A stretch of DNA of 52,936 bases, from positions 1-52,936 of IMG/VR virus record IMGVR_UViG_3300007959_000003. The stretch is one strand, 5' to 3'. Source of the DNA: a virus. Its lineage: Duplodnaviria > Caudoviricetes. This document shows, piece after piece, positions 1 through 52,936 of the stretch; the first letter of the stretch is position 1; each line of letters opens with the position of its first letter. Made by a program: the position numbers and the translations under genes. Under the pieces are notes generated by a model. The model was not told the DNA's origin, made no database searches, and saw only the letters and a program-made list of their open reading frames with translations.

Positions 1-170
1 CTCGGTCTGGTCCTTCACGTACTGAAGCGCGTCGCCGTTCCTCTCGACGGCCTTCAAGCAGATCGGCTCGGTCTGGTCCTTCACGTACTGAAGCGCGTCG
101 CCGTTCCTCTCGACGGCCTTCAAGCAGATCGGCTCGGTCTGGTCCTTCACGTACTGAAGCGCGTCGCCGT
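1..170. repeat. 66-bp tandem repeats (left end)
   Basis: Unit ctcggtctggtccttcacgtactgaagcgcgtcgccgttcctctcgacggccttcaagcagatcgg, about 2.5 copies. Confidence 0.95.
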
Positions 171-264
171 CTCGGGCAACCCTTTCCAAAGCCTCCTGCC
201 CTGAAAGGGTGAGCGTTGCGCTGATGCTGATTCCGAACTTTGCGAGAAACTCAATTTTCTTCAT
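1..264 (-). CDS. 5' part of DUF4116-like 22-aa tandem-repeat protein (continues across the contig break to 52575)
   Basis: ATG at 264 with AAGGAG SD; MKKIEFLAKFGISISATLTLSGQEALERVARDGDALQYVKDQTEPICLKAVERNGDALQYV... Confidence 0.85.
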   Translation of the reverse strand, partial: MKKIEFLAKFGISISATLTLSGQEALERVARDGDALQYVKDQTEPICLKAVERNGDALQYVKDQTEPICLKAVERNGDALQYVKDQTE

Positions 265-283
265 GTGATAATCTCCTTGTTAT

Positions 284-430
284 TTAATCCCGATCCCTCG
301 GGTCATACTCCTTCGTTGACGGGTCTACCCAGTAGCGGCGCCGTGGCTGATGCTTCGATGCCTTGAATGCCTCCGCGTCTTCCTGGTCCCGCCTCATTTT
401 GGTGAATTCCAGCGATTCCGGACTTCTCAC
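284..430 (-). CDS. Small hypothetical protein
   Basis: GTG at 430 overlaps the upstream TGA (GTGA coupling). Confidence 0.55.
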   Translation of the reverse strand: MRSPESLEFTKMRRDQEDAEAFKASKHQPRRRYWVDPSTKEYDPRDRD

Positions 431-588
431 CTGATCCTCCCCCCGGCCGCCCGCTCCATCACGATCTGGTCCGGCGCGCGCTCCACGTGGCCGCACTTGC
501 TGTTCATGCACTTCACCGCGAGACGATCCCGGCCATCGATCTTTGCTACCGTGTAGAAGCGGTCAGCGCCGCAACATTTGCATGTCAT
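427..588 (-). CDS. Small zinc-ribbon protein
   Basis: MTCKCCG...CMNSKCGH; GGAGG SD; ATGA coupling. Confidence 0.65.
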   Translation of the reverse strand: MTCKCCGADRFYTVAKIDGRDRLAVKCMNSKCGHVERAPDQIVMERAAGGRIR

Positions 589-725
589 GGCTGTACCTCC
601 TGCGGCTCGGTCCAGTCTTCCAAGGTCAGCCCCTCTTTGCCGCACTTGCAGCAGCGGGAAAACGAACGGGCGTATTTGTCGTACCCGATGAATCGAGTGA
701 TATGATGGCAGGCTTTCTTTTTCAC
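585..725 (-). CDS. Small Cys/His-rich protein (46 aa, not in ORF track)
   Basis: GTG start; KKKACHHITRFIGYDKYARSFSRCCKCGKEG...; coupled to neighbours at both ends. Confidence 0.6.
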   Translation of the reverse strand: MKKKACHHITRFIGYDKYARSFSRCCKCGKEGLTLEDWTEPQEVQP

Positions 726-916
726 CGGTTCGCCTCCTTCAGATAGTCCAGCATGGCCTTAGAGGTCGCCGCGCGTTCCATGTTGCTCGGCAGGGGCTGG
801 GACGCCGTGGCATAGGCGAGGCCGATCAAGATCAGCATCGTCGCCCACAGCATCAAGTTTCTCATGTGTTCCCGCCGTTCTCGCCTTATCCTGCTCGATT
901 CCCACTCTTTGCCCAT
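722..916 (-). CDS. Small single-pass membrane protein
   Basis: Hydrophobic stretch LMLWATMLILIGLAYATA; AAGGAGG SD. Confidence 0.65.
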   Translation of the reverse strand: MGKEWESSRIRRERREHMRNLMLWATMLILIGLAYATASQPLPSNMERAATSKAMLDYLKEANR

Positions 917-938
917 GACGCCCTCCTTCAATTAAATT

Positions 939-1157
939 TCAGGCTGCTTTCTTGTACTGGCTGGTCGACTCATACTTCGGAGCGTTGTTCAACCAGGCGT
1001 CGAGATCTTCCTGGCAGTACCGGACACGCCGGCCAAGCTTGCGGAATGGGACTCCTCCGCCGGACACCCGCTGGTTGCTGAGCGTCTTCGCCTTGATCTC
1101 CACCCCTTGGCTGGTGAGGTAGGCGGCGGCCTCCTCGGTGGTCAGGTACGGTCTCAT
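939..1157 (-). CDS. xis: Excisionase-like HTH DNA-binding protein
   Basis: YLTTEEAAAYL...TLSNQRVSGGGVPFRKLGRRVRYCQEDLDAWL (HTH_17/AlpA-like). Confidence 0.8.
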   Translation of the reverse strand: MRPYLTTEEAAAYLTSQGVEIKAKTLSNQRVSGGGVPFRKLGRRVRYCQEDLDAWLNNAPKYESTSQYKKAA

Positions 1158-1558
1158 GCTCGAATCTCCTTCAGGTACTTGGTCAAGATTGAAAGCTCTC
1201 GCTTGAGCTCTTCTTTTTCCGTCCGCTCTTGGTCTAGCTCCACCTCAATCGCGGACTTCAACCGGTACAGCCCGTAATTCCTTTTCAGCGCCTGCCACCG
1301 CAGGGGGATCTCGTTACCGCAGATGTCCTGCAGCTTGTCGATCAGCTCCGGCGGGAAGTGGCGGGGGTCGCCGTCGTTGTTCACCATGCGGGAGAGGTGA
1401 TCCGACTTGACGTCCAGGTCGAAGGCGATCTCTTTCATGGCCAGCCCTGAGGTCTCGATGCAAAGCCGAATCGCAGCGCGGAGATCTTTGCACCGGAGGA
1501 CTGCTGCATCAGCTACATCATCCTGTTTTATTTGAAGTCTGAGCGATCCCTGCTCCAT
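1154..1558 (-). CDS. CII-like phage regulatory protein
   Basis: KEIAFDLDVKSDHLSRMVN HTH plus CGNEIPLRW; lies directly after cro. Confidence 0.65.
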   Translation of the reverse strand: MEQGSLRLQIKQDDVADAAVLRCKDLRAAIRLCIETSGLAMKEIAFDLDVKSDHLSRMVNNDGDPRHFPPELIDKLQDICGNEIPLRWQALKRNYGLYRLKSAIEVELDQERTEKEELKRELSILTKYLKEIRA

Positions 1559-1629
1559 CCTCTTCCCCCACCGTCAACTACCGTCAGATTTGATTCCTGT
1601 GGCTTCCTGTGGCTTTTCAGGTAAAAAAA

Positions 1630-1860
1630 TTACGCCGCCTCTGCTTCGTCATCTTCTTCAACCAGACAGTCGGCCTCGCGCAGCGCATCGACCATCGCGC
1701 CGAACTTCTCACCCTGGCTGTAGGTGAGGTCGCCATTGAGGAACTTGGAGAAAGTCGTGGGCGCCAAATTGTGAGCCCTGGCGAATTTAGAAGCCGAACG
1801 CCCCGAAGCATCGAACCTGCGTTTCGTTTCCTGGTAATTTACAGCTTTCAATTTACTCAC
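1630..1860 (-). CDS. Cro-like HTH regulator
   Basis: SASKFARAHNLAPTTFSKFLNG HTH; divergent from cI. Confidence 0.75.
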   Translation of the reverse strand: MSKLKAVNYQETKRRFDASGRSASKFARAHNLAPTTFSKFLNGDLTYSQGEKFGAMVDALREADCLVEEDDEAEAA

Positions 1861-1927
1861 CTCCTCATGCTGTGATATTGTGCGATGTTAATTTCTGGTA
1901 TGTCGGATATGCACATGACGTAGGTGA

Positions 1928-1956
1928 ACAGTAGTTGATTTTATTTCAACCGTCAA
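1928..1956 (-). promoter_or_regulatory. Early lytic sigma70 promoter TTGACG-N17-TACTGT whose spacer is the palindromic operator GTTGA-N7-TCAAC (1934-1950)
   Basis: Read directly from the cI-cro intergenic sequence. Confidence 0.75.
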
Positions 1957-1984
1957 GGAATTTTTTTCATCTGGAGTGATTTTT

Positions 1985-2389
1985 ATGAAACTACTTGAAG
2001 AGGTGAAGGGTCTGTGCGGGTTTACGGAGGATCAGCAGCTGGCTGAACTGCTCAGGAAGGACAAGAGCACCATCAGCAAGTGGCGCAGCTCCGGGCAGAT
2101 CCCGCCCCGGATGGAGCGAGACCTGGGGAACCTATCGAGGGCTTTGTTTGAAGATCCAACCGAGTTGAAAAGGATTCAATCGGCTGCTGACATGGGGGAG
2201 TATTTCCAGGAGTTGGCTAAGCGGTATTCGGGAGAGGCAAAAAAACAGCCGACGCTTGAGGCGACGGCCGAGGGGTTAGGGATTCAGAGTGATGTGGTGC
2301 TGAAGATCTTTTCGAAGCTATCGGATGAGGATCAGATTAAGCACCTCCAGGCGATGCTGGCCGACTTGCCACCCCTAGAGAAGAAGTAG
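1985..2389 (+). CDS. CI-like repressor (HTH, no S24 peptidase domain)
   Basis: EDQQLAELLRKDKSTISKWRSSGQIP HTH; GGAG SD; divergent from cro. Confidence 0.75.
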   Translation: MKLLEEVKGLCGFTEDQQLAELLRKDKSTISKWRSSGQIPPRMERDLGNLSRALFEDPTELKRIQSAADMGEYFQELAKRYSGEAKKQPTLEATAEGLGIQSDVVLKIFSKLSDEDQIKHLQAMLADLPPLEKK

Positions 2390-2618
2390 CGAGGCTGGCG
2401 CCGGGCTCCAAAAGCAGGGTAAATAGGAGAACCATTTGGGCGAATGAAAGCCCAGACCTCAACACACTTCTCATCTGGTATTCTGTCTCATCTGATAGCA
2501 TAAACTCTCCTGTTGCGGGATTTGCGTGCGGTCCGAACCTACCAATTTGGCCTCTCATGAGCAATGGCGGTTTTGCCAGTTACGACGGATTATGTCACAT
2601 CATTAAAATGGAGGTCTC

Positions 2619-3026
2619 ATGCGATTTATTATCTACATATGCCTATTTATGCTCACCTCAGTTCCTAGCTCATATGCCGTAGATCTGAACTCGCCCCCAC
2701 CTTCCAAGAAAATCACGGTCAGGTCTGAAATCGAGCGCGGCGCCAATTCTGTGAAGCTATGCGTCAACCTATTATGCATGAGCAAAGCTATCCAGCGCGA
2801 GGCTACGAACAACACGGACACGGACGCCTTCAAGCTGGGCGCGAAGTTCTATGCCTGGTCGACTGCCGACATCTATGGTGACAAGGCCCTTGCCGAGGCA
2901 TACTACGGAGCGTTCAGCAAGGTGCAGACGGATTACCAGATTGGCGATAAAGCGCTCTGTGACATGGCCGGGCTGAGGCTGGAAAGCGTAGCCCCTCGGT
3001 TGTCGAAGTACCGAGCCGCGCCCTAG
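2619..3026 (+). CDS. Exported protein (lysogenic conversion or superinfection-exclusion candidate)
   Basis: Signal peptide MRFIIYICLFMLTSVPSSYA; GGAGG SD; between cI and int. Confidence 0.7.
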   Translation: MRFIIYICLFMLTSVPSSYAVDLNSPPPSKKITVRSEIERGANSVKLCVNLLCMSKAIQREATNNTDTDAFKLGAKFYAWSTADIYGDKALAEAYYGAFSKVQTDYQIGDKALCDMAGLRLESVAPRLSKYRAAP

Positions 3027-4168
3027 ACGTTGGATAGCCTCTCAACCTCCGTGCTGATCTTCTCCGACCAGGGCCGCAGTTGCTCCACCGGAATCTCTAG
3101 GTAGCTGTCCGTGATGTCAGACCGCAGCGAGTGGTTCATCAGCGCCTTGATCGTCGCCGTTGGGATCGCAAGCGATTCACAGACCGACCTGAATGTTCTC
3201 CGCAGGCCGTGCACGGTCAGATCCTTGAAGCCGAGACCCTTGAGTGTCCGAGACAGGAGCGCCACGTTGCCCCCCTTGCCCTGCCCAGCAAAGGCATAGA
3301 CCGACCCGTCTTTGAGATCCCGTCTCCGCTCCAGGATGACGCGCACCGGCCCACTCATTGGCAGCGTCAAGGTGGTTCCGTTCTTCGTGTCCGGGATGAT
3401 GAAGGTCCCCTCTCGGAAGTCCACATTCTCCCACAAGAGCCCTGCAGCCTCTTCCGATCTGAGCCCGGTGTGAAGCACCAGCGTGAAGGCGTCCCGCAGC
3501 GGATGTCTCAGGAACTGGAGCGCCTTGGTGAACTCGGAGAACTGGGAGAAGGAGAGCCGGTCGGTTTTCCGGTTGCGAGGGTTCCAGGTCTTGGTGGCCG
3601 TGAGGATGGTAGTCGGAGACGCCGGGGAGCTTTCCATCTCGGCGTGAGCAAAGGACCAGAGCCCCCCGAAGAAGACCATGGCCAAATTTGCCGAGGCCGG
3701 TCCGTTCAGATCTGAAATCTCCTTGAATCTCACCCTCACCTCCGCCTTGGTGATTTCAGAGATAGGCCGGTTCAGCCAGGGCGCCAGGTATCGCTCGACT
3801 AGGTGGGTGTAATGCTGCCGTGTCGAATCCTTGAGACTTCGGCTGCTGAGGTAGTCCCTGAAGATCATCTCGACCGTTGGACCGGATTCCGCCCGGCGCT
3901 GTTTCTCTATCCGAGGATCCACGCCACGATCGATCTCAGTGATCAGCTCTTTTGCCCGAGCGCGCGCCTTGTCCGGGGTCCATGCGCCGTAACTGCCAAT
4001 CGTGAGCGTCGCCGGCTTGCCGCCGATGGTTTTCCTGAGGATGAAAGTCTTGGCGGCCTTGCCGACCCGGAGCCCAAAGCCCTTGACTCCGGTGTCGAAA
4101 TAGTCGGTTTGCTTCTCGCTGTACGGCAGCGCGTCGATAGCCGTCTTGGTCAGGTTCAGCACTGGCAT
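3023..4168 (-). CDS. int: Tyrosine integrase with P4-type arm-binding domain
   Basis: YFDTGVKGFGLRVG arm domain; catalytic TGLRSEE, TKNG, HGLRRTF, MNH and SY residues. Confidence 0.95.
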   Translation of the reverse strand: MPVLNLTKTAIDALPYSEKQTDYFDTGVKGFGLRVGKAAKTFILRKTIGGKPATLTIGSYGAWTPDKARARAKELITEIDRGVDPRIEKQRRAESGPTVEMIFRDYLSSRSLKDSTRQHYTHLVERYLAPWLNRPISEITKAEVRVRFKEISDLNGPASANLAMVFFGGLWSFAHAEMESSPASPTTILTATKTWNPRNRKTDRLSFSQFSEFTKALQFLRHPLRDAFTLVLHTGLRSEEAAGLLWENVDFREGTFIIPDTKNGTTLTLPMSGPVRVILERRRDLKDGSVYAFAGQGKGGNVALLSRTLKGLGFKDLTVHGLRRTFRSVCESLAIPTATIKALMNHSLRSDITDSYLEIPVEQLRPWSEKISTEVERLSNV

Positions 4169-4169
4169 T

Positions 4170-4480
4170 GATCTCTCCGGAGAAAACACGAATTGCAATT
4201 TGGGCAAAAGTTCAGGATAAGTTCGGACGCAGAAGGTATACCGAGTCCGAGCGCAGGTCAAGGCGGTTTTATGATGGTCAAGAGGGGATTCAGGTTGTGC
4301 TTGAAATGGTTGAGGAAATAGCTTTGAGGGGAAATGACTGGTAGGCAGGTTCCAACGCGGGATTTAGCTGAATTGTTTTATCAGAAAACAAAACATTTCT
4401 TACAAGTGTTCATAAAGCTTAAACTATTTCCAAGGGAACTTTTAAAAAGTTCTGCATAGGTTCTCCGAGAAAAACGCACC
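4170..4480. other. Candidate attP region
   Basis: AT-rich non-coding region upstream of int, flanked by imperfect direct repeats tctccggagaaaacacg (~4174) and tctccgagaaaaacg (~4462); inverted repeat gaactttt-a-aaaagttc (~4436-4452). Confidence 0.55.
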
Positions 4481-4531
4481 CGGTTGCGACCGGCGGCGAA
4501 ACCATACCAAAAAGAGCGGCCAGGACGCAAT

Positions 4532-4560
4532 AAAAAAGGCTCCCCCGGAGAGGAGCCTTT
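4532..4560 (-). terminator. Rho-independent terminator ending the late operon
   Basis: aaaggctcc...ggagccttt hairpin followed by a T run on the minus strand. Confidence 0.8.
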
Positions 4561-4579
4561 GCCTTCTATGATCGTCCCT

Positions 4580-5014
4580 CTACACCCCAGGCTGCCCCTG
4601 GATCGGTTGAGCTGCGCTGAGCGCGCTGTTGAGCGCCATGGACACCGCCTGGAACTGGTCGAGCTTCTCCTTAGCTGCAGAGGCCTCGGCTGCCAACTGC
4701 TTGTAGCTTTCCACCGCCGTCATCACCGTGGGGGTCTCCGCTGCCGCTATCTGGACCACCTGAGTAGCAGCGTCCGCCGCCGGCGCGAGCTGCCCGGTGG
4801 TGGAGTCGGTCCCGAGTGCGTGGATGCCCGAGGTGACGAGCCCGGCCGCCATGGGCGCGCCGACGTTGATCGGGACGGCGCCGGTCGCCATGCCGTAGCA
4901 GGCCATCCCGCCGGCTGCCAGCTGTGCCACACCCTTGAGCGAGGAAACAGGATCCGCTTTCACGTTCTTCCCGAAGTTCTTAAAAAATGCCCCGATCTTC
5001 TGCCAAAAACCCAT
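4580..5014 (-). CDS. Putative membrane protein of the lysis cassette (holin-like)
   Basis: Amphipathic N-terminus, two Gly/Ala-rich hydrophobic segments, C-terminal coiled coil. Confidence 0.55.
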   Translation of the reverse strand: MGFWQKIGAFFKNFGKNVKADPVSSLKGVAQLAAGGMACYGMATGAVPINVGAPMAAGLVTSGIHALGTDSTTGQLAPAADAATQVVQIAAAETPTVMTAVESYKQLAAEASAAKEKLDQFQAVSMALNSALSAAQPIQGQPGV

Positions 5015-5573
5015 TTTGCACCTCCAGTGCCTTGATGTAGCCTGCCATGAAATGATCCTCGATCTGCAGGAGTTGGCCGTCCCCGTCGCTTAGCGTCAGC
5101 GGGTCACAGCGGTGAGAGTACATAATTGCCGGTACGCACGGTACCGGGTCATCGTCCCGGACAACCCGGGTATGGTCAAGTTGTGGCGCCCAGCTGAATC
5201 TCCAGTAGACCCGAGGGGAGCCGAAGGTGATCAGTTTGCAACCGACGTGCTCGGCAAGGAGCGTGGCAACGGCGCCGCCCAGGCTGTGCCCCGTTACCAC
5301 AAGATTCCCGCTCTTCACCGTGGGCATCCCGCCGGCGCAGAGCTTGCGGAAAGCGTCGACGAACCCGCCGTGGGCAAGGTGCCCCCCGCATGACTTCTTC
5401 GGCCAGAATCTGGCATCCCGGAGCCAGTTCTCGGCGTTCGCCGTGCCGCGGATGACGATGATGGTGGAGTCCCTATGCCAATGGACCCCATACCGGAGAT
5501 CGTCGACGTCGTACCAGTCCTGCCCCCCCGGTCCGTAGCTTTCCAGGCAGAGTTTCGCGCAGGCCTCGATCAT
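4980..5573 (-). CDS. Class 3 lipase (alpha/beta hydrolase)
   Basis: IRGT, HGGF, GHSLGG nucleophile elbow, TFGSPR, DDPVP, DH. Confidence 0.9.
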   Translation of the reverse strand: MIEACAKLCLESYGPGGQDWYDVDDLRYGVHWHRDSTIIVIRGTANAENWLRDARFWPKKSCGGHLAHGGFVDAFRKLCAGGMPTVKSGNLVVTGHSLGGAVATLLAEHVGCKLITFGSPRVYWRFSWAPQLDHTRVVRDDDPVPCVPAIMYSHRCDPLTLSDGDGQLLQIEDHFMAGYIKALEVQNGFLAEDRGIF

Positions 5574-5752
5574 GGTGACCTCCGCACAAAATGCCCAGAG
5601 ACGGTCGCCGACCATGCCGTCCTACCGGAGGCCCACACGGCGCCGTCCTCAAAGGTGCGGCCTGCTGCCACCCCCGTGTTGATGTCCTGAAGGGTGAAGG
5701 ATGCGCAGCCGGGGAGCGCCAGGACGAAGAGTAGGACTGCCCTACCTCGCAC
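5570..5752 (-). CDS. Small lipoprotein
   Basis: GTG start; RGRAVLLFVLALPGC lipobox-like signal. Confidence 0.6.
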   Translation of the reverse strand: MRGRAVLLFVLALPGCASFTLQDINTGVAAGRTFEDGAVWASGRTAWSATVSGHFVRRSP

Positions 5753-6371
5753 GGAGCGCCTCGTATTCGTGAACGGAGCGCTGCACGTTCTTTTTGATCC
5801 GGATCGCCCAGTCATCCAGGTACTGCGCCTTCTTCGGGTTGGCGTCGACGATCTGCACGTACCGGCCATGGCCGAGCCCTACCAGGTGGACGAAGAGTAG
5901 GGTCTGGTCGACCTGCTTCATCCTAGCGATGGTTCCGGGACCGATGTTGCCGTCAATCGGTATCGGCTTGAGGCCCTTGTGTAGCCCGGCATAGTTGATT
6001 GCCCGCTGAATGATTCTCGCAGCGGTCCCCTGCCCCATATTCACGGCAAAGTCGAAGTAGAGGTTGGCCACGATCTGGTTGGGCCATTCATCACAGCGGG
6101 AGGCCCCCCAGAAGTCGCGCTGGTAGATCTGCCCCGCGCGCTCGAGCGTCAGGTTGGGGATGTCTTCGTGAGGGTAGGAGGCTGCAGCGATCCCGTACTT
6201 GGTACCGACCAGCTTGCCGCCGGCATAGTTCCCGCTGTCGCCGGGGTCGTTCTGGAATCCGCCCTCGTTGCCGAAGGTATGAATGAGTGCGGGTTTGATA
6301 TCGGCCGCATAGGCCGGGTGGAGGGTAGCGGCAACGCATAGCGCGAGCGCCAGGGTGATGAGGTGCTTCAT
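5742..6371 (-). CDS. GH108 endolysin with N-terminal Sec signal peptide
   Basis: EGGFQNDPGDSG...TKYGI, FDFAVNMG, IDGNIGPGT; signal MKHLITLALALCVAATLHPAYA. Confidence 0.92.
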   Translation of the reverse strand: MKHLITLALALCVAATLHPAYAADIKPALIHTFGNEGGFQNDPGDSGNYAGGKLVGTKYGIAAASYPHEDIPNLTLERAGQIYQRDFWGASRCDEWPNQIVANLYFDFAVNMGQGTAARIIQRAINYAGLHKGLKPIPIDGNIGPGTIARMKQVDQTLLFVHLVGLGHGRYVQIVDANPKKAQYLDDWAIRIKKNVQRSVHEYEALRAR

Positions 6372-6416
6372 GGTCTCTCCTTCCCGTCTCACGACGGTAA
6401 TGGTGCGGTTTATGGG

Positions 6417-6830
6417 CTATCGGCCTCTGACAACTCGCCTGCCCCTGGACGTATAGCCTTTCAATCTCATGGGGACTTTCACGGTGACCTCTCCCGCGGC
6501 CCACGCCGACGGAAGCAGGGTCACTAGGCTGCTTTGCGACGATTCCGCCCCCTCAGGAGTTACCCCGGCCACGACCATGTAGTTGGTGACGTCGGGATTG
6601 AGCCCGTGGAGCACGATGCTCGGCTGTGAACACCCTGCTATCCAAATTGGCGAGCGGCCTTCTACTGCGTCTAACCCGGCGAATGGAGCAGTGGGGTTCG
6701 CTCCGTAGTAGACCCGATATCCCGCGCAGTTCGTCACCTCCGATCCGTAGGGGTCCCAGACCAGCGTAACGGTGCTGCCCATGGCGGGCATTGGTACCAA
6801 GAGGAGCAGTGCCAGCAGTAGGCACCTCAT
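6417..6830 (-). CDS. Exported fibronectin type III domain protein
   Basis: Signal peptide; TVTLVWDP...AGYRVYYG...GLNPDVTNY...ESSQS. Confidence 0.8.
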   Translation of the reverse strand: MRCLLLALLLLVPMPAMGSTVTLVWDPYGSEVTNCAGYRVYYGANPTAPFAGLDAVEGRSPIWIAGCSQPSIVLHGLNPDVTNYMVVAGVTPEGAESSQSSLVTLLPSAWAAGEVTVKVPMRLKGYTSRGRRVVRGR

Positions 6831-8482
6831 CCCCGAACAATTCTTTTGCCTGGAATGCGTCGGCCTGCCGCGCGTAGGCGCGGTGTAATGATGATAGTCA
6901 CCGTCGCGGACGCGCTTGCTGAGACCAATCCAAAAGCGTTTTTAGTCCAAGCAAAAGCCGTCATCACTCCGGGATAGAGGAAAGTGAAAGATGTCGGCGG
7001 AGATGATGCCCATCCTGGATCGCTTGCGCTTGGTGGCGTTGAACTTTCGGTGATCATGTACCCCACCACCCCGTCAGAGCCGGAAAAAGCGGTAACGGGG
7101 ACAACGTAACTGGTGGCATAGGCTGGCATGCTGAAGGCCGCCACTAAAGGGGTTGCTCCCACAGATACCATTCCGCTGGCAGAACCGGCTAAAGTGGCAC
7201 CGCTATATGCTGCCATCATTATGGTATTGTTGCCGGGGGCTAGCCCGCTAACCGCCATGCTCCAGGTCGTGCTGGTTGGATATGTAATTGTGCCAAACGT
7301 CGCACCGGAAATACCCTGCACTGTGAGTCCTGCACGCATCGTCCCAGTGATGGTCGCAGATGTGTCCGCTACCACTTGGCTCTGAACCTCTATCGGGTTA
7401 TCTGCAATTACAGCATCGAAGAGATTGACAAACGTCCCATTGAAATAGGCGTGGTTCAGGTCATTTCGAAGATACGTCTGCCAAGCGTAATGCAAAACTA
7501 CTCGGCCGCCGAACTCAGTTGCAGAGGCGTCCGAAAGAAAAAACCCGTCGGCTACCTTATAAGGCGGGACCAGATCTCCATTCTCGTCACGGTCGGTGGT
7601 GACCCAGTACTCGTTATTATATCCGTCCATTAAAAACGTGCTGACCGGGGCCTTCCGCCAGCCTAACCAAGAAGGAGACGGATTATCGGGCACGGGTTGG
7701 CTCAGGATTGCAGGATCCGACGTTTTCGAGTAGTAAATTTGCAGCGTGACCGAGCTGGTGCTAGTCCATTGCGCGCCGTGGTCGTTATCGTACGGAGATG
7801 GAAACGCTAAAAAAGCGTCTCGATCTGGCAGGTAGACTACAAAAGGGGCTGCGCAGTGAGGCCACACTGGCTGCAAGGACCTATTGGGAATGAAATCTAC
7901 GTAGTCGCCATCAAGATCCGCTACTCCCAACACATTGGTGAGCTTTGCGTAGCTATACTGCGTTCGGTAAAAATTGGCAACAGGCACAGATGAGTTCAAA
8001 ACCGCATCGGGTGTACAGGTTTCTTGAAAATAATGCCAGGTGTTATCCGCCGAAACAGCTACGCAGGAGTTGTAGGTGCGGTAGTCGTTAAATGCAGAAT
8101 CGGCATGGAATACCGACGCTCCGCCGTTGATGATGTTCCACGTCAACCCCAGGTCTGTGCTTTTCCAAAGATAGATGTTAGTCTGCGCTTCTGATGCTTT
8201 GGGGCTTATGTTGTAGAGCCTGCCCCGGTATTGGAAAATGAAATGGAACGATGGATTCCCTCCATTCCACACAGGGGTAGCGGTCTGCGTCCACGACTTG
8301 AAATCAGTAGAGGTATACCTGTAGATAGTGGAATTCCAGGTCTGCGCACCAAAGGCGATCCCAGACCCACCAACATTAAGCACGGTATTTTCAACCGTCT
8401 GCTGAAACCCTGGAATTGGGTTGATGGTAGTGGAGTCATCTACAAACTGGCCACCAATGTCACCGCTGTAATGCCAACTCAT
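6827..8482 (-). CDS. Putative beta-propeller/glycoside-hydrolase-like protein with Ig-like C-terminal domains
   Basis: Asp-box-like TSTDFKSW and KSTDLGLTW; C-terminal GYMITESSTPP...AWTKNAFG domain resembling Geobacter surface proteins. Confidence 0.6.
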   Translation of the reverse strand: MSWHYSGDIGGQFVDDSTTINPIPGFQQTVENTVLNVGGSGIAFGAQTWNSTIYRYTSTDFKSWTQTATPVWNGGNPSFHFIFQYRGRLYNISPKASEAQTNIYLWKSTDLGLTWNIINGGASVFHADSAFNDYRTYNSCVAVSADNTWHYFQETCTPDAVLNSSVPVANFYRTQYSYAKLTNVLGVADLDGDYVDFIPNRSLQPVWPHCAAPFVVYLPDRDAFLAFPSPYDNDHGAQWTSTSSVTLQIYYSKTSDPAILSQPVPDNPSPSWLGWRKAPVSTFLMDGYNNEYWVTTDRDENGDLVPPYKVADGFFLSDASATEFGGRVVLHYAWQTYLRNDLNHAYFNGTFVNLFDAVIADNPIEVQSQVVADTSATITGTMRAGLTVQGISGATFGTITYPTSTTWSMAVSGLAPGNNTIMMAAYSGATLAGSASGMVSVGATPLVAAFSMPAYATSYVVPVTAFSGSDGVVGYMITESSTPPSASDPGWASSPPTSFTFLYPGVMTAFAWTKNAFGLVSASASATVTIIITPRLRAAGRRIPGKRIVRG

Positions 8483-8497
8483 AATGGTAACTCCTGA

Positions 8498-9571
8498 CTA
8501 CTGGACCTTGAAGCTGCTTATCAGGTCGTAAATATTTATGTTGGGGTCACTGAAGGCGTTGCCGAGCACCAGCCACATGGTGTTATTGTTGGGCCTTGTC
8601 GCCGACCATGCAATTACGCCGCTGTCCGAATAGGTGGTTAAACCGTCAACGCTTTTCGATACAAGGCGCCAACCCGTAGCACTTGTAATGAGCGAATAAT
8701 CTATGTCCACTCCGCCGGGTATCTGGCTCAACCCTGCGATCTGTTGTATCGCGCCGGAAGCATCCCAATACACCGTGCTGGTTGATGGGGTATCGTATGT
8801 TATAGGCGCTGCCGATATGGTGAACATCCTAAGCGTGGATGCGCTGGACTGAGAGACGGTCGGCATGGTTGCTCTATCCCATACCTCTATCGGGCTGATT
8901 GGCAGATAACCTCTATCCCCATAAGTCAAACCGCCTTCTCCGTCATCAAATACTACTATCTGAGTGGTGTCATAGAGTGCTTTAGTGCGTACGGTATAGG
9001 TTTTATCTGTTTTAGTAATCGCCGTCTTATAGACCAACGCTGCTTGAGACGCATCGTTCAGGCCGGTCAACGTCAACGCTCCGGTCCCGGTGATTGTTCC
9101 TGTCCCACCTGTTATAAACTGAAAGTTGGTTGAATTCAATACAACACTTGCAGATGCGGCGGCAGTAACTGGACCGTAAGTACTGCTCAGTGATCCCTCA
9201 CCGGAAACGTTATTTGCGCTCACCCAGATGTAATAGCCAGTACCTCCAGTGAGTGGACCGTCAATGGTATAGTTTGTGCCGGTGGAGGCTGATGCAATTT
9301 TTACTCTGGCTGTACCGTCCGATGCCGTCCCGTAATAGACGTTGTAAGACGTGGCACCCGACACCGAGGACCATGTTGCGGTTATCTGAGCTGGGGAGCT
9401 GGAAGCAGAAACCCCGGTAGGGGCATCAAGGGTTGTCGCAGCACGCACAGCAGCCATGAAGAGCAACTGGGACGAAGCGTGAGCAGTAGAGCACCCCTTA
9501 AGCCCGAACAGCACCGGGCATAGGAGAAAAGCCAGGATAGGGAGAGCCATTGCCGCGAACTTTATCCGCAT
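8498..9571 (-). CDS. Exported FN3-domain protein
   Basis: Signal-like N-terminus; APTGVSA...ATWSSVSGATSYNVYYG FN3; TAATG coupling. Confidence 0.75.
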   Translation of the reverse strand: MRIKFAAMALPILAFLLCPVLFGLKGCSTAHASSQLLFMAAVRAATTLDAPTGVSASSSPAQITATWSSVSGATSYNVYYGTASDGTARVKIASASTGTNYTIDGPLTGGTGYYIWVSANNVSGEGSLSSTYGPVTAAASASVVLNSTNFQFITGGTGTITGTGALTLTGLNDASQAALVYKTAITKTDKTYTVRTKALYDTTQIVVFDDGEGGLTYGDRGYLPISPIEVWDRATMPTVSQSSASTLRMFTISAAPITYDTPSTSTVYWDASGAIQQIAGLSQIPGGVDIDYSLITSATGWRLVSKSVDGLTTYSDSGVIAWSATRPNNNTMWLVLGNAFSDPNINIYDLISSFKVQ

Positions 9572-12500
9572 TAGAAGTTCTCCTTGATCGCCGCACAATC
9601 GGCGGTATTTGCTCCGGTCCCCTTACAAACGAACCATGATGACTTTGCGGCAGTTATGCTCGCCGGGGTACCTGTGACCCAGGTTGGCGTCAGGGTGACA
9701 AAGGACAACGCGCCGCCTCCGCTCGAAGTAACCTTGAAATCAAAGTACCGGCCCGAGACCACATTGGTGATGGTGAGCGATGTTGATCCTGTGCTGCTGA
9801 TCGTCGCGCCGGCAACCGCTGCAGTATCGATGCTGGTCGAAGTGGTCTGTGTAAAGACTCCCCCGTTGATGGTCGGATTAGTTCCAAAAACCAAGGATCC
9901 GCTGCCGGTTTCATCGGTGACTGCTGCTGCGAGGTTTGCCGAAGACGGCGTTGCCAGGAACGTTGCGGCTCCAGTTCCTAGCCCGCTCACCCCGGTGCCG
10001 ATAGGCAGCCCGGTGCAGCTCGTCAGGGTGCCGCTCGCGGGGGTGCCAAGAGCCGGCGTAGTGAACGTCGGAGATGTCAAAGTAAGCCCCGCCAACGTCA
10101 GCGCGCCCGATGCGCGGGTGAGGTCTACAGCCGTGGTCCCAAGATTGACCGAGGGGAGCCGGGCCGCGCCCAGAGTCCCGCTGCTCACGTTGGTCGCATT
10201 AAGGCTGGTCAGGCTGGCCCCGCTGATCGCCGGAAGCGCTCCACTCAACTTAGTCGCGTCCAGGGTGGAGGCAGACGTGAGGTTGCCACTGGCAGTCCCG
10301 GTGAGCGAGCCGACAAAGCCAGTGTTGGCCGTGATAGTGGTACCGGTTATCGCGGCCGGAGTTGTCCCGCCTATCGCCCCAGGAGTCGCAAATGGTACGT
10401 AGGAGGCCGGGATTTGAGTGGTCCCGTTGTACGCCCCACCCCAGGCTGTCCCGCTGGTCCAATAGGGAATCCCGGCCGTTGAGGGCCAGGTCATGCTCCC
10501 ACCACTCGGCGCGGCCCAGGAAGGAAGGCCGGAGACCAGCGTCAACTGGTAGCCGTCGGTGCCCTTGGCGAGGCGAGCAGGCGCGCCGCTGGTGTCACCG
10601 TAAATGATGTCGCCAGAGGTGGTCATAGGGTTGGTCATTCCGCTAGCTGTCGCCTGTGTGCAGCTTACCGCGTTACCGCCGGTATCCACCCCGAGCGGAT
10701 AGTACCCGGCGCTGCATTTTGATGGCGTCGAAGCCAAGGCAGTTGCCAGTGGTGCCGTGAAAGTTGCGGGGAGATCGGATGCGACCAGCCCCCTGAAGGT
10801 TGGTGTCCCGGCTAATCCGTCCGGGCCAGCAAAGACCAGGTTGGCCGATGCTGCCGCCCAGGTGACACCGAGGGTGCCAGATGAAACCACCGGAGAGCCT
10901 GACACTGTGAACTGCGCAGGAAGCGAAAGGGCGACACTCGTAACCGTCCCGCCGTTGGTCCCCGCCGTGCCCGGGTCGTTCTCCATGCAGATTTTGCCGT
11001 TGGCCGGCAGAGTGGTTGGGCACACGTTCCCGCTCATGTACATCGGGACCGCAAAGGGGGTGAGTGCGTAGCAGTCGTTGCTCTTGCCGGTGGAGACCAT
11101 GGATCCGCCCACGGTCGAATAGGAGCAAAAGCCCATCGACTTGTTTCGGATGGAGGTTGAGTATTGTCCGAAGCCCAAAGATGCGAGACCGATCGCGCTG
11201 CCAGTCACGGTTACAGGGGCGGTCCCGGTATAGGTTGCCCCTCCCGATTGCGCTACCCAGGATCGGGTGCCACCGGTCGTTGAGCTCAGCACGTAGCCGT
11301 TACCAGCGGGATTACCAAGAGTCGGCTCCTTCGTAGCATCGGCAACCGTGATATTGGCCGTACCGTTGAAGCTCACCCCGTTGATGGTCCGAGCTGTCTG
11401 GAGCGCTGTGGCCGTTCCCGAGTTCCCTGTAGTGCTCTGGTTGAGGGTCGGGATGTCCGCAGCGACCAGCGCACGGAAAAGGGGTGAGCCGGCCGTTCCG
11501 TTGGGTGCCGCAAAGAAGTAGTTGGCGGTCTGGCTGCCGTAGGGTGCAAGATAATCCGTCCCGGCCACGGCCGCCGATACGGTGCCGCTGCCGTTGGCTT
11601 TCATGATGCCGCTCACGGTACCCGCCCCGCCGCGAGTCGCTGCAACGGTGCCCGAGGTAAGGTTCGTGGCGTTTGCAGCACTCGCCGGTGTGGCATAATC
11701 GGTACCCGCAACGAGTGCGCTTTGCTTCGCGTTCCAGGTCGATTTCTCCGTGTCCATGACAAACCGGTAGGAGGCGCTTTGAGTGATGTTCGCCGGGTTC
11801 GTCGTATCAGTTGTCGCCGAAGCTGCCAGCGCTCCGCCATCCTTGATCACCGCCCCGGAAGTATCATTGAAGAGAGCAATGTGGTTCGCCGCGATGGTGC
11901 CAGTCGGGTTGACCGTACCGGATCCGCTCGGAGATCCCCATGTCCCGTCATCCTTCAGGTATTTGCCAGAGGGAGTCCCGGTAGCGGGGACACCGCCCTT
12001 CTTGGCGGTGGACATGGCCGGTAGCCGGTCGCCGTCAAGTGTGCCAGCCGTGAGCAGAGATGCGTCCGTGGTCGACCCCCCACCCACATCCGCCGAGCAG
12101 GTATAAAGCCCGGTGGAGGCGGTGTAGGTCACCACGTGATATCCGGCCCCAAGGGTTGAGCAGTCTTTGGACTGCGGCAACGTGGGCTTGTTGGAAAGGG
12201 CGGTGTAGTCCGTGGTGCCGGCTGCCCCGATCACCCCCTGTGGGATGGTGAAGTTCAGGACGGCAGCCGAGGATGTCCCGCTGTTGGTGACGTTCGCTGA
12301 ACTCCCTGCCGCTCCGGTTGTTATGGTCCCCACTGATACAGTAGCAGTGGAGCCTGGCCCGCCCGGGGGCCCGGTGAGGTTACCGATGGCCGATCCCCAG
12401 GTCGAAGCGCCCTTGGTATAGAGATCACCCGTGGCAGTCTGCAGGTAGAAGTCTCCGGTGTACCCGATCAGATCCGAAGGAGTCGCCGTGCCCGAGTACC

Positions 12501-12837
12501 AGGTGGTGCCGGTCCCCTGGACCATGAGCCCCCAGTTCGTGGTATTGTTCGGGGCAACTCCGGTTCCCGCAACCTTGCAGACATAGACGCCGTTGTTGTA
12601 GCTGACCACATCCGAGACGGCATAAGCTGTGCTGCCGCCGTAGGCTCCCTTCCAAATGTAAAGGTGATGGGAAATCTCCGTGAGCATGTCGGAGAGCAGC
12701 GGGAGAGGGAAGACCTGAGTGTAGCCGTACCCCTTGAACTGAGCCGGATCGTAAGTCCTGCCGTTCAGGGTAACGGTATCGGCTGCCGCTAAGGTAGTCA
12801 TGGCTACCAGTGCCAGTGCTGCAAGAAGTCTTTTCAT
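9571..12837 (-). CDS. Long tail-fibre-like protein (T/G/S/A-rich) with signal peptide
   Basis: Fibre motifs GDFYLQTATGDLY, GTITTGAAGSSA, ATALQTARTING, VTDETGSGSLVF; short collagen-like G-x-x; signal MKRLLAALALVAMTTLAAA. Confidence 0.8.
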   Translation of the reverse strand: MKRLLAALALVAMTTLAAADTVTLNGRTYDPAQFKGYGYTQVFPLPLLSDMLTEISHHLYIWKGAYGGSTAYAVSDVVSYNNGVYVCKVAGTGVAPNNTTNWGLMVQGTGTTWYSGTATPSDLIGYTGDFYLQTATGDLYTKGASTWGSAIGNLTGPPGGPGSTATVSVGTITTGAAGSSANVTNSGTSSAAVLNFTIPQGVIGAAGTTDYTALSNKPTLPQSKDCSTLGAGYHVVTYTASTGLYTCSADVGGGSTTDASLLTAGTLDGDRLPAMSTAKKGGVPATGTPSGKYLKDDGTWGSPSGSGTVNPTGTIAANHIALFNDTSGAVIKDGGALAASATTDTTNPANITQSASYRFVMDTEKSTWNAKQSALVAGTDYATPASAANATNLTSGTVAATRGGAGTVSGIMKANGSGTVSAAVAGTDYLAPYGSQTANYFFAAPNGTAGSPLFRALVAADIPTLNQSTTGNSGTATALQTARTINGVSFNGTANITVADATKEPTLGNPAGNGYVLSSTTGGTRSWVAQSGGATYTGTAPVTVTGSAIGLASLGFGQYSTSIRNKSMGFCSYSTVGGSMVSTGKSNDCYALTPFAVPMYMSGNVCPTTLPANGKICMENDPGTAGTNGGTVTSVALSLPAQFTVSGSPVVSSGTLGVTWAAASANLVFAGPDGLAGTPTFRGLVASDLPATFTAPLATALASTPSKCSAGYYPLGVDTGGNAVSCTQATASGMTNPMTTSGDIIYGDTSGAPARLAKGTDGYQLTLVSGLPSWAAPSGGSMTWPSTAGIPYWTSGTAWGGAYNGTTQIPASYVPFATPGAIGGTTPAAITGTTITANTGFVGSLTGTASGNLTSASTLDATKLSGALPAISGASLTSLNATNVSSGTLGAARLPSVNLGTTAVDLTRASGALTLAGLTLTSPTFTTPALGTPASGTLTSCTGLPIGTGVSGLGTGAATFLATPSSANLAAAVTDETGSGSLVFGTNPTINGGVFTQTTSTSIDTAAVAGATISSTGSTSLTITNVVSGRYFDFKVTSSGGGALSFVTLTPTWVTGTPASITAAKSSWFVCKGTGANTADCAAIKENF

Positions 12838-12866
12838 AATTTCTCCCGAAATTAAGGTGGTACGAA

Positions 12867-13727
12867 TTACAGTTTTTCTCTTAACTGGAAGGAGTCAGTG
12901 CTCCGGTCGTTGTATGGTAGCTCCAAGGGCGAAAGGTCTTTCCGGGTTGCCAGGAAGGACCGGGTCTGCTCCAGCATGGTCGCATCGTCCGGGTCATAGA
13001 CAAAGAACAGCTCCTGGCTCACGCCGAGCTTGCGCTGCATCTCCATGAACCAGGACACGCCAACGGCGGTGGGGGCCTCGAGAGTGAAATTGCAGACCCG
13101 ACGCTTCGGGGCGATACCGAAGTGGTCTACGCCCCCTTTGCTGGTTGAGACCGTAGTGGCCGAATCATCCCATCCCATCTTGGCGCCATAGGCCATATTG
13201 ACCGGAGGCTGCCAGGCGGGGGCGACGACGCAACGGGAAAGCTCAAAATGTCCGGCCGGGTTGGTCTGGTCATCAATCCAAACCAGAACGTACCGCGCTA
13301 CAATGCTGTAATCCTGTGTCAATTGGAAATAGCGACATTTTGGGAACTGAGCAAGATCCTCTGCTGGGCAAGACCCTCCATCCCAGAATGAGGGATGACC
13401 CCAAGGCAGCCCCCCTTGCGGGTGGTGTGGAAGCCAGAACGGTTGCCAACCAGAATCGTAAAGATCTTGTGTAAAGTTTGCAGCGGTCGAAACTTGAATC
13501 CTGATTTTGGCATCCGGACTCGCATTGTGGTCCAGCAAGGCCAGTACCCTAACGTCAATTTGTGCCCCAAGATCGATCATGAATTTGGTGGCAGCCATGG
13601 TCGTGCCTACGGATTGAGCCCGGGAGCTACGGCTGCTATCCTTCAGACGGTCAAGTCCTACCCAGTTGCCGTCCGAGATGGTTGCAGCCAGTGTTCTGTC
13701 CGGATATGCCAAAAGACAGTTTGCCAT
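12867..13727 (-). CDS. Distal tail/tail-tip protein
   Basis: MANCLLAYPDR...; position in the tail-tip cluster; AGGAG SD. Confidence 0.65.
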   Translation of the reverse strand: MANCLLAYPDRTLAATISDGNWVGLDRLKDSSRSSRAQSVGTTMAATKFMIDLGAQIDVRVLALLDHNASPDAKIRIQVSTAANFTQDLYDSGWQPFWLPHHPQGGLPWGHPSFWDGGSCPAEDLAQFPKCRYFQLTQDYSIVARYVLVWIDDQTNPAGHFELSRCVVAPAWQPPVNMAYGAKMGWDDSATTVSTSKGGVDHFGIAPKRRVCNFTLEAPTAVGVSWFMEMQRKLGVSQELFFVYDPDDATMLEQTRSFLATRKDLSPLELPYNDRSTDSFQLREKL

Positions 13728-13783
13728 ATTGCAGTTGCTCCTAAGCCAATCGAGAGATAACAGCCATAATCGGCACCAGTTTT

Positions 13784-14776
13784 CTAATACCCAATGGCCA
13801 TCCACATTACGTTGGGCACCGTTCCGCCAAACGTACGGACCGTTACTCCAGACGCCGAAAGCCCGTACGAGGTTATCGCGTCGGCCGTCGGAGTGGAGTT
13901 TGAGACCCCCAGGTTGTTGTTAGCGACGAATGTCAAGGCTGCGGTTGGGAAAGCAATGGGGAAGGTTATGGCCACAGACGCCCCACCACTTATCGTTCCC
14001 GCCGTGCCCCACTGGAGGATAAGCCCTCCGGCCAGCTTCTGGTACCCGTTCGTTCCAATGCTGCTCGGGAAGTCCCCATAGGTCGAGGTCAGCCTTGCTA
14101 CGCTCTGGCTGCCGATATTCCCGGTGGTGATGGCCGTAGAGGCAGGCTGGTAGTAAGAACCATGCTGGCCGTCAAGTAGATCTGCATCGAGCCCGCTCCC
14201 CGTTCCATCGTTGCCCGCATGCCAAATGGTGTGACCATTGACATTAAAGTTTGCAGGTTCGGGGATCACGAACTGGATGTATTTTGCTGCGGAGTTTCCC
14301 TGGATGAAGGTGGAAGCGTTCCAGGCCAAGGTATTACCGTCGTTAATCATAACGCCATAGGGGGTTGGTAACTGTCCCGAGCTGCTTGCCACCGGTATCT
14401 GGTTTGCCCCCGGTGATTGCGAAGGCGTAAAACCGCCAACAGTCACCGCATTGGAGATGCTGCCCGGGAACGTAATTGCTCCGGTGCTATCGTTTATGAC
14501 CCCGAGGCTGATCCACGCAGTATTTTGCGAATTCCTCACCTTCAGCACTGTCCCGTTGGGCGCACTTGTGGTATCGGACCAGAACTGGAATGGGAATGTC
14601 GGAGAAGGCGCTACGCTCCCGCTTTGATGGGTCGTGATTGACTGCAGCGCGTTGTTCATGCCAGTTCGGACCTGTGCCCCGGTCCCGTTAGGGACTGTGA
14701 TAGCGGCCTGCATTGCGAAGGCCTGCATTGCGAAGGCAATGAAGATGATCGGCAAAAGGTATCGAGTTGTTTTCAT
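13784..14776 (-). CDS. Tail fibre protein (gp53-like C-terminus) with signal peptide
   Basis: WHAGNDGTGSGLDADLLDG, GYQKLAGGLILQWG, TFPIAFP, WMAIGY; signal MKTTRYLLPIIFIAFAMQAFA. Confidence 0.85.
   Translation of the reverse strand: MKTTRYLLPIIFIAFAMQAFAMQAAITVPNGTGAQVRTGMNNALQSITTHQSGSVAPSPTFPFQFWSDTTSAPNGTVLKVRNSQNTAWISLGVINDSTGAITFPGSISNAVTVGGFTPSQSPGANQIPVASSSGQLPTPYGVMINDGNTLAWNASTFIQGNSAAKYIQFVIPEPANFNVNGHTIWHAGNDGTGSGLDADLLDGQHGSYYQPASTAITTGNIGSQSVARLTSTYGDFPSSIGTNGYQKLAGGLILQWGTAGTISGGASVAITFPIAFPTAALTFVANNNLGVSNSTPTADAITSYGLSASGVTVRTFGGTVPNVMWMAIGY
14706..14735. repeat. 15-bp tandem duplication in the signal-peptide coding region (FAMQA x2)
   Basis: gcctgcattgcgaag twice. Confidence 0.85.
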
Positions 14777-14778
14777 GG

Positions 14779-16410
14779 TCACCCCCAAAGGATCAAAGTT
14801 AAATCGTCGTTTTCGCAGTTCAGGTCAAAGCTAATGATCTTACGGATCAGCCCCGCATCGTAACCAAACCGGGAAAGTTTTACCGTTAAGTTCCGGCCAA
14901 GGTTTAGCAAGTTCTCGAGTCCTGGCCGCATCTTCACCCGGACCTGCAGCCTGTCCCTCATGACGGAGTAGATGCCGAGCCTGCGCTCAGATTCAGCGGT
15001 CTGGTCATCGTAGGCTGAGCTATCAAAGTTCAGTTCCCCGGCCAGTTGGTGCGGCACCGTGACATCAAGGTTTTCCGCGTAGCTCTGCCGGAACTGGAGG
15101 GCTAATTGGTTACGGCGGTCCGGATCGACGGCGCCCGCGAGCTCAGCGGCGTTCTGCACCGTGTAATTCTTCCGGTAGTTGATATTAACCCGTTTCACCG
15201 GGACACCGTTTGGGGTATCCGATTGCCCGAGCAGTTCAAAGTCGTTTTGAATGTCCGCCTCGTCCAGCGTCATGATCGAATCGGTGAGTGGCAGCACCAT
15301 TGGGATCACCCGGAAAATGCCCAGCCTGTCGGACCCGTACCAGTGTCCTGGAGCCGAGAAAATCTGGTCAAGGACTGGGCCCCCAGTCGTTTCAGCATCG
15401 ATGAATACTCCCACGTCACCCGGAAACACAGCGTCCGCTGCGGTTAAATCGGGGAGGCTGATCTGATCATCGGTGACCGAAAGGAGCTGGTTGAGAACCT
15501 GGTGCACCAGCCGGCACGCCGTGGCCCCTGTTGCCGCGCTCGTTCCGTCCATGCAGTCGACGGTGATCACCCCGCTGGGAGTTGAGCCGAGCCTGAAATA
15601 TCCTTCCGTCGGACAAACTCGATATGTTCCGGCCGCTGGTGCAGTGGTGAGCATATCGGTGCTGTTGGCATAATCGGCCCCGCGGGTGATTGCCAAGCCT
15701 TTATCGTAGGCGTTGGAGATGCTGATGCTGCTCGTCGTGTCAATTGCGATATTGGCAGCGTCGAAATCTGGGAGGCTATCAACCGCGGGCTCTGCGTCGA
15801 ACTGCCCTCCGTGCCTCACATTCAGCGCATACACCAGTTTAGAGGTATTGACGCACACCGGGGTAACGTTGAAGACCTTTCCCAGCACCAGCGGCTTTGG
15901 CTTCCCCATGATGTCGTTAGGGGTGCCTTCCAGCCCTTCCGGGAGATCGTTGGTCCCCTGGAACTTCAGATCTTGTACCGGCCGGTCGAGGATGAATTGG
16001 CGATCCCTCAAAGCCAGGGTGAAGATGTCGCGCTCGGGTTTCGCCTGCTGCATGGTCGCCCGGTAGAGAATGGGAAAGCTCGAGACCGGGTCACCGTCGT
16101 ATCCGATCTTGCAAACCAGGTCCCGACCGTCGAAGCCCCATGTCTTCAGATAGTCCAGTGCACCGTCTGCGTTTGAGAATGTGACCTCTCCAAAACCCAC
16201 AGAGCTTTTCCCGCTGGCTCCGCTCCCCTCGAACATGCTGCATTTCAAAGAGCCAGCCTGCTTGATCCTCGGCAAGTAGACGGTGCTCGGCGGAGTATCG
16301 GTCGGAGCCGTAGTGAAACCGGCGCCGGTGCACAAGCTGAGCCGCTCCACCTGGAGGGTGTTCGGGTTGTACCCGTCAGCCTCTATCAGGTATATGACCG
16401 CCCGGCTCAT
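14779..16410 (-). CDS. Tail tip/baseplate-hub-like protein
   Basis: Follows the tape measure gene; GKPKPLVLGKVFNVTP; ends LILWG. Confidence 0.75.
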   Translation of the reverse strand: MSRAVIYLIEADGYNPNTLQVERLSLCTGAGFTTAPTDTPPSTVYLPRIKQAGSLKCSMFEGSGASGKSSVGFGEVTFSNADGALDYLKTWGFDGRDLVCKIGYDGDPVSSFPILYRATMQQAKPERDIFTLALRDRQFILDRPVQDLKFQGTNDLPEGLEGTPNDIMGKPKPLVLGKVFNVTPVCVNTSKLVYALNVRHGGQFDAEPAVDSLPDFDAANIAIDTTSSISISNAYDKGLAITRGADYANSTDMLTTAPAAGTYRVCPTEGYFRLGSTPSGVITVDCMDGTSAATGATACRLVHQVLNQLLSVTDDQISLPDLTAADAVFPGDVGVFIDAETTGGPVLDQIFSAPGHWYGSDRLGIFRVIPMVLPLTDSIMTLDEADIQNDFELLGQSDTPNGVPVKRVNINYRKNYTVQNAAELAGAVDPDRRNQLALQFRQSYAENLDVTVPHQLAGELNFDSSAYDDQTAESERRLGIYSVMRDRLQVRVKMRPGLENLLNLGRNLTVKLSRFGYDAGLIRKIISFDLNCENDDLTLILWG

Positions 16411-19400
16411 GCGGCCTGCCGAGTCTTACGTTTGATCTCAGCGGTGTCCGCGGCCGTCTGCTCAGCCGGCGCGATAAGCCGACTGAAGCCATACTGCATG
16501 ATCCGGTTCCCAGCCGCTGTGTTCTGTTCGATCATCGACAGGTACCGGACCTGCATCTCAAGGATGGAGTTGGTAGCCTGCAGTCCAGCACTGAACGACG
16601 TGCCGTAGTTGTCGGCAACGCCCACCTGAATCCCGTACCGCTGGAGCGCCTGCGAGGTGTTGGCATCCATGATGATTTCGTTCTGGTGCACCTGTGCCAT
16701 CATGTCGCTCGGAAGCCCTGGGCTCCCCACTGCGAAGCTCGGCAGAGAGGTGACGGCCTGCGCCGCGGTCTGGCTGCCGGTGCCGGGCAGGTTTGCCAAA
16801 TAACCGGTAAGGTACTGCGCCACGATTCCGGTGTTACCCAGGAGACCCTTCAGGTACTCAACCTGTGCTTTGTTCCCGTCGCCCAGAGCGGTATGGATCG
16901 CCTGCAGCGTGCTAAGCTGGTTCTGCGCAGCCTCCAGGGTGGGGGAGGTGGTCCCGAGGCCTGCAAGGCTCGCCAGCGTTGCCACAGCGTCGGCTTTGTC
17001 CACCTGGAACTGTGAGCTTGAGGCGTTGTAGGCGCTACTCGAAGCCAGCATGGTGGTGATCTTGCTGGTGAGGTCGGATAGCGCCTGCTTGTCGCCCTGG
17101 AGCGCGAGCGCCTTGGTGCTTTCGTAGGCGGACTTGTCGGCTTCGTATTTTTGCAGCGGGCTCGCGTTGCTCTGCAGTATGCCGGTCAGCCCCTGGAGGA
17201 GATTCTCCTGCACGCTGATCGCCTCGGACGCCGCGGTCTTATAGATGTCCGAAACCGCCTTTGCATACTCCTCCTGCTGGGTGATGAGGAGCTTGGTGAC
17301 GTCGAGCCCTTTCTTACGCGCGTCGGCGAGCTCGTTCTCCTGCTCGATCTGGAGCTTGTAAAGCTGTGCGCTGTATCCCTGACCCTGGGCTACCATCAAC
17401 CGGCCGGGAGTGTCTTGGTCCAGCTTCGACTGGTTATCCTTCAAGGTGGTGAGCGCCGTGTCTGCGCTTTCCGAGAGGTTCTTGAGGTCGGCGAAGGTCG
17501 GAGCCAACTGGAGCAGGATGGCGTAGAGATCCCGACCCGATTGGGTACTGAGATCCTGAGCTTCGACCAGGTTCTTGTACTCCGATATCGTCTGCGGGAT
17601 CTGTACGTTCTGGTCGGCAAGCGCCGCCGCTATGGATCGGTGATCGGATGCGGCCTTGATCGTGGAGTAATTGCCATCGGTGTTCACGACCTGGCTGTAC
17701 TTGTCGATTGCCGACAGCAGGTTCGACGCCCCGCCCAGTGCGGTGACGATGCCCGACGCATCATTCCCGCCTGATAGCGAGGTTGAGAGAGTGCGATTCC
17801 CGGTGATGGTCGCGGCTTCGTTCACCGCCTGCAGTGAGGACGTAATCCTGTTGAAAGCAGATGAAGCGTCTTCTCCGACCTTGGTAAACTTTGCAATCTC
17901 GGGGTAGAGCTTGGAGATAGCTTCGTTGGTCAAATTCTGGAAATATGTCTGGATGGCCTTTTGTTGATCAGCCCCTGATAGCCCGTCAAGCTTGATGTGA
18001 GACGCGGCAGACGTGAAGTTTTTCAGCGTCTGAGCAACAGTCGAATCTCCCAGTATCTTCCCATCCTTGATCAGAGTGTCAGAGATGGTTCCGAACTGTT
18101 CTTTGATAAATGCGTCCCATTTCGGATCGAGACTCGAGATTATGCTCCTATTCTGGGTGCCGCTCCAGAAGGACCCTTCGCGCGATTGGTCAGTGAAAGA
18201 GGATCCTCGGATTGACCCTCCCTCCACAACGATATTGACGCCCTGGCCTTTACTGTCCCAGTTGGTCCCGAATAGCCCCCCCCCGGTCGCCCAGTCGAGG
18301 CCCAGAGCTGACCATCCGAGAGGGTTTGTCATGGCAGCACCACGCCATGCTTTCTGCTCATCGTTGCCCTTGTTCCAAAGCCCTCCGGGGCCAAAGTATG
18401 AGTTCGCAGCATAGGCCGCGATACCGGCGGTACCCATTGCTGGCAGCATCATTCCAAGCCCCCCGGCGAAGTTGGTCGAACCGCCGGAGATCATGGTGGA
18501 AAACCCTTCCTTGAACCCGGAGAGGATGCCGGTGGAGGCCCCGGCTTTCACGCCCTCGGTGAGGTTGGAGAAGAACATGCTTCCCGTGGAGAACATACCG
18601 CTCAGCCCCGAGGTACCCTGTCCGGAGACCGCCTGTCCAAGGAAGGAGGTGATCGGCCCGGTGATGTTCTGCTTGACCAGCATACCGGCGATATCGGTAC
18701 CAAGGGAACTGAGCAGCGAGTGGAAGTCACCCTTCCCCTTGGTGATCATGTTGGTCAAGGCCTGTTCGATGCTCTGGAAGGCGTTCAGCATGGCGTTTTT
18801 GATCTGTGCGCCGGCATCGGTCGCCGTCTTGGCATATTCGTAGAGCGCCGACTGCGCCCCGCCTATCGCGGTACGGTCGCCGAGGATCTTCTGTTGCTCA
18901 ACGATCTTGGCGCTGGTCTGCTCGATGCTTTGGCGCAACTGCTCCTGCACCTGGCGGGAGGCCTCGCTGGCCCCGCTTTCGGCGTTGTACCGGGACTGCA
19001 GCGCTGTCCGCTCTGCCTCGTAAATGGAGAGGCGACCGGTGGCGGCCTGTTCAACTGTGAGCTGATAGGAACTTTCCAGGCTGTTGAGTCGGGTCAACTG
19101 GTTCGCCAGGTCTGAAAGGGTGGAGGCAGTCGAAATCGAAATATCCTTCCGCTTGCCTTCCTCTATCACCAACTCGCCGAGGGCTTTCTTCTGGAGCTTC
19201 AGCTCTTCGGGGAGTCTCAGGAATTCGGGGGAGCTCTGCTCAAAGGCAGCCTTGGCCTCCGCCGCCTTCCGGTAGCTCCCCTGCGCCTCAAGGAGTTGGC
19301 CGTTGACGCTGGAGAGGCTGGCGGATTGCTGTTGAAACAGTGCCTGACGCTTGCCGGGCTGCAGCGTGTCCATGGCGTCGATCTCGCGTGCCGCGCGCTC

Positions 19401-21596
19401 GGCTGCCGCCGCTGCCGCGTCGTATTTGGTTTCATCCTGGAGCTGCTGCAGCCGGTCGGTGTTCGGGTTGTCGCTGGTCTTGCTGTACGCCTGATAGGCC
19501 GTATGGGCTTCAGCGTTGAGCAACTTCAGCCGGTTCATGGCGGAGGACCGCTCAAGTTCGTATTGGCGGTTCAGCATGTCCTGCTCAGTTACAAGGCCCT
19601 GGTCGAACTGCTGCTTCAGGATGTCGAGCTGCTCTTTGCTGGTCACCTCGGCAAGGGCGATCTTTTCTTTGCTGTGCTGGAGGTCCAGCGCGCGGGTCGC
19701 GTCCCACACGCTGCGGTCGTAAGCAGCCTGCCGCTCAGCTTCGGAGTTATCCGCCGGCCCACCGCTGGGAGCCTTCTGCTGCAGCTTCGCCTGTTGTTCC
19801 AAAAGCTTCTTCTGCTGCTCTGCGAGCTGCGGGACGAAAGCCTGATCTAGTTTGTTGCTCTTGAGCTGTGCTTCCAGAACCTGCAGCCTCCGGGTGTCCC
19901 CGCTTTTCTGGGTTGCCACGATCTGCTGCTGCAGCGACAGTTCCTGCTTCTTAAGGTTGTTCAAGTCGGTCTGCGCCTTGGTCGCGGCCTCTTCTATCTT
20001 CTGGCTCGGAGTCTCGGTCTGCGACTTGATCATCGCTGCCAGTTCTTCGTTTTCCTTCATCAGCTTGGAGCGAACCGACCCGGCTCCGTTCTCTGCTATT
20101 TCCCGGTTCACGGATGCCTGACGATCCTTGAACTTCTCCCAGGCGTAGGTGAGCGCGCCGATAGCGATGATGATGAGGCCAATCTCCCCTCCGACGAGGG
20201 CGAGCGCGGCCTTCATGCCTCCTATCACACCGGTGACCATCGACTGAGCTACGGCAAGGGCTCTGGAGCTGAAGGTGGCCGCGTTCATCGCTTCAGCATG
20301 TGCAATCGACGCGACAGCTGCGGAGCCTTGGGCGGCTGATTCAGCGGCGATAGCCGCGGTAATCTGCGTCTCGGCGGCTAGAAGCTGCGCGTCCAGTGCG
20401 ATGAGTTCCCAGTGAGCAGCGGCACGCGTTTCTGCCGACGCACTCGCGAGACCTACAGCAATCACATACTCACGATAGGCAGCAGCCGAGGCCTGCGTTG
20501 CGATTGCCTCCTGCGCCGAGGCTGTCACCGCTGCAAGGGCGGCCTGAGTAGATTCGACTTGTGCAGCGGCCCTTTGGAGATTTGCCTGCGCGCTCCCGAG
20601 GGTAACCACATTGCCCTGAAGCATCTGTGCGGCGTAGATCACCTGGGCCCGGCCTGCATCGTAGACAGCGGCCGCGGTACGAGCGAAGAAGACAGTAAGC
20701 CCGATTGCGACCAGCGCGCCGGCCGCGCTCTTGATCTCGCTCACGTGGCCCTGCATGAATTTCAGCCCGTCCGATACCGCGAAGACGGCGGCAGTGAGCT
20801 CCGGGAGGAACACCTGGCCGAGCGCGAGCTTGAGCTCTTCGGTGTAGCGCTTCATGGACTGGATCTGCTTGCCGGCGGTGCCCATGGATGCTTCGTAGGC
20901 ACCATTGATGTTGACGGCTGACTTCTTCACCTCGATCACCCGGGCGTGGGCCTTTTCCTCTTCGCTCAGCTCAGCAGCAGTTTTGCCGAGGCTTGCCGCA
21001 AGTTCCTGGTACCCCTTCTCGAAGTTCACCATCAGGCCCATGTGGTGAAGGATGATCGCCTGCCCGGTGGACATGCCGAGGATCATCCGATCGAATGCAT
21101 CCGAGGAGTTGGTGTTTGCGATGACCGCCGCGTTCTGGGCGATCCGGGCGAGGTTCTGGGACTCCTTCAAGTCCAGGTTGGCCTGGACCATCCGAATGAC
21201 GGACTGGCGCGAGGCCTCGGTGGTGATCCCCATGGCGGCCACGCCCTTGGCGTAACCTTCCATCTGGCTGTTGGTGTAGAGGAGGTTTTTTCCGGTCTGC
21301 TGCATAACGACGCCGAGAGTTTCCACCCTGGCGGCGAGGAGTGTGGAGTCCTGCAGCAGTTCTTTCAGTTTCCAGGTAGCGAAGGCCGCGGCGACGCCTG
21401 CGACCATGACGGAAAGCCGGCTTGCTGCCCCGCCGAGACCATCCATGGCCGACTGGAGCATTCCGACGTTACTTGTTGAGGACTGGGCGCTGCGGGAGAT
21501 GTCGTCAAGAGAGCGGGTGACGATACGAGAGCCGTCCTGCGCCCTCGTACCGTCGACCCCTACGCGGAGATATGTTTCGGTGCCCTGTCCCATCAT
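16407..21596 (-). CDS. Tail tape measure protein
   Basis: 1729 aa, Ala-rich helical, lambda-type C-terminal region, follows the tail assembly chaperones. Confidence 0.93.
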   Translation of the reverse strand: MMGQGTETYLRVGVDGTRAQDGSRIVTRSLDDISRSAQSSTSNVGMLQSAMDGLGGAASRLSVMVAGVAAAFATWKLKELLQDSTLLAARVETLGVVMQQTGKNLLYTNSQMEGYAKGVAAMGITTEASRQSVIRMVQANLDLKESQNLARIAQNAAVIANTNSSDAFDRMILGMSTGQAIILHHMGLMVNFEKGYQELAASLGKTAAELSEEEKAHARVIEVKKSAVNINGAYEASMGTAGKQIQSMKRYTEELKLALGQVFLPELTAAVFAVSDGLKFMQGHVSEIKSAAGALVAIGLTVFFARTAAAVYDAGRAQVIYAAQMLQGNVVTLGSAQANLQRAAAQVESTQAALAAVTASAQEAIATQASAAAYREYVIAVGLASASAETRAAAHWELIALDAQLLAAETQITAAIAAESAAQGSAAVASIAHAEAMNAATFSSRALAVAQSMVTGVIGGMKAALALVGGEIGLIIIAIGALTYAWEKFKDRQASVNREIAENGAGSVRSKLMKENEELAAMIKSQTETPSQKIEEAATKAQTDLNNLKKQELSLQQQIVATQKSGDTRRLQVLEAQLKSNKLDQAFVPQLAEQQKKLLEQQAKLQQKAPSGGPADNSEAERQAAYDRSVWDATRALDLQHSKEKIALAEVTSKEQLDILKQQFDQGLVTEQDMLNRQYELERSSAMNRLKLLNAEAHTAYQAYSKTSDNPNTDRLQQLQDETKYDAAAAAAERAAREIDAMDTLQPGKRQALFQQQSASLSSVNGQLLEAQGSYRKAAEAKAAFEQSSPEFLRLPEELKLQKKALGELVIEEGKRKDISISTASTLSDLANQLTRLNSLESSYQLTVEQAATGRLSIYEAERTALQSRYNAESGASEASRQVQEQLRQSIEQTSAKIVEQQKILGDRTAIGGAQSALYEYAKTATDAGAQIKNAMLNAFQSIEQALTNMITKGKGDFHSLLSSLGTDIAGMLVKQNITGPITSFLGQAVSGQGTSGLSGMFSTGSMFFSNLTEGVKAGASTGILSGFKEGFSTMISGGSTNFAGGLGMMLPAMGTAGIAAYAANSYFGPGGLWNKGNDEQKAWRGAAMTNPLGWSALGLDWATGGGLFGTNWDSKGQGVNIVVEGGSIRGSSFTDQSREGSFWSGTQNRSIISSLDPKWDAFIKEQFGTISDTLIKDGKILGDSTVAQTLKNFTSAASHIKLDGLSGADQQKAIQTYFQNLTNEAISKLYPEIAKFTKVGEDASSAFNRITSSLQAVNEAATITGNRTLSTSLSGGNDASGIVTALGGASNLLSAIDKYSQVVNTDGNYSTIKAASDHRSIAAALADQNVQIPQTISEYKNLVEAQDLSTQSGRDLYAILLQLAPTFADLKNLSESADTALTTLKDNQSKLDQDTPGRLMVAQGQGYSAQLYKLQIEQENELADARKKGLDVTKLLITQQEEYAKAVSDIYKTAASEAISVQENLLQGLTGILQSNASPLQKYEADKSAYESTKALALQGDKQALSDLTSKITTMLASSSAYNASSSQFQVDKADAVATLASLAGLGTTSPTLEAAQNQLSTLQAIHTALGDGNKAQVEYLKGLLGNTGIVAQYLTGYLANLPGTGSQTAAQAVTSLPSFAVGSPGLPSDMMAQVHQNEIIMDANTSQALQRYGIQVGVADNYGTSFSAGLQATNSILEMQVRYLSMIEQNTAAGNRIMQYGFSRLIAPAEQTAADTAEIKRKTRQAA

Positions 21597-21931
21597 TTCA
21601 CCTTTTTCGAGGCATGGTCGAGATATTCAGCGTCCAGTTCCTGGAGCACGAAGAGATACTCGTCGCGCTCGGTAGCATCGTCTATCCCGTACATGTTGAA
21701 GTAGGCCAGCATCTCACTCATCGGTATGGCGGCCGGGCCGCCCATGGTCCACTGCCGCGAGCTTGAAAGCCTGTTGAAAGCCTCCCAGTAGGATGTCTCC
21801 CACTCGGCAGGGAAGGGACGGTTTAAAAGAGCAGGAGGAGGATCGGCCGGGTTGTCCTGCTCCATCTGTTCAAGGCCCTTGAGACCGGGCCCCCACTGCA
21901 GTTGCCAGCGGAGGCAGACCCTTAGTTTCCC
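21593..21931 (-). CDS. Tail assembly chaperone -1 frameshift extension (gpGT-like)
   Basis: The -1 frame after GGGAAAC reads KLRVCLRWQLQWG...WEAFNRLSSSRQWTMGG. Confidence 0.8.
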   Translation of the reverse strand, partial: GKLRVCLRWQLQWGPGLKGLEQMEQDNPADPPPALLNRPFPAEWETSYWEAFNRLSSSRQWTMGGPAAIPMSEMLAYFNMYGIDDATERDEYLFVLQELDAEYLDHASKKVK

Positions 21932-22392
21932 GCGGCCTCCTCCATGTCCATCTGGCGATAGTTGGCGAAGTCTCCGGCCTGCCCCTGGATGTCGCGGAAG
22001 AGCTCGGCAAGGTCGGTCGAGAAGAGCTTGACCACGTTGGCACGGGTGGCGTCCACGATCTTGCCGTCTGCGGTCGGGATGGAGTTGTCGTGCCACTTGC
22101 CGGCGGCGTCCTGCGCGCGGCAGGTCCCCTTAATCAGGATGGTGTCGTGGTAGACCTCGGCCATGAGCTGGGAAGCCAGGTCATCGTCCATGGTCCCCAT
22201 CTTCATCTGCCGCGCGTAGGGCTTGGAGATCCGGGACTCGAACAACTTACCAAAGGCCTTGTTGGCGCCGCCGGCGCGCGCGACCTTTACCTCGAAGCCG
22301 GGATAGCGCAGCAGGATCCCGTCGGTCTCCATGGTGGAGTCGGTCTTGAAGGCGGCGAACAGCGGGTGCGGGGTAACAGCTTCTTTCTTCAT
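21922..22392 (-). CDS. Tail assembly chaperone (gpG-like)
   Basis: FKTDSTMETDG...VARAGGANKAF; between tail tube and tape measure. Confidence 0.85.
   Translation of the reverse strand: MKKEAVTPHPLFAAFKTDSTMETDGILLRYPGFEVKVARAGGANKAFGKLFESRISKPYARQMKMGTMDDDLASQLMAEVYHDTILIKGTCRAQDAAGKWHDNSIPTADGKIVDATRANVVKLFSTDLAELFRDIQGQAGDFANYRQMDMEEAAGN
21925..21931 (-). promoter_or_regulatory. -1 ribosomal slippery site G GGA AAC
   Basis: X XXY YYZ heptamer immediately before the chaperone stop codon. Confidence 0.85.
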
Positions 22393-22485
22393 GGTGATAC
22401 TCCTCTCTGGTGGTGGAATAAAAAGCGGCAGCAAAGGGGCAGTCCCCCACGCGGGGAGGGCCGCCCCGCCGACCCACTGAATGAA

Positions 22486-23685
22486 CTACGAAACCTTGTC
22501 GATCTGCAGGGTACAGCCGCCGAAGATACCGGCCGACGCCGAGGGGTTACCCTCGAGGGTGAAGTCTGCCATCACGTCCTGATTCGGGCCTCCGGCCACG
22601 ATCTTCGGATCCATCAGCGCGGCATTGGCCAGGGTAAAGACGAACCCGGCACCCAGCGAGTCGCAGGCGGAGAAGGAGAGCATTGCCTTCGTCTCGTTGA
22701 TGAACTCGGTGTACTGGTCGAAGGTCCGGAAATAGAGGGAGACGGAACCGGTAGCTTCGAGCAGCCCCTTGCGCATACCCTGCGCGGCGGCGGAGCCGAG
22801 ACCGTACTGCGCGGCTGCGCTCTGACCGGACCATTTGAGGTCCAGCTTCATGATGGTCGCCGGAGTCGCCCCGGACATCATTTCGCCGGAGCCACGGTAG
22901 ACCTTGCCGAATCCGTTCACGGTGCTGATGACGTCGCCTGCCCCGGCGGCAAGCTGCGCCCCGGTGGAACCGTCAGCAACAGCCGAGAGCTGATCCTGTG
23001 CCAGGAAGTTCAGGGAGCCAGCGAAGAACCCGCCCTGCGATGCCGAGATGTCGCCGCCGGTCGGCCAGGTGCCGGGGTACTGGAGGAACAGTACGGAGGT
23101 GAGTTGCTTCTGGAAGAAGAAGGACTGAAACACGTTCGCGTTGCGCACGCACTGGCCGGTGATGGAGACGTTGTCTCCGGCAACTTTAGTCGCGGGCGGG
23201 GCCGGGAGCGTGGTGATCTTACCGGCGGCCGCAGTCAGCACCTGGTAAAGCCCGTTGCTGGTGACGCCTGCCCCGGTGAGGCCCTTGACACGGACCCATG
23301 CACCCGGAATGAGCCCGGCCAGCCCGTTGCCGGAATCGGTGAATCCGTCGGCGACTGCGGCGATGGTGGCTGCGGTGACCGCGGTGGCCGCCAAGGGAGT
23401 GCCCATGATGGAGGCCGCGATGATGTCGAACGGGGTGGCCGAGGAAAGCGAGTGCTTGGTGTCGCCCTTGGTCTCCACCTTGTTGGTGACGGCGGCCGAG
23501 ACCTGCCCGGTGGCGTTGATCTCGCTCGGGCGGCTACGGCCCTTGGCCTGGGTGAAGCCTTCCGAGTCCATGCGGATCTGCTGGAAAGCCACGGCCGGTT
23601 TCTGAGCCCATGCCGCCTCGGGCGCATAGGAAACGATGACATCGTTGGTGCTGATACCTGCCTGGTATCCGGAGGTAGGCGACAT
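22486..23685 (-). CDS. Major tail tube protein
   Basis: PEAAW...SEINATGQV...ATGSVSLYF...GPNQDVMADF. Confidence 0.85.
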   Translation of the reverse strand: MSPTSGYQAGISTNDVIVSYAPEAAWAQKPAVAFQQIRMDSEGFTQAKGRSRPSEINATGQVSAAVTNKVETKGDTKHSLSSATPFDIIAASIMGTPLAATAVTAATIAAVADGFTDSGNGLAGLIPGAWVRVKGLTGAGVTSNGLYQVLTAAAGKITTLPAPPATKVAGDNVSITGQCVRNANVFQSFFFQKQLTSVLFLQYPGTWPTGGDISASQGGFFAGSLNFLAQDQLSAVADGSTGAQLAAGAGDVISTVNGFGKVYRGSGEMMSGATPATIMKLDLKWSGQSAAAQYGLGSAAAQGMRKGLLEATGSVSLYFRTFDQYTEFINETKAMLSFSACDSLGAGFVFTLANAALMDPKIVAGGPNQDVMADFTLEGNPSASAGIFGGCTLQIDKVS

Positions 23686-23709
23686 GGCGTTCTCCTTCTT
23701 GGTTGGTGA

Positions 23710-23937
23710 TTAGTGGTTCGGCTCTTCGCCCTGAACCTGCGCGGCAGTTTCCGGTGACGGAGTGGCAGCCGGAGCCACTGCACCGTCTTCCCCGATCTCT
23801 GCCGCCTTGCCGTAGGCGACAAGCGCGCGCTGCGCCGTCTCGTCGACTTCGCCTTCGTGATCCGGCTTCGGGTACACGTCGCCGCGATTGTAAAGCTCCT
23901 CGCCGATCATCTGATTTTCAAGCAATTGGATTTTCAT
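23710..23937 (-). CDS. Hypothetical acidic protein
   Basis: AGGAG SD; in the structural operon. Confidence 0.65.
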   Translation of the reverse strand: MKIQLLENQMIGEELYNRGDVYPKPDHEGEVDETAQRALVAYGKAAEIGEDGAVAPAATPSPETAAQVQGEEPNH

Positions 23938-23946
23938 GGTCTGCTC

Positions 23947-24351
23947 CTATTTGAGATCGTCCCAGTAGAAGGGGATTGTGACGTTGATCTGGTACCATCC
24001 TTGGCCATCGTTGCCGATGGTCTTGACCGAGGCGGTGAGGCATCGGACGGTAGCGCCGCACCAGTTCTGGAAAATATCTACAGCCTGGTCTGCGAGCCGG
24101 GTCAAGGGACCGTCCCCTTTGTTGAGCCCGTCGAAGAACTGGAGGGTGATGATGCCCGGGTGGCGCCGGTCCTTCTTATCTGCACCGATGGAAAGCTGTG
24201 CTGCGTCGCCTTCCTTGATTGTGAATCGCATCCATGGTGCGGCGGGGTTCGGCGCAGCGAATGTGAGGTTCGGCCACTCGATGGGGGTGATAGCTCCCCA
24301 CTGAGTTTTCAGCCTTCCTCTGATCTCGGCTGCCGCCGCGTCGTAGCTCAT
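23947..24351 (-). CDS. Tail terminator-like protein (DUF4128-like)
   Basis: WPNLTFAAP...WYQINVTIPF. Confidence 0.8.
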   Translation of the reverse strand: MSYDAAAAEIRGRLKTQWGAITPIEWPNLTFAAPNPAAPWMRFTIKEGDAAQLSIGADKKDRRHPGIITLQFFDGLNKGDGPLTRLADQAVDIFQNWCGATVRCLTASVKTIGNDGQGWYQINVTIPFYWDDLK

Positions 24352-24358
24352 CCCGTCC

Positions 24359-24763
24359 TCACAGCTGGTTGATGAAGGTCTGAATCTCGTTGAGGCTGCC
24401 CTCTACCATCCCGACCGGAGCCTGCGAACTGTGTCCGTCCTCAAGCGCTTCGATGTAGGGCAGGTTGTTCTCCAGCCAGACCACCTGGCGTGCCGGGTCG
24501 GCTGCCGTGATCCCCTGCAGCCCTGTCGCGATGGTGGCGCCGCCATCTTTGTCGAAGGTCTCGGCCTGGGCCCCGGACGGAGCACCCAGTGAAACGCTCC
24601 AGTTGGCGCGCGCCCGGCCTGTATCGACCGGAGTCTTCTGGACGATCCTGGTCAGCAGCTCAAAGGAGATCTTCTTGACCACCGCTGCGTGGGCCTGGGG
24701 CACAACTACCTTGGCGAAGTTGGAAAGATCGAGTTGAAACGCTGCCAGGTTGTCGGTACTCAC
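24359..24763 (-). CDS. HK97 gp10-like neck protein
   Basis: TPVDTGRARANW, NNLPYIEALEDGHSSQAPVGMV. Confidence 0.88.
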   Translation of the reverse strand: MSTDNLAAFQLDLSNFAKVVVPQAHAAVVKKISFELLTRIVQKTPVDTGRARANWSVSLGAPSGAQAETFDKDGGATIATGLQGITAADPARQVVWLENNLPYIEALEDGHSSQAPVGMVEGSLNEIQTFINQL

Positions 24764-25152
24764 CGGAGAACCATCACGTTGAACATGGTGTCGACTCCGC
24801 CGGGATCCAGTCCGTCTGCTGCCTGAACCGTCCACCAGATCGAGTCGCCACCGGAGCCCCCGGGGAGGTAGATCTGGTCTCCGATCTTCGGGACGTAACC
24901 CACGGCCTCAAGGATCAGCATGATCGCCCCAGCCTCAACTAGACTCTTGATATGGGCGGAGAACTCGGCGTACTTCGTGAGCTTACCGAGGCTCGCCTTG
25001 ATCCCGTAGACGTCCCACTCTTGAACCGTGGGCGCCGCCGGCTGTCCGGCAACCTCGTCATACTCGCCCGGTACCGACCGGCGCGCGGTCATCTTGAAGC
25101 CGGCAGACCTGATACCGGCCGATGCCGATTTGCGGACGGATTCGTAGTTCAC
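24760..25152 (-). CDS. Head closure/head-tail joining protein
   Basis: Position; GEYDEVAG; PKIGDQI. Confidence 0.65.
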   Translation of the reverse strand: MNYESVRKSASAGIRSAGFKMTARRSVPGEYDEVAGQPAAPTVQEWDVYGIKASLGKLTKYAEFSAHIKSLVEAGAIMLILEAVGYVPKIGDQIYLPGGSGGDSIWWTVQAADGLDPGGVDTMFNVMVLR

Positions 25153-25421
25153 TACTTGCCCCCAGCCCTGAACCAGCCCATCTCGATAGCAACCTTGATC
25201 CCTGCCACCAGCCCGACCAGAACGAAGATCCCTTTCACAGCTAGTTTCACAACCTCGCTCTTGGCGGTTTTAGCAGTGTCCAGCCAGTCCCGAACGAATT
25301 GGACCTCTTCGGGGGTGAACAGGCAGGCGTTAGATTTGCACCTTACGGCTTCGCTGATCGCGGCCACGTCTTCATCAGTCAGTGTGCGCTGGCGTCTCGG
25401 GGAATACTCTTTCTCGGGCAC
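25152..25421 (-). CDS. Small protein with C-terminal TM helix (holin-like candidate)
   Basis: LAVKGIFVLVGLVAGIKVAI; GGAGG SD. Confidence 0.6.
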   Translation of the reverse strand: MPEKEYSPRRQRTLTDEDVAAISEAVRCKSNACLFTPEEVQFVRDWLDTAKTAKSEVVKLAVKGIFVLVGLVAGIKVAIEMGWFRAGGK

Positions 25422-25433
25422 AGGTGGCCTCCG

Positions 25434-25976
25434 TTATCCGCGCACGGCGTCGCAGCTGTTGATCGGTTTCAGGTAGTCGGAGAGCAACTGGTCGATCTCC
25501 GGGTAAAGCACGGCGCCCTTGTTGCCCTTCCCATACTCGAATTCGATCACGTCGATCTTCTCCTTACTCAGCGCCCCATTCAGGTCGGGAGCAAGGGGGC
25601 CGGCGAGCGCCCGGAGAGCCAGGGAGCAGACGGCATCCTTCACGCGCTGGGGGATCAGGTTGGCGGGGAGGTAGTAGTGGCCCTGGTTCCCGAGCACTGA
25701 GCGGCTCATTGCGTCGATGAATCCGGGAATCTCTACGGCGATCCTCGGCCACTCCAAAGCTTGGGTGAAAGGCTGAACCTTAAAGCCTTTGAGCCTTGCG
25801 CGGTAGTGACTGTCGAGAAAGGTGGTGGCGCTGATGATCGCGGCGGTTTTCTGGGCATCGGATGCCGTGCCCCACGCTGCGTTTCCGCGGTCGGAGTGGT
25901 ACGTGTCACAGTCGAGGACCGTGCTGTACGAATTGGCAGCCGGGATGATCCCGCCCGTTTCGACCACCAGCGCCAT
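25434..25976 (-). CDS. Head-tail adaptor (DnaT-like family)
   Basis: MALVVETG...ANSY...QALEWPR...IPQRVKDAVCSLA. Confidence 0.85.
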   Translation of the reverse strand: MALVVETGGIIPAANSYSTVLDCDTYHSDRGNAAWGTASDAQKTAAIISATTFLDSHYRARLKGFKVQPFTQALEWPRIAVEIPGFIDAMSRSVLGNQGHYYLPANLIPQRVKDAVCSLALRALAGPLAPDLNGALSKEKIDVIEFEYGKGNKGAVLYPEIDQLLSDYLKPINSCDAVRG

Positions 25977-25979
25977 CGC

Positions 25980-26282
25980 TTACCCCTTCACTTTCCAGCC
26001 AGCCTCGACGTGGCCGGCGACGCAGGTCGGGTGAACTTCCAGGTCGGTACCATCCTTGTGGACGGTCACCAGTTCGACATCGCTGGAGCCGCCGCCGTGG
26101 TAGGACGCCTGCAGCGTTTTGACCTGAGCGATAGCCCGGCAAAGGGACAAGAGAGTCGTTTTGCTGGCGGGCTTGGAGTAGCTCACCAGATTCTCGTCCA
26201 GGTATGCGGCGAGTTCTTCGGCGCTCTTGGTGTGAAATTCGTCCTGGATCTGGTCCTGGGTTTCTTCCTGGTTTTCAGCCAT
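25980..26282 (-). CDS. Hypothetical protein with HeH-like motif
   Basis: ELAAYLDENLVSYSKPASKTTLL; VHPTCVAGHVEAGW. Confidence 0.65.
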   Translation of the reverse strand: MAENQEETQDQIQDEFHTKSAEELAAYLDENLVSYSKPASKTTLLSLCRAIAQVKTLQASYHGGGSSDVELVTVHKDGTDLEVHPTCVAGHVEAGWKVKG

Positions 26283-26320
26283 GGTGGTACCTCGCAAAGA
26301 GAGAGTTGAGAGAAAGGGTG

Positions 26321-26349
26321 AAGGGCGCCCCGATCATGGCGGCGCCCTT
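26321..26349 (-). terminator. Hairpin after the capsid gene
   Basis: aagggcgcc...ggcgccctt. Confidence 0.6.
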
Positions 26350-26354
26350 GTGGT

Positions 26355-27515
26355 TTAACCCATCAGGGTGACGATGTGGGGGCTCTTGACGGCCTTCACA
26401 CCCCATGCGAGGCTCACTAGGTACATGATCTGCTGGAACTGGCGATACATGGCGATCTGGAAGGCGAGACCGGTGACCGGATCGGTGACGATCATCACGT
26501 CATCGGCCATGTCGAGGGCTTTGCCGTTGGCATCGACCGGCATGGCGGGGGCGCGGGTGACCAGGTGAATCGCGGACTTCGAGAAGCCGATGTTCGCGGT
26601 GTAGTTGGCGCCTACGGTGAGGGCATTGGCGGTGGGGATGGTAACCAGCGCGCCGGGCTTGTTGAGGGAGATGGTGCCGGGTGCCGCTACGCCGGTACCC
26701 ACCACGTACTTGTTGGCGGCATCGGCGGCGAAGGTTACCACGTCGCCCGCGTTGACGGTCCCGTTGCCGGTCACCAGGGCGATGTCGGAGACACCTACGG
26801 CCGTGGATCCCGAGGTGACGTAGTTAGCGCCGGTGCCTTTGGTGATGGTCTGCACTTGGGCGGATTCGCCGATGCCAAACCCGGACAACTGCCCGAGAAT
26901 GCCAGCGCGCAGCATGTCGGCGGTGCCAGCCTCGTTGACCTTGAAGAGGACGCTCTGCTTGCCGCGCATGTTGGCGCCTGCGGTGGTACCGAGCACTAGC
27001 CTACGGTCGCCAGGGGCGCCGTTGTCATCCAGGATCTTCTTGACCTGGGCCACGTCGGAGAGGTCGCCAGCGGTGCCAAAGGGGGCGGTGCCGGCGGTGC
27101 CGTAGGCGCGGGAAGCACCCTTGTAGGCTGCAACTGCGATGTCGAGTTCGACCGCGTTGGCGAGTGTGCGGAAGGCCTGCTGGAACTGGTCCATCAGGAG
27201 GGCGTTGTAGGTGCCGGCGTTCAGCATCCCTTTCTGCTCTTCGCCGTTCCAGCGGACCGGATAGCCTTTGGACTTGGAGATGATCATGGACCCGTTGCCG
27301 ATGGTCTGGTCGCCAGCGTCCGGAGCGGTGACGCCGGGGGTCACATCGATGAGCGAGCTCGGGGAGGTGATCGGGTAGGTGATGCTTTCGTTGAGGGCCG
27401 CGCGCTCCGCATTGGAGTTCTTGTAAACCGCCGGGATGAAACCGGTCAGTTCGCGCGAAACTACGTCGAGGGACTCGTAAAGGACCGGGATAAGGCCGGT
27501 GAGGGTATTGCCCAT
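26355..27515 (-). CDS. Major capsid protein (P22 coat-like family, HK97 fold)
   Basis: NTLTGLIP.LYESLDVVSRELTGFIPAV...DPVTGLAFQIAMY...AWGVKAVK. Confidence 0.92.
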   Translation of the reverse strand: MGNTLTGLIPVLYESLDVVSRELTGFIPAVYKNSNAERAALNESITYPITSPSSLIDVTPGVTAPDAGDQTIGNGSMIISKSKGYPVRWNGEEQKGMLNAGTYNALLMDQFQQAFRTLANAVELDIAVAAYKGASRAYGTAGTAPFGTAGDLSDVAQVKKILDDNGAPGDRRLVLGTTAGANMRGKQSVLFKVNEAGTADMLRAGILGQLSGFGIGESAQVQTITKGTGANYVTSGSTAVGVSDIALVTGNGTVNAGDVVTFAADAANKYVVGTGVAAPGTISLNKPGALVTIPTANALTVGANYTANIGFSKSAIHLVTRAPAMPVDANGKALDMADDVMIVTDPVTGLAFQIAMYRQFQQIMYLVSLAWGVKAVKSPHIVTLMG

Positions 27516-27591
27516 GAGGGATTCTCCTTACATGCCGCTTCACAGCGGTGAGGTTATCTCCCCAGCCTATCTCACGACAGTCCGAGGAGGT

Positions 27592-28353
27592 TTAGTCTGC
27601 GACGGTTCCCCCGCCTTTGATGTGGGCCAACTGGCCTGCAGGGTCCAGTGCGCCGAATGCTGTTCTGTTCAGAGTCTTGCCGCCTCCGCCTCCGCCCCCC
27701 TGGCTACCCGGGGTACCTGCACCGGACCCGCCGGAGCCCTTCAGGATGTGGTCGCGCTTCGGGTGGCTTTCGACCAGGATGGCCACTGCCTCGTCAAAGT
27801 CTGCGACTTCGCCGGGCTTCACGCGGCTGTAGATCTGGTTGCCGGCTGCGTCGTAGGGAACTACCTTGCCGCCCTCGACCTTGAAGTTCTTGGCGAAGAA
27901 GGCCTCGGCGATGTCCGGCGTTTCCCCGAGGATCGTCTTATCCTTGAGGTACGAGCTGGTGGCGAAGCGGTTGCCGACTTCCAGCTTGTAGATGTGCCCA
28001 TCCTTACCGGTCAACTCCTGATCCTTGGCGGCCAGCTGTTCCTGCAGTGGCTTGACGGCGTTGGCGATGAGGGTCTTGATCCCCTCGTCATCCATAGCCT
28101 TCTTGCCTTCCATCGACTGAGCGAACTGGAGGGCTTTGGCAGCAGCGGCCGGGTCGATCCCCTCGAAGGGCTTGAGCGCGGTGGCGAGTTCTTCGGCCTT
28201 CAGCCGGTGGTTTTTCGCTTCCCCGTTCAGAGCGGTGATCTTGGCCATTGCTGCGGGCGCATCGAAGGGAATCTCGGCGCCACTGTCATCGAGGTAAACG
28301 GGCTTCCCGTCCTTTACCTCTGCAAACCCCTGCTCGTTCAGTTTCAGCTTCAT
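27592..28353 (-). CDS. Capsid scaffolding protein (DUF6651-like)
   Basis: MKLKL...DGKPVY...LNGEAKNHR...PGEVADFDEA...GSGGSGAG. Confidence 0.85.
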   Translation of the reverse strand: MKLKLNEQGFAEVKDGKPVYLDDSGAEIPFDAPAAMAKITALNGEAKNHRLKAEELATALKPFEGIDPAAAAKALQFAQSMEGKKAMDDEGIKTLIANAVKPLQEQLAAKDQELTGKDGHIYKLEVGNRFATSSYLKDKTILGETPDIAEAFFAKNFKVEGGKVVPYDAAGNQIYSRVKPGEVADFDEAVAILVESHPKRDHILKGSGGSGAGTPGSQGGGGGGGKTLNRTAFGALDPAGQLAHIKGGGTVAD

Positions 28354-28439
28354 GGCTTCGCGCCCCTTTTCGTAGACCCTCACGGGTTGGTTGCCTATCC
28401 AGGCAGTATGTTACTCACTTGAGTACAAAATTCACACGA

Positions 28440-28468
28440 CAGATACGCCGAGAGCGCACCTTTGTCAA
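28440..28468 (-). promoter_or_regulatory. Putative promoter TTGACA-N17-TATCTG upstream of scaffold/capsid
   Basis: Perfect -35 in an AT-rich intergenic region. Confidence 0.45.
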
Positions 28469-28531
28469 TAAAAAATTCAACTGAGAGTGAAGACGGTTCG
28501 AGATTGGCTAAACGTAGGCGGAGTGAGGGTG

Positions 28532-29098
28532 TTACAGGACGGCGGGGAGATCCTGGGGGAATGGCAGGCAGCGGTCAGTTGAATAGTATTCAACGGAGTT
28601 GAAAAGAGGACACCATTCGCAGCCGCTTTCGACGGCGGCCGCCTGGAGTTGATCGGGGATCGGCTCGGTGCTATGCCAGTTCTTGATGAAGTAGCAATCC
28701 AGCAGTCGGCAGGGGAGAATTGAGGGGGCGGAGCCGGGCGGGACGTTTGCCGGGGTCTCGCAGGGGATCCGACAGTACGCGGCCGGATTGCGGCAGCCGA
28801 GGGCGGTGAGGATGCAGCGCAGCACGCGCAGGGTGCGCTCCGGCCCCCATACAGAGGTGGGATTGAGCACCATGCAGCCACGGATGCAGCCGGCGTACTC
28901 AAGGAGCGCCACGGCGCGCAGAATCGCCGACCGCTCGAAGTGGAACCCGGCGATGTGGAGCGGCCCGGCTCCGAGAGTCCCCTCCCGGTAGAAGTCGGCG
29001 TTGCGGGCAAGCTCCAGGGCGGAGGGGTAGCGCTCCCCTTTTGAGTGGGGGAAGGTGACGGCGATGAAGACTCTGCTGAAGGGGATAAGGGCGCGCAC
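28532..29098 (-). CDS. Cys-rich hypothetical protein (moron-like)
   Basis: 188-aa ORF between the minor head gene and the scaffold gene. Confidence 0.55.
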   Translation of the reverse strand: MRALIPFSRVFIAVTFPHSKGERYPSALELARNADFYREGTLGAGPLHIAGFHFERSAILRAVALLEYAGCIRGCMVLNPTSVWGPERTLRVLRCILTALGCRNPAAYCRIPCETPANVPPGSAPSILPCRLLDCYFIKNWHSTEPIPDQLQAAAVESGCEWCPLFNSVEYYSTDRCLPFPQDLPAVL

Positions 29099-29140
29099 CG
29101 GGGAAGTTTACAGCGGGCGGCGCGCGGCGGCAAGGAGAAT

Positions 29141-30220
29141 TTACCCGAACACCCGCTCAAACGTCGCCTTGTTGCGCAGCTTCAGCTCGTCCAAGGTATA
29201 GGTGACTCCGCGGTTATCGGTGAAACGGTCAACCGGCATATTCCCGTCGGTGAAAAGTTTCTGCCGAGTGGCACCGAGGATCTCTTTCTGCACCTTGACC
29301 GGCTGGCCGTTGAGCCAGTCGCCGAAGCCGATATCGGCGCGCACCTGTCCGTCCTTTGAAGAGCGGGTACCGGCCGGCATCTCGTCAATGTTCACTCCCA
29401 GCTCACGGAAGGTCTTGAGCTTCGGGAGCGCGAAGGATCGGCACCCGATGTGCCGTGGGGGGATAGGCCCCTGCCCTACCGGCCACTCGGTACCGGAGAG
29501 CGAGGCGCAGGTGATAGTGGTCCTGCCGTCGAGCGTGGCCAGGAATGTCCATCCCTTCACCACGTTCCCATTCTCTCGGTAGACTGCCTGCATTGCCCCG
29601 TTGCTGGTGTGGTTGATGATGGTCCGTACCATCGCCTCGGCTCCACGCCGATGCTTCTCGATGATGCCGTCAGTGAAACGGGCCGCCCGGGTGCCGACCA
29701 GTCGCCTCACGATCTGGTCAACGGTCTCGCCTTCTACGACTCCCAGCCGCACGGCTCCGCGAATCGCTTCCTCTTTGCTGGCAGCCAGTCCGCTGAAGAT
29801 CTCCTCCAATAGCAGCTTCTTGTCCGGGCCCACGGTGATCGGGGTACGGTCGACTACTGCGGCCAGGGTTGCGGCCGGCGGGAGCGTAGTGGTAAGGGTG
29901 ACGGGTAGCTGCGTCTGCAGCAGTTGATCTGCCGACTCCGCCTCATGATCCGCAAAGGCCTTCATCTCCTTCGTGATCGACTTCTGCGCCTCCCAGTAGG
30001 CTTGGTCGTTCGCGTCTTTTAGCTCAGCAAAGAGCAGCTTCAGCCGTGCCGACGTCCAGGGCCCGCTCTCCCCGCGCGCCGCGATCTTCGCCATCAGCTC
30101 CTTGTCGGCATCGTTCAGCAGGGCGATGATGTCGCGCACCACCTTGTTGCCGTAGCGCTGCAGGGCGATCTGCCGATTCACGCCCAGGTCGAAAAGCTGC
30201 TTAGAGATTTCGGGGGTCAT
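29141..30220 (-). CDS. Minor head morphogenesis protein (SPP1 gp7/Mu F family)
   Basis: ATLDGRTTITCASLSG...PPRHIGCRS. Confidence 0.9.
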   Translation of the reverse strand: MTPEISKQLFDLGVNRQIALQRYGNKVVRDIIALLNDADKELMAKIAARGESGPWTSARLKLLFAELKDANDQAYWEAQKSITKEMKAFADHEAESADQLLQTQLPVTLTTTLPPAATLAAVVDRTPITVGPDKKLLLEEIFSGLAASKEEAIRGAVRLGVVEGETVDQIVRRLVGTRAARFTDGIIEKHRRGAEAMVRTIINHTSNGAMQAVYRENGNVVKGWTFLATLDGRTTITCASLSGTEWPVGQGPIPPRHIGCRSFALPKLKTFRELGVNIDEMPAGTRSSKDGQVRADIGFGDWLNGQPVKVQKEILGATRQKLFTDGNMPVDRFTDNRGVTYTLDELKLRNKATFERVFG

Positions 30221-30582
30221 GAGAGCAATGCCTCCCGTTTTTCGTAGATCGGGTCCATGACGTTGATCTTGAGCCACCCGACTAGGTAGGCCATAACTTC
30301 CTCGGTCTCAGTACAAAGAGGGATGCCATGGATCTCCATAATGGAGCAAGCAACGTGGGTCAACTCATGGAACATGACGCTGCCGGCTTCGAGATCCTTG
30401 ATGTAACAGAACACGTCTCCGCCTACGCTCCGAACAGACCCCAACGGCCCATCAGTCAACTCGCACCGTGTCTTTTTACCTTCCAGTGCGTAGATCGCAT
30501 CCATAGCCTCAATGTGGTCACAGTCTCCTACCAGGAACACAGCGCACGTGAAAATAGGGACGTAGGCGAGGTGTGTTATCAC
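30217..30582 (-). CDS. HExxH-motif protein
   Basis: FHELTH...EEVMAYL; GTGA coupling. Confidence 0.7.
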   Translation of the reverse strand: MITHLAYVPIFTCAVFLVGDCDHIEAMDAIYALEGKKTRCELTDGPLGSVRSVGGDVFCYIKDLEAGSVMFHELTHVACSIMEIHGIPLCTETEEVMAYLVGWLKINVMDPIYEKREALLS

Positions 30583-30704
30583 TTCGCCACCCGCTGCGCA
30601 TACTCCGCCATGGCAATCTCTCTGGTGCTCCCCTCGCCCTTGTGCCCTTGCGGCCCCTTGCAAATCCACCGACGTGGGCCCAGCTTCTTCACGGTTACGC
30701 TCAT
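30579..30704 (-). CDS. Small hypothetical protein (41 aa)
   Basis: MSVTVKKLGPRRWICKGPQGHKGEGSTREIAMAEYAQRVAK; GGAG SD. Confidence 0.55.
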   Translation of the reverse strand: MSVTVKKLGPRRWICKGPQGHKGEGSTREIAMAEYAQRVAK

Positions 30705-30714
30705 GTCTTCTCCC

Positions 30715-30798
30715 TTAGATCTGCAGATTGGGCTTTCCGGGTCGCAGCACGGCCCAGATTACCCTTGCGGTGTTCTTCACGGTTTCCCAGACCTTCAC
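30715..30798 (-). CDS. 27-aa amphipathic peptide
   Basis: GTG start; KVWETVKNTARVIWAVLRPGKPNLQI; AAGGAGG SD. Confidence 0.5.
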   Translation of the reverse strand: MKVWETVKNTARVIWAVLRPGKPNLQI

Positions 30799-30995
30799 GA
30801 CCCCTCCTTGTAGTGGTCCCTGCCGCTTGGCAGTTCCGAAAGCTCCTGGTTGGCGATGTGGTAGCCGGTGAACGCGAGCATGAACTTCACCTGCCGAATC
30901 TCATGACGCATCGGCTCGGGCAGTTCGACCTCTGATAACCCCTCAAGGAGCCTCGCCACCCTCAGCATCATCACCTTGCATGCAGCGCACGTCAC
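30795..30995 (-). CDS. Small hypothetical protein
   Basis: GGAGGT SD; 66 aa. Confidence 0.55.
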   Translation of the reverse strand: MTCAACKVMMLRVARLLEGLSEVELPEPMRHEIRQVKFMLAFTGYHIANQELSELPSGRDHYKEGS

Positions 30996-31008
30996 CAGTC
31001 ACCTCCCG

Positions 31009-31050
31009 CTACTTCTTCTTGCCGCCGCCTTTCCCGCCGCACTTAGCCAT
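31009..31050 (-). CDS. 13-aa basic peptide MAKCGGKGGGKKK
   Basis: AAGGAGG SD; overlaps the portal stop codon. Confidence 0.5.
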   Translation of the reverse strand: MAKCGGKGGGKKK

Positions 31051-32560
31051 CCTGAGGGCCTCCTTTCATGGGTTCTTTGCAGTCTAGGCACTCCTTGGCG
31101 CCCGCCGGGACATCAGCGCCGCACTTCGGGCATTTGGTGGCGTCGCCGGTCATCTGTGTCTGCCCGGTCATACTGCCCAGCGCCGGCCCCTCGTTCGCGC
31201 ATTGCTCGCAGTTGGCGGCGATATCGAAGTCTTCCGGCAACTCCCCGCGCCACACCAGCGCGCTGAGGTAGGACTCCTGCGAAAGGTCGCCTATTGCCCT
31301 CGCCTTGCCGAGTTCGGTGAGTCCTGCCTGCGTCCCCTTCGCTCCGCCGATATCGGTGCAGATCTCGATCTCAACCTCGCCCTCCAGTTTGAGGATGGTA
31401 AGCATGTGGCCGATGACCTGCTCCCAGGAATCCTCGAAGCCATGACCGACGGCAACGAGCCCTGCGTTCGTATCGTCGCTGTCCAGGCGCGCCGCAGTCG
31501 CCGTTACCTCCCCGGCATTCTCCACTCGGAGGTTGACCCCAGCCGTGTCGATGCGGGATTCAATGGCTTTGAGCGCGTTGAGCGCCATTTCTACGCCCTT
31601 GCCGGTGGGTTCGGTATAGGTGAAGACTGCATCGGGGTTGGTACTGCGTAATACCTTGGCTGGCCCCACTTGGATTACAGCCTCGGTTTCAACTCCGCAT
31701 GCCGTCAGCATTCCGAAGCACTGCATCGAGAGGGAATGAGCGTATTCGCTCTTTACCTGCCAGTGTTCAAGGCAGCTCTCGGCGACGTTCTGGAAGCCTG
31801 GCTCTCCCTCCATGAACGCGGTGCGGTTGGTGTAGAAGGGAACCAGGAAGATCGCGGGGAAGGTGGTAACCCCGGAGAGGTCCGGCTGCAGCTGCCACTC
31901 CTTCTTCTTGGTAGTAGCGTTCTCCACCTCCCGGTAGACGTCGAAGCACATGACACCCTCGCGCATCTCCAGCACCCGGACCTGCTCCACCTTCGTGTAG
32001 CCCCACTCCCCGTCATTCTCCATGGAGCATTCGAGGATACGAACCCGCTTGATGACATCGGCGCCGTTGATCCGCTCGGTCAGGATCTCGATCACGTTGT
32101 CCGGGTCGATGTGGGCGACGTAGGGGCGAATGCCTGCAGCCTTCTCCTCGGCTGCCGTCTTGACGTCGCCCGCCGGTGGCATGTCCACCAAGGCGTAGGT
32201 GATCCCAGCTTCGAGCGCACGCTTGCCCAGCTCCTGCGCGAACGCGTCCAGCCCGCTCCCCTGAAGGTCGATATTGTCGAGGAGTTCTTCGATCTGCGTC
32301 GGAACGTCCTCGGCCTTGATCGGCTTCTTGAAGATCTTGCCGTTCGACTTATCGATGGTATCGCTGAGGAAGTTGTCCAGGAAGGTCTTTTCGAGCCGGG
32401 TTTTGTAGACCCCGTCGCCCTCGGCCGGGTGCTGGGGGAGCCACTTGACGCCAGCGGCGCGCATGCGGAACGTGCCCCCCATGAGGTCGTTTATGAGGGT
32501 GCGCTTGTCAGCCAGTGCGGCCATGCGCGGCGAAGGGGTTCTGACGGTGGGTTTTTCCAT
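31043..32560 (-). CDS. Portal protein (DUF4055 family) with C-terminal zinc ribbon
   Basis: LMGGTFRMRAAG..WLPQHPAE...RPYVAHI...TATAARLD; CPKC...CLDC tail. Confidence 0.9.
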   Translation of the reverse strand: MEKPTVRTPSPRMAALADKRTLINDLMGGTFRMRAAGVKWLPQHPAEGDGVYKTRLEKTFLDNFLSDTIDKSNGKIFKKPIKAEDVPTQIEELLDNIDLQGSGLDAFAQELGKRALEAGITYALVDMPPAGDVKTAAEEKAAGIRPYVAHIDPDNVIEILTERINGADVIKRVRILECSMENDGEWGYTKVEQVRVLEMREGVMCFDVYREVENATTKKKEWQLQPDLSGVTTFPAIFLVPFYTNRTAFMEGEPGFQNVAESCLEHWQVKSEYAHSLSMQCFGMLTACGVETEAVIQVGPAKVLRSTNPDAVFTYTEPTGKGVEMALNALKAIESRIDTAGVNLRVENAGEVTATAARLDSDDTNAGLVAVGHGFEDSWEQVIGHMLTILKLEGEVEIEICTDIGGAKGTQAGLTELGKARAIGDLSQESYLSALVWRGELPEDFDIAANCEQCANEGPALGSMTGQTQMTGDATKCPKCGADVPAGAKECLDCKEPMKGGPQDG

Positions 32561-32595
32561 GATGTCTCCTGCCCTGCCTCACGGCGGTCGGATGA

Positions 32596-32856
32596 TTATA
32601 CGTTTTTCAGATGTGTGACAAACTCATCTATCACATTGCGCAGCATTTCCATTTTCTTTATAAACTCTTCCAATGTGTCTTTTTGGGAACAGTGTAGCCG
32701 AACCTTATTATGGCAGTCTGATATTTCCAGAATCGTCATAATTGACGGCTCCCCGTCTTCTGAACTCCACGGAGAATCACCATGATATGCCACAACTGAG
32801 CCAGTCGAAGGATGACCGTCCGGATTCAGCCATTCTCGTTTAGAGTATCCAGACAT
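32596..32856 (-). CDS. Hypothetical protein (low GC)
   Basis: WLNP...EISDCHNKVRLH; GAGGT SD. Confidence 0.7.
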   Translation of the reverse strand: MSGYSKREWLNPDGHPSTGSVVAYHGDSPWSSEDGEPSIMTILEISDCHNKVRLHCSQKDTLEEFIKKMEMLRNVIDEFVTHLKNV

Positions 32857-33163
32857 AATCAATTACCTCTCGCTTCGGTCAAGGATAAAAGTCAGTTTGC
32901 GAAATTGCGCAAGTTGATGATTTGGGGCCTTGAACGTTTCCGCAGGCCCCCGGCCTGGCCCAGTAATGAGTCCGCAATGAACAGCCCTAAGGCTCGCGGG
33001 GACGTGGCTCAAAACCAGGGTCTACCACTGCACGGAGTTTACCCCGCGTCAAAAACTGGTAATCCCACTATGGGGGGATGTGAAATGCTTGTTGCCGGTC
33101 TCTCCCGGCTGTCACAGCTTCGGTGCGCGCTACACCGATTATTATGGCCTGCCGTTGGCACAC

Positions 33164-33239
33164 TGGAGCCGACTACAGGACTCGAACCTGCGACATCCTC
33201 TTTACAAGAGAGGCGCTCTACCTACTGAGCTAAGCCGGC
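33164..33239 (-). tRNA. tRNA-Thr(UGU)
   Basis: GCCGGCTTAGCTCAGTAGGTAGAGCGCCTCTCTTGTAAAGAGGATGTCGCAGGTTCGAGTCCTGTAGTCGGCTCCA: 76 nt, full cloverleaf, TGT anticodon, encoded CCA. Confidence 0.95.
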
Positions 33240-33245
33240 TGGAAG

Positions 33246-33578
33246 TCATTCTGGTGGTTGAATGGGGCCTGCTATCTCCCACGGGTAGAAATCAACAAGC
33301 TTTTCGACGGCCACGTCTTCATCCGTGCCCACGAAAGAAAACATCACGCTGCCGTCCATCCATTTGGAAACTTGGACAACCTCAGCGTCTTTATCCCCAC
33401 GTCTTCTCAACCAATACCACCCATGTTCCGTCGGAGCCTCTTTGGTCCAGACAAGCCCCGTCATCCCAGCCAACAGCCCTTCAATGATCAGGATAGCGGC
33501 CTCTGCCTCAGGGCCAGGGGCGATAGTGAAGGGTGACCGCAGAAGTGCCTTGGCTTCTTCGATTATAGACACGGTCAC
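33246..33578 (-). CDS. Hypothetical protein
   Basis: WTKEAPTEHGWYW...AGPIQPP phage motif. Confidence 0.7.
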   Translation of the reverse strand: MTVSIIEEAKALLRSPFTIAPGPEAEAAILIIEGLLAGMTGLVWTKEAPTEHGWYWLRRRGDKDAEVVQVSKWMDGSVMFSFVGTDEDVAVEKLVDFYPWEIAGPIQPPE

Positions 33579-34039
33579 TCCCCTGTCGGCGGCAGCGCCG
33601 CAGGAATCGCCCGCCACTGCTCACGGGTGAAGAACGATCTCGCATTGCACTTGGAACAGGTCGCGTGCACCCGCTCGATACCGTGCATCATGCGGAAGTC
33701 CGGCTTGTCGGCGGTGCCTTGCGGAATCCAGTAGTGGGCGCAGTCAGGCTCGACCTCTTCATAGGTGGCTTTGAAGATGTCGATTTTGCAAGGGTAGATC
33801 TCGCCCTGCACGCCGGTGATCAGCATGTCGTCGGGAGTCATGTTGTGCGTGCCTTCCAGCGTCGGGATAAGGTAGCACCGGTCGTTTTCGTGGCTGATCG
33901 GGTGCCCCTTGTACTTGAAGGACCACGGCATGCCGTTGACTATGTTTAAAGGGTTTGAGCTGTTGGCTTTACCGTACTCCACCAACTCCTCAAACGTGAT
34001 GGCCTCAATGACCACGGGTTTCTTCCTGAACTTGCCCAT
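33575..34039 (-). CDS. Conserved phage protein (FRKKPVVIEA family)
   Basis: KFRKKPVVIEA...IPTLEG...GVQGEIYPCKIDIFKATYE. Confidence 0.85.
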   Translation of the reverse strand: MGKFRKKPVVIEAITFEELVEYGKANSSNPLNIVNGMPWSFKYKGHPISHENDRCYLIPTLEGTHNMTPDDMLITGVQGEIYPCKIDIFKATYEEVEPDCAHYWIPQGTADKPDFRMMHGIERVHATCSKCNARSFFTREQWRAIPAALPPTGE

Positions 34040-34048
34040 CCTTCCTCC

Positions 34049-35353
34049 TTACCACGCATCACTCGAAGTGACCGTGGGCTTCACGATTGGGAATTCCTTC
34101 TCGATAAAATACCCGGCGGCGTCGTTTGGATGATCATGGCCGGTTTTCTTGTCCGGCTCCCCCTTATCATCCCAGGGCTGCTGCTCCAGCGAGCTTGCAT
34201 AGGTCGGGCACTTCTCCACGTTGACCAGGTACCGCCGCTGCCCCGCCGCATTCTTGAACATTGCGTTCATGCTGTTCACGCGATCTTTTACCGGGGGATT
34301 CGCGTGGTTCACGACCACCTGGAACCCGGCATCCCGGAGCAGCGCCAAGTCTGTCTTGCTGGCGTTCACCGACTTGCGAGAGTCGCCCGAAGCATCCGGG
34401 TAGATTCTGATCTGTCGCGTCGGCTTGTAGGTGTTCCCGTCGTAGAGCCAGTACCGCTCCTTGATCATACGGATCATGTCCGGGGTGTCGTAGCCGTTGA
34501 TGATCTCGTCGACGGCGCGCGGCTGGTTGTCCCTGAGCACGTGGGTGATCGCCGCCATTTTCCCCACGTTAAAGTCGAGACCGATCCTCAGGATCTCTCC
34601 CGGCTGGACCGTGTCCGCGCAGTTGTTCAGCTTCCGGTCGAAGCTCGCATAGACGCTGCCGGTCCTGAGGTTTACGAACTGCCCCCGGATGTAAGCCTCG
34701 ATAAGCTGCGCCGGATAGGTCGCCAGAAGAGATGGTATGTAATCGTCAGGCAGATTACGCTCGTTATCATACGTGCTCGCCTGAACCAGACCATACATGC
34801 TCCTCATTTCTGGGTGTTTCAAAAGCTGCTGCACGAACTGCTGATAGACGAACTGAAAGCCCTCAGGCGTGGTAGTTACGTCGATCCCGTTCTTCAGCCC
34901 GTCGACCTTGTAGCGCATCCTGGCTATGATCTTGCGCCAGACCTGAAACGCCTTCTCCATCTTCAGCAGGTCGATCTCGTCGACGTGAGCATGTCCGATC
35001 TTGAAGCCGACGATGCTGCCCGGCTTGTCCATCGACCGGCACTTGATCAGCCCGTATTCGACTCGGCCGCGGTAGACGTGGACTTCCTTATTCGCCTCCC
35101 GGATCTTGACGCTGAAGCCCCAAGGGTAAAGCGCCTCTTCAACGGTCGGGTAGAAGATGTCTCTAATTTGCGAATATGTGGGCGCGAAGTACCCGGCGTT
35201 GATTCGGGGGTGCTCCATGAAGTGCTTGGCGATCCCGGAGCACCCCACCCAGGTCTTGCCCGTCCCGAACCCGCCCACGAACGCCTTGAACTTGTGCACC
35301 ATGGCCAGGAAGTAGGCCTGCGGGACGTTGAGGGGGACCTGGATGCTGCTCAG
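34049..35353 (-). CDS. terL: Terminase large subunit (probable CTG start at 35353; first ATG at 35302)
   Basis: Walker A GGFGTGKT, Walker B HVDEID, TTTPEGF, GLDFN, DASG, DHPNDA. Confidence 0.93.
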   Translation of the reverse strand: MSSIQVPLNVPQAYFLAMVHKFKAFVGGFGTGKTWVGCSGIAKHFMEHPRINAGYFAPTYSQIRDIFYPTVEEALYPWGFSVKIREANKEVHVYRGRVEYGLIKCRSMDKPGSIVGFKIGHAHVDEIDLLKMEKAFQVWRKIIARMRYKVDGLKNGIDVTTTPEGFQFVYQQFVQQLLKHPEMRSMYGLVQASTYDNERNLPDDYIPSLLATYPAQLIEAYIRGQFVNLRTGSVYASFDRKLNNCADTVQPGEILRIGLDFNVGKMAAITHVLRDNQPRAVDEIINGYDTPDMIRMIKERYWLYDGNTYKPTRQIRIYPDASGDSRKSVNASKTDLALLRDAGFQVVVNHANPPVKDRVNSMNAMFKNAAGQRRYLVNVEKCPTYASSLEQQPWDDKGEPDKKTGHDHPNDAAGYFIEKEFPIVKPTVTSSDAW

Positions 35354-35556
35354 AACAAGGTCTTGCTCAGCTCCAGCGCTTGCTGGTCGCTGAACCCCTC
35401 CGCCTTCAAAGCGTCAAACTTCGCCTTTGTCATCTGTGCCTGAATCGTCAAATACTCACGCCAGATAGGCAACTCTTCGCGCATCTTGCGGACCATTTCC
35501 AAATTCAAAGAAGGGGTAGCGTTCCCCTTTAGAACTCTCAGATTGTCCTTGCTCAC
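35350..35556 (-). CDS. Small hypothetical protein between terS and terL
   Basis: AKFDALKAEGFSDQQALEL; GTGA coupling. Confidence 0.7.
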   Translation of the reverse strand: MSKDNLRVLKGNATPSLNLEMVRKMREELPIWREYLTIQAQMTKAKFDALKAEGFSDQQALELSKTLF

Positions 35557-36008
35557 GATTGCTCCTTCCTCGCATCCTGTACCACGATCTCGACCTTGGT
35601 CGGAGCCGGGGGGGTAAGGTCTTCAGGATCTTCCTGCTGTGTCCCATAGACCTTCGGGAGCAGCTTGATCGCCACCCACTGCCGAGTCTCTACCCGAAGT
35701 TTTGACCGCTGGACGAACTCCTTGTTCAACAGCCGCCTTCCATCGTCCGTGAAAACCTCGTCTTCGCTGGAGTCATCGGCGATGTCAATCAGCTCGTCAG
35801 CCATGCATTCAGCCTGGATCCGCCGAGCACGCGCGTACTGGTCACGGAAGTTGTCACGGAATTTTGACTCTTCGAATAACCACCGTAATATCGTGGTCTT
35901 AGTCGGCATCCCGTCTACAGCTTCTATCTTCCGCAGCGAATATCCTGATGCTATCAGCGTGCAAATAGTCGCTGAAAGCTTCGCATTGTACTTGCTTGGC
36001 GGTGCCAA
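35553..36008 (-). CDS. terS: Terminase small subunit (Sf6-like)
   Basis: ICTLIASGYSLRKI...FRDQYARAR...SKLRVETRQW...PKVYG. Confidence 0.88.
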   Translation of the reverse strand: MAPPSKYNAKLSATICTLIASGYSLRKIEAVDGMPTKTTILRWLFEESKFRDNFRDQYARARRIQAECMADELIDIADDSSEDEVFTDDGRRLLNKEFVQRSKLRVETRQWVAIKLLPKVYGTQQEDPEDLTPPAPTKVEIVVQDARKEQS

Positions 36009-36036
36009 ACTGCCCCCGTGCCCCCATTTTGCGCCG

Positions 36037-36065
36037 AATCTATACCTCAGTTGAATTTGTGTCAA
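36037..36065 (-). promoter_or_regulatory. Late promoter TTGACA-N17-TAGATT overlapped by GTTGA-N7-TCAAC (36050-36066)
   Basis: Directly upstream of terS. Confidence 0.65.
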
Positions 36066-36091
36066 CTGATAACTCAACTATGTGTGGTTGT

Positions 36092-36683
36092 TCAACTCAG
36101 GGATGTTACTGTATCGGTAGCGAGTGCTGCATCAAGCCCGCAGTTACAGAATTGAGGATTCCACAGAAATCGTCTCGCGGCGGCACATTCATCGTCGTGC
36201 TTACCGTATCTGTCCAACACCTCCTTGTACCTTTTGACCGCAGCGGATTGGACGGTGAGCTGAGCAAACAGCGGTTCGACCACGCGTGTGATTTCGCCGA
36301 GGATGCTTCCTGCCACGTTTAGCACGAACTCGTCCGACTCGTTACCGTAGGCTAGCCCGCAGATGGTGGCAAGGCGTTTCAGCCGTGTAGCGTCGAAGTT
36401 GTTAGCAGTTTCTGCCTCCTCTGCCTTCTTCTCGGCGGCTTCGGCTCTGGCAGTGGCCCGCGCAGTATGTTCCCTCTGACTATCAAGACTGAGTTCTAGC
36501 AAAGTGGCTTGCTGATTGCTGGTCTCCACCTCCTCCCTGAGCGCGGTGTTTTCTTGGGTTAGGCGGGTGATCTCAGTATCCCCGGAAACCCCTTGGCCCC
36601 GAACGGCCAATTTCGATATCGGGCAAGTTGACTTATGCTCTTCCCCCTACATCTCGCCCACATGAGCAGTAAACCTTATCCAT
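36092..36683 (-). pseudogene. Coiled-coil protein with apparent +1 frameshift in a G5 run near the start
   Basis: ATG at 36683 with SD; G4 instead of G5 at 36643-36647 gives MDKVYCSCGRDVGEEHKSTCP in frame with ORF 36092..36610. Confidence 0.55.
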
Positions 36684-36719
36684 CCCCTCCCCCTCCTATC
36701 CCCGCACAAGGCGGGGTGT

Positions 36720-37094
36720 TTAATACTCGTTCCAAGCGTTGCAGTGTGGGCATATCCTTGTAGTGCAAGGCATAAACTTCCCACACTCTGCACAGTTGTA
36801 TACCCCTCTTGGCTTCTTCCTTTTCGGAGGAGGTTCTATCCTGCGGCCCGTACCGGCAAGAGCGTCCTCGTGTTTTGCATACTGGAAATCGACGGCGGGG
36901 CGCGTCTTACTGTCGATATAGGCTTTGGGCCATGGCACATCGCTATTGCGGGTGCGGTGCTGGCTGAAGGCTTCCTCTTCTGTGAAGATATGTGCTTCAT
37001 GAACGTTGGTCGTATACCCGCTCTTACCCTTTGCCCAGAAAACCATGTCGTTGCCTACATATGACCGCCTATCCTGCAAATACCATTCGTTCAC
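36720..37094 (-). CDS. Conserved phage protein with C-terminal zinc ribbon
   Basis: YLQDRRSYVGNDMVFW...GYTT...PWPKAYID; CAECG...CPHC. Confidence 0.8.
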   Translation of the reverse strand: MNEWYLQDRRSYVGNDMVFWAKGKSGYTTNVHEAHIFTEEEAFSQHRTRNSDVPWPKAYIDSKTRPAVDFQYAKHEDALAGTGRRIEPPPKRKKPRGVYNCAECGKFMPCTTRICPHCNAWNEY

Positions 37095-37214
37095 CGTCTC
37101 CCCCTCTTTTTTTGCCAAAACTCCAAATTTCAATTTTAAGGGGGTGGTTTTACCCGCCCCCTTATCGTGCCCTGCAGTTGAATTCTTTTCAATCGTGGCA
37201 GCCCGCCTGCTTCG

Positions 37215-37322
37215 TCAGGCCTGCATCACGGATAGGAACGCCTGCCTCAAATACTCGTCGGTCTCGGTTTGGCCGAGATACCAGCGCATGTAGTCGCGGG
37301 GGACGTCTTTGACCAGGGCGCC
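37215..37322 (-). pseudogene. Remnant C-terminus of an exonuclease X/DUF3820-like gene
   Basis: GALVKDVPRDYMRWYL...DEYLRQAF, in frame after the TAG of the HNH gene, with no start of its own. Confidence 0.55.
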
Positions 37323-37955
37323 CTATCTCGTACCCCTAGACGGGGTGAAAATTGCTCTTTCTGCATCCCACCCGTCTCTTCGGACGCGCTGCTCTATCAG
37401 TCGGCAAGCGATACCAGACCTTTCAGCCCAATCGCAAACTGGCATTGATTCGCCCCGCGCGGTCAGGACCAAATTGGTCCGCATGTTGCGAAGGTTCTGT
37501 TTCAACGAAACCCAGTGGCAGTTTTCAGGCGAGTACCCTTTATTGTTGTCAATACGGTCCAATTGGGCTTTTTCGAAAGGGCGGAACCCCATGTCCTCTA
37601 AAAAATTACCGAATGAGTTCATCCACCGGTCACAAACGGTAATCCCTCGGCCCCCATAGGCGGCCCAACGAGCATTATTGGGGTTTGTACAGCGTTGGCG
37701 CATCTGGTTCCAGACCCTATACTCCTTGGACGTACTACCGCCATGGGTTATGCGCGCACGCCCTGCGACATCCCGTTTAAGACACCCGCAAGATTTGGTC
37801 ACACCCTGGCGAAGGACTGAACCTCTTACAGTCGCCTTATTCCCGCAGTCACAAATACAGTCCCAGCAAAGAACCCCGCTAATCCGCTCAGTGGACTCTT
37901 TGACAACGAGCAACCGCCCGAACCTTACGCCTGTTAAATCTATTTTCCCGGCCAT
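37323..37955 (-). CDS. Free-standing HNH-type homing endonuclease
   Basis: DLTGVRFGRL, CICDCG, KSCGC, YGGRGITVCDRW, LDRIDNNKGYSPENCHW. Confidence 0.9.
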   Translation of the reverse strand: MAGKIDLTGVRFGRLLVVKESTERISGVLCWDCICDCGNKATVRGSVLRQGVTKSCGCLKRDVAGRARITHGGSTSKEYRVWNQMRQRCTNPNNARWAAYGGRGITVCDRWMNSFGNFLEDMGFRPFEKAQLDRIDNNKGYSPENCHWVSLKQNLRNMRTNLVLTARGESMPVCDWAERSGIACRLIEQRVRRDGWDAERAIFTPSRGTR

Positions 37956-37956
37956 G

Positions 37957-38400
37957 TCAAAACTCCTCCTTGATCTCACAGACTCGGACCAGTGCTCCCG
38001 GTCGGTCTCCGTAGACTTTGCTGACGTGAGCGATTACCGAAACCTGCTGGTCATCCATCCACGCGATGTTGGTGAGGGCGTCAAAGACGCACCGGGTTAG
38101 TTTGTCGCTGTCCGGCTTGATGGTGTGGTACTTCGGGGCGTCATCCCGCAGGATCTGGGCTTTCTTCACGGAACGGTAGTGCGCCTTGGGCCGGGGCATT
38201 TTGAAAGCGATGCTGATCATTACCGGGCCAATGAGCGGCTTAGGGAAAAGCTCCCGGGCGACCGACGATATCATCGATGCCCAGGGCTTCTGCCTTTTCT
38301 TGTTGTCCTGCGTGATCACTACCCGGTCCAGGCTGGGGATGTAGAACCCCTTGGCGCTTCCCTTGGGAATTGGCACCCCCGGGACCCAGAACGAGATCAT
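37957..38400 (-). CDS. rusA: RusA Holliday junction resolvase
   Basis: PIPKGS, KPDSDKLTRCVFDALT, DDQQV. Confidence 0.92.
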   Translation of the reverse strand: MISFWVPGVPIPKGSAKGFYIPSLDRVVITQDNKKRQKPWASMISSVARELFPKPLIGPVMISIAFKMPRPKAHYRSVKKAQILRDDAPKYHTIKPDSDKLTRCVFDALTNIAWMDDQQVSVIAHVSKVYGDRPGALVRVCEIKEEF

Positions 38401-39563
38401 GCCGCCTCCAGCCACTCACCGATGACGCCCTCGAACTGGTACCACTCGGGGCCGAGACGCTCGACCAGGAATGCCGCGAAGAGAGAGTTGAAGAGCTGCA
38501 GGCCTTTCTCCAATAGCGCCATGCGCTCGAAGAAGACGGCCTCCCGCTCCATCTGCTCGTCGGTAGTGTTGTCCTTTTCGATCTTCACCGCCGGGGTAGT
38601 GAAGGACGCGAAGTGGAAGGCCTCGCCCTTGAGGGTCAGGCAGTAGTGATCGTCTCCGGTCTCCAGATGGATAGTTGCCTCGGTGATCTTCTTGGTCCCG
38701 TGGAGCGCGTTCTTCACTTCGCTGAACCGATCCTGTGGGCCGTTGATGGTCACCATCTGCTTGCCGTTCTCTCCCGATCCGACCAGAACCACCTTGTCGT
38801 TGATATAGGCGACAAACTGCGTCCCGCGCTTCTCCGGCCCCGGCTGGTTGACGCGGTACTCGGAATCGCTGTTCATGGTCTGGTAGAGCAGGAACTGCAG
38901 GAAGTCCATACCGATCCACTTGTTTTCCTGAATCAGCTCAAGGTAGTTGTCGCCGGACGCCTTATTCGCCAGGGTGAGCAGCGGGCGATACGGGTCGGGC
39001 AGCACGGACATGGCGCGCTCGTAGGGGTGAAGCGCGGTGAGGCGCAGGCCCTCGAAGGTCTGCTTGAAAAGGTCCTCAAGGATCTCCACGATCTTCGGCG
39101 AGAACGTGGTGAAGGTGACGATGTTCCGCTCGGTGTCCCAGACGAGGTCGTAGACCTTCGGGTCGGGCAGCGTCTTGGCGAGAAGTTTTAGCCGGGTCTG
39201 CTCCTTCAGCTCCTCCTTGCGCTGTTTCGGGACGCGGGTGAAGTTGAGGTTCTCAGCGAGGAATAACTCGCATGCTTTGTCGAGATGTTCCTTGAGCAGA
39301 GCGGCCGGGACTTTGCGCTGGTCACGGCGCAGGGAGAAGGTCAGATAACGGTCGCGCCAGCATGCGGAGGCGTCGGCAAAAGCGTGCTCTTTCGGATCTT
39401 CCAGCTGAACCCATCCAGTGGAGAGTTCTTCGAGCGAATCGTCAATCGGGGTGAAGGCGCGCAGCGCGAGCAACTGAGCAGCGTTCTCGTAAAGGTCGCC
39501 CTTGGCGAGTTCGCCCCGGACCTGGAAGTGGCAGATGCTGACGGTATTGGCAAGGATGCCCAT
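38397..39563 (-). CDS. rdgC: Recombination-associated protein RdgC (Geobacter type)
   Basis: EELSTGWV, FSLRRDQRKVP, LFKQTF, GMDFLQFL. Confidence 0.85.
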   Translation of the reverse strand: MGILANTVSICHFQVRGELAKGDLYENAAQLLALRAFTPIDDSLEELSTGWVQLEDPKEHAFADASACWRDRYLTFSLRRDQRKVPAALLKEHLDKACELFLAENLNFTRVPKQRKEELKEQTRLKLLAKTLPDPKVYDLVWDTERNIVTFTTFSPKIVEILEDLFKQTFEGLRLTALHPYERAMSVLPDPYRPLLTLANKASGDNYLELIQENKWIGMDFLQFLLYQTMNSDSEYRVNQPGPEKRGTQFVAYINDKVVLVGSGENGKQMVTINGPQDRFSEVKNALHGTKKITEATIHLETGDDHYCLTLKGEAFHFASFTTPAVKIEKDNTTDEQMEREAVFFERMALLEKGLQLFNSLFAAFLVERLGPEWYQFEGVIGEWLEAA

Positions 39564-39586
39564 GGTGATTCTCCTTTTGGTTGGGC

Positions 39587-40048
39587 CTATGCGGCCAGTT
39601 TGATTCCCTTAATTGCCCGGGTCTTGGTGAACGTCTGGTAGGCCCTGCCAGCGGACTCCGCGTTGATGATGTCGAAGGAGTCCTGCTCCGTGGCGCCGGG
39701 GTAGTCGTAATCGGTCGCCGGACGGGTGTCGCTCCCCTTGAACCTCACCCTCATCGTCTCCGCACCGTCATGCCCGACGCTTTCGATGTTGCTCGACACC
39801 ACCGGGATCATCTCGATCTCCGGCGGGGTGTAGGGGGGTGTCTCCTGCTGCTTAGTTTCCGTGTTCATCGTTTCCTCCTTGGTTTGGGTGCTGCATGGTT
39901 GGCATACCACTCGAAGCCCGACTTCTGTGCATTGGGTCCATACCCGCTTAGCGCCGGGTATTTCGTCTTCGGACGGATCATGCGGTTTGGACCAGCTACA
40001 TTTTGGGTGACATTTCTGGTTTCCTGCCCGGCTGCAGATCACTAGCAT
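39587..40048 (-). CDS. KTSC-domain protein with Cys-rich N-terminal extension (alternative start 39868)
   Basis: MIPVVSSNIESVGHD...YDYPG...AESAGRAY. Confidence 0.75.
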   Translation of the reverse strand: MLVICSRAGNQKCHPKCSWSKPHDPSEDEIPGAKRVWTQCTEVGLRVVCQPCSTQTKEETMNTETKQQETPPYTPPEIEMIPVVSSNIESVGHDGAETMRVRFKGSDTRPATDYDYPGATEQDSFDIINAESAGRAYQTFTKTRAIKGIKLAA

Positions 40049-40893
40049 CTCCGCCTCCGGTAATCCTCGCCGCCGACATTGGCCCCTGTGCACATTTCGA
40101 AAAGTCGGGATGTAATGGCCTTACCGTTCCAGGCGTAGCGTGCCTCCACAGCCTTCAGCCCGACGTTCGTGGTGATGATGACGGGAAGCTTCTTGACGTA
40201 GCGGGCGTTGATAATCTCGTAGAGCACCTCCTCCACCCACTCGCTCGGTTTTTCCTTGCCCAAGTCGTCCAGAACCAGCAGTGAGCAACCCATAATTATC
40301 CGCTTCACCTCCGCCTCGGATGCTCGGTTATCATCGAACGTCGCCTTGATTCGGCCTAGGATAGTGGGAACGGTTCCGAAGATAACGGCTCGGTTAAGCT
40401 TCACCTGATTGATCGCGATAGCCGCAGCAAGGTGAGTCTTTCCGGTCCCTGGTTCGCCCATGAAGAGCAAGCTCTGTTTGCCACCCGTCGGCGGCCAGTT
40501 CCGTGCCATCAGGTATGCAGCTCGGTTCTCAGGGGTAACTCTGTAGGACTCGAAGGTGCGGTCGCGGAAATGGTCGGGAATCTCCTCGAAGAATCGGGCG
40601 ACCTGGAAGCGCCGGTCGGTCTCCTTCGCCTCTTCGGCCCTGCTCTCAGCTTCACGGTCTTCTGCCGACCTGTTGGCTACCGCCCCCTCGCACATGCAGG
40701 GCTTATAGACAGCCCATGGCAGCCCGGCAACAGCCAAGCTCTCCCGCGCATCCCCACAGAATTCGCACTCAGCCACTCCCATGGGCGAGAAACTCTTGCG
40801 TGAGGTCGTCGCTGAAGTCGCCAGGCCGAAGGCTGCTCGCTTTTGTTCCAGGTTGTGCTGCGCTATTTCGATTTCGTTTTGCATTGAGGTCAT
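40042..40893 (-). CDS. DnaC/IstB-like helicase loader ATPase
   Basis: GEPGTGKTHLA, LVLDDLGKE, IITTN, SRLFEM. Confidence 0.92.
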   Translation of the reverse strand: MTSMQNEIEIAQHNLEQKRAAFGLATSATTSRKSFSPMGVAECEFCGDARESLAVAGLPWAVYKPCMCEGAVANRSAEDREAESRAEEAKETDRRFQVARFFEEIPDHFRDRTFESYRVTPENRAAYLMARNWPPTGGKQSLLFMGEPGTGKTHLAAAIAINQVKLNRAVIFGTVPTILGRIKATFDDNRASEAEVKRIIMGCSLLVLDDLGKEKPSEWVEEVLYEIINARYVKKLPVIITTNVGLKAVEARYAWNGKAITSRLFEMCTGANVGGEDYRRRRC

Positions 40894-41611
40894 CCTTTCT
40901 GTTCGTTAGGAATCGGCTGATATAAAGCCAAACATCCGGGCCGGGCGACCGCGCCCGTGCCTTGACCACCATCTCCTCAACCTGTACGTCAATCTCGTTG
41001 TCGGTCATTTCAAACTTCTGGCGGATGAACGGTCTCTTCTCTTGAGCCATCTCCCGAATCAGTTTTTCGGTGAGCGGTACCTTCTCCTCTTCTTTTGGAG
41101 ATGGAGATGGAGATGGAGATGGAGATGGAGATGGAGATGGAGATGGGGCATTGCTCAAATCATGCAGTAGCATCGATTTAGCATTGCTAAAACCATGCTC
41201 GGAGCATGGTATATTCCCGTTTCTTTTCTCCCACTTAGCTTTTGCGGCCTTACGGGCCTTGTCAGAACGTGCTTGAGCATCCGATGCCCAAGGATTATTT
41301 GCCTGCCAGTCGTGAACAAGGTAGAGCGACCGTTTTCGATCTAAAAATTTCAATTCGCACAGTGCAGAGATGAAAATTCCTGGTTCGCCTTCCCACTGAG
41401 CGGCGACTGCAATGTCGGTTTCGTCCATGCCTCTCAGCTCACCATGCGGCCGGTTTTCGGCTACCCACAACCACAAAAAAACCAGTGAAACAATTCCGTC
41501 AGATCCTAATGCTCTTTTTAGTCGTTTCGTTTTGTGATGGTTGGGAAAAGTAACAGCCAGTCGGATATCAACATTCACTACTCCCCTCCTAATTTCGATT
41601 AAAGTGCTCAT
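40769..41611 (-). CDS. Replication initiator protein
   Basis: HHKTKRLKRALG...LWLW...HDWQANNPW; PS linker; upstream of DnaC. Confidence 0.8.
   Translation of the reverse strand: MSTLIEIRRGVVNVDIRLAVTFPNHHKTKRLKRALGSDGIVSLVFLWLWVAENRPHGELRGMDETDIAVAAQWEGEPGIFISALCELKFLDRKRSLYLVHDWQANNPWASDAQARSDKARKAAKAKWEKRNGNIPCSEHGFSNAKSMLLHDLSNAPSPSPSPSPSPSPSPSPKEEEKVPLTEKLIREMAQEKRPFIRQKFEMTDNEIDVQVEEMVVKARARSPGPDVWLYISRFLTNRKDDLNAKRNRNSAAQPGTKASSLRPGDFSDDLTQEFLAHGSG
41097..41144. repeat. (GGAGAT)8 microsatellite encoding (PS)8
   Basis: Eight perfect hexamers. Confidence 0.95.
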
Positions 41612-41831
41612 TCAAACCTTGCCGTCTCAGCTTCCGGTAAAACGTCGGGTACGGGATGTCGAGGGTCCTTGCAGCGTCCCTACGATTGAGTCCCATTCTG
41701 GCCATTCTTTGGACCTGTGAGGGGTCCAAGAGAAGGCTGGCCAGATAGCAGGCGCGGCTGCAATGGTTCAGGTGCTCCCGGCACGCAGAGACGATCATCT
41801 TCCGTCCGCAGTGGGCGCAGATGATGGTCAT
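41589..41831 (-). CDS. Zinc-finger plus Fis-type HTH protein
   Basis: CAHCG...CSRAC; NRRDAARTLDIPYPTFYRKL. Confidence 0.75.
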   Translation of the reverse strand: MTIICAHCGRKMIVSACREHLNHCSRACYLASLLLDPSQVQRMARMGLNRRDAARTLDIPYPTFYRKLRRQGLNEHFNRN

Positions 41832-42067
41832 GGGTATATCCTCCTTATCTCGGAGTTGATGGTGTCCAGAGGAGCAGAGGCGTTCGCCATATCCTCGGTT
41901 CCGAATTCCTCAAGCCGGTACAGGTCAACCGCTCGGTTGATCGGTTTCACAGCGCCTTTAAGCCGGTTCCACCTGGCGCTTTGCGGCTTCTCCAGTTGCA
42001 TCACGGCATCGACTGCGCCAAGAGCCACTGAGAGCCAGAGGGAGGCTGATTTTTGCTCGTTGGTCAC
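41828..42067 (-). CDS. Hypothetical protein
   Basis: Coupled to neighbours at both ends; AGGAGG SD. Confidence 0.65.
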   Translation of the reverse strand: MTNEQKSASLWLSVALGAVDAVMQLEKPQSARWNRLKGAVKPINRAVDLYRLEEFGTEDMANASAPLDTINSEIRRIYP

Positions 42068-43520
42068 GCCGCTATCCTCCTTTCCTCTCCGCCGACGTTG
42101 GGCGGGATTGCATCAACCATGGCAATTCTTCTCCCAATCCATTCCATGCAAGGCACTGCCATCGAATTCCCTAGCGACTTGTACCTTGGGCCGTCGGCGG
42201 CCATCTTGCCCTTCTTGTTGATCGGAATGAAGGTATAGCCCTTCAGAAAGCCCTGGAGCAGTTCACACTCTTCGGGAGTCAAGCGACGCACTGCTGATGC
42301 TGAAATATAGCTGCGTGAACTTCCACCGCTTGCCGCCCTCAGGCTTGCCACGTCTGCCATTTCTGGCATTGCGCCACCTTCACGGCCCCTTAGATTGAAC
42401 GCCAAGATATGACTGTTTGGGTCCGTCCCGGTTGTGAGCGCATCGGTGCGGTCTCCGGTATCCCATGCCCCGCAGTTGCCCGATGTGCGGTAGGCTGTCG
42501 CAATCCCATGCTGCGCCCCAGCCTGGAGCGTGTACATCGGGTCTCCGTCCGTCCCAATGCCAATCCCGGCGCGCGGATCATCGGTTGAGGTACCCGTGCG
42601 CTTGCCAACTTCTTGGAGCGGAACCGCCACCAACGGAGTGCCCCGCCCGGTCCCGTCCTCGCTGGCGTCGAACCCTTCCCCACGAAGGGTATGGGTAACC
42701 AGCATCCCATTCTCGGCATCCTGCTGTGTTGCCGAACCTGCGGCTTTGCCGTTGGCAGAGAGACAACCAGCGATAGCCTGATATCCTGTGGTGTCCATGG
42801 TGTATGCCACACCGGAATCATCGTAGCCCTTGCCGTTCTGACTCTTGTCTATTCCCCGACCATCTTGGATCGCTATCAAATGCCCTGCTTGTCCTTGGTT
42901 ATCATCTGCGCCGCATGTTCCAACGCCGCTTGAAGTGAGGGCGGCAACTGGCGGCCCCGCTTTTCTGCTCGGCGGAGAATGCCCTTGCAGGCTGTGGCGC
43001 TCAAAAAGAACCGCTGCGGCACGTCGCCAGTCTCCAAAATGTCCGACAACGAAGACGCGACGGCGGCGCTGTGGTACTCCGGCGTATTGAGCGTCAAGAA
43101 CCCGGTAGGCGAACCCATACCCGAGTTCCCCCAGGCCCCCGAGGAAGGTTCCAAAATCCCTGCCCCCCCGGAGGACAGGACGCCGGGGACGTTCTCCCAA
43201 ACCAGCCACTTGGGCCGATAGCGGTCAGCAATGGCAAGATAGGTGAGCATGAGGTTGCCACGCGGATCGTCCAGTCCCTTTCTGAGTCCTGCAACGCTGA
43301 AGGATTGGCAGGGGGTTCCTCCAACGAGAACATCGATAGCTGCATCAGGCCACTCCTTGAATTTGGTCATGTCACCGTAGTTCGGCACATGGGGGTAATG
43401 GTGAGCCAACACTTGGCACGGGAAAGGCTCTATCTCTGAAAAAAATTGAGGTTCCCATCCAAGTTGATGCCACGCAATGGTGGCGGCCTCAATTCCACTA
43501 CATACGCTGCCGTACTTCAT
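42064..43520 (-). CDS. C5 cytosine DNA methyltransferase alpha subunit, frameshifted at the G7 tract 43163-43169
   Basis: Motif I CSGIEA, IV GGTPCQSFS, VI ENVPG; after the shift RDFGTF, VIII PQRRRRVF, RRLTPEECE, X LGNS. Confidence 0.88.
42876..43345 (-). CDS. Nested beta subunit of the C5 MTase (EcoHK31I-like, +1 frame), broken by the same G7 tract
   Basis: MQLSMFSLEE...SCPPGG joins AGILEPSS...SLSDILE...FFLSATACKGILRRAEKRG if the tract is G8. Confidence 0.75.
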
Positions 43521-43568
43521 GGCATCACCGGCTGCGGGTCGATACGGTAGGGGCCGGTGTAGGTTTTC

Positions 43569-46500
43569 TTACGCTGCATCTTTCCCCTCCATTTCCAGAA
43601 CGCTGAACAGCGATGGCATCATGATCTCATCCTCTGCGGCCTTAGCATAGGCGGCGGAGTCAAGGAAGTAGGGGGTAGAGAGTTCGGTGCCCCAGCCTAT
43701 ACGCCCGGCCATGATGGCGCGCTGCACCACGGTCCCGATCCCGTCGAAGCAGTCGTAAACGACCTCCCCCGGATTGGTCCACTGGTTGATAGCCCGGTCG
43801 ACGATGTCGAACTGGAGCGGACACAGATGCATCTCCCGACCCTTCGCCGACTGCGCTTGGTTGAGAGTTCTCATGCGGGTGATGTCGGTCCAGACTTCTT
43901 CCGACCAGCTCTGAGGCTGGAGCAGCATGAAGTCGGAAGGGAGCCGGCCTTTCAGCTCCAGGGATTCCGCGATGCGTACTACCTGCTCAAAGTCGAAGAT
44001 CTGCTCCAGGCTGTACTTCTTGAACGCCTGGAAGATCTGTGAGTGCGTGAGCCCTTCCAGGTCCTCGGGCATGAGCGGCCGGTCTCCGCTGGAGCGCGTG
44101 AAACCGTGGGCGTCCATCTGCCAGCGGGAGCGGGTGTACTTCCCCTTGTCCTTCACCACCGGGAGGTCGGCATATCCGTTGGAGGTGTCGGTAGGCGGCT
44201 TGCGGAACAGGAGCAGGTATTCGGGCATCCCGAAGCCCATGCGGGAGCCGTCCTTGCACTGCTCCGTCCAGCCGAGGCGATAGGTCTGCGCGTTCTCCCG
44301 AACCACGTCGGTGACGATGGTCTTGCGGCCCAGGAATCCGAAACCAGCCTTTTCGAAGTGGTCGCAGGTCTTGTCCGCAAACCGATAGTTGGTCTGGAAT
44401 CCCATCCCGGTTAGCCCGCTCGGGGTGATCCGGTCCTTGACATGGATCGCGGCCAGCCGGCCGGGCTGCAGCACCCGGAACAACTCGGGGATCAGGAAGT
44501 CCATGTGCTGGAAGAAATGATCATTGTTGTCCGTGTGCCCCATGTCGGCGTAGTTCGGGCTGTATTCGTACTGGGTGCTGAACGGGATGCTGGTCATGAC
44601 CAGGTGCACGCTGTTATCCGCCATGCGCCGGGTCTCCAGCACGCAGTCATCGTTCACCAGCCGGTACCGGTCCCCGACGATCTCGATGCGATCCTTCACC
44701 CCCATTGCGCGGGTGAGGTGCGCGGCCATGGCTCCCACTGAGAGCCCATATTCTTTGATGATCTCGGCCATTTTGCTCATCATCTCCTTATGCTGTTTCC
44801 ACTTTTTGAGAAAGTTTCTCCGGATTGATCGTTCAGCTTCTGTATAGATGAAGTGAATGATGCACTGGTACAGCTGAAGGAACCGGTGCACCCGGTGGAT
44901 GCCTTGGAAAATATCCTGGAACTTGAAACCGATGCCCGCGAAGATCATGATGTGGGCCTGTTGAAGGTTAACCCCGGCGCCGTACATCGTCGGCTTGCTG
45001 AGGAAAACTACGGTCTCTTTGTTCCGCCACATATCCAAGAGCCTTTCGCGTTCTTCTTGGCTCTGGCTGCCAGTGAGCGATGAATATGAAACACCCTCTG
45101 CATCAAGCATCTTTTCGATAGCTTTTTGCTCATCGTTTAGGTCGCACCAGATAACGATTTGGAGAGGTACTGAGCGGCCGCTAACAGCAGGTCTGGCCGG
45201 TCCTTGAATGCTCCCAGTCCCACATTGCAGTGGTGACAAAGAAGTCCCCTGACCTTTCCCGTCGCATGGCAATGATCCACGTGAAGGTTCTCCTTCCCGG
45301 CTACAGGTTGGAACGTCCCGCAAATGGCACAGTTCCCGCCCTGGTCCTGCGACATCTGGTTGAAGGTCTCCGTTGAAATTCCGAACAGCCTCCTCAACCT
45401 GCGGTCCCTGGATGGGGCTTTCTTTTCCTCTTTGGTCTTGTGGTACCAGGCCTTTTCCTGTGCGCGGATTCGGTCGTGATTCTTCACCCGGTGGGATCGC
45501 TGCAACTCCTTCGTCCTTTCCGGGTTTTCTTCCTTCCACTTCTTCGACCTGGCTTTGTAGGCCTCTTTGTTGGCTTGGTAATTCTCCTTGCTCCGTACTT
45601 TCTGCTTCTCCAGCACGCTCGCTTTGTTTTTCTCGTACCATGCCTTCCAAAGTTCTTTCTTTCGAGCTTTCTTCAGGTCTTCCGTGGTCTCCACTCAGGT
45701 GCCTCCTTACCAACAATCTGATTTGATCTACCCGGCCGTCCAGGGAAAGCCGTTTCTCTTTTGCCGAGGACTGGATGTCAAGGCAGGCATCGGTCATGAG
45801 CCGGCCCTGCCCGCTCTTGTCGAATCCGGCACGGGAGTGGTCGGTCGGTATTTCATGCCAGCGGATATCCAGCTCGGGGAGGTTATAGCCTTCGTCGGAG
45901 AACCCCAGGTCGGAAGGCTTCTGAACGAAAAGCCCCCAGGTCGCCACCCACAGCCAGAACTCGCGCTCCTTATGCGGGTGGATGGTCAGCTGGTCCGCCT
46001 TCTCGGAGTTGCGCTTGAAGAAACGAGTCTTCGCCGCCGAGACGTCCATGATGCCGAGGTATGCCGAGTAGGCCAGCAGCTCGATATACTCGTTGGGTGA
46101 CGGGGTAGCGGTCGCAACGAACCGGTACGGCACTCCCACGACTCCGCGGCGGTCGCCCTTTGGCCCGGCGTCGCCGGTAAAGAGCCGCATGAACTCCCGG
46201 AAGGTCTTGGTCCCGCCGAAGCCGCGCAGGCAGCTCGCCTCATCCAGGCTGCAGGTGCTGAAGTTTCGAGGATCCAGTTTCCCATCCCGGACGGTCTGGT
46301 AGTTGGTGAGGTAGATCCCATCCGGATCGTCGCACTCCTCAAGGCTACGAACGAACTTGAGCCGGGGTACCCGGTCGGGGCGGCCTTTCTGCCATGCCTT
46401 CAGCTCGCGGCGCTGCTCATTGGTGATGTTCGGGTGAATACCGGTCGCCAGCATGCGAACGTCGCGCATAAACTCCTGACGGACGCCAAGAGGGACGATG

Positions 46501-46733
46501 ATGAGGCCCATGCCGCCGGCATGTTCCCGGGTGAGCCGGACCGCCTCGATCTGGGTGACGGTCTTGGCCAGGCCGAATGCCGCAAAGCACCCGCGCCGCC
46601 CGCCCTCCACCATCCACTGGACCATGGCCTTGTTGTGATCCTTCAGGATCGGGTTGATCTCGGAAATTTCGATATGGAAGCCGAAGCTCGGGGCCTGCGC
46701 CACCTTAGCGCGTAGGAAGTCTTCGTATTTCAC
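43569..46733 (-). CDS. SNF2-like helicase fused to an amino (N4/N6) DNA methyltransferase, with ~185-aa insertion
   Basis: FGLAKT, LDEAS, TATPSPN, GVNLQ; TSIPF, HLCPLQ, DCFDGIGT. Confidence 0.9.
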   Translation of the reverse strand: MKYEDFLRAKVAQAPSFGFHIEISEINPILKDHNKAMVQWMVEGGRRGCFAAFGLAKTVTQIEAVRLTREHAGGMGLIIVPLGVRQEFMRDVRMLATGIHPNITNEQRRELKAWQKGRPDRVPRLKFVRSLEECDDPDGIYLTNYQTVRDGKLDPRNFSTCSLDEASCLRGFGGTKTFREFMRLFTGDAGPKGDRRGVVGVPYRFVATATPSPNEYIELLAYSAYLGIMDVSAAKTRFFKRNSEKADQLTIHPHKEREFWLWVATWGLFVQKPSDLGFSDEGYNLPELDIRWHEIPTDHSRAGFDKSGQGRLMTDACLDIQSSAKEKRLSLDGRVDQIRLLVRRHLSGDHGRPEESSKERTLEGMVREKQSERAGEAESTEQGELPSQQRGLQSQVEEVEGRKPGKDEGVAAIPPGEESRPNPRTGKGLVPQDQRGKESPIQGPQVEEAVRNFNGDLQPDVAGPGRELCHLRDVPTCSREGEPSRGSLPCDGKGQGTSLSPLQCGTGSIQGPARPAVSGRSVPLQIVIWCDLNDEQKAIEKMLDAEGVSYSSLTGSQSQEERERLLDMWRNKETVVFLSKPTMYGAGVNLQQAHIMIFAGIGFKFQDIFQGIHRVHRFLQLYQCIIHFIYTEAERSIRRNFLKKWKQHKEMMSKMAEIIKEYGLSVGAMAAHLTRAMGVKDRIEIVGDRYRLVNDDCVLETRRMADNSVHLVMTSIPFSTQYEYSPNYADMGHTDNNDHFFQHMDFLIPELFRVLQPGRLAAIHVKDRITPSGLTGMGFQTNYRFADKTCDHFEKAGFGFLGRKTIVTDVVRENAQTYRLGWTEQCKDGSRMGFGMPEYLLLFRKPPTDTSNGYADLPVVKDKGKYTRSRWQMDAHGFTRSSGDRPLMPEDLEGLTHSQIFQAFKKYSLEQIFDFEQVVRIAESLELKGRLPSDFMLLQPQSWSEEVWTDITRMRTLNQAQSAKGREMHLCPLQFDIVDRAINQWTNPGEVVYDCFDGIGTVVQRAIMAGRIGWGTELSTPYFLDSAAYAKAAEDEIMMPSLFSVLEMEGKDAA
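45137..45694 (-). CDS. Endonuclease VII-type homing endonuclease nested in the +1 frame of the helicase-MTase
   Basis: QGGNCAIC...LHVDHCHATGKVRGLLCHHCNVGLG.FKD; TAAGGAGG SD 7 nt before GTG. Confidence 0.9.
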   Translation of the reverse strand: METTEDLKKARKKELWKAWYEKNKASVLEKQKVRSKENYQANKEAYKARSKKWKEENPERTKELQRSHRVKNHDRIRAQEKAWYHKTKEEKKAPSRDRRLRRLFGISTETFNQMSQDQGGNCAICGTFQPVAGKENLHVDHCHATGKVRGLLCHHCNVGLGAFKDRPDLLLAAAQYLSKSLSGAT

Positions 46734-46909
46734 GCCGCCTCCCCAGCCCTGCTGAACCGCTTGGTAAAAGACTCCCGGAGCCGCCGGGCCTCAGCCTGAG
46801 CTTGTTCCATGCGGCGGGCCATTCGCACCAGGGGGTTTCTGTCGCCGAGGTAGCATCGACGGTCCTCGCAGACCACGTTGACGGGATGCATCTGGTTGCA
46901 GGTTTTCAT
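46730..46909 (-). CDS. Small hypothetical protein (59 aa)
   Basis: MKTCNQMHPVNVVC...RAGEAA; coupled to neighbours at both ends. Confidence 0.6.
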   Translation of the reverse strand: MKTCNQMHPVNVVCEDRRCYLGDRNPLVRMARRMEQAQAEARRLRESFTKRFSRAGEAA

Positions 46910-47202
46910 GCAGGCACCCCCGGCAGCGGCAAAGTGTCACGGTCAACCTTTGCATCTTCTTCTGCCTGTTTTGCGCGGATTTCGGAGAGCGTCAGCCCTT
47001 CAAATTCATCGGGAGCTTCCCCAAATGGCTCCGCATCTTCATATCCTGCGTAGAGCGGGCTATCCGCCTTGACCTCGTAAGCGTCAATCTCGGCATCGTC
47101 CATGACGTCTCGGATTTCTTCCTGAGCGATACGCTCAGCGGCGCGCTCATTCTCTGCCCAGACATAGGCTTTCGCCTCTATGCTCACTTCAAAAAGTTTC
47201 AT
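46906..47202 (-). CDS. Acidic hypothetical protein
   Basis: 98 aa; ATGA coupling. Confidence 0.7.
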   Translation of the reverse strand: MKLFEVSIEAKAYVWAENERAAERIAQEEIRDVMDDAEIDAYEVKADSPLYAGYEDAEPFGEAPDEFEGLTLSEIRAKQAEEDAKVDRDTLPLPGVPA

Positions 47203-47339
47203 AGAATCACCCCCGATCTCTTAGCCGCCCGTTGGCATGCGCGGCAGACGGGCTCCTCAACCCAGCGCCGGGATCGGTGGACCCAGTGCAGAACCTTCAT
47301 CATCGTGCGGGGCTTGCCGCAAGCGTTACAGCGGGGCAT
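47199..47339 (-). CDS. Small zinc-finger protein
   Basis: MPRCNACG...VCRAC; GGAGGT SD. Confidence 0.6.
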   Translation of the reverse strand: MPRCNACGKPRTMMKVLHWVHRSRRWVEEPVCRACQRAAKRSGVIL

Positions 47340-48399
47340 GGGGGACCTCCAGCCACTCGCGGCCGTCGAGGGTGCGCGGTATGTTCTTTTTGCCAACCCT
47401 AAGGCTAAACACGTGATCGCCCCAGATGTGGGTCGCTGCCGATTGTGGGCAGTGCGGTAGGTCAAAATCGGTAGCAATACCAAAAGGTATCCCGTCAGAA
47501 TCATCACGGCACGGCGCCCACTCCCCCCACTGCTTGAACATGAAGGGAACGCCGGCCGCCTGCGCCTGGTCGCGGAGGGACCGCACCCAATCGGGATGCA
47601 CCGGGCGGGCACCGTGGCCGGACTCGCCGCCGGTGATGATCCAGGAGAAGACCTTGCGCTGATCGGGGCAGGGCCCAATGCAGAAACCACCGGAGAAATC
47701 ATGGGTAGGACATATTTTCGGCCAGTAACTTAAATCCACGGGCCCCAGTAGCGGCTCGCATAGCGCCCCCACGCGCCACCCCATCCCGGCGAGTTGTGCC
47801 GCATACGGCGCCCGCTCATCCGCCCGCTGCTGGTCCTCCATGGTGACCAGGATGGTAACGTTGGAGAGGGGCCAACCGAGGTTGAGGCCTTTGGCGAGGC
47901 ATCCCTCTATCGCGTTGTGAGCGTGGCGCTCAGCCTCATCGCTGTAGCGCGCAGCCTCATCTGATATCGCTGCTTGCCAGATTTCTTTTGAGCCCCAGAG
48001 CTTTTTTGCGGCCTGCTCGGGACGCTTAGTAACGATGATGAAGCGGTGTTGATGTGACAGCGCCATTACGGTCAGAGCTTTGATGATGAACTCGTGCGGG
48101 ACATCTTTATGGAACAGGTCGCTCCAGATCGCGTATACCCGGGGCTTGCGGGCGCGTAGCGGCATGTCGAGGCGGTCCTCACGGCACACAATCTTGCCAT
48201 TGAAGAAGTACTGCGCCTTTGCAGGCGTGTTCACCCGCTCCACCAGGCCGGGAGTGAGGTTTGGCAGGTTCCGGCCATAGATCCCGGCCAGCCAGCAGTT
48301 CTTGCAGCCAGGAGAGACCGGGGTGCAGCCCTCGACCAGGGACCATGCATCGGTCCAGAACTTGCCGAGGTGTAGGACTTTAGAGAGGAGGTCTTTCAA
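47326..48399 (-). CDS. DUF5131 (phage gp37/gp68) family protein
   Basis: GCTPVSPGCKNC, SDLFH, TKRP, EPLLGP, GGESG, FMFKQWGEW. Confidence 0.92.
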   Translation of the reverse strand: MKDLLSKVLHLGKFWTDAWSLVEGCTPVSPGCKNCWLAGIYGRNLPNLTPGLVERVNTPAKAQYFFNGKIVCREDRLDMPLRARKPRVYAIWSDLFHKDVPHEFIIKALTVMALSHQHRFIIVTKRPEQAAKKLWGSKEIWQAAISDEAARYSDEAERHAHNAIEGCLAKGLNLGWPLSNVTILVTMEDQQRADERAPYAAQLAGMGWRVGALCEPLLGPVDLSYWPKICPTHDFSGGFCIGPCPDQRKVFSWIITGGESGHGARPVHPDWVRSLRDQAQAAGVPFMFKQWGEWAPCRDDSDGIPFGIATDFDLPHCPQSAATHIWGDHVFSLRVGKKNIPRTLDGREWLEVPHAPL

Positions 48400-48857
48400 G
48401 GCAGCACCTCCGCTTTTACTACCGCTAACGCCACGCAGTATGGGTCATTCGGGCGCGGGTCGTTGGCCATCATCTTGGCCCATGCCTTGTTGTGCTTGTT
48501 GGCGGCTTGGAGCGCCGCGAACTGGCTGGGAAAGTCGATCACATCGTCAGGTCCCAGAATGTGCATGACCCACTCCGAGTCCTTGCAACCTTCCGGCGGC
48601 CGCACGGCGTCGATGTATTCCATGAGCTCGTACGCGGGAATGTAAATCACCGGGTCGTCATGCTGGTTCATGTTTTCCAGCACCCATTTGCATACGGAAT
48701 CGGCCAACCGCGCCAACTCTCCGAGTTGCTGGGTGTAGGATCGCTCCAGATCGCGGAGCATCTTTATTTCGCCCATAGCTGCCGCTATATCGCCTCCTAC
48801 GATTGATGACTTCGCAAGGTCGTTGAGCCGCTTCTCTTGTTCTTTGGTTAAATTCAT
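48396..48857 (-). CDS. Hypothetical protein
   Basis: MNLTKEQ...WVMHILGPDDV; GGAGG SD. Confidence 0.65.
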   Translation of the reverse strand: MNLTKEQEKRLNDLAKSSIVGGDIAAAMGEIKMLRDLERSYTQQLGELARLADSVCKWVLENMNQHDDPVIYIPAYELMEYIDAVRPPEGCKDSEWVMHILGPDDVIDFPSQFAALQAANKHNKAWAKMMANDPRPNDPYCVALAVVKAEVLP

Positions 48858-48999
48858 ATTCCCTCCAGCGCTGAAGCGCGAGCTAGTGAGGCGGGCCGGG
48901 CTTGGTACCGGCTGGATTGCTCCGCGACATTCCCCAAAGTGGGTCGCAACCAAGTTGATGATTGCCGCGCATGTCCTTCCGCGATGCCACCGATTTGTG

Positions 49000-50199
49000 T
49001 TAAGCCGCGTTCGGCAGTTCCGGCTGGTCGATGATGGTGCTGCAGACCTTGCACTTGACGCCTTCAGGGGTCTGCTGGCGGAAGGGCTTCGGGTGCGAGC
49101 ACCTTGACTGCAGGTTTCCTTGCGGGGCGGGAGCGGACTTGACAACGAGGTCGCAGAGGTCGCAGGTAATGGACCCGTCCGGCTGCGTAGTCTGCTTGAA
49201 CGGGTTGTGGGCGCAGTCGCCGACAGCCACGAAGTTGCGGCAGACTTCGGCGGGGCGCTTCGGTGTACCGACGCGGAGGCAAACGTCTTTCGCGTTCTTC
49301 CCGGTGGCCGTGCAGGGGCCGCTTGCGCAGCGGGCGAGTTCGGCACCCGACTCGATCTGCGCTTCCATGTCCGGCATGAAGCAAGCTGCGCAGTCCGGAT
49401 TGTCGATGTTACAATCCTCGCAGCACTTGGCGATGGTGGGTTCCGACTTAGGCTCCTCGCCTTTCACCTTCAATCCGGCCGGGCAGGTGCAGGGGAGCAG
49501 CGCGGGCTCGCCGTAGAGTTCGCCCTCGATCACGCCGTAGCCCATGCAGATTTCGCAGTCTCCGAGCGGCTCGTCCAGGGGCATGAATGTCGCAGCGGTT
49601 TTCTCCAGTTCGGCAACCTCTGCGGCGGAGACTTCTTCGACTACCGGCAAAGCAGCGCCAGCGTCAGCATCCTGAGCACCCTGAGCCTCGCCCGTTCCGA
49701 CGCCTTCCGCTTTCGTTTCCTGCGCAGCTGCCGCATCGGATACCTCCGTGTTGACCTTGTGCTCGGACCTCATGTGGTCGGCAAGGAACTGTTCTGAGGC
49801 ATAAGCGTCATCGCAGTGCTGACATTTGAAGGGGTAAAGGTTCTCAGGGCTGAGTTCCTGCTCCTGCACCTCCTGCACCTCCTGCACCACCGGCTTATCC
49901 TTTGCCTTCCCGCGCCCTTTCTTCTCGGTCTGGATCGGTGCAGACTCGGGTACCACAGTGACGTGGTAGAGCCCGGAGAGTGCGTTGTCGATGCGCTGGG
50001 TGGCGTGGCGGAGCAGATCCGAGTTGGCGGTGATCGCGGTCACCAGCGAAATCTCCTCCTCTTTCAGAATGCTGATCTGTCCGAGGGTTTCGTCCAGGTG
50101 CCGCTTCAAGGCGGCGTTTACCAGCCTCAGCCGCTCGACCTCCGCGAAGTCCGCGCTCACATCCATAAGAACTGCTGTCCTGCTGATTTCCTGAGTCAT
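49000..50199 (-). CDS. Coiled-coil plus multiple zinc-finger protein
   Basis: C2H2 CQHC...H..SEH and several CxxC or CxH clusters. Confidence 0.75.
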   Translation of the reverse strand: MTQEISRTAVLMDVSADFAEVERLRLVNAALKRHLDETLGQISILKEEEISLVTAITANSDLLRHATQRIDNALSGLYHVTVVPESAPIQTEKKGRGKAKDKPVVQEVQEVQEQELSPENLYPFKCQHCDDAYASEQFLADHMRSEHKVNTEVSDAAAAQETKAEGVGTGEAQGAQDADAGAALPVVEEVSAAEVAELEKTAATFMPLDEPLGDCEICMGYGVIEGELYGEPALLPCTCPAGLKVKGEEPKSEPTIAKCCEDCNIDNPDCAACFMPDMEAQIESGAELARCASGPCTATGKNAKDVCLRVGTPKRPAEVCRNFVAVGDCAHNPFKQTTQPDGSITCDLCDLVVKSAPAPQGNLQSRCSHPKPFRQQTPEGVKCKVCSTIIDQPELPNAA

Positions 50200-50221
50200 G
50201 ATGCCCTCCGTAGGCAAGAGA

Positions 50222-50974
50222 TTAGATGCGAGATTTGACGGTTTCCTGGATAGCAAGGCCGGGAATTTCTCCGGCCTTGAAGCCGTTGGACTTCACCCAG
50301 GCCGACAGCTTCGCCTTCGGGAATTCCACGAACGCGGCCGCGCTGTCCTTCTCCACCAGGTATCGGAGGAAGGCCTTTACATCGGTCACCTGGACTTCGA
50401 CCTGGGTTACCTGCGACATGGTGGCGCCACCGGCTGCCCGGCCGCCGTCCACCCGGAGGGTCTTGTCTATGGTGGGAGCGAAGACGGGAGCTTCCACGAC
50501 CCGCTCGGCTTCCTGGCGGAGTGCGGCCGCTGCCGTGGTGCTGCCAGATGCTTCCAGCAACTCCGCCGAAGCCTGCAGCTCTCCCTGCTCACGCTGTTTT
50601 TTCTGAGCGGCTTCGACCTGCAGACGCTGTTGCTCAGCCGCGGCACGCTGGCGCTCGGCGGTCAAGAAGTTATCGATCATCTGCTGACCTGTCTTAGCTG
50701 CTTCGGTGAAGGGTGCGGTTGTATCAGTCTGCTGGGACTTGACACCGTCGAAGGCGACCTTAGCCTCGTCGACTACCTTCTTGGCCTTATCCATCATCGG
50801 CTTGAACCAGTTCTCGATCCCTTTGACGGCATCCTTCATCTGCTTCACGAAGGTGACCATCTTCCCGCAGGTATCCTGGTCGACTATGGTGAGCATCAGG
50901 ATCTCGCGGTAAACCTCCAGGGCCTCGCCAGTCGGTACTTCTTCTTCCAGTTTTTCAGCGGTGTTCGAGTTCAT
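50222..50974 (-). CDS. Coiled-coil recombination-module protein
   Basis: All-helical; directly after the exonuclease and RecT genes. Confidence 0.7.
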   Translation of the reverse strand: MNSNTAEKLEEEVPTGEALEVYREILMLTIVDQDTCGKMVTFVKQMKDAVKGIENWFKPMMDKAKKVVDEAKVAFDGVKSQQTDTTAPFTEAAKTGQQMIDNFLTAERQRAAAEQQRLQVEAAQKKQREQGELQASAELLEASGSTTAAAALRQEAERVVEAPVFAPTIDKTLRVDGGRAAGGATMSQVTQVEVQVTDVKAFLRYLVEKDSAAAFVEFPKAKLSAWVKSNGFKAGEIPGLAIQETVKSRI

Positions 50975-51594
50975 CTATTCCTCCACGCCTGAATCATCAG
51001 GTCTGTTTCGAATTTGCGGTGGTAGTCGGTGAGAAGCCGGCCAAACATCGGCCAGGCGTTGTGGTCGTAGGCTGCCGTGTAGCGGTACTTCCCATCCTGG
51101 CCGAGAAAGAGGATCCGGTGGTCGAGGATGATGTCGCCGGTTTTCGGCGGGATGATGATGTCGGGCGTCCCGGCGTAGCGATACTTTGTGCTCACCATGC
51201 GCTGCTCGATGAGCGGTTCCCGGCTCCTGTTCTCTATCCAGAGCTGGTGGTAGGCTGCAAGCTGGACCGGATCGGCGACGCGGTCATACTTGCGGCTCTT
51301 CACGTCGATGATGACGCCTGCTTCGTTCTCGAAAGGCCTGACCTCCGCGAGAAACTTTTGGAAGGCCTCCAGTGGGCCGTACAGCGCTTCGTCCAGGGTG
51401 GCATAGTCGAGCTGGTCGGCCAGGTAGAGCTCGACCATGGAATGACATGCACTCCCGAAGCGAGAGGCCCTTTCGAGCACCTCGGGCTTGACCATGGAGA
51501 AGTCGGTCAGAGGCTCCTTGATCTCGGAGACCGAGGGGAGGCGCTCACCATCGAGAAAATATTGGTGAGTTTCCTCGATGAAGATCAGGCTCAC
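50971..51594 (-). CDS. PD-(D/E)xK (RecB/Cas4-like) exonuclease with permuted motifs
   Basis: HQYFLDGERLPSVS, FGSACH, IIDVKS, QLAAY, YAGTPD. Confidence 0.8.
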   Translation of the reverse strand: MSLIFIEETHQYFLDGERLPSVSEIKEPLTDFSMVKPEVLERASRFGSACHSMVELYLADQLDYATLDEALYGPLEAFQKFLAEVRPFENEAGVIIDVKSRKYDRVADPVQLAAYHQLWIENRSREPLIEQRMVSTKYRYAGTPDIIIPPKTGDIILDHRILFLGQDGKYRYTAAYDHNAWPMFGRLLTDYHRKFETDLMIQAWRNR

Positions 51595-52442
51595 GGCTGA
51601 GCTTCCCACTTCTTGATGTCGGCCATGGCCCTGTTGATGTCGGCGGCGAGAATGTCTTCAAGCTGTGTCACCTTCATGTGTTCGCAGAACTCCTCAACCT
51701 TGATACCCTTGTTCTCCAGGGAGCGCTTGATCAGCGCAACGCCTCCCGAGGTGATCGTCGCCTGCACGTCGGTCGCGGGCTTTTCTTCCTGCTGAGTGGT
51801 GGTTTTATCCGGCTGGGTAGCCTTGGGCGACTGCACCTCAGGCTTCCCTTTGCCGGTGACAACCTGGTAGCCTTCGCCAGGGTGGAGCTCGTAGTCGCCA
51901 ACCTCTTCAGCGCAGGGCATGCCCTTGAGGACGTCGGGGAACTTGTCGCGGAGCGCCCAGGATCTGGCGCGCATTGCCAGCATGCGAGCGGGGTAGTTTC
52001 TCCACGGCCCCTGCTTGCCCAGGAGCTCGGCCTTCTTCGCATCGGCCACGGAGAACCGCTGCTCATGCACGGGGCTGCCTTTTCTGCTTACCCTGCAGAC
52101 GGCGGTGAGAGCTTCGCCTTCGCCTTCGAGGAATTCCTCCACGCCGAGGCACAGCGGCGAACTCATGACCAGGGCGAGCATCGCATCGCCCCAAAGGGTG
52201 GGCCGGCCGTTGATGACCGCAATGTTCTGCATCGCCTGGAGGGGGGCCAGGCCAAGCTCCATCCCCCACTGCACCGCGACGAAGATGTTGGCGGACTTGC
52301 CGACGAAGTCTTTCGGGATTACTGTACTGGTTGCCAGGAACTCACAGAACTTCAGAGCTTCTTCCAGGGTCTTGGGCGCCAGGCTTGCGAGGGCTCCCGC
52401 CTGGTTCGTCATTGGCTGCAGTTCTTTGGTTTCGTTATTCAT
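51591..52442 (-). CDS. recT: RecT-like single-strand annealing protein
   Basis: GMELGLAPLQAMQNIAVINGRPTLWGD, GPWRNYPARML, ALRDKFPDVL. Confidence 0.9.
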   Translation of the reverse strand: MNNETKELQPMTNQAGALASLAPKTLEEALKFCEFLATSTVIPKDFVGKSANIFVAVQWGMELGLAPLQAMQNIAVINGRPTLWGDAMLALVMSSPLCLGVEEFLEGEGEALTAVCRVSRKGSPVHEQRFSVADAKKAELLGKQGPWRNYPARMLAMRARSWALRDKFPDVLKGMPCAEEVGDYELHPGEGYQVVTGKGKPEVQSPKATQPDKTTTQQEEKPATDVQATITSGGVALIKRSLENKGIKVEEFCEHMKVTQLEDILAADINRAMADIKKWEAQP

Positions 52443-52515
52443 TGGCGGTCTCCTTGGTTAGCGGGTTAGGCAACTTCACCCATACCGTCTTGACAACTTC
52501 CTTTTCTTTCTGCAT
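52435..52515 (-). CDS. 26-aa leader ORF overlapping the recT start
   Basis: MQKEKEVVKTVWVKLPNPLTKETANE; AGGAG SD. Confidence 0.4.
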   Translation of the reverse strand: MQKEKEVVKTVWVKLPNPLTKETANE

Positions 52516-52542
52516 TATTGAAACTCCTGTGGTTGCTGAAGG

Positions 52543-52572
52543 AGGCCCTCTGTTCGTGCAGAGGGCCTTTTC
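52543..52572. terminator. Strong hairpin with T tail on the plus strand
   Basis: aggccctctg-ttcgtg-cagagggcct-ttt. Confidence 0.7.
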
Positions 52573-52574
52573 TG

Positions 52575-52936
52575 TTAATCCTCGAAAGTGTCCAAGTCGA
52601 CGTACTGAAGCGCGTAGCCGTTCCTCTCGACGGCCTTCAAGCAGATCGGCTCGGTCTGGTCCTTCACGTACCGAAGCGCGTCGCCGTCCATCTCGACGGC
52701 CTTCAAGCAGATCGGCTCGGTCTGGTCCTTCACGTACCGAAGCGCGTCGCCGTTCCTCTCGACGGCCTTCAAGCAGATCGGCTCGGTCTGGTCCTTCACG
52801 TACTGAAGCGCGTAGCCGTTCCTCTCGACGGCCTTCAAGCAGATCGGCTCGGTCTGGTCCTTCACGTACTGAAGCGCGTCGCCGTCCCTCTCGACGGCCT
52901 TCAAGCAGATCGGCTCGGTCTGGTCCTTCACGTACC
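52575..52936 (-). CDS. 3' part of the DUF4116-like repeat protein
   Basis: (VKDQTEPICLKAVERNGDALQY)n ending VDLDTFED. Confidence 0.88.
   Translation of the reverse strand, partial: YVKDQTEPICLKAVERDGDALQYVKDQTEPICLKAVERNGYALQYVKDQTEPICLKAVERNGDALRYVKDQTEPICLKAVEMDGDALRYVKDQTEPICLKAVERNGYALQYVDLDTFED
52599..52936. repeat. 66-bp tandem repeats (right end, about 5 copies)
   Basis: Same unit as at the left end. Confidence 0.95.

Follow-up and report, generated by a model that had tools for sequence, protein, structure and literature searches.

We find that both tail-fibre proteins of a temperate siphovirus open with predicted Sec-type signals, which comparison among relatives supports as real, conserved and carried by genuine tail-fibre genes. 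To our knowledge, all parts of tailed virions are held to assemble in the cytoplasm, and the known tail fibres, e.g., lambda Stf and the long fibres of T4, lack signal peptides and are put together there, often with the help of cytoplasmic chaperones. No precedent for a Sec signal on a tailed-phage fibre was found in the literature searched (full text, one library). That true fibre genes have, on more than one occasion, gained conserved export signals with a predicted cleavage site calls the cytoplasm-only rule into question. We tentatively propose that the exported fibres fold in the periplasm and dock, at lysis, on virions built in the cytoplasm.

The window, i.e., the whole stretch of 52,936 nucleotides that was analysed, is the complete genome of a temperate siphovirus; it encodes capsid, portal, terminase and tape-measure proteins, and the phage is tailed and released by lysis. 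The eight genes at 5570-14776 are all on the minus strand, and neighbours either overlap or lie 2-56 nt apart. They are part of a single late operon shared with the tail genes, which a terminator (4560-4535) closes downstream of a lipase gene and a 144-aa gene. The relevant features are:

3023-4261: integrase, which marks the phage as temperate
4535-4560, minus strand: intrinsic terminator with an 11-bp stem and a T run, the sole strong one on the gene strand
5570-5752, minus strand: lipoprotein of 60 aa, with a GTG start and a lipobox ending in Cys
5742-6371, minus strand: endolysin (GH108 and PG_binding_3) with an N-terminal signal peptide
6417-6830, minus strand: small FN3 protein (137 aa), Sec-type signal present; a 4-nt overlap joins its start to the stop before it
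6827-8482, minus strand: protein of 551 aa; no signal, no family matched
8498-9571, minus strand: FN3-domain protein of 357 aa, whose 20-residue hydrophobic N-terminus is a signal or a membrane anchor
9571-12837, minus strand: fibre 2, 1088 aa, with a predicted Sec signal in codons 1-19 (12781-12837)
12867-13727, minus strand: tail-tip protein, phrog_8610, of 286 aa when counted from the Met at which homologues align; no signal
13784-14776, minus strand: fibre 1, 330 aa, with a predicted Sec signal in codons 1-21 (14714-14776)
14705-14737: perfect 15-nt tandem duplication, 2.2 copies, inside the fibre-1 signal
14779-16410, minus strand: tail-tip protein of 543 aa, phrog_8917 (E 2.5e-88), directly after the tape-measure gene; no signal

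Between 4200 and 17000 on the minus strand, no promoter-like site was found with an E. coli-type consensus, which makes a weak test, and no internal terminator among the exported genes rises above chance level. By this same weak test, none of these genes has the promoter and terminator of its own, apart from the late operon, by which a moron is recognised. The exported genes form the integrase end of the late operon and adjoin the lysis cassette.

As the original prediction stated, six of the eight genes open with a Sec-type or lipoprotein signal, judged by a heuristic and by inspection of the sequence: both fibres, the two FN3 proteins, the GH108 endolysin and the 60-aa lipoprotein. The tip genes at 12867 and 14779 do lack one, as does the propeller-like 551-aa protein. 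The signals were called with a home-made heuristic for the n-, h- and c-regions (own threshold, score ≥4.5) on 63 minus-strand ORFs of the window, and positives are concentrated in the span (5/7 ORFs, versus 1/56 outside; Fisher one-sided p = 1.7e-5). The lipoprotein is not among these seven ORFs, having been dropped by the greedy ORF picker. The background rate of the heuristic is 20 positives among 644 further ORFs (3.1%), all ≥100 aa long and from 80 IMG/VR loci. All three regions are present in the signals, namely a basic n-region, an uncharged hydrophobic core (roughly 7-20 residues) and a cleavage region. Ala at -1 and Ala, Val or Thr at -3 are found in all 15 signal-bearing fibres (11 relatives of fibre 1 and four of fibre 2); the site of one of them, P0198/L131, which the heuristic missed, was taken from the alignment. 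The cores have the length of signal peptides rather than of membrane anchors, with the exception of the 357-aa FN3 protein. Tat export is ruled out, as there is neither a match to the TAT_signal family at E up to 0.01 nor an RR consensus in the n-regions, which contain K, KR or KRF. Export and cleavage of the fibres are thus well supported as predictions from these signals.

Are the signals actually translated? A strong Shine-Dalgarno sequence precedes the signal ATG in every signal-bearing gene examined, while none was seen before an internal start near the cleavage site in any of them. The fibre 1 ATG lies 2 nt past the upstream stop and is preceded by GGGGG, and that of fibre 2 is preceded by GGGAGA. 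In the window, fibre 1 does have Met at codons 17 and 22, with a weak AGG ahead of Met22, and the original prediction had named a downstream start among the things that would overturn it. This scenario finds no backing in the fibre 1 signal of the related phage L092, which contains no ATG, GTG or TTG, or in any strong internal Shine-Dalgarno sequence. The survey of start sites rules out internal translation starts as a general explanation and supports the signal-including start as the one probably in use.

Fibre 2 matches phrog_1833 (tail fibre) and, weakly, CBM_5_12, and its homologue in L092 matches Phage_fiber_2. Its predicted mature N-terminus carries the motif VTLNGRTY, which stands at the very start of signal-less homologues, 1-4 residues from their first residue. 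In IMG/VR, 20 of the 21 loci with this N-terminal motif have no signal, and in all 21 the phrog_8917 and phrog_8610 genes lie directly upstream. The position behind the tip genes is kept also in L090, L091, L092 and L127, and among relatives the fibre-2 family always comes next after the phrog_8610 gene; in the signal-less loci the fibre starts between -4 and +12 nt from the upstream stop. By this context, fibre 2 is the canonical fibre of a conserved tip module. A region search with residues 1-62 retrieved the query itself only, and the phrog_8610 protein has no match in 96 genomes of the class of G001. Fibre 2 contains 12 Cys, several in local pairs. As a mark of periplasmic folding, cysteine content does not discriminate, since signal-less relatives and cytoplasmic phage proteins also have Cys.

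In fibre 1 the signal is followed by a conserved N-terminal domain (residues about 23-100) and then by a Gp53-like C-terminal tip domain. The protein matches PF21882 (E 8.6e-16) and several PHROG tail-fibre families. Residues 5-119 are 64% identical between the window and L092. Through the tandem duplication, the five-residue unit with the cleavage motif A-F-A is present twice. An AF2 model of residues 1-130 (pLDDT 69.8) places a helix at 4-19 apart from the domain. With this model, the best Foldseek match in the PDB has E 0.41, which is not usable, and sequence searches of the PDB with both fibres gave no matches. The invariant residues of the N-domain are common to signal-bearing and signal-less forms, and the signal-less proteins start 2-3 residues ahead of an invariant Gln. 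In L087, L088 and L125, a gene of the fibre-1 family lies downstream of a J-like protein.

We are interested in how the signal is distributed among relatives. Whether homologous fibres keep the N-terminal extension was among the checks proposed with the original prediction, and the answer is that they usually have none: the signal is found on 0/61 ORFs with the fibre-1 N-domain in IMG/VR and in one of the 21 fibre-2 loci, and the fibres of the two isolated phages examined are also signal-less, which makes the signal-less state the norm. The signals are add-ons, in that homologues without them start no more than a few residues from where cleavage is predicted. Signals placed exactly where the fibres of relatives begin suggest export from the cytoplasm and not assembly in it. 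For fibre 2, the signal is kept in the window, L092 and L001/L131, which share gene order and differ in GC3, despite divergence of the fibre itself; the signal sequences differ among them while their features are retained. An unrelated group of lambda-like prophages has signal-bearing fibres too. A tree of 40 N-domains requires at least two changes of state (five on the ML tree), and the two fibre families are unrelated to each other, which together support more than one origin of the signal.

From the signals, their junction with the conserved domains and their operon context, we infer the following route. Both fibres would be translated late, off the operon that also encodes the tail, and each as a precursor bearing a cleavable Sec signal. 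Each precursor would pass unfolded through SecYEG and lose its signal to signal peptidase I, which would leave the N-terminus that signal-less homologues have from the start, and the fibres would then fold and trimerise in the periplasm. Meanwhile, capsids and fibre-less tails would be built in the cytoplasm as usual. Fibres and particles would meet only once the exported endolysin, the lipoprotein and a presumed holin break the envelope, and docking would take place through the conserved N-terminal domains. It is conceivable that two-compartment assembly arose at least three times, twice in one fibre family and once in the unrelated one. A possible benefit is that fibres are kept from cytoplasmic defences that target them, for example the Bil ubiquitin-like system, which is reported to tag central tail fibres (10.1101/2023.09.04.556158). 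Another possible benefit is that they are kept from receptor precursors inside the cell. The route, its at least three origins and these benefits are offered together as a single, tentative reading.

Several observations bear on docking itself. That docking domains are kept in signal-bearing fibres counts for attachment to virions. Against it, an exported endolysin usually works with a pinholin, so that cytoplasm and periplasm might mix only at the final burst, when the fibres would be diluted. Next after the signal-bearing fibre of L087 comes a tail assembly chaperone (PF16778) that has no signal, which fits cytoplasmic folding better than a periplasmic route. In three prophages a signal-bearing fibre adjoins a signal-less paralogue with the same N-domain, and the latter may be the virion fibre. 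L001 has a signal-less fibre-1 stub just 95 aa long, which also counts against attachment, as do Met17, Met22 and the weak AGG in fibre 1 of the window and the heuristic nature of the signal calls.

We nevertheless lean towards attachment at lysis over a role confined to the envelope, which we consider somewhat unlikely. In the latter case, the fibres and their exported neighbours would be exported and cleaved without ever joining virions, and the infected cell's envelope would be their site of action: there they could block superinfection, help lysis, or bind or break down receptor polysaccharide on its way through the periplasm, such that progeny are not trapped on debris. Adsorption would then rest on the tip proteins or on the 551-aa protein, which is signal-less and could be a receptor-binding protein. 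Consistent with this, the signal-bearing protein that follows fibre 2 is different in each of three related phages (FN3 proteins in the window, a right-handed beta-helix, PF13229, in L092 and a 492-aa protein of no family in L001), the exported genes adjoin the lysis cassette, and signal-bearing and signal-less paralogues are neighbours in the three prophages. However, the docking N-domain and the exact native N-terminus after cleavage are both conserved, and neither would serve a purpose in a protein that stays undocked. In addition, L092 and L001 show no signal-less candidate for a fibre downstream of their tip genes, and in 20 signal-less phages the tip module has fibre 2 as its one canonical fibre.

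It is improbable that there is no export at all, either because translation starts downstream or because the N-terminus stays uncleaved as a buried or membrane-tethering helix, with the usual cytoplasmic assembly. A start at Met22 of fibre 1 in the window would give a normal signal-less protein (Met17 is also present), and the chaperone behind the L087 fibre points the same way; yet the start-codon-free signal in L092, the lack of a Shine-Dalgarno sequence near the junction in the other genes, the Ala at -1 in 15/15 fibres exactly at the conserved-domain junction, and cores of signal-peptide length (the 357-aa FN3 protein excepted) all argue for export. Least likely, and very much so, is a role in lysogenic conversion, in which the prophage would express these genes as cargo and their products would be adhesins or decoys in the lysogen envelope. 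The phage is temperate, with its integrase at 3023-4261, the exported genes are at the integrase end of the late operon, and the closest matches to the FN3 domain of the 357-aa protein are cellular. Against such display, which the original prediction had offered as one of two options, neighbouring genes overlap or adjoin inside the late operon, the scan found neither a promoter-like site nor an internal terminator above chance (with the E. coli-type consensus, a weak test), and the one strong terminator lies at 4560-4535. Moreover, Sec export by itself ends in the periplasm and not at the cell surface, and relatives conserve fibre 2 as a structural gene. Of the earlier interpretation, what holds is that the signals are real and conserved, that homologues usually have none and that a downstream start finds no support; the lysogen display is not supported, nor is the label of decoration genes (see below).

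Late attachment of exported fibres can be compared with several known systems. The fibres resemble lambda Stf and the T4 fibres in their fibre domains, in gene position directly behind the tip genes of the late operon, in a docking part conserved at the N-terminus and in variable distal parts, and differ from them in that both carry predicted cleavable Sec-type signals. T4 fibres can be added to particles in vitro, outside the cell, which makes attachment at a late stage physically possible. Known exported endolysins, i.e., the SAR type (P1 Lyz, phage 21 R) and the secreted Lys44 of fOg44, are made late, pass through Sec before lysis and then wait outside the cytoplasm for the membrane to be de-energised. 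An exported endolysin is usually paired with a pinholin, which opens no large holes. The GH108 endolysin of the window is of this exported kind; unlike the fibres, however, such enzymes act on the cell wall and are not virion parts that need a particle from another compartment. Virion proteins with signal peptides are known in filamentous phages, whose pIII and pVIII are processed by signal peptidase, but those phages are extruded at the membrane without lysis, whereas the phage described here is tailed and released by lysis. T5 Llp, lambda Lom and Bor, PblA and PblB of SM1, and the DGR target lipoproteins are phage envelope proteins that mask receptors or convert the host. They are similar in that their genes lie near the tail-fibre region and their products are in the envelope. 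PblA and PblB are fibre-like cell adhesins that have no signal peptide and are released by lysis, while the signal-bearing members of this group are not fibres with a virion docking domain. Most of the group have their own promoters.

If the fibres join virions, they represent a new assembly step and a new point of conflict between phage and host, and late Sec or signal-peptidase activity becomes essential for infectivity. Periplasmic folding would also allow disulfides or glycosylation, which in that case is relevant to engineered fibres. If they stay off virions, they are envelope effectors of a new class, derived from fibres and exported. In both cases, signal-bearing fibres would escape annotation pipelines in which such N-termini are trimmed or ignored.

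The start of the 357-aa FN3 gene overlaps the fibre-2 stop by 1 nt. A homologue search with its product gave generic FN3 matches only, over about a quarter of the query, and no relatives were found for the C-terminal 220 aa; its nearest relatives are cellular FN3 proteins. The two FN3 proteins match generic FN3 domains only, and their designation as decoration genes is hence dropped. The 551-aa protein may be a glycosidase of the beta-propeller kind (BNR/sialidase-like) whose C-terminal domains are Ig-like, a lead only, as its atlas scores are 0.80 or less, under the 0.9 bar. Signal-bearing homologues of the endolysin are present in L092 and L001, and in both the lipoprotein, whose start overlaps the 3' end of the endolysin gene, is kept after it. 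Looking for spanin features, we found no C-terminal hydrophobic segment in the 60-aa lipoprotein and no i-spanin-like gene in the window. In L001, a 140-aa N-terminally anchored protein is encoded upstream of the endolysin.

The eight genes of the span (5570-14776, minus strand) are listed below, where "signal" denotes a predicted Sec-type signal peptide.

13784-14776, minus strand: fibre 1 (330 aa, Gp53-like_C), signal (codons 1-21)
12867-13727, minus strand: phrog_8610 tip protein, no signal
9571-12837, minus strand: fibre 2 (1088 aa), signal (codons 1-19)
Minus strand: FN3 protein (357 aa), signal-like N-terminus
6827-8482, minus strand: 551-aa protein, no signal
6417-6830, minus strand: FN3 protein (137 aa), signal
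Minus strand: endolysin (GH108/PG_binding_3), signal
5570-5752, minus strand: lipoprotein (60 aa, GTG start overlapping the endolysin 3' end), lipobox in place of the small-residue cleavage motif

The original observation was that six of these eight genes begin with an export signal and that the tail-tip genes have none, and both halves hold. In the six, basic residues at the N-terminus lead into a hydrophobic core, which is followed by a cleavage motif of small residues (a lipobox in the lipoprotein); the signal is missing from the two tip proteins (of families phrog_8610 and phrog_8917, the latter at 14779-16410) and from the 551-aa protein. We called signals with a simple n/h/c-region heuristic of our own (cut-off score ≥4.5), not a trained predictor. 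It is positive for 5 of the 7 span ORFs scored (the lipoprotein had been lost at the greedy ORF-picking step) versus 1 of the 56 other minus-strand ORFs of the window (Fisher p = 1.7e-5), against a background rate of 3.1% (644 other ORFs, 80 IMG/VR loci), and the observation therefore stands. The C-termini of the 137- and 551-aa proteins resemble each other in being short, basic tails of the form Arg-(Ile/Val)-Val-Arg-Gly, a form known to us from no sorting signal.

Are the signals translated and cleaved? Every signal-bearing gene examined at the DNA level has a strong Shine-Dalgarno site ahead of the signal ATG. No internal start codon lies within the fibre-1 signal of L092, a metagenome contig with the window's gene order, and no Shine-Dalgarno-backed start lies near the cleavage junction in the other signal-bearing genes, window fibre 1 excepted. 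There, a perfect 15-nt tandem duplication inside the signal (2.2 copies, 14705-14737) doubles a five-residue unit with the cleavage motif, so that the signal has two possible cleavage sites and contains Met17 and Met22 as internal Met codons, with a weak AGG upstream of Met22. Translation from a downstream Met, raised earlier as an alternative, is not supported. Ala occupies position -1, and Ala, Val or Thr position -3, in 15/15 signal-bearing fibres; no Tat motif was found on the signals. Signal peptidase I acts on the periplasmic side of the inner membrane, so a conserved site that restores the native N-terminus argues for real export; we consider it improbable that the fibres are not exported. 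In an AF2 model of fibre 1 the signal is a separate helix (residues 4-19); beyond that, structure and complex predictions gave no usable result.

Fibres were expected normally to lack signal peptides, and the homologues bear this out. The predicted mature N-terminus of fibre 2 bears the motif VTLNGRTY. Among the best-scoring IMG/VR loci with this motif, the gene starts 1-4 residues before it in 20/21 and a signal is present in 1/21; phrog_8917 and phrog_8610 genes immediately precede the fibre in 21/21, and in signal-less loci the distance from the upstream stop to the fibre-2 start is -4 to +12 nt. Fibre 2 is therefore the canonical fibre of a tip module of three genes that is conserved across these loci. 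Its window copy has 19 added N-terminal residues, the last three Ala-Ala-Ala, abutting exactly the old start. Residues 23-100 of fibre 1 form a widespread N-terminal domain, which carries a signal-like extension in 0 of 61 ORFs among the best-scoring IMG/VR loci. Among the 119 other proteins listed in a homologue search, 13 align from query residue ≤45; 6 of them are extended by a signal-like segment, and 7 start 2-3 residues before an invariant Gln. The annotated start in the isolated phages MED4-184 and CRP-6 is 6-7 codons ahead of the N-domain match. The signals of both fibres are thus add-ons to normal fibres.

The extension is kept in a few relatives and absent from most IMG/VR homologues. 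Counts refer to the best-scoring loci, and the metagenome scan covers 8 of its 23 loci; two relatives share the window's gene order. L092 encodes, in this order, TMP, a 540-aa protein, fibre 1 with a signal, phrog_8610, fibre 2 with a signal, a beta-helix protein and a GH108 endolysin (each with a signal) and the same small lipoprotein. The other (L001/L131, a 65-kb IMG/VR contig) has a signal on fibre 2 and on the 492-aa protein that follows, a hydrophobic N-terminus on the endolysin, and the lipoprotein; its fibre 1 (L001 10001-10288) is a signal-less 95-aa stub with the N-domain only, which could be a remnant or could serve as an independent docking module. Across these three genomes GC3 differs and the signal sequences are dissimilar, with signal features retained; a fourth fibre-2 relative (P0201) has a signal too. 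A separate case is a deltaproteobacterial MAG (loci L087 and L088) and its class, where the fibre-1 N-domain occurs in 5 of 96 genomes at 9 places, in lambda-like tail modules directly after a J-like protein (5 genes with a signal, 3 without, 1 cut off). In a maximum-likelihood tree of 40 fibre-1 N-domains (11 with a signal, 29 without; near-identical rows left out, namely 40 of 61 IMG/VR rows, P0112, P0114, L118 and L121), at least 2 changes of state are required by the well-supported branches and 5 (bootstrap range 3-6) by the tree as a whole. Fibres 1 and 2 are unrelated, and the trait therefore arose at least three times. In one signal-less relative the fibre region is followed closely by a reverse-transcriptase-like ORF (L127 8437-9939) with a Y-x-D-D type motif, pointing to a diversity-generating retroelement that targets a tail protein.

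What would become of the exported fibres? We tentatively favor late docking onto virions, as originally proposed, at a little under an even chance: the docking domains and exact mature N-termini are conserved, and fibre 2 is the sole canonical fibre of its module. The same points weigh against a somewhat less likely reading, in which exported fibres act only in the envelope. Several points weigh against late docking or for the envelope-only role: the exported endolysin, suggestive of lysis of the pinholin type, in which the compartments would hardly mix ahead of the burst; a chaperone lacking a signal right after the fibre in the prophage locus L087; signal-bearing and signal-less paralogues side by side in three prophages, with only the N-domain in common; and an exported protein after fibre 2 that differs in each relative. 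As a lead only, the window's signal-less 551-aa protein, possibly a propeller-glycosidase, could then bind the host. Display on the lysogen surface had also been proposed; the span genes lie in one tight late operon ending at a strong terminator (4560-4535), with no promoter-like site found on their strand, which speaks against expression in the lysogen; we consider lysogenic conversion very unlikely.

The endolysin signal is of a known kind (exported or SAR endolysins), as is the lipoprotein (spanin-like lipoproteins); the fibre signals are not. They come closest to exported endolysins, to the coat proteins of filamentous phages and to envelope proteins encoded by phages, for example Llp and PblA/PblB. 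The passages returned by a full-text literature search hold no report of Sec signals on tailed-phage fibres. Speculatively, exported fibres might escape fibre-targeting cytoplasmic defences such as Bil, which is reported to tag the central tail fibre (10.1101/2023.09.04.556158).

In all three related phages (window 5570-5752, L092 13049-13222, L001 16042-16245) the gene right after the endolysin encodes the conserved small lipoprotein, 57-67 aa long. This protein lacks a C-terminal membrane segment, and no i-spanin partner is seen in the window; the lipoprotein could be an undescribed type of outer-membrane disruptor. Nor is a canonical multi-pass holin seen in the window. Two more genes separate the lysis genes from the terminator: one for a class 3 lipase (4980-5615; PF01764, phrog_21992 esterase/lipase) and one for a Gly/Ala-rich protein of 144 aa (4580-5014; homologue at L001 16917-17372).

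Apart from the export signals in the span, the phage is an ordinary temperate siphovirus. PHROG scans identify a replication module; small and large terminase, portal, head morphogenesis protein, scaffold and major head protein; adaptor, neck and tail terminator; a 399-aa tail protein, chaperones and a 1729-aa tape-measure protein; and a lysis cassette and integrase, almost all on the minus strand. Both ends of the 52,936-base record, which the window covers entirely, fall within a single array of 66-nt tandem repeats (1-220 and 52518-52936), which codes for protein repeats of 22 residues (phrog_5925 and related families); the genome is therefore probably circular and complete, and was probably opened within the 22-residue-repeat gene. 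The window also holds a tRNA-Thr (TGT anticodon, 33164-33239) and, within its replication region, a stretch of repeated TGGAGA hexamers (41096-41143). Adjoining the integrase, on the strand opposite to most phage genes, a 135-aa ORF (2619-3026, plus strand) with a signal-like N-terminus and no PHROG family could be lysogenic-conversion cargo.
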